Positions 1 through 19,897 of a stretch of 19,897 bases of DNA are shown here, piece by piece. The stretch comes from Promethearchaeota archaeon (GTDB lineage Archaea > Asgardarchaeota > Lokiarchaeia > Sigyniarchaeales > SOKP01): contig JAHPZE010000049.1 in NCBI GenBank assembly GCA_019058365.1, positions 1 through 19,897 on the forward strand. Reading direction: 5' to 3'. Both the position numbers and the translations under genes were made by a program. Under the pieces are notes generated by a model. It was not told where the DNA came from, did not search any database, and saw only the letters and a program-made list of their open reading frames with translations. How positions within the stretch are numbered: position 1 is the first letter of the stretch; every line of letters begins with the position of its first letter.

Positions 1-680
1 ATAGAATAAATCATAGTTTATTAGGATTCATTCTTCAAAATCCTTTGGAACTGTTATATTTTTAATTTAAATAGTTCTGGGATTTTAAAAATATGATTTA
101 AATATTATGAAATTCTAAAAGCAGTCAATTATATATTATCTTGGCTTATTTGTAGTGCTGTTGATTGTAGAAATTATGATAGTGCTAAGATTTCTTATAC
201 CAAATTATGTAATGTTGTATTATATTATTAGTTAATTGGAGTTGGATCACGAAAACAAATTTTTAGTTTTTTTTATCATTACTGGAATGGTGCACCTGTG
301 TTTTTCTTTTTAAATATTTAAGAAGAGATTTGAAAAGAATAAGAGAAATCAAATTAGGTCTTATACATGCTGATTTTATTACTGAAATTATTTTTTCTCT
401 TTCAGAATTCGAAGTAGGTTTATTTCCAATAATTCAAAATTTGACTATATTTCATATTTTAGTTTTTTCTATATACCTAAGTATCCACAATTCTATTATT
501 TTGGCTTTTTCTTTATTTCATGATTTTAAAGGAAGTGTTCCCGCTTATGTTGGATTTATAATAATTTTTCTAATTGTTAAATATCAATCATAATTAAGAA
601 GGTTTTTCAAGTGGAATGCATTATAATCAATATGTTTTTGGATAGCTATAACATCAATAAATTTCCTTATTGATAAATAA
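1..680 (+). pseudogene. Probable degraded membrane-protein gene remnant (includes ORF 330..593)
   Basis: Hydrophobic segments occur in several + frames and are interrupted by stops, e.g. IIYYLGLFVVLLIVEIMIVLRFLIPNYVMLYYIIS*. The 330..593 frame continues past TAA as LRRFFKWNAL*SICFWIAITSINFLIDK*. No family motif recognised, and T-rich DNA can mimic this pattern. Confidence 0.3.
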
Positions 681-771
681 GGGTAAACAACTCTCCAATA
701 AAAGAAATTAATGAAAAATTTAATGAATATTCCATTTTTAACAAACTTCTTCTTTGTAAATATCACATTAG

Positions 772-2166
772 TTATAAAATTATTATATCCATATGATTAG
801 AGGCTTTTTTAAACATTTCATTTGTTAGTTTGCTATTTTTCTTTATAATATAAAAAAATACGCCCCAAATTAAAATCAGATAGTAAATACGGGGTATTAA
901 CATAAAAATTATTGAGATTAATACCATTAGTAATATCCAATTTGTTCCTTTTGAGTTATGATTTGATATTTTATTATTAAAATGAAAAGATATCCATAAA
1001 ACAATAAGAGAGACATAAAAAGTAAAATAATATTTATAGAGCCCTCTTGGAAAGAATAGATAGCTTAAAAATGTAGTGTACATAATTATATCGAGGAATT
1101 TTACCCAATTCAAGATGTTTTTATTAAACCAATATATAAGCATGCAAATCACAACAATTTCTAGGTTAATAATTCCTATATAGGTAAAATTTAGAAATCC
1201 AAAAAACCAAAATACTAGATAAGGAGCTTTTAAACTGTACAAAAAATCATACCAAAATATGGGAGAATTATAATGTGGGTAAGGAAAGTGAAAAGGTGGA
1301 AGAAAAGTTGGTGCTTGTATTCCAGGAGTTAATATTGAAATCAAATAATTACTAGGTGTTATTAAAATCCAAGGTAAAGACCCCAGAAATAAAATAGTAA
1401 TTAAGATTCCAAAATAGATAATAAACTTTTTTACGTAAAGGTAAAAAGACGCTTTTTCCTTATCAGTAAAAGACTTTAAAATAATATAAATCATAATTGG
1501 TGGAATAAAAAAGATAATTATTTGTTTAATGAGAATAGTTATTGCCAAAAATATAATTGATAAACTAAATCGATTAGTTGAGATAAAGTAAAGGCTTAAA
1601 ACAAAAAAAAATGTCATTAAAGAGGTATTTAAAGCCAAACCCCCACTATAGAAAATATATAATGGATTCACTGCAGTGGCAATAAAACCCCATTCTGCAA
1701 CTTTTTGAGTAAAATTATTACTTAAAAATTTATATATTACTATTGGTAATAAAACGTTAGTTAAAAGTAATGGAAGAAAAACTAATTCAATACTAATAAA
1801 TGATGGAAGAATTAAAATGTAAAAGAAAAAAGGAGGATATATGAAATTTAGGAATAATTCCTTATTTTCAATGAACCAAAAATGATACCATTCTGCATCT
1901 GGAACGTTAATTCTTAAAATATCCATGTATGGTAGCCAATCTTCGTATAAAGTTTGTCTAGCAAACGTTTGATACCATACTTTATAATCTGAATATGGTT
2001 CTATCGTTTGTGTTAAAAAAGTAAACCAAGGTTCATCAATCGGTTTTTGAGATATCCAATTCGAAAGTTGGATTATTACAAAAATAGTAATCTGAATACA
2101 CACTGAAATTATTAAGACAAAAATCAGTTTTTTTTTGGATTTTAAATCTTTCCACTTTAATTCCAT
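772..2166 (-). CDS. Multi-pass GT-C fold glycosyltransferase (GT87/DUF2029/PIG-M-like), 464 aa
   Basis: N-terminal TM followed by a loop with an acidic SDY motif, then YPP (FIYPPFFFY), NP (AVNPLYIFYSG) and a Lys after a TM (ITILIKQ); many TM helices. Confidence 0.75.
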   Translation of the reverse strand: MELKWKDLKSKKKLIFVLIISVCIQITIFVIIQLSNWISQKPIDEPWFTFLTQTIEPYSDYKVWYQTFARQTLYEDWLPYMDILRINVPDAEWYHFWFIENKELFLNFIYPPFFFYILILPSFISIELVFLPLLLTNVLLPIVIYKFLSNNFTQKVAEWGFIATAVNPLYIFYSGGLALNTSLMTFFFVLSLYFISTNRFSLSIIFLAITILIKQIIIFFIPPIMIYIILKSFTDKEKASFYLYVKKFIIYFGILITILFLGSLPWILITPSNYLISILTPGIQAPTFLPPFHFPYPHYNSPIFWYDFLYSLKAPYLVFWFFGFLNFTYIGIINLEIVVICMLIYWFNKNILNWVKFLDIIMYTTFLSYLFFPRGLYKYYFTFYVSLIVLWISFHFNNKISNHNSKGTNWILLMVLISIIFMLIPRIYYLILIWGVFFYIIKKNSKLTNEMFKKASNHMDIIIL

Positions 2167-2265
2167 GAGTCATTTGTTGTCTCTTTTTTAAAGATCCAAT
2201 TTAATTATCATTAGTTTATAATTAAATTAAATTTTTAAACTATCATTTAATTTACTTAATTCTAT

Positions 2266-3516
2266 TTACGAAAATATGAATTCTTGTTCTTCCACATAAA
2301 AAGAACTAGGGTGACAATTAACATATAAGTAAAGAAAGAGAATGGGATAATATATTGTAAATAATGAATAGTACCATGGAAAAAATGTCACACTATAATA
2401 GAAATTGAAGACATTTAACCAACTTATTCCAAAAGTAAGATAATATATTAACTTTAACTTCAATTTATCCTCAGGAGATCTTGTTTTCATAACTATAAAT
2501 AGAATTAAAGGAAGTAGGTAAAGAATAGAGTGATTCCATATATCGATATAACTAATAAAAGATATTAAAAGTGAAAGTGCTAAATAATAAATTAAATCAT
2601 TTCTTTTGGTCAAAAAATGATAATAAAGAATTGAAAATAAAAGTCCACATATTATTAAAAATAAAATTTCAGCAGGAATATTGAAAATTCTTGAGAGAAA
2701 TGTGGTCAAACTATCTGATAAAATATTAAATATGTATATGTGATGGAAATTGTTTTGAATAAATCCAAAAAGTAATGAGGGGTATATCACAAAAAATATT
2801 ATATTTAACCATAACATAACAAAACTCGGTAGAATTCTGATAAATGAAGATGTTTTAATCTGTATTTGAGACTTATTAATTTTTACATCAATTAGAAAAG
2901 GTAACACGATTAAAACTGTGGGTTTAAGCATTATTGCTATAGATATAAAAATTCCACCAATTAGATTGTTACGAAATTCATTTTTTTTCTTTTTAAAATA
3001 ATAATATCCTAATAAAACTGATAACATAACAGTAATTGAAGTTTGAATTTGAAGGTATAATATAATGTTGTATGGTACTAAAATTATAAACCCAATACAA
3101 TAGAATAACCATATATATTCTTTATCATTATGATTGAAATAATCTTTGGCGATTTTAAGAACTAATAAATATGCAAGTACAGATTGAATGTAAATTAGAA
3201 ATAATCCAAGTATATAAGAGGCTTCATACGGAAACAGTCCGTATATAAAATGAAATAAAGGTGATAGAGGAAAATAACGATATGGCATTACAAATCCCGG
3301 ATTATTATATAAAGATGCGATATCTTTAAAAACTAATTGAGAAGAGTAATAGTAAGCTTGAAAATCATTAGGCATAAAAAGATTAGGCATAATTCCATTA
3401 TATTTCATAAATAATATAAGAATTGGATAACAAAGAGGTACGAAAATAAAAATGTAAAAAGTTATTTTTTTATTAGGTGGTATTATTCCTAATCTCGAAA
3501 ATAAATCTTTTTTCAT
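2266..3516 (-). CDS. Multi-pass GT-C fold glycosyltransferase (GT87/DUF2029-like), 416 aa
   Basis: DFQAYY after TM1, YRYFP, AIMLKP and WNH motifs, typical of GT87-like mannosyltransferases; polytopic. Confidence 0.8.
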   Translation of the reverse strand: MKKDLFSRLGIIPPNKKITFYIFIFVPLCYPILILFMKYNGIMPNLFMPNDFQAYYYSSQLVFKDIASLYNNPGFVMPYRYFPLSPLFHFIYGLFPYEASYILGLFLIYIQSVLAYLLVLKIAKDYFNHNDKEYIWLFYCIGFIILVPYNIILYLQIQTSITVMLSVLLGYYYFKKKKNEFRNNLIGGIFISIAIMLKPTVLIVLPFLIDVKINKSQIQIKTSSFIRILPSFVMLWLNIIFFVIYPSLLFGFIQNNFHHIYIFNILSDSLTTFLSRIFNIPAEILFLIICGLLFSILYYHFLTKRNDLIYYLALSLLISFISYIDIWNHSILYLLPLILFIVMKTRSPEDKLKLKLIYYLTFGISWLNVFNFYYSVTFFPWYYSLFTIYYPILFLYLYVNCHPSSFYVEEQEFIFS

Positions 3517-3628
3517 AACTATATTAGTAATAAATGGAATTCTAAATAATTTTTTTTAATATATTATAAACAAAATTTCAAGTTTTTAATTCATTCAATT
3601 TTCTGTTATTTTATTTTAAATCTGATTA

Positions 3629-4840
3629 TCAATCATGAAAGAATTTAACAAGATATAATAATTCAAATAGAATTCCTATAGTACTAACGATAAATGGTGC
3701 GATATAATGCACATTTTGCACGATCAAGCCCCCTAAAATACCAGTAGGAATAATTCCAATGCCTCTGAAGAATGAGACTATTCCATAAGATTCAGTTTTC
3801 TGAGATTCACCTAAACTGGTTAGAATTACTTGCTCTGCGGGTATGAATGTGCAAACTGATAAAGCAAATAGAACATATCCAATACTTAACGTTATAATTA
3901 ATGTATTTCGAATATAATTCATCCAAAGAATGACAGATAATATATTCATGAAGAAGAATCCAAATCCAAAAAATTGACTTAAGATTAATGTTTTTTTGTT
4001 GCCAATCTTATCCGTAATATGTCCCGCAGGAATTTGGAATATAGCATTTGCTATATTAAACCACAATACAATAAAGGCAATATTTTCTTTAGTGAGGTTA
4101 TAATAATCGTTTAATCCTCCAGAATATATTGAAAGAGCTATACTATATACAAACAGGTCTAATGTGAAGAAAATTAAGATTGACCTTAATGTTTTTGTTT
4201 TGAAAATTTTAACCCACATATTTTCTTTTTTGTTGTTTTTATTTATCAGTATTTTATGTTTAGGGTGGATTTGAGGACTAAGAAAAAATGTGAAGAATAT
4301 CCCTTCAATAATTAATATTATAATAAAGACCATCAAATAAAATCTAGAATTGAGTCCTTGCCCAAGAATTATGAAAATTGATCCTGCAATAGTTCCACCA
4401 AAATAAGAAAAAAACATAAATCCAAAAATTCTACCCTTAGATTCATTACAATTTTCGGCAATTAAAAATTGAGTGTTTACGTTATTCATAATAAAACCTA
4501 AAAAAAAAAAGATTATTCCAAAAACAATAAAATATAAACTATTTGAGTATGCATTTATCAAAAATAAAAGCCCTATAATATATACGGGGATACTTAAAAT
4601 AAGGATATATTGACGATTAAACTTATCAGACAATTTTCCTATTAATGGCATAGGTATAAATTGCATCATTGTTCCAATTGAAACAAATAATCCTGTTAAT
4701 ACAATAGAATTTGTAAGTTCTAATAAAAAAGGTTGATAGATAATCATAAACATCCCTGTACCAAGTCCATGAATTAATCTAACAATTGCTAAGGCTACCA
4801 GATTTCTTCGTCTAGTCTTATCTAAATTATCAAGTCCCAT
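3629..4840 (-). CDS. Major facilitator superfamily transporter, 403 aa
   Basis: About 12 TM segments; MFS motif A in both halves (GKLSDKFNR and GHITDKIGNKK). Confidence 0.9.
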   Translation of the reverse strand: MGLDNLDKTRRRNLVALAIVRLIHGLGTGMFMIIYQPFLLELTNSIVLTGLFVSIGTMMQFIPMPLIGKLSDKFNRQYILILSIPVYIIGLLFLINAYSNSLYFIVFGIIFFFLGFIMNNVNTQFLIAENCNESKGRIFGFMFFSYFGGTIAGSIFIILGQGLNSRFYLMVFIIILIIEGIFFTFFLSPQIHPKHKILINKNNKKENMWVKIFKTKTLRSILIFFTLDLFVYSIALSIYSGGLNDYYNLTKENIAFIVLWFNIANAIFQIPAGHITDKIGNKKTLILSQFFGFGFFFMNILSVILWMNYIRNTLIITLSIGYVLFALSVCTFIPAEQVILTSLGESQKTESYGIVSFFRGIGIIPTGILGGLIVQNVHYIAPFIVSTIGILFELLYLVKFFHD

Positions 4841-4969
4841 TGATTTTCAAACAAAGATAATTTTATTTTCAATATGATAAATGAAAAATATGTAATTGAA
4901 CAATAATATTTTGATTTTGCAAAATTAGAAAGAGGCATTCAATAAATTAGACAAAAAAATGAAAAATTA

Positions 4970-5338
4970 CTAACGTTTCTTTTTTTTCATTTTTTTTAGA
5001 TTATATATAGCGATTTTGTATCTTTTATGTTTATTTGCTCTCACTACTAAACCTTTACAGGGGAAATCTTGGCATTAATAACAAAATTCTAACTTTTTAT
5101 CATTTACACAACAATTTCTTATCCAGCACTCCTTTGTCCAACAATCAGCAATTTCACCTCTACATGTACTACAATGAAAATCTCCTAGCTTTACATTATC
5201 CCACATAATATTAAAAGTTCTAACCAATTTATTAACAGGTCCAGGATTATAAGAGGCTAAATAGATCTTACATTGAGTACAATCTAACCCACAAACAGAA
5301 ATTATTTTTTTAAAACTTACGGTTTTTATCTTGCTCAT
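4970..5338 (-). pseudogene. DUF3795-like Cys-rich protein interrupted by an in-frame TAA at 5075..5077
   Basis: Reads CGLDCTQC...CSTCR...CWTKECWIRNCC...FCY*CQDFPCKGL. The family C-terminal FCxxCxxFPC motif continues in frame across the stop to TAG at 4970..4972 (122 codons before the final stop). Confidence 0.8.
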
Positions 5339-5487
5339 GATCGTTGATAATCATTTCTTTTCAAAAAAATTTGATTGCTTTCTGCTTACCTTGTCAAGAT
5401 AATTAATTATATTTTAATCTTTTATTAAGAATGAAAATTAAATGAAGAAATAAAACATGAATATCATGAAATTCATTTATATCCATT

Positions 5488-6030
5488 TTAATATTCAATA
5501 CCATATCTAGCGGTTATTCCTTGAGAAGAATAGTAATGTTTTATCATTCTCATTTCAGTCACTAGATCAGCCATCTCTTTAATCTTAGGATGCATTTTTG
5601 GTCCACCTGTAAGAATTAATTCTACTAATTTTGGTTTCTTTGTTATAAGATCTAAAACAGGTTCTACAGGTATTACATTCATCGATATAGCAACTCCAAC
5701 TTCATCAAGAATGACAATATCATATTCATCACTCATGATAACCTCTTCAGCAAAGGTGAGCGCTTTCTTTCCTTCACTTTTATCAAATTCTCCCGGCTCA
5801 GCAATTAGATCGGGACTACCAAATTGTTTTAATTCAAAATTAGATACATTTTTTATAGCTTCAATTTCACCATATTTGTAATTGCCTTTCATAAATTGAA
5901 TCATATATACTCTGAATCCATGCCCTGTAGCGCGCACGCCTTGTCCAATTGCTGCTGTAGTTTTACCCTTACCGCGCCCAAAATATACTTGAACCAAACC
6001 CTGTTTTAATCTTTTTCTAGGTGTAGTCAT
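5488..6030 (-). CDS. cobO: ATP:cob(I)alamin/cob(I)yrinic acid a,c-diamide adenosyltransferase (CobA/CobO/BtuR family), 180 aa
   Basis: Short P-loop GxGKGKTTAAxG, IQFMKG, GE, ILDE, ADLVTEM, KH and terminal GIEY. Confidence 0.92.
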   Translation of the reverse strand: MTTPRKRLKQGLVQVYFGRGKGKTTAAIGQGVRATGHGFRVYMIQFMKGNYKYGEIEAIKNVSNFELKQFGSPDLIAEPGEFDKSEGKKALTFAEEVIMSDEYDIVILDEVGVAISMNVIPVEPVLDLITKKPKLVELILTGGPKMHPKIKEMADLVTEMRMIKHYYSSQGITARYGIEY

Positions 6031-6111
6031 TGTTTTTCAATCTATTAATTTATTATATTTTGAAATACTCTATTATTTAATTAGTTTTTAATGCTAGATA
6101 GGTTTTATTTT

Positions 6112-6879
6112 ATGGGCAAATATGAGATTTTAAATAATCAATTGAATAAATATTTGAGACTAGCTACATTTCCAATCGGAGTAAAATTACTTCAAAACTC
6201 TGAAGATTTAGAAACTATCAAGTTTTTAAAAAAACCTGAACATAAAATTGCACTCTGTCAAATATTTAGTTATGCTAGATATTATGGCTGGACAATGGGA
6301 TGTACAAAAGATGATAATTTGTGTCCTTTGGCGGGAATTTCTATAGGCTTTGAAGAATCATATAAACTCTTTGAAGAAGGAGCATTTTTTATAGGAAGAT
6401 ATAATGAAACCAAAGAAGGAGCTAAAAAGACGACTGCTTCGATGCCTAAAATTCCCTATAGAAAATATTCTGCTATAGTTTCCGGAGCTTTGGAACGTAT
6501 AGATTTTGAACCTGATTTAATTTTGATCTGGGGAAATTCCGCTCAAATCATGCGAATCATTCAAGGATATTTATGGAAAAGAGGAGGAAGAGTCTCAATG
6601 TCAACTTTTTGCGACGGAGTCTGTGCTGACACTATTTCAAATGCAATTAATACTGGAGAGTTACAGGTAGCATTTCCTTGTTTAGGGGATCGGCGTTTTG
6701 GCATGGCATTAGATACTGATTTAATTACCTCTATACCATTTGGAATTATTAATGAAATAATAGAAGGTATTGAAAAAACTCATAAAGCAGGTACAAGGTA
6801 TCCAATACCTTTTCAATTATCTGCGCCTGAATTTTTTATAAAATTAAAAAAACAATTAGATAAAGCAAAAAAAAACTAA
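6112..6879 (+). CDS. DUF169 family (COG2043-like) Cys-containing protein
   Basis: PIGVK, LCQ...ARYYG, LCPLA, PDLILIWGNSAQIMRI, GVCAD and PCLGDR motifs. ATG 6112 (preceded by AGGT) is preferred over ORF-track start 6091. Confidence 0.85.
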   Translation: MGKYEILNNQLNKYLRLATFPIGVKLLQNSEDLETIKFLKKPEHKIALCQIFSYARYYGWTMGCTKDDNLCPLAGISIGFEESYKLFEEGAFFIGRYNETKEGAKKTTASMPKIPYRKYSAIVSGALERIDFEPDLILIWGNSAQIMRIIQGYLWKRGGRVSMSTFCDGVCADTISNAINTGELQVAFPCLGDRRFGMALDTDLITSIPFGIINEIIEGIEKTHKAGTRYPIPFQLSAPEFFIKLKKQLDKAKKN

Positions 6880-7039
6880 TCCAAGATCAACAATTAGTTT
6901 TTAGCAGTAAAAAGAATTACAGTATTATGTTTGTAAACTCGAACGCTTTAATTGAAATAAAAATGATCTCGATGGGTTGTTTTCTTTAAATCATTCAAAA
7001 GTTTAAAAAAAAAGATTTTTAATAATTTTTTCACGTATT

Positions 7040-7474
7040 TTATTTTTTACTTTTATATAATCCAATTATTTCAGCAGATATTATGTTGTGATCTTCCATT
7101 TCTTCGTAGAAATTCTTCTTATTGACACCTTTTAATTTATCAACATCTAATGCATAAATCTTGAAGACATATCTGTGTGTGCCACTAGGGGGTGCTGGAC
7201 CACCATAACCAGTTTTTCCAAAATCATTTTGTAGCTGATCGCCTGGAATTGGACCTCCTTGAGGGATTTCAGATACTTTTTTTGGAATATTCACAACAAG
7301 CCAATGAATCCAATCACCTGCTGGAGCATCAGGGTCATTACATGAAATAGCAAAACTCTTAGCATTTAGAGGAGCTTTCTCCCATTTCAGATGAGGAGAT
7401 TTATTCCCTTCTCGCAATGAGAATTTTCTATCTAATAATTGATTATGTTTAAAATCATTACTTGATAATTTCAT
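7040..7474 (-). CDS. YbhB/YbcL family Raf-kinase-inhibitor-like (PEBP) protein, about 144 aa
   Basis: MKLSS start, GNKSPHLKW, DPDAP...WIHW and GYGGPAPPSGTHRYVFKIYALD. Start moved from TTG 7543 to ATG 7474 to match the family N-terminus. Confidence 0.92.
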   Translation of the reverse strand: MKLSSNDFKHNQLLDRKFSLREGNKSPHLKWEKAPLNAKSFAISCNDPDAPAGDWIHWLVVNIPKKVSEIPQGGPIPGDQLQNDFGKTGYGGPAPPSGTHRYVFKIYALDVDKLKGVNKKNFYEEMEDHNIISAEIIGLYKSKK

Positions 7475-7832
7475 GAGGATTATTAGGATTAATTTCATAT
7501 TTAAGTATTTGTTTCTATTAATGTAGATAATCAGGAAAAACAACTTACGCTATAAAATTGTATATATCGTACTTGAAAGTATAAAGCAATGAAAAATTAA
7601 TGATTTTCTTTATAATTTTTTTTTATAAAATTAAAAAGTATTTAAATATAACAATTAAAATTCATGATTAATCTCTTTTACTTTCTGTCTTATGTAATAA
7701 ATAGACAATTGCTAGAATTCTTATCTATTTACTTTTTTTAATTATTTAGGATTATATTAATTTTAATTCAATAAACAATTATAATTTTAAAGTATTGAGT
7801 TATAGCTATTTAAATAAATAAAGAGAGTTTTC

Positions 7833-8693
7833 ATGAGAATTAGTAAATTAATGTTATTAGAAGAGGCTATATCTACATATATACAAGATGGTGATCTAGT
7901 AGGAATAGGAGGGTTATCTTTCTGGAGAAAACCAATAAGTGCTTGTAGAGAAATAATTAAACAAAATAAAAAGGATCTATCTTTATGTACATTTGTTGGT
8001 GGTATTGAAGTGGATATGTTAATTGCTGGAGGATGTGTTTCAGAAGTACGTTCATGTTTTGTAGGGATGGAGATTTTTGGGATGGCTCCGCATTTCCGAA
8101 AAGCTGTAGAATCTGGTTCTATCAACATATCCGAAGAAAGTGAGGCTACTATTGCTTTAGGATTAAGAGCCTCATATTTAAAAGTTCCTTTTATGCCTCT
8201 AAAAGGTCTTATTGGAACCGATATGCCGAAAGTAAGGAATGATATTAAACAGATCGAAGATCCTCTTGGTTCTGGAACTCAGGTTATGGCTGTACCTAAG
8301 ATAGATTTAGATGTAGCAATTATTCATGTACCATATGCTGATGAATTTGGAAATGGAAATATTGCTGGAGCTGTATGGATGGATGCTGATATGGGAAAAA
8401 CAGCAAAAAAAACAATAATAACTTGCGAAAAATTAGTTGAAACGGAGGATATTCGCTATTTACCAGGGAAAGCCCAATTACCCCTTCAAACTACCAGCGC
8501 GGTTGTTAAAGTTCCTTTTGGAGCACATCCAACCTCGTGTTATCCTATATATACATTCGATCCGGGTCACATTCAATGCTATTTAAAAACTAATTTTGGA
8601 GAATATAAGGAAAAGTTCATAATAGGTAAAACAGCTACTCAATATTTTGAAGAGACTGGTGGAGTACAAACTATTTTTAATATATTGTTATAG
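7833..8693 (+). CDS. Family I CoA-transferase-fold alpha subunit (GctA/IpdA/AibA-like), 286 aa
   Basis: DGDLVGIGG..RKP, DMLIAGG, LRA...PFMP, DVAIIHV..ADEFGN and PFGAHPTSC motifs. Confidence 0.9.
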   Translation: MRISKLMLLEEAISTYIQDGDLVGIGGLSFWRKPISACREIIKQNKKDLSLCTFVGGIEVDMLIAGGCVSEVRSCFVGMEIFGMAPHFRKAVESGSINISEESEATIALGLRASYLKVPFMPLKGLIGTDMPKVRNDIKQIEDPLGSGTQVMAVPKIDLDVAIIHVPYADEFGNGNIAGAVWMDADMGKTAKKTIITCEKLVETEDIRYLPGKAQLPLQTTSAVVKVPFGAHPTSCYPIYTFDPGHIQCYLKTNFGEYKEKFIIGKTATQYFEETGGVQTIFNILL

Positions 8694-8697
8694 GAGG
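8693..8697 (+). promoter_or_regulatory. Shine-Dalgarno motif for the beta-subunit gene
   Basis: GGAGG lies 8 nt upstream of ATG 8706 and overlaps the alpha-subunit stop codon. Confidence 0.7.
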
Positions 8698-8705
8698 GCA
8701 AACTG

Positions 8706-9587
8706 ATGAGTGAATATTCAAAAGATTATACCATTGATGAAATGATGACTGTTTTAATGGCAAGAGAAGTCAGAAATGATGATGTAATGATTGTTGGTGT
8801 TGCAACTCCCATGGTATGGGCAGCTTTTACTTTAGCAAAAGTAACTCACGCTCCTGATGCTATATATCATTATATTATGGGGAATACATTTGTATTAGAA
8901 GCTCGTCAAGTATCACTACTCTATCTTGAAATGAATACAACAAGGGCATATCGATTTCAAGACAGTGTAGAATGTACATTAGAATCTCTTCCTTCAGATA
9001 AGTTAACTACCATAGAATTCTTTAGACCTGCTCAATTAGATCAATATGGGAATAGTAATAACATTTGCATAGGAGACTGGAATAAGCCAAAAATAAGACT
9101 CCCGGGAGCGGCAGGAATTCTTGACTTTAGCATGTTTTATGCTCGTGGTTCTTTTCTTTATACTCCTCGCCATGATAAAAGAACATTTGTTCCAACTGAA
9201 AAACTAGATTTTATTTCAGGTGTCGGTTTTTCTGATGGGAAGCAATCTATATGTGGTGGTGCTGGCCCTCAATGTGTAATCACCAATTTAGCTTACTTAA
9301 ATTTTGATGGAACAACTAAAAGAATGAGATTAAATTCTTATCATCCTGGGGTTGATGTTGAAGGTATTAAAGAATCAACAGGATTTGACCTGATCGTTCC
9401 AGAAGAAATAAAAGAAACGATACCTCCTACTAAGAAAGAAATTGAATTATTAAGAAAAAGAGTAGATCCGTTAAATATCAGAAAATTGGAAGTTTTTTCT
9501 GGCAGAGAACGAGAAGAACTATTAGATGATATAATTCAAAAAGAATTGGCAAAACAAAATAAATTTCCAGAATTACTTTGTAATTAA
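8706..9587 (+). CDS. Family I CoA-transferase-fold beta subunit (GctB/AibB-like) lacking the canonical catalytic Glu, 293 aa
   Basis: AKVTHAPD, AQLDQYGNSN, RLPGAAG, VITNLA, HPGV, TGFDL and VDP motifs. It lies 12 nt after the alpha subunit. Confidence 0.9.
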   Translation: MSEYSKDYTIDEMMTVLMAREVRNDDVMIVGVATPMVWAAFTLAKVTHAPDAIYHYIMGNTFVLEARQVSLLYLEMNTTRAYRFQDSVECTLESLPSDKLTTIEFFRPAQLDQYGNSNNICIGDWNKPKIRLPGAAGILDFSMFYARGSFLYTPRHDKRTFVPTEKLDFISGVGFSDGKQSICGGAGPQCVITNLAYLNFDGTTKRMRLNSYHPGVDVEGIKESTGFDLIVPEEIKETIPPTKKEIELLRKRVDPLNIRKLEVFSGREREELLDDIIQKELAKQNKFPELLCN

Positions 9588-9782
9588 TTTTAATATTTTT
9601 ATAATGTAGAGAAGAAAATAATGAGGAAATGACGATAATTTTATTCTAAAATGACTTTTGAGTAAATTATCGATTACACTTTTCGATTTAAGTTAATATA
9701 ATAGATTTTTTTCTATTATTTAAGTTAATTTTTGTAGTATTTATAGAAATAACTACCTTTATAAACAATAGTATTTATATAA

Positions 9783-9830
9783 TTACTTAATTACTGCACT
9801 AGAGTATTATTTACGGCAGTAATTGAATAA
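9783..9830. repeat. Inverted repeat upstream of the DUF2284-corrinoid cluster (candidate operator or hairpin)
   Basis: AATTACTGC (9789..9797) and GCAGTAATT (9816..9824) form perfect 9-bp arms with an 18-nt spacer, extendable to 15 bp with 2 mismatches. A TATA-like TTTATATA lies at 9774..9781. Confidence 0.55.
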
Positions 9831-9891
9831 GAGATTTTAATAAATAAATGAATATTTAAGTAAAAAAAGCACACTTAAAGCTGAGAATCTT

Positions 9892-10677
9892 ATGGTACAA
9901 AAATTAATTCCTGAAGTTGATAAAGAATGGTCAAAAATCTCTTTCAAATGGAGGAGGTTATTACCAAAATCGAAAGAAAGATCAACATCTCCAATAAAAT
10001 TCGAACCTGATGAAAAAGTTCTTAATGACCTTATTAAACGATCTAATAAAATCATTGATGAAATAATCTCAAAGTCAAAAACTAAAGCTAGTGGTCATGC
10101 TAAATTAATAACAACAGACAAAATTGTGATAGATCCACGTGTACGCTGGAAATGCCAAATTCCCATCTGTTTTGGCTTTGGAACAAGTATTAATTGTCCT
10201 CCACACTCTCCTACTACGAACGAGATGAGAGAAATCGTTAATAGTTACAGATATGCTATTTTAATATCATTTTATCCACCGATAAAAAACCATGTTTTCC
10301 CTAGTATTCTTTTAGGAGTACAAGGAGATGTTAATTTGTTAAGTCAAATGGTTGGTATGATCGAGGGAGAAGCTACTTACATGGGATATTATCTTGCTAT
10401 GGGATTTAAGGGAGGTCCTTGTGTTGGTTGTGGATTTTTTTCTCCAGAATATTTCAAAGATTTAATGCAACAAAAAAAGATACCGCCCTGTCCTGTACTC
10501 GATAATCAAATGTGTCGACAATATCTGAGAGCTCGCCCAGCTTTAGAGGCATGTGGTGTGGATAGTTTTGCTACAGCTGTTAAATGTGGTGAAAAAGCAC
10601 CTTATGTAATTAATCCCGAGCATCCAAAAGAAGCAATACCATTTGTTGTTTGGCATGGTATTGTTTTGATAGTATAA
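9892..10677 (+). CDS. DUF2284 family predicted metal-binding protein, 261 aa
   Basis: DPRVRWKC..P.C..FG....CPP, E..A...GYY.A.GF.GGPCxxC, CR....ARPALEACGVD and terminal GIVLI motifs. Confidence 0.85.
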   Translation: MVQKLIPEVDKEWSKISFKWRRLLPKSKERSTSPIKFEPDEKVLNDLIKRSNKIIDEIISKSKTKASGHAKLITTDKIVIDPRVRWKCQIPICFGFGTSINCPPHSPTTNEMREIVNSYRYAILISFYPPIKNHVFPSILLGVQGDVNLLSQMVGMIEGEATYMGYYLAMGFKGGPCVGCGFFSPEYFKDLMQQKKIPPCPVLDNQMCRQYLRARPALEACGVDSFATAVKCGEKAPYVINPEHPKEAIPFVVWHGIVLIV

Positions 10678-10722
10678 TATCATTTATAATAAGAAATATT
10701 ATAGAGAGGTTTTCATGAAAAG

Positions 10723-11376
10723 ATGGGTTTAGAATATGATACTAAAACTGATAATGACAATTATTATATAAATAAAATCATTGATGCTGTAAATACATTG
10801 GATTTCTATTCAATGAAAGAATCAATTAAGGAGGCAATTGATATGGGAGTCTCCGTTATTGACATTATAAAGAGGGGTGTTATTGTAGGATTGGAGGAAT
10901 CAGGAGAAATGGGACTAATATTGGCTGCAGAAGCTCTTGAAGGGGAAATCATTTTAAACGATGAGCAGGAGCAGAAAAGATTGAAAAAATCTCGAAGATA
11001 CTCTGGAAAAGTAGTTATCGGGACAATAAAAGGAGATATACATAGTTTGGGTAAAAATATCGCAAGTATTATAATGAAATCATACGGTATGGATGTAATA
11101 GATCTCGGTGTGGATGTAGAACCTAAAGAATTTGAAAAATTCGCATATTTACCAGAGGTAAAAGTAATTGGTATATCTTTTCTCCTCTCATCAGTAGAAA
11201 ACCGAATTAAAGAAGTAATGTCTTTATTAAAAAAAGGAGAATTGAAAGATAAAGTTAAAGTTATTCTTGGAGGTGCTGCTGTTTCACCAGAAATCGCAGC
11301 TGAAACTAACGCAGACGCATTTGCGACAGATGCAATACAAGGGGTCAATATAATAGAAAAATGGTTAAGAAATTAG
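10723..11376 (+). CDS. Corrinoid (B12-binding) protein of the MtaC/MtbC methyltransferase type, 217 aa
   Basis: N-terminal helical cap domain followed by GDIHSLGKN (DxHxxG, His107 codon at 11041), DLGVDV, IGISFL and VILGGA. Confidence 0.92.
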   Translation: MGLEYDTKTDNDNYYINKIIDAVNTLDFYSMKESIKEAIDMGVSVIDIIKRGVIVGLEESGEMGLILAAEALEGEIILNDEQEQKRLKKSRRYSGKVVIGTIKGDIHSLGKNIASIIMKSYGMDVIDLGVDVEPKEFEKFAYLPEVKVIGISFLLSSVENRIKEVMSLLKKGELKDKVKVILGGAAVSPEIAAETNADAFATDAIQGVNIIEKWLRN

Positions 11377-11462
11377 ATTTATTGAAACTTTATTTTTAAT
11401 TATGTTTTTCAATCAATTTCAACATAATTTAAAATTTAATTTAATGAAAATAACAAATCTAA

Positions 11463-11469
11463 GAGGTGA
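11463..11469 (+). promoter_or_regulatory. Strong archaeal-type Shine-Dalgarno motif GAGGTGA
   Basis: GAGGTGA lies 6 nt upstream of in-frame ATA 11476. Confidence 0.7.
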
Positions 11470-11475
11470 GTAGAT

Positions 11476-13479
11476 ATAGAGAATAAGAGATTTACTCTCA
11501 TTTTAGAACCATTATCTAAACGAATAAATGTCGATTATGGAGCATTGGTTTATGATGCAGTACTAGCATTAAATTTCCCGATAAGTGCTTTATGTGCAGG
11601 TAGAGGAACATGTGGAAAGTGTGTTACTCAAATTGTAGATTCTAATCCTAAGATTTCAGTACCATCTGATACAGAAAAAAAAATTTTGGGTAATGAAAAA
11701 ATAAAAGAGGGTTATAGGTTGGCTTGTCAAACTCGAATATTTGGTGATTTAAGAGTCTACCTTACTGATTCATTAATCCCAAAAGGATCCAGAATTATAG
11801 TTGATTCAGATTTAGAATCTCTTGGAATAAATACTGAGAGTAAAATTAGACCAATTATCACCTCCCAAATATATGATTTTAATATTGAGGATTTATCCAA
11901 TTTAGAGAATGATTTTTCTTTATTGGAAAATATTATTCTGAAAAATAATGACTTTAAAATATCTAAAAATCATAAATTATTGTATTTTGATGATTCTCTT
12001 TATAATATTACTAGAAAGTTGCCTCAGATTATAAGAGGACAAAATAATAAAATTACTGCTTTTTTCAGAAAGCTTTCATCTGAAGAACCGTGGATTCTTT
12101 ATGATATTGATATTGGAGATGTTAAAGATAAAATATTTGGATTAGCTGTTGACATTGGAACTACTACAATTGTAGGTTATCTTATTTATTTAAAAACAGG
12201 TGAAATTACCGCTATATCTTCAATGTTAAATCCTCAGGTTAAGATTGGGGAAGATATTGTTTCAAGAATTTCTTATATTATAAAAAATGACGGGATGGAT
12301 GTAGCAAAGGATTTATTAGTTAAAGCTATAAATCACTTGTTAGAAGATTCTTGTGATAAAGCACATATATCTACATCAGAAGTTAGAGATATTTCAATTG
12401 TAGGTAATACTGCTATGCACCACATGTTTTTTGGAATACCAACTGAATTTTTGGCTGTTTCACCATATAACCCAGTCTTTAAAGCTCCAATCAATTTGAG
12501 TGCTGGTATTCTTGGCATCAATTGTAATCCTAATATAAATGTGTATTCACCCCCTGTTGTTGCAGGTTATATAGGAACAGATACAATTGGAGGTATTATA
12601 TCATCTAAGATCAATACGTACAAAAAATATACACTTTTAATTGATATTGGGACTAATGGAGAGCTAGTTCTGGGAAATAATGAAGGGCTTGTTGCTTGCT
12701 CTTGTGCTGCAGGTTCAGCTTTAGAGGGTGTGCATATTTCAAATGGTATGCGCGCTTCAGAGGGAGCAATTGAATCTGTTATAATAGATAAAGAAACATT
12801 AGAACCAACATTTACTGTAATAGGCGATCAAAATCCAATTGGATTATGTGGATCAGGACTTATTGATATAGTAGCAGAATTGTTAAAATCACAAATTATC
12901 ACACGAGCAGGAAAATTCAATATTAAATCAAAGAAGTTGATTAATAACAGAAGAATTGTGAAAAAAGAAGATGGATATCATTACATCATATATAATAAAG
13001 TATGGGATGATAGTTCCTTTCAAGACAGTATTAATAAAAATACCATTAGGGAAATTACACTTTCTCAGAAAGATATTCATCAACTGCAATTAGCAAAAGG
13101 AGCGTTCTTATCGGCAGCAAATTTATTGCTTAACATGGGAAGCAAAACTCATGGTGATCTTGAACAAATCCTTTTAGCAGGAGGCTTTGGAACTTACATT
13201 AATAAAGATAATGCTGCCTTCATAGGTTTATTTCCTGAGGTTGATCAAAATGACATTTATCAAATAGGGAATTCAGCTGGAGTTGGAGCACAATTATTTA
13301 TAAAAGATTTTGAGCAGAGGAATATTGCAAATACAATTGCTTATGAGATAAAATATCGAGATATTGCGTTATCACCGAAATTTCAAATGGAATATGCTTT
13401 TTCTCTTTATTTCCCACATTATAATCTGAATAAATTCCCTAAGATAATGCAAGAATATAACGAAATACCTTTAACTTGA
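11476..13479 (+). CDS. RACo/AcsV-type ATP-dependent reductive activator of corrinoid proteins (N-terminal [2Fe-2S] plus ASKHA/DUF4445); about 667 aa from a probable ATA start (ORF track starts at TTG 11545)
   Basis: CAGRGTCGKC...RLACQ [2Fe-2S] motif; DIGTTT, DIGTNGE, CAAGSALEG, GLCGSG, QLAKGA, LAGGFG and GNSA motifs. The ferredoxin first strands (FTLILEPLSKRINVDYG) lie upstream of 11545 in frame. Confidence 0.9.
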   Translation: MENKRFTLILEPLSKRINVDYGALVYDAVLALNFPISALCAGRGTCGKCVTQIVDSNPKISVPSDTEKKILGNEKIKEGYRLACQTRIFGDLRVYLTDSLIPKGSRIIVDSDLESLGINTESKIRPIITSQIYDFNIEDLSNLENDFSLLENIILKNNDFKISKNHKLLYFDDSLYNITRKLPQIIRGQNNKITAFFRKLSSEEPWILYDIDIGDVKDKIFGLAVDIGTTTIVGYLIYLKTGEITAISSMLNPQVKIGEDIVSRISYIIKNDGMDVAKDLLVKAINHLLEDSCDKAHISTSEVRDISIVGNTAMHHMFFGIPTEFLAVSPYNPVFKAPINLSAGILGINCNPNINVYSPPVVAGYIGTDTIGGIISSKINTYKKYTLLIDIGTNGELVLGNNEGLVACSCAAGSALEGVHISNGMRASEGAIESVIIDKETLEPTFTVIGDQNPIGLCGSGLIDIVAELLKSQIITRAGKFNIKSKKLINNRRIVKKEDGYHYIIYNKVWDDSSFQDSINKNTIREITLSQKDIHQLQLAKGAFLSAANLLLNMGSKTHGDLEQILLAGGFGTYINKDNAAFIGLFPEVDQNDIYQIGNSAGVGAQLFIKDFEQRNIANTIAYEIKYRDIALSPKFQMEYAFSLYFPHYNLNKFPKIMQEYNEIPLT

Positions 13480-13565
13480 TCTTTAAAAAAATTAATTGAT
13501 ATAACATTATTTAATTTAAAGATTATTTATACATATTATCATTTAAGTAAGATAAAAAAGATATA

Positions 13566-15371
13566 ATGAAAACAGGAAAAGGAAGAATCGTAAAACGGAA
13601 ATCTGGCAATCGAAGATATGATAGTTTTTGGGTATATATCCCCAGTAAAATTTCAAGGGATTATGATTTTCCTTTCAGTGATAAAGAAGAAGTTCTAATA
13701 GATTTAATCGGGGAGCGTTTGAATATTCGTAAGATCTATAATCTAAGTGAACTTACAAGAACTCATGCTATTGAAGATGCTACAATCCCAAAAATAATAG
13801 AAAGTAAAGCATCTTTAAATAAAGATAAACCGTGTATCTATTATCGAGATAAAATTTATTCATATCAAGATGTAAATACAATATCAAATCAAATTGCAAA
13901 CACTCTTGTGAAATTAAATAAAAAATTACAATTAAAAAATCCTAAAATTTCTTTAATGCTTCACAATTGCCCAGAATCTCTTTTTTGTTGGTTTGGTGTA
14001 GCAAAAGCAGGTTGTGTTTTTGTACCAATTAGTTATTTGTTTAAAAAAGAATTATTAGAATTTGTTTTAAAAAATAGCGATACTGAGATATTAATTATTG
14101 ATCACAAATATTATGCTAATTTTAAAGAAATTAGAGAGAATTTACCAAAGATTAAGAAAATATTTATTCGAAATGCACCAAATGATTACAAATTCGATGA
14201 AAATTGTGTCGGATTTGAAAAACTCTTCTCAGAAAATATAAAGAACCCTAAGATTAATATAAATAGCTATTATCCTCTTGAAATCGCTTATACTTCGGGG
14301 ACTATAGGTAAACCCAAAGGGGTTTTATATAGAAATTATTATACTTTATCTGGAATTAGTGTAGTGAAGGCATGGGAAAATTTAGGATTTACTAACGAAA
14401 ATATCAAGTTTTATTGTCCATTACCATTATTTCAAGGATTTGTGCGATATTTTGTAATAATTCCAGTCATTTTTTTTGATGGATCGATAATTATCGCAGA
14501 AAAATTTAATGCTTCAACATTTTGGAGTGATGTTGATTATTATAAACCTAATTGTTTTTGCTATTATGGAGCTTATTTAACAAAATTGGTTAATCAACCA
14601 CCAAAGAAAATGGATAGAAATCATTCAATTAAGTATGCTTTTGGAGCAGGTGCATTAAAAAAGGTATGGGAAACCTTTGAAAGAAGATTTGGTACACAAA
14701 TTATAGAAATGTGGTCTTTAGTTGAAGGTATTGGACTCACTATTAATATTGAAGGATCTAAAGGGGGAAAATTAGGTTCTATAGGAAAAACAGCATTAGG
14801 ATTTGATGTCAAACTCCTTGATTTAGAGGGAAATATAATACCTTCTGGTCGTGATAATATTGGTGAAATTTGTGCAAGATTTAGGCTACCCTTTGAACTT
14901 GAGTATTATAATTTAAAAGAAGAATCGATAACTAGAAAAGGAAAAGAAAGATGGGTGTATACTGGTGATTTTGGTTATTCTGACCATGAAGGATTCATTT
15001 ACTATTTAGGGAGAAAATCAGATATGATTATCAGAGGAGAACATACATTTTTTGCTATTGATATCGAAATTGTGGCAAATTCACATCCTCTAATTGAAGG
15101 AAGTGCTGTTTTTGAAGTTATTGATAAAAAAACTTTAGAAAAGGAATTAAAAATATGTGCTGTGATTAAACAAGGAGCAAAAATTACTCCAAATGAGTTT
15201 TATGACTTCTTAAAGCAAAATCTTGCATATTTTATGGTGCCCCGTTATATTGAATTTAAAAAAGAAATACCAAAAAACGCAAATGAATTTATTCAAAAAT
15301 TTATTTTGCAAAAAGACTGGGAAAAAGGAACTTCAAAAGGTAAAACTTATGACACTAAAGCATTATTTTAG
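13566..15371 (+). CDS. CaiC-like ANL-superfamily (AMP-binding) protein with an N-terminal AbrB/SpoVT-like domain and degenerate catalytic motifs, 601 aa
   Basis: A3 YTSGTIGKPKG (14289..14321), A7 TGD, GRKSD and LAYFMVPRYIEF are present. A5 reads WSLVE and A10 reads PKNANEFIQK. Residues 1-56 carry VYIP...D..FPF...EEV.I......L.IRK. Confidence 0.85.
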   Translation: MKTGKGRIVKRKSGNRRYDSFWVYIPSKISRDYDFPFSDKEEVLIDLIGERLNIRKIYNLSELTRTHAIEDATIPKIIESKASLNKDKPCIYYRDKIYSYQDVNTISNQIANTLVKLNKKLQLKNPKISLMLHNCPESLFCWFGVAKAGCVFVPISYLFKKELLEFVLKNSDTEILIIDHKYYANFKEIRENLPKIKKIFIRNAPNDYKFDENCVGFEKLFSENIKNPKININSYYPLEIAYTSGTIGKPKGVLYRNYYTLSGISVVKAWENLGFTNENIKFYCPLPLFQGFVRYFVIIPVIFFDGSIIIAEKFNASTFWSDVDYYKPNCFCYYGAYLTKLVNQPPKKMDRNHSIKYAFGAGALKKVWETFERRFGTQIIEMWSLVEGIGLTINIEGSKGGKLGSIGKTALGFDVKLLDLEGNIIPSGRDNIGEICARFRLPFELEYYNLKEESITRKGKERWVYTGDFGYSDHEGFIYYLGRKSDMIIRGEHTFFAIDIEIVANSHPLIEGSAVFEVIDKKTLEKELKICAVIKQGAKITPNEFYDFLKQNLAYFMVPRYIEFKKEIPKNANEFIQKFILQKDWEKGTSKGKTYDTKALF

Positions 15372-15617
15372 TTTTCAATCACTCTGAAATATGAAAAATA
15401 CAACGATCTCAGAATCTAGTTAAATCTTTTATTGAAAGGTCTTTTACAGTGTTTAATTTTGACTCTCAAAAAAAATAGCTTGTATCCTTTATTTTAAGTT
15501 CTTTAAAATTATTCCAAAAAACATAAAAGAAATAAAACTTCTATCAATTAAAGAAACGAGAATATCAGAAGTTAATTCTCTTCAGATGATTAGGTTTCAA
15601 AATTAATCAACCAATAA

Positions 15618-15631
15618 TATTTAGCTAAATA
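15618..15631. promoter_or_regulatory. Perfect 14-bp palindrome upstream of the SNF2 gene (candidate operator)
   Basis: TATTTAGCTAAATA ends 34 nt before ATG 15666. Confidence 0.4.
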
Positions 15632-15665
15632 GATAGTTTTTCCTACGCTTGAGTGTTATTAATTT

Positions 15666-18600
15666 ATGAAATTAACTAATAAACTTGAATTGATTTATAT
15701 TCCTGTAACTTACTGGAATGAACCTTCAAGTAGTTTTGAATTGACTTCTGAAGAAAAACACCTTCCTCGAAATACTAATTTTTTTCTACTATGGATTCCT
15801 TCAAATAAATCAGAAAAAGTGCTTACTGAACAGATAAAACTTACATTTCCACGTATTCCTATAAAGAAGCTTTTTTCATGTAAAATTAACCTTGCGATTC
15901 CCTTTAGTTTGTTAAATACTAAAAAAGATCCAGCTTTTTCAAAAGAATTCTTTCAAGTTGTATCTCACTTAGGAAAAATAATACCTATCTCACCAGCAAC
16001 AAAATTACTTTACCAATTAGAAATAATAGAAAATACTGATCGTAGTAAAATACATTATAGTAATTCAATTAAAACATGGGCTCTTCTTACCAAATTTGTT
16101 TTTGAGTTGTTAAATAAAGGTCAATTCGTGCCTATGCTAGAAAGTACATCCCAAAAGTTTTATAATGGTCAATGGCGTTTAATTTTAAAATCCCAATTTG
16201 ATAGTGATCGTTTTAAATCTATTTTGACTAAAAGTACTTGGCCCGCTTTTTGTTTACCCATAGATTTCTTCCGTGAAGAAGATATTATTAAAACAAATGG
16301 TCTCTGGCACCCATCTTATATTTTTTCAACATTCATTGATAGTGTAGGAGATTTTTTGATACGTTATACACTAAATAAAAGTAAATTTCAAACTTTTAAA
16401 GAATTTTATAGCACTGAAAGGAAAAAAGAAATAGATCCAGAATTTAAATTAAGTTGGGATTATAAATATCTGAAAGCACTTATCGAAAAAGACTCTACTT
16501 TTAGAGTAGATGAATTTTATGAAACGATACTGCCTACTTTAATTAGGAATTGGACTCAATCTGCTCAAAGTATTCAATTAACGCATGAATTTACCTTGAG
16601 TTTAGAATTAAAATATCCTGAACAGAATGAAGATGATTGGTTATTAACATTCTCCCTTTTATTACAGGATGGAAATAAAACTATCCCTTTAAATGAGTTC
16701 TGGGAAGGAAATAAATTGAAAGAAGGAGAATTTTCTAAAATTCTTGAAAGCGATGGACACTATTTAGAAACAATTTTAAGAGCATTAGGTACAGCTTCAA
16801 AGATTTTTCCACCAATCAAAAGAGCTTTTTTAGAAAAAATTCAACATGAAATCAAACTTTCTTCCAGTGAAGTAATTGATTTTTTGAAATATCCAAAAGA
16901 TCTTTTAATTCAAATTGGATTTAATATTGTTCTACCTAATGTCTTTACAAGAGGAGGAAAACAACGTTTAACAGCTAGGCTGATAATTCGATCAAAAGAA
17001 AGTAAAAAGCTTACAAAAGGAAAATCTACTGTTTTACCATCAATCTTTGATATCAATTCGATGTTAGAAACAAAATGGGAGGCTAGGATTGGAGGAAAAA
17101 CAATCACAGAAAATGAATTCCATAACTTAATTAACTCTGACGAACCTCTGATTAATCTAAGAGGAGAATGGATTTTAGTTGATCAACAGGATCTTGAAGA
17201 TTTAAAAAATATTAAAGAAACTGAAACAAAAAGTTATATAGATGCTTTAAAGCTTGGGTTAACGGGAGAGATTCAATTAAAAGAAAATGGTCACACGTAT
17301 GATGTAGTTATTGAAGGAGAATTAAGTAGAATTATTAAAAGGATACAATCAATAGATTCTTTCGAGAATATACCTTGTCCATCTTCATTTAAAGGGAATC
17401 TACGTCATTATCAGCAAGCAAGTCTTGTGTGGATAGGGAATATGATAAAGTTTAACTTTGGATTGTGTTTAGCTGACGACATGGGACTTGGAAAAACCAT
17501 TCAGATCATTGCATTTTTACTTTATCTTAAAGAAAATTATCCTACTAATTCGGGAGCTGTTTTGATTGTGTGTCCCACTTCAATATTATTTAATTGGTAC
17601 CGTGAATTAAAGAAATTTGCTCCTGATTTAGACGTTGTACTTCATCATGGAGCTAGACGATATAAAAAAGCTTCAGAAATTCCAGAATTCTTAGAACCAC
17701 ACCGAATTTTTTTAACATCTTATGGAACTATTAGAAATGATATTGATTTCTTAGAAACAATTCGATTTAGTGGAATTATTGTTGATGAAAGCCAAAATAT
17801 GAAAAATTATTCCTCAAAACAGACGCAAGCAATATACAAATTACAAAGTCAATACAGAATTTGTTTAAGTGGAACACCTATAGAAAATCGTTTACTTGAG
17901 CTATGGTCGCTTTTTAACTTTTTAAATCCAAGGCTTTTAGGAACTAGAACTGAATTTCAAAGAAATTTTATTTTACCAATAGAACGATTTCAAGACCAAG
18001 AAGCTATTGATAAATTAAAACTAATCATTTCACCATTTATCATGCGCCGGGTTAAATCTGATAAAAGTATAATAAGTGATTTACCTGAAAAGAATGAAAT
18101 GAAGCTTTATATTGAATTGAGCGATGAGCAAAAAAAAATATATAGAGAGCTAGTAGAAGAATCTCTAAAAGAAATTGAAAGTACTTCTTCTGATGACAGA
18201 AAGAAAAGGGGATTAGTACTTGGATTATTGGTAAAATTAAAACAGATCTGTAATCATCCATTTCAATATTTAAAAATTAATGCGGAATCAGTCAATACTA
18301 AGTTAAAAATGAAAGAATTTGTTTCTCAATCACAAAAAGTAGAAAGATTATTAGAGATGACTGATGAAGTCATTATGAATGGAGGAAAAGTTTTAATCTT
18401 CACTCAGTTTACTCAAATGGGAGATTTATTGCATAAAATACTTGAGATAAAACACGATTTTAGGATTCTATATTTTCATGGGGGTGTGCCAGAAAAGAAG
18501 AGAAGAGAAATTATTGATGAATTTCAATCTGAAGATATTGAAAGTCCGCCAATAATGATATTATCGTTAAAAGCTGGGGGCACGGGATTAAATCTAACTC

Positions 18601-18863
18601 AAGGAACTACTGTTATCCATTACGACTTATGGTGGAATCCCGCAGTAATGGATCAAGCTACAGACAGAGCTTATAGAATAGGACAGAAATCAATCGTAAA
18701 TGTGTATAAGTTCATTACTATCGGAAGCATTGAAGAAAAAATAGATATTTTATTAGAAGAAAAACGGGATTTAGCCGATAAGATTGTTTCATCTACAGGA
18801 GAATCTTGGATTTCTGACTTAGATAATGAAAAACTAAAAGAATTATTAACATTAAGTAGCTAA
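15666..18863 (+). CDS. SNF2/SWI2-family helicase-like ATPase (prokaryotic SWIM-associated type with a DUF3670-like region), 1065 aa
   Basis: LADDMGLGKT, VCPTS, DESQNMKN, LSGTPIENRL.ELWS, LKQICNHP, IFTQF, SLKAGGTGLNL and WWNPAV..QATDRAYRIGQ motifs; upstream PLINLRGEWILVD. Confidence 0.95.
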   Translation: MKLTNKLELIYIPVTYWNEPSSSFELTSEEKHLPRNTNFFLLWIPSNKSEKVLTEQIKLTFPRIPIKKLFSCKINLAIPFSLLNTKKDPAFSKEFFQVVSHLGKIIPISPATKLLYQLEIIENTDRSKIHYSNSIKTWALLTKFVFELLNKGQFVPMLESTSQKFYNGQWRLILKSQFDSDRFKSILTKSTWPAFCLPIDFFREEDIIKTNGLWHPSYIFSTFIDSVGDFLIRYTLNKSKFQTFKEFYSTERKKEIDPEFKLSWDYKYLKALIEKDSTFRVDEFYETILPTLIRNWTQSAQSIQLTHEFTLSLELKYPEQNEDDWLLTFSLLLQDGNKTIPLNEFWEGNKLKEGEFSKILESDGHYLETILRALGTASKIFPPIKRAFLEKIQHEIKLSSSEVIDFLKYPKDLLIQIGFNIVLPNVFTRGGKQRLTARLIIRSKESKKLTKGKSTVLPSIFDINSMLETKWEARIGGKTITENEFHNLINSDEPLINLRGEWILVDQQDLEDLKNIKETETKSYIDALKLGLTGEIQLKENGHTYDVVIEGELSRIIKRIQSIDSFENIPCPSSFKGNLRHYQQASLVWIGNMIKFNFGLCLADDMGLGKTIQIIAFLLYLKENYPTNSGAVLIVCPTSILFNWYRELKKFAPDLDVVLHHGARRYKKASEIPEFLEPHRIFLTSYGTIRNDIDFLETIRFSGIIVDESQNMKNYSSKQTQAIYKLQSQYRICLSGTPIENRLLELWSLFNFLNPRLLGTRTEFQRNFILPIERFQDQEAIDKLKLIISPFIMRRVKSDKSIISDLPEKNEMKLYIELSDEQKKIYRELVEESLKEIESTSSDDRKKRGLVLGLLVKLKQICNHPFQYLKINAESVNTKLKMKEFVSQSQKVERLLEMTDEVIMNGGKVLIFTQFTQMGDLLHKILEIKHDFRILYFHGGVPEKKRREIIDEFQSEDIESPPIMILSLKAGGTGLNLTQGTTVIHYDLWWNPAVMDQATDRAYRIGQKSIVNVYKFITIGSIEEKIDILLEEKRDLADKIVSSTGESWISDLDNEKLKELLTLSS

Positions 18864-18868
18864 AAAAT

Positions 18869-18876
18869 GAAGTGAT
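18869..18876 (+). promoter_or_regulatory. SD-like motif GAAGTGAT
   Basis: 7/8 match to GAGGTGAT; the GAAGTGA part ends 6 nt before in-frame ATC 18882. Confidence 0.5.
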
Positions 18877-18881
18877 TAAAA

Positions 18882-19823
18882 ATCGATAATAGAAAAAAAG
18901 AATATTTACAAGGTAGAAGGCTTAAGCGGAAAGGACCTGAAACTCCAAAAAGAAAGACAGAGTATGAAAAGCAGCGCACTCGTGAGGAAGTTGATCAAAT
19001 TAAAAAAAATTTAATTAATTTTGCCAAAACTTCTTGGGGAAAAGAGTGGATTTTATCAAATTTGAAAATTGGACGCCCTTTTAGGATGCAGCGAGGGATT
19101 GAATATGTAAAAGATGAAAGACGCATCGATAACATGTCCATTAATCCAGGATTAATTTTTGCGACTGTTCAAGGTACAGCACCAACTCCCTACAGAGTAA
19201 AAATCAATTTTGAAACAATACCTGAAGATAAATGGGATATTATAATTGATAAACTCTCCAATAAAATCATTAATCTCATAGAATTATTAGATGGTCTTTT
19301 ACCAGAAGATTTAATTTCTATTTTTAATGAAAGCAATTATTCGTTATTTCCAGATGCTTCAAAAGGTTTGAATGCTACTTGCTCTTGTCCTGATAAGGCT
19401 ATCCCCTGCAAACATATTGCTGCTGTAATTTTATACCTTGCTCGTGTTATAGACTATAATCCATTTCTGTTATTAGAATTAAGAGGAAAAACTAAGAGTG
19501 AAATTCTAACTGATTTAAGTTTATCACAATCAGTAGAAAGTGAACTAAGAATTGAAAAAGACCCAGAGTTACATAAATTTGATTTTAAATTTAATGTACC
19601 ACAAATCTCCATCCAAGATTTATCCACTGAAAAAAAAACAACTAGATTTGATGAATATATTATTCATTTTAACCTTAAAAAACCAGGAAATATCATAGAA
19701 ACTTTGGAAAATTTAGGTATACCACAAATTGTTGAAAATAAAGCTTTTGAAATCGTTTTAAGAGCGATTTATCACAAAATTACATCTGAGACATATCGTT
19801 TGTCTTTAGAACTAAGTAAATAA
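18882..19823 (+). CDS. SWIM zinc-finger protein partnered with SNF2; about 313 aa from a probable ATC start (ORF track starts at TTG 19062)
   Basis: CSCPDKAIPCKHIAAV SWIM motif, VQGT..PY.V.I and PFLLLELRG. The family N-terminal motif FAKTSWGKEW lies upstream of 19062 in an open frame from 18876. The start position is uncertain. Confidence 0.88.
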   Translation: MDNRKKEYLQGRRLKRKGPETPKRKTEYEKQRTREEVDQIKKNLINFAKTSWGKEWILSNLKIGRPFRMQRGIEYVKDERRIDNMSINPGLIFATVQGTAPTPYRVKINFETIPEDKWDIIIDKLSNKIINLIELLDGLLPEDLISIFNESNYSLFPDASKGLNATCSCPDKAIPCKHIAAVILYLARVIDYNPFLLLELRGKTKSEILTDLSLSQSVESELRIEKDPELHKFDFKFNVPQISIQDLSTEKKTTRFDEYIIHFNLKKPGNIIETLENLGIPQIVENKAFEIVLRAIYHKITSETYRLSLELSK

Positions 19824-19897
19824 TTTATTTCTTTTATTTGAAGATAATTTTTAATTTCCCTTCATACACTAAATCTTTATTCACCTTTAATTTTTAT

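Follow-up and report, generated by a model that had tools for sequence, protein, structure and literature searches.

The 19.9-kb window analysed here (the whole stretch of DNA, 19,897 nt) carries a gene for a 601-aa protein in which an AbrB-like N-terminal domain is joined to an ANL body, together with a cassette encoding a DUF2284 protein, a B12-binding protein and a RACo activator, in which no methyltransferase is recognisable (Table 1). The translation of the fusion gene is identical to that quoted in the original prediction, and the layout proposed there, a domain of about 56 residues followed by a complete ANL body, is borne out by Pfam and by the AF2 models. Pfam places AMP-binding (PF00501) at residues 80–438 (E 3e-47; 161.5 bits vs. 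a cut-off of 29.9) and AMP-binding_C (PF13193) at residues 500–573 (30.5 bits vs. a cut-off of 24.5), and finds no match in residues 1–79 of the full protein. The full-length AF2 model has a pLDDT of 86.7 and a pTM of 0.82; the lowest-confidence stretch between domains (pLDDT 54–66) is the linker, which includes a helix at residues 60–66.

Table 1 Features of the fusion gene, the corrinoid cassette and the candidate operator sites (positions in the window).
Feature	Position	Strand	Basis
Gene for 601-aa AbrB-like/ANL fusion protein	13566..15371	+	ORF and translation, full-length homologues, AF2
Predicted AbrB/MazE/SpoVT-like swapped-hairpin domain, N-terminal, residues 1–56	13566..13733	+	AF2, fold matches, dimer model
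Linker, short helix, residues 57–75	13734..13790	+	Full-length AF2 model
ANL large N-terminal subdomain, residues ~76–485	13791..15020	+	PF00501 at 80–438, Foldseek
A3 P-loop YTSGTIGKPKGV, kept	14289..14324	+	Family columns
A5 WSLVEG, replacing YGxTE	14712..14729	+	Alignment, family columns, codon check
A7 YTGDFGY, ribose-binding Asp468 kept	14958..14978	+	Family columns
ANL small C-terminal subdomain, residues ~486–601, from hinge Asp486	15021..15371	+	PF13193 at 500–573
A10 motif EIPKNANEFIQKF, Phe575 (15288..15290, TTT) for catalytic Lys	15264..15302	+	Alignment, family columns, codon check
Probable regulated cassette (DUF2284/B12-binding protein/RACo)	9892..13479	+	Pfam
DUF2284	9892..10677	+	Pfam
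B12-binding protein	10723..11376	+	Pfam
RACo activator	11545..13479	+	Pfam
Exact palindrome TTACGGCAGTAA, candidate operator, 70 nt before DUF2284 start codon	9811..9822	.	Site search
Distal half-conserved site TTACtgcaCTAG, 20 bp upstream of exact site	9791..9802	.	Aligned upstream regions
TATA-like box TTTATAAA, conserved in relatives	9758..9765	+	Aligned upstream regions
Eroded remains of gene-proximal operator pair	13510..13550	.	Comparison with relatives

Motifs of the ANL body and loss of the A10 Lys across the family

The ANL body was matched by Foldseek to anthranilate-CoA ligase, 4CL and MatB with E-values of 1e-34 to 1e-37. All 25 NCBIfam models listed score below their own cut-offs for the fusion protein, including CaiC (NF005947; 245.2 bits, equivalog cut-off 651), the name that some sources give to its homologues. 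Using phmmer alignments to solved ligases, we found that EIPKNANEFIQKF lies opposite ELPKTATGKIQRF of the anthranilate-CoA ligase AuaEII, so that Phe575 occupies the position of the A10 Lys, a residue described as highly conserved and as key to the catalysis of adenylation (PMC8388817). The same alignments pair WSLVE at A5 (codons 14712..14726) with YAMTE of anthranilate-CoA ligase; within the family the Trp and Glu of this motif are invariant, the Glu being the only residue kept from YGxTE, and the Thr is lost. The A4 His is also gone, and LPLFH reads LPLFQ. Nucleotide-binding elements are retained: G245, P250 and K251 of the P-loop are invariant across the family, and the Asp468 column holds Asp in 120 of 121 members. 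Codons, alignments and protein sequence agree here with the original prediction, which had described the replacements at A10, A5 and LPLFH as well as the preserved A3 loop and A7 Asp (YTGD); at A8, whose GEN it called degenerate, the protein reads RGEHTF, and GRKSD is kept.

More than 120 Asgard proteins share the fusion architecture over their full length (44–89% identity), and the A10 Lys is missing in 115 of the 121 members analysed. The composition of this column (L42/E29/F27/M6/K6) shows that it is free to vary, which argues that no selection acts for a catalytic side chain. In the tree, the Lys loss is placed at the family root, and the outgroup paralogues keep both GK and YGxTE. The six members with Lys form a derived clade nested deep among Lys-less clades (support 0.998), a position that rules out this K575 clade as the ancestral, still-active form. 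Because the loss is family-wide, an objection raised with the original prediction, that fused homologues might generally keep the A10 Lys, does not apply. It is also virtually inconceivable that the gene is merely a CaiC-like ligase in decay, as an allele or a pseudogene, whose 5′ extension is spurious. Its NCBIfam scores do fall far under every curated cut-off, but the 601-codon frame is intact, the motif changes are common to the whole family, and the same-length homologues (>120) preserve 39 invariant columns, seven of them in the N-terminal domain; this family conservation refutes the idea.

Because the A10 Lys and the Thr of YGxTE are lost while the P-loop, A5 Glu, A7 Asp, A8 Arg and hinge are kept, the function as a ligase is, on sequence grounds, most likely gone. 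An unlikely but appreciable alternative is that the protein is a trigger enzyme like BirA or PutA, i.e., a ligase that still forms adenylates, perhaps slowly, binds DNA as well, and has its own acyl-adenylate or product as co-regulator. Such a role would fit the invariance or near-invariance of the P-loop, A5 Glu, A7 Asp, A8 Arg/Lys and hinge Asp/Glu, the regained Lys of the derived clade, and the nearly invariant K578, three residues past the lost Lys. It would also fit the AF2 model, which is closest to structures in the adenylate-forming conformation (rmsd 3.5–4.2 Å to ATP- or adenylate-bound structures vs. 10–13 Å to thioester-state structures). However, it would require adenylation without its key catalytic Lys at a freely varying position, with the A5 Thr and A4 His absent as well, in a genome that has about 20 other ANL matches, of which all 15 paralogues read out keep the canonical GK. 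The strong conservation of the nucleotide-binding motifs fits residual catalysis as well as sensing.

Predicted fold and dimer of the N-terminal domain

The N-terminal domain was modelled by AF2 from a 59-sequence alignment (pLDDT 89.6) as a beta-beta-alpha-beta-beta unit (strands at residues 7–12, 19–24, 43–48 and 51–56; helix at 27–30), with identical topology in the full-length model. The N-terminal 60 residues are basic (pI 9.9 over residues 1–60) and conserved in >100 full-length homologues, with Y18, W22, Y24, P26 and F35-P36-F37 invariant. Foldseek returned MazE, VapB or AbrB proteins in 18 of the first 19 rows, the remaining row being C56, an archaeal plasmid protein from pSSVi. The top VIA-align matches were 5itj, VapB, SpoVT and AbrB, and C56 and Sso7c4-like proteins are among the fold matches. 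Scores are weak in both comparisons (Foldseek: E 0.33–2; VIA-align: Z 3.1–4.2, rmsd 2.2–3.0 Å over 46–51 residues), as is to be expected of a half-barrel of 56 residues, and they are not decisive by themselves.

When modelled as a homodimer, the domain formed interleaved hairpins with an ipSAE of 0.52, compared to 0.00 for the best control. Of the proteins solved as pairs, 20 of 30 attain the ipSAE mark used, as does 1 of 23 among those solved as single chains, and because AbrB-type dimers have already been solved, this pass may reflect likeness to known complexes. Cross-chain contacts in the model link beta1 to beta3′, beta2 to beta2′ and beta4 to beta4′ (residues 3–8 with 41–46, 22–25 with 22–25, and 52–54 with 52–54); three runs share at least 98% of contacts, and the partner pLDDT is at least 73. 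The original prediction had read residues 1–56 as an AbrB/MazE/SpoVT-like swapped hairpin and proposed a Foldseek or AlphaFold dimer check. The AF2 fold, the weakly scoring fold matches and the interleaved homodimer, which passed its controls, are all in line with that reading.

In sequence searches, residues 1–62, 1–70 and 1–80 alone gave no match in Pfam or NCBIfam, the window's domain gave nothing against PF04014 even at E 10, and phmmer and profile searches of PDB sequences returned only chance rows (gelatinase, galectin). Among the fused members, PF04014 was matched in 2 of 59 and the B3-like PF20731 in 13 of 59. A profile search with the N-terminal domain collected 401 proteins, mostly standalone archaeal proteins of 55–90 aa, and these standalone homologues match PF04014 weakly (24/64; best E 1.3e-4) and SymE (6/64). 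This genome contains no standalone copy of the domain family.

A conserved palindrome at the fusion gene and the corrinoid cassette

Of 23 non-redundant loci of relatives, 18 carry the palindrome TTAC-N4-GTAA some 30 nt before the fusion gene (shuffles: mean 0.07, maximum 2), and it ranks first among the 4-N-4 palindromes found there. These own-promoter palindromes occupy fixed positions at about −30 and −50 from the start codon and form predicted operator pairs with a spacing of 20–22 bp; one relative has a perfect pair at −52 and −32. In loci that lack the cassette, the palindrome stays with the fusion gene and with its divergent neighbours, ABC transporters. Across seven or more different neighbourhoods the fusion gene is the only constant companion of the palindrome, and no other regulator gene is conserved near these loci. 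The gene-proximal region of the window and that of its 92% relative contain no palindrome with one mismatch or fewer. An eroded site with two mismatches, tcatttaagtaa, remains at 13539..13550, and the corresponding position in relatives at 80–84% identity is occupied by TTACgtaaGTAA-N8-TTACcataGTAA. The binding region originally proposed in front of the gene (13480..13565) holds eroded sites only.

The exact site before DUF2284 is the sole exact palindrome in the window and one of 79 in the genome, of which 17 are intergenic. It falls within a region that the original prediction had also put forward for binding, and among 12 syntenic loci of relatives, 11 have the same palindrome before DUF2284. 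The TTAC half of the distal site is conserved in relatives, and its spacing matches that of the gene-proximal pairs. The operator spacers differ in class, being CGNNCG before the cassette and A/T-rich before the fusion gene. This predicted operator pair lies about 25–55 nt downstream of TTTATAAA, which may act as a TATA box. An extended form of the site, TTACGNNCGTAA, is near-unique, with 1–3 copies per genome of 3.4–4.5 Mb. Five genomes were searched. In four, the operator pair before DUF2284 accounts for every intergenic occurrence; the fifth genome, G201, has TTACGTCAGTAA at that place and a single TTACGNNCGTAA match inside a gene. Third TTACGNNCGTAA sites in relatives were dropped as targets, those checked lying inside coding regions. 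The cassette is directly upstream of the fusion gene in 13 of the 21 loci examined, and no genome of the genus in both samples has a DUF2284 orthologue without the fusion gene. Control of the neighbouring corrinoid and acyl-CoA genes had been envisaged in the original prediction; the palindrome suggests it for the corrinoid cassette, whereas the CoA-transferase promoter (7544..7832) has no palindrome with one mismatch or fewer, and an operator at that position was rejected. The other 16 intergenic exact sites are at about the number expected by chance and share no common theme (their neighbours include a GFO/IDH oxidoreductase, TrmB and AsnC regulators, a beta-lactamase-fold protein and a Ras-like GTPase, among others), so that no wider regulon is visible, and this candidate was rejected.

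Because the palindrome tracks both the fusion gene and the corrinoid cassette, it supports a DNA-binding regulator on independent comparative grounds, although the link between palindrome and protein is one of co-occurrence and another factor could therefore bind the site. It is improbable that the protein is an ordinary metabolic ligase whose N-terminal domain serves only in dimerisation or docking, with the palindrome belonging to a different regulator. The gene does lie, in many relatives, among acyl-CoA genes (for thiolases, enoyl-CoA hydratase, CoA-transferase and further ligases), and searches with its N-terminal domain found no curated DNA-binding family at a significant score. Nevertheless, the fusion gene alone always accompanies the palindrome, the fold neighbours of the basic N-terminal domain are nearly all DNA-binding swapped-hairpin proteins, and the catalytic Lys is lost family-wide.

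Proposed mechanism and comparison with known systems

We propose, with a probability of roughly 0.6, that the fusion protein is a one-component transcription regulator with an ANL-fold sensor. A DNA-binding-type and a ligand-binding-type domain are present in one chain, and candidate operators occur at its own or adjacent promoters, as expected of such regulators. An enzyme scaffold repurposed as a transcription-controlling sensor was the core of the original prediction. The data above show the architecture, the motif pattern across the family and the conservation of the candidate operator. By comparison they lend good, though indirect, support to the DNA-binding part of the proposal; that this protein itself binds DNA, represses, has lost catalysis and senses a particular ligand is what we infer from them. 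According to the proposed mechanism, two N-terminal AbrB/MazE-like domains would interleave into a swapped-hairpin dimer, and this dimer would recognise the 12-bp palindrome, usually as two sites 20 bp apart, with loop residues 10–17 and 26–32 as the predicted DNA contacts. The functional site in the window would be the one at the cassette promoter, which has a repressor-type position because it lies just downstream of the TATA-like box. In most relatives, the second pair before the regulator's start codon implies autoregulation; in the window, with no palindrome at its own promoter, the regulator would be unregulated or read through from the cassette. The ligand of the ANL body would be a nucleotide plus a carboxylate, or else an acyl-adenylate or acyl-CoA, and DNA binding would respond either to ligand-driven movement of the C-terminal subdomain or to a changed oligomeric state.

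More tentatively, and with slightly less than an even chance, the family may represent a natural allosteric switch that founds an undescribed class of archaeal one-component regulators. The retired ANL body would bind carboxylate plus nucleotide, or acyl-CoA, the large rotation that the C-terminal subdomain undergoes in this superfamily would determine how AbrB-type dimers are spaced or oligomerise on paired TTAC-N4-GTAA sites, and the Asgard corrinoid-protein cassette would be switched in response. To our knowledge, there has been hardly any experimental work on how Asgard archaea control transcription; in the present case the sequence reveals the proposed regulator together with its probable operator and target cassette, which makes the question directly testable. 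Literature searches for the AbrB-ANL architecture and for DUF2284 returned nothing relevant. If the proposal is correct, this would be, as far as we know and from the literature searched, the first natural ANL adenylate-forming fold that serves as the sensor of a transcription factor. The identity of its ligand would give a first handle on the substrate of the DUF2284/corrinoid-protein/RACo cassette. The family would also be a natural experiment in which a non-enzyme ANL fold keeps its ATP-binding motifs and discards the A10 Lys, A5 Thr and A4 His.

Compared to canonical ANL ligases (AuaEII 4wv3, Nt4CL2 5bsm, MatB 4fut and the CaiC family), the protein has the complete two-subdomain fold (TM 0.79–0.85, normalised by target), both Pfam domains, and motifs A3, A7 and A8. 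It differs in the replacement of the A10 Lys by Phe, Leu or Glu and of YGxTE by WSxxE, in its NCBIfam equivalog scores, which are all below cut-off, and in the extra N-terminal domain of DNA-binding type. The arrangement of a swapped-hairpin AbrB-type domain followed by a larger ligand-type domain resembles that of SpoVT of Bacillus subtilis (2w1t; Z 3.4, rmsd 2.5 Å over 49 residues), and dimerisation through interleaved hairpins, as in the AbrB family, is modelled here. The C-terminal partner is GAF-like in SpoVT and an enzyme fold here, and there is no significant sequence similarity between SpoVT or AbrB and the N-terminal domain. AbrB and SpoVT act as tetramers on loosely defined sites, whereas the candidate site here is a sharp, conserved 12-bp palindrome. 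The best structural matches to the N-terminal domain are MazE/VapB antitoxins, C56/C68 and the Sso7c4-like 5itj (Foldseek prob 0.77–0.85; VIA-align Z 2.9–4.2). These proteins are small, basic and dimeric, and the operators that they bind are palindromes in their own promoters. The fusion protein, by contrast, has no toxin partner or toxin-binding tail, and its domain is joined to an ANL body of 540 residues.

BirA (biotin ligase/repressor) and PutA, the models for a trigger enzyme, likewise fuse a DNA-binding domain to an enzyme, and the corepressor of BirA is an adenylate intermediate; both are fully active with all catalytic residues, whereas the A10 Lys is lost here. The sensor of BzdR is an enzyme-like, shikimate-kinase-like domain. 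The reuse of an enzyme fold as a sensor for an acyl-CoA pathway follows the same logic as proposed here, but BzdR is bacterial and has an HTH-XRE DNA-binding domain and another sensor fold. In Azoarcus sp. CIB, BzdR is described as repressing the benzoate genes depending on the cellular concentration of benzoyl-CoA (PMC8388817). As far as we know, sensing by the ANL fold has so far been exploited only in engineered biosensors, as in GECFINDER, which is built on ANL enzymes and uses their ligand-coupled hinge motion (PMC10590383). Hinge motion of the ANL fold would be the sensing device in both cases; GECFINDER, however, is artificial, keeps its adenylation activity and reports by fluorescence, whereas the readout proposed for the Asgard protein is DNA binding.

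Architecture of the fusion protein

Pfam places AMP-binding on residues 80–438 (E 3e-47) and AMP-binding_C on residues 500–573 of the 601-aa fusion protein, with no match to residues 1–79, even at E 10. None of the NCBIfam acyl-CoA-ligase models came near its curated cut-off (best about 246 bits vs. cut-offs of 476–722), and an identity as CaiC was rejected (245 bits vs. 651). Using phmmer against solved ligases, EIPKNANEFIQKF pairs column by column with ELPKTATGKIQRF of anthranilate-CoA ligase, and therefore Phe575 occupies the position of the A10 Lys; WSLVE pairs with YAMTE, the A5 motif of a solved ligase. The A3 P-loop, A7 TGD, and A8 GR..D are all intact, and A4 reads LPLFQ. All sequence items listed in the original prediction were found in place by translation, Pfam, and alignment to solved ligases.

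An AlphaFold2 model of the N-domain (59-sequence alignment; pLDDT 89.6) has strands at residues 7–12, 19–24, 43–48, and 51–56 and a short helix at 27–30. Foldseek against the PDB returned MazE, VapB, or AbrB in 18 of the first 19 rows (the remaining row is the archaeal plasmid protein C56) at weak E-values of 0.3–2. VIA-align, run exhaustively over 48,161 representative chains, placed 5itj (histone-like protein), VapB, SpoVT, VapB, AbrB, and C56 in its top six rows, in that order (Z 2.9–4.2, rmsd 2.2–3.7 Å over 46–51 residues; weak in absolute terms). Weak scores are expected because the N-domain is half of a barrel, and the weight of these matches rests on their unanimity, not their scores. 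The two-copy model passed the ipSAE mark (0.52 vs. 0.00 for the best control; among proteins of solved structure, 20 of 30 pairs and 1 of 23 single chains attain the mark), which is likeness rather than proof, given that AbrB-type dimers are already among the solved structures. Three runs agreed in at least 98% of contacts (partner pLDDT at least 73), and the modeled cross-chain strand pairing (3–8 with 41–46, 22–25 with 22–25, and 52–54 with 52–54) is the interleaved swapped-hairpin arrangement. The fold matches and the two-copy model support the AbrB-like N-terminus that had been proposed; we accept it, as modeled, at the fold level and not as sequence-level membership of PF04014.

A profile search with the N-domain, which is basic (pI 9.9), found 401 proteins among 1.84 billion representatives, the majority standalone and 55–90 residues long. 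Among 64 sampled, PF04014 (MazE/SpoVT-AbrB) was matched weakly by 24 (best E 1.3e-4) and SymE by six. The standalone family (P0136–P0270 of alignment A2; signature GKGK...YxxxxIYxPxxVAxDSxFPFKxGExV...LIIEK) seems to form an uncurated branch within the AbrB/MazE superfamily, and no copy was found in the window's genome. Its few source-named members are hypothetical proteins that bear the labels Bathyarchaeota or Methanoculleus and, in one case, Clostridia bacterium.

Features of the window, the fusion protein, and the DUF2284 promoters of relatives
Feature	Position	Remark
CoA-transferase-family subunits (two)	7833..9587	precede the cassette
Conserved TTTATAAA/TTTTTAAA box	9758..9765	~45–50 nt 5' of exact site
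Half-conserved TTAC site	9791..9802	20–22 bp before exact site
Sole exact site of the window, TTACGGCAGTAA	9811..9822	70 nt 5' of DUF2284 start
Eroded gene-proximal operator pair	13510..13550	fragments only, e.g., tcatttaagtaa at 13539..13550
Fusion gene	13566..15371 (+)	open frame of 601 codons
WSLVE (A5)	14712..14726	
Phe575 codon	15288..15290	TTT
SNF2-family helicase, 1065 aa	15666..18863	DUF3670 + SNF2 + Helicase_C; directly downstream
SWIM zinc-finger protein	19062..19823	
Linker, N-domain to ANL body	residues 57–75	low-confidence, helix-bearing (full-length model)
Paired exact TTACGNNCGTAA sites, locus L063	1958 and 2043	DUF2284 promoter
Paired exact TTACGNNCGTAA sites, locus L064	1810 and 1895	DUF2284 promoter
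Paired exact TTACGNNCGTAA sites, locus L067	1807 and 1894	DUF2284 promoter
Paired exact TTACGNNCGTAA sites, locus L069	1898 and 1985	DUF2284 promoter
Paired exact TTACGNNCGTAA sites, locus L070	1995 and 2082	DUF2284 promoter

Catalytic residues across the fused family

A word-indexed sequence search gave 286 hits, the best 120 of which are nearly all 599–615 residues long (97–100% query coverage, 44–89% identity), with source names of Loki-/Promethearchaeota, Thor-, Hod-, and Hermodarchaeota and one MCG archaeon. In the family alignment, residues 1–60 (consensus MKxAKGKITxKKSGNxGYKSxWIYIPSKIxKDxxFPFxDxEEVxIEL; Y18, W22, Y24, P26, F35, P36, and F37 invariant) are as conserved as the enzyme body. 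The A10 Lys column of 121 members includes Leu (42), Glu (29), Phe (27), Met (6), and Lys (6), and the nearby K578 is retained in 111. A5 reads W-S-[LH]-x-E-G, and neither its Trp nor its Glu varies. Fused homologues do not generally keep the A10 Lys, the outcome that would have counted against the original prediction. In a maximum-likelihood tree rooted on five canonical paralogues of the window's genome, the six Lys-bearing sequences form one derived clade inside Lys-less clades (support 0.998), which places the loss of Lys and YGxTE at the root of the fused family. In this clade (P0098, P0103, P0107, P0108, P0109, and P0118; A10 motif PRxxxTKFLK), the Lys may mark a secondary regain of catalysis or reflect neutral drift at an unconstrained site. 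The window's genome (4.74 Mb, 29.5% G+C) has 21 ANL-superfamily matches in all, 20 besides the fusion protein, one of which (C10:33197–34663) has an in-frame TAG. The nearest paralogue (32% identity) starts at the equivalent of residue 72, and the GK lysine is present in all 15 paralogues read out of the 20.

In a full-length model (pLDDT 86.7, pTM 0.82), the ANL body best fits adenylate-state structures (AuaEII with anthranoyl-AMP, 4CL with ATP, and MatB with ATP; rmsd 3.5–5.0 Å, TM 0.79–0.84), with a poor fit to thioester-state structures (rmsd 10–13 Å). The A10 Lys is reported to be the key catalytic residue that contacts the alpha-phosphate in adenylation, to be highly conserved, and to be the acetylation target (PMC8388817). 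The hydrophobic or acidic residues found in its place, the freedom of this column, and the lost A5 Thr and A4 His all argue that the protein would no longer be a normal ligase. The P-loop, A5 Glu, A7 Asp, A8 Arg/Lys, and hinge are strictly conserved, which argues for continued selection on nucleotide binding and on movement of the domains. Both the lost and the kept motifs would fit a sensor; the same observations are compatible with a slow trigger enzyme that also regulates, which the protein may be instead.

A conserved palindrome and its predicted targets

For 28 upstream regions of fused genes (public assemblies and 300 genomes of the phylum), all 4-N(0-8)-4 palindromes were counted exhaustively against 2000 shuffles. 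TTAC-N4-GTAA ranks first: of 23 non-redundant loci, 18 have it no more than 100 nt from the start codon (shuffles: mean 0.07, maximum 2). Its position is fixed (in most loci, 21–32 nt before the start codon), often with a less perfect second copy exactly 20 bp farther 5' and an A/T-rich, TATA-like stretch between the copies, and it stays with the fusion gene across at least seven differing neighborhoods. Six loci of 15–22 kb (about 125 kb in total) contain ten exact sites: five about 60 nt or less from the fusion gene start codon, one farther 5' in the intergenic region shared with a divergent ABC-transporter operon, two 5' of DUF2284, one directly beyond the fusion gene stop codon, and one between divergent ABC-transporter genes. 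We put at about 0.85 the probability that the fusion protein is a regulator that binds DNA and acts on TTAC-N4-GTAA.

Neither the window nor its 92%-identical relative (L023, G156:C61) has a site 5' of the fusion gene, even when one mismatch is allowed. The gene-proximal pair is eroded only in these lineages, and relatives at 80–84% identity retain perfect sites. Either autoregulation was lost, or transcription from the cassette promoter now continues into the fusion gene, 86 nt beyond RACo. An exact site occupies the same place before DUF2284 as in the window in 11 of the 12 other loci that have the DUF2284/B12-protein/RACo cassette ahead of the fusion gene and this upstream region on the fetched stretch; the exception, L074, has GTACGTTAGTAA (one mismatch). 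One group of relatives has a second exact site 85–87 bp upstream, beyond the TTTATAAA/TTTTTAAA box, a spacing that would suit DNA looping by a tetramer; these pairs flank the TATA-like box of the DUF2284 promoter. Of the 79 exact sites in the window's genome, 17 fall outside ORFs of at least 90 codons. A genome of 3.4–4.5 Mb contains the extended form TTACGNNCGTAA only 1–3 times. In four of five genomes searched, two occurrences are the DUF2284-promoter pair and the other checked matches are inside genes; the fifth (G201) has TTACGTCAGTAA at this promoter instead, and its single TTACGNNCGTAA match is inside a gene. Conservation across relatives and the near-uniqueness of the extended form make the window's exact site the predicted operator of the cassette promoter. 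Archaeal repressors typically bind at or directly after the transcription start, which is where the putative TATA box would place this site, suggestive of repression.

The CoA-transferase genes of the window have no site in front, and the remaining intergenic exact sites of its genome show no common theme among neighbors, so the regulon appears to be local. Relatives that lack the corrinoid cassette have exact palindromes (L017:9716, 9950, 9970; L004:11817, 15198) in intergenic regions shared with an ABC-transporter operon of divergent orientation (LIV-type and accompanied by a canonical ligase in one case, peptide-type in the other), which suggests lineage-specific local regulons. CoA-transferase subunits also precede the cassette in several close relatives, and in L072 and L073 they lie directly 5' of the fusion gene, with no corrinoid cassette in between. 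The SNF2 helicase/SWIM pair is not kept beside the fusion gene in relatives.

A match to the domain profile was present in 27 of the 301 genomes from the phylum, including 21 of 68 from the window's family and 12 of 21 from its genus. It was absent from several nearly complete genomes, indicating an accessory gene. Among genus members sampled in both the fusion-gene and DUF2284 searches, four besides the window's genome have the fusion gene with a DUF2284 orthologue (at least 83% identity), one has it with a DUF2284 of 56% identity on a separate contig, three have it without DUF2284, eight have neither, and none has DUF2284 alone, which is a pattern and not a test because kin are not independent.

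Possible ligand class and relation to known regulators

The fusion gene's neighbors in relatives (acyl-CoA enzymes, LIV-type and peptide-type ABC transporters with a true ligase, and the corrinoid cassette) point to a ligand that is a carboxylic acid or the corresponding CoA ester; speculatively, a methylated or methoxylated acid would tie the sensor to the corrinoid system. For the one-component regulator originally predicted, the regulator part has gained strong comparative evidence, and we infer the sensor and pseudoenzyme parts. The full statement, a regulator on TTAC-N4-GTAA with an ANL-fold sensor and catalysis lost, is somewhat favored.

By its model, the protein belongs to the swapped-hairpin superfamily at the fold level; by its motifs, it is an ANL superfamily member at the Pfam level that lacks the catalytic A10 and A5 signatures. 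Our literature search found no paper on an AbrB-ANL fusion or on a natural transcription factor whose sensor has the ANL fold; engineered ANL biosensors exist (PMC10590383). We rate it as a predicted one-component regulator with a repurposed enzyme fold. BirA and PutA are comparable only if the ANL body is still active. In its predicted function, the protein resembles SpoVT, which joins an AbrB domain to a sensor domain; MazE/VapB, which are autoregulatory palindrome binders; and BzdR, which has an enzyme-like domain that senses an acyl-CoA.
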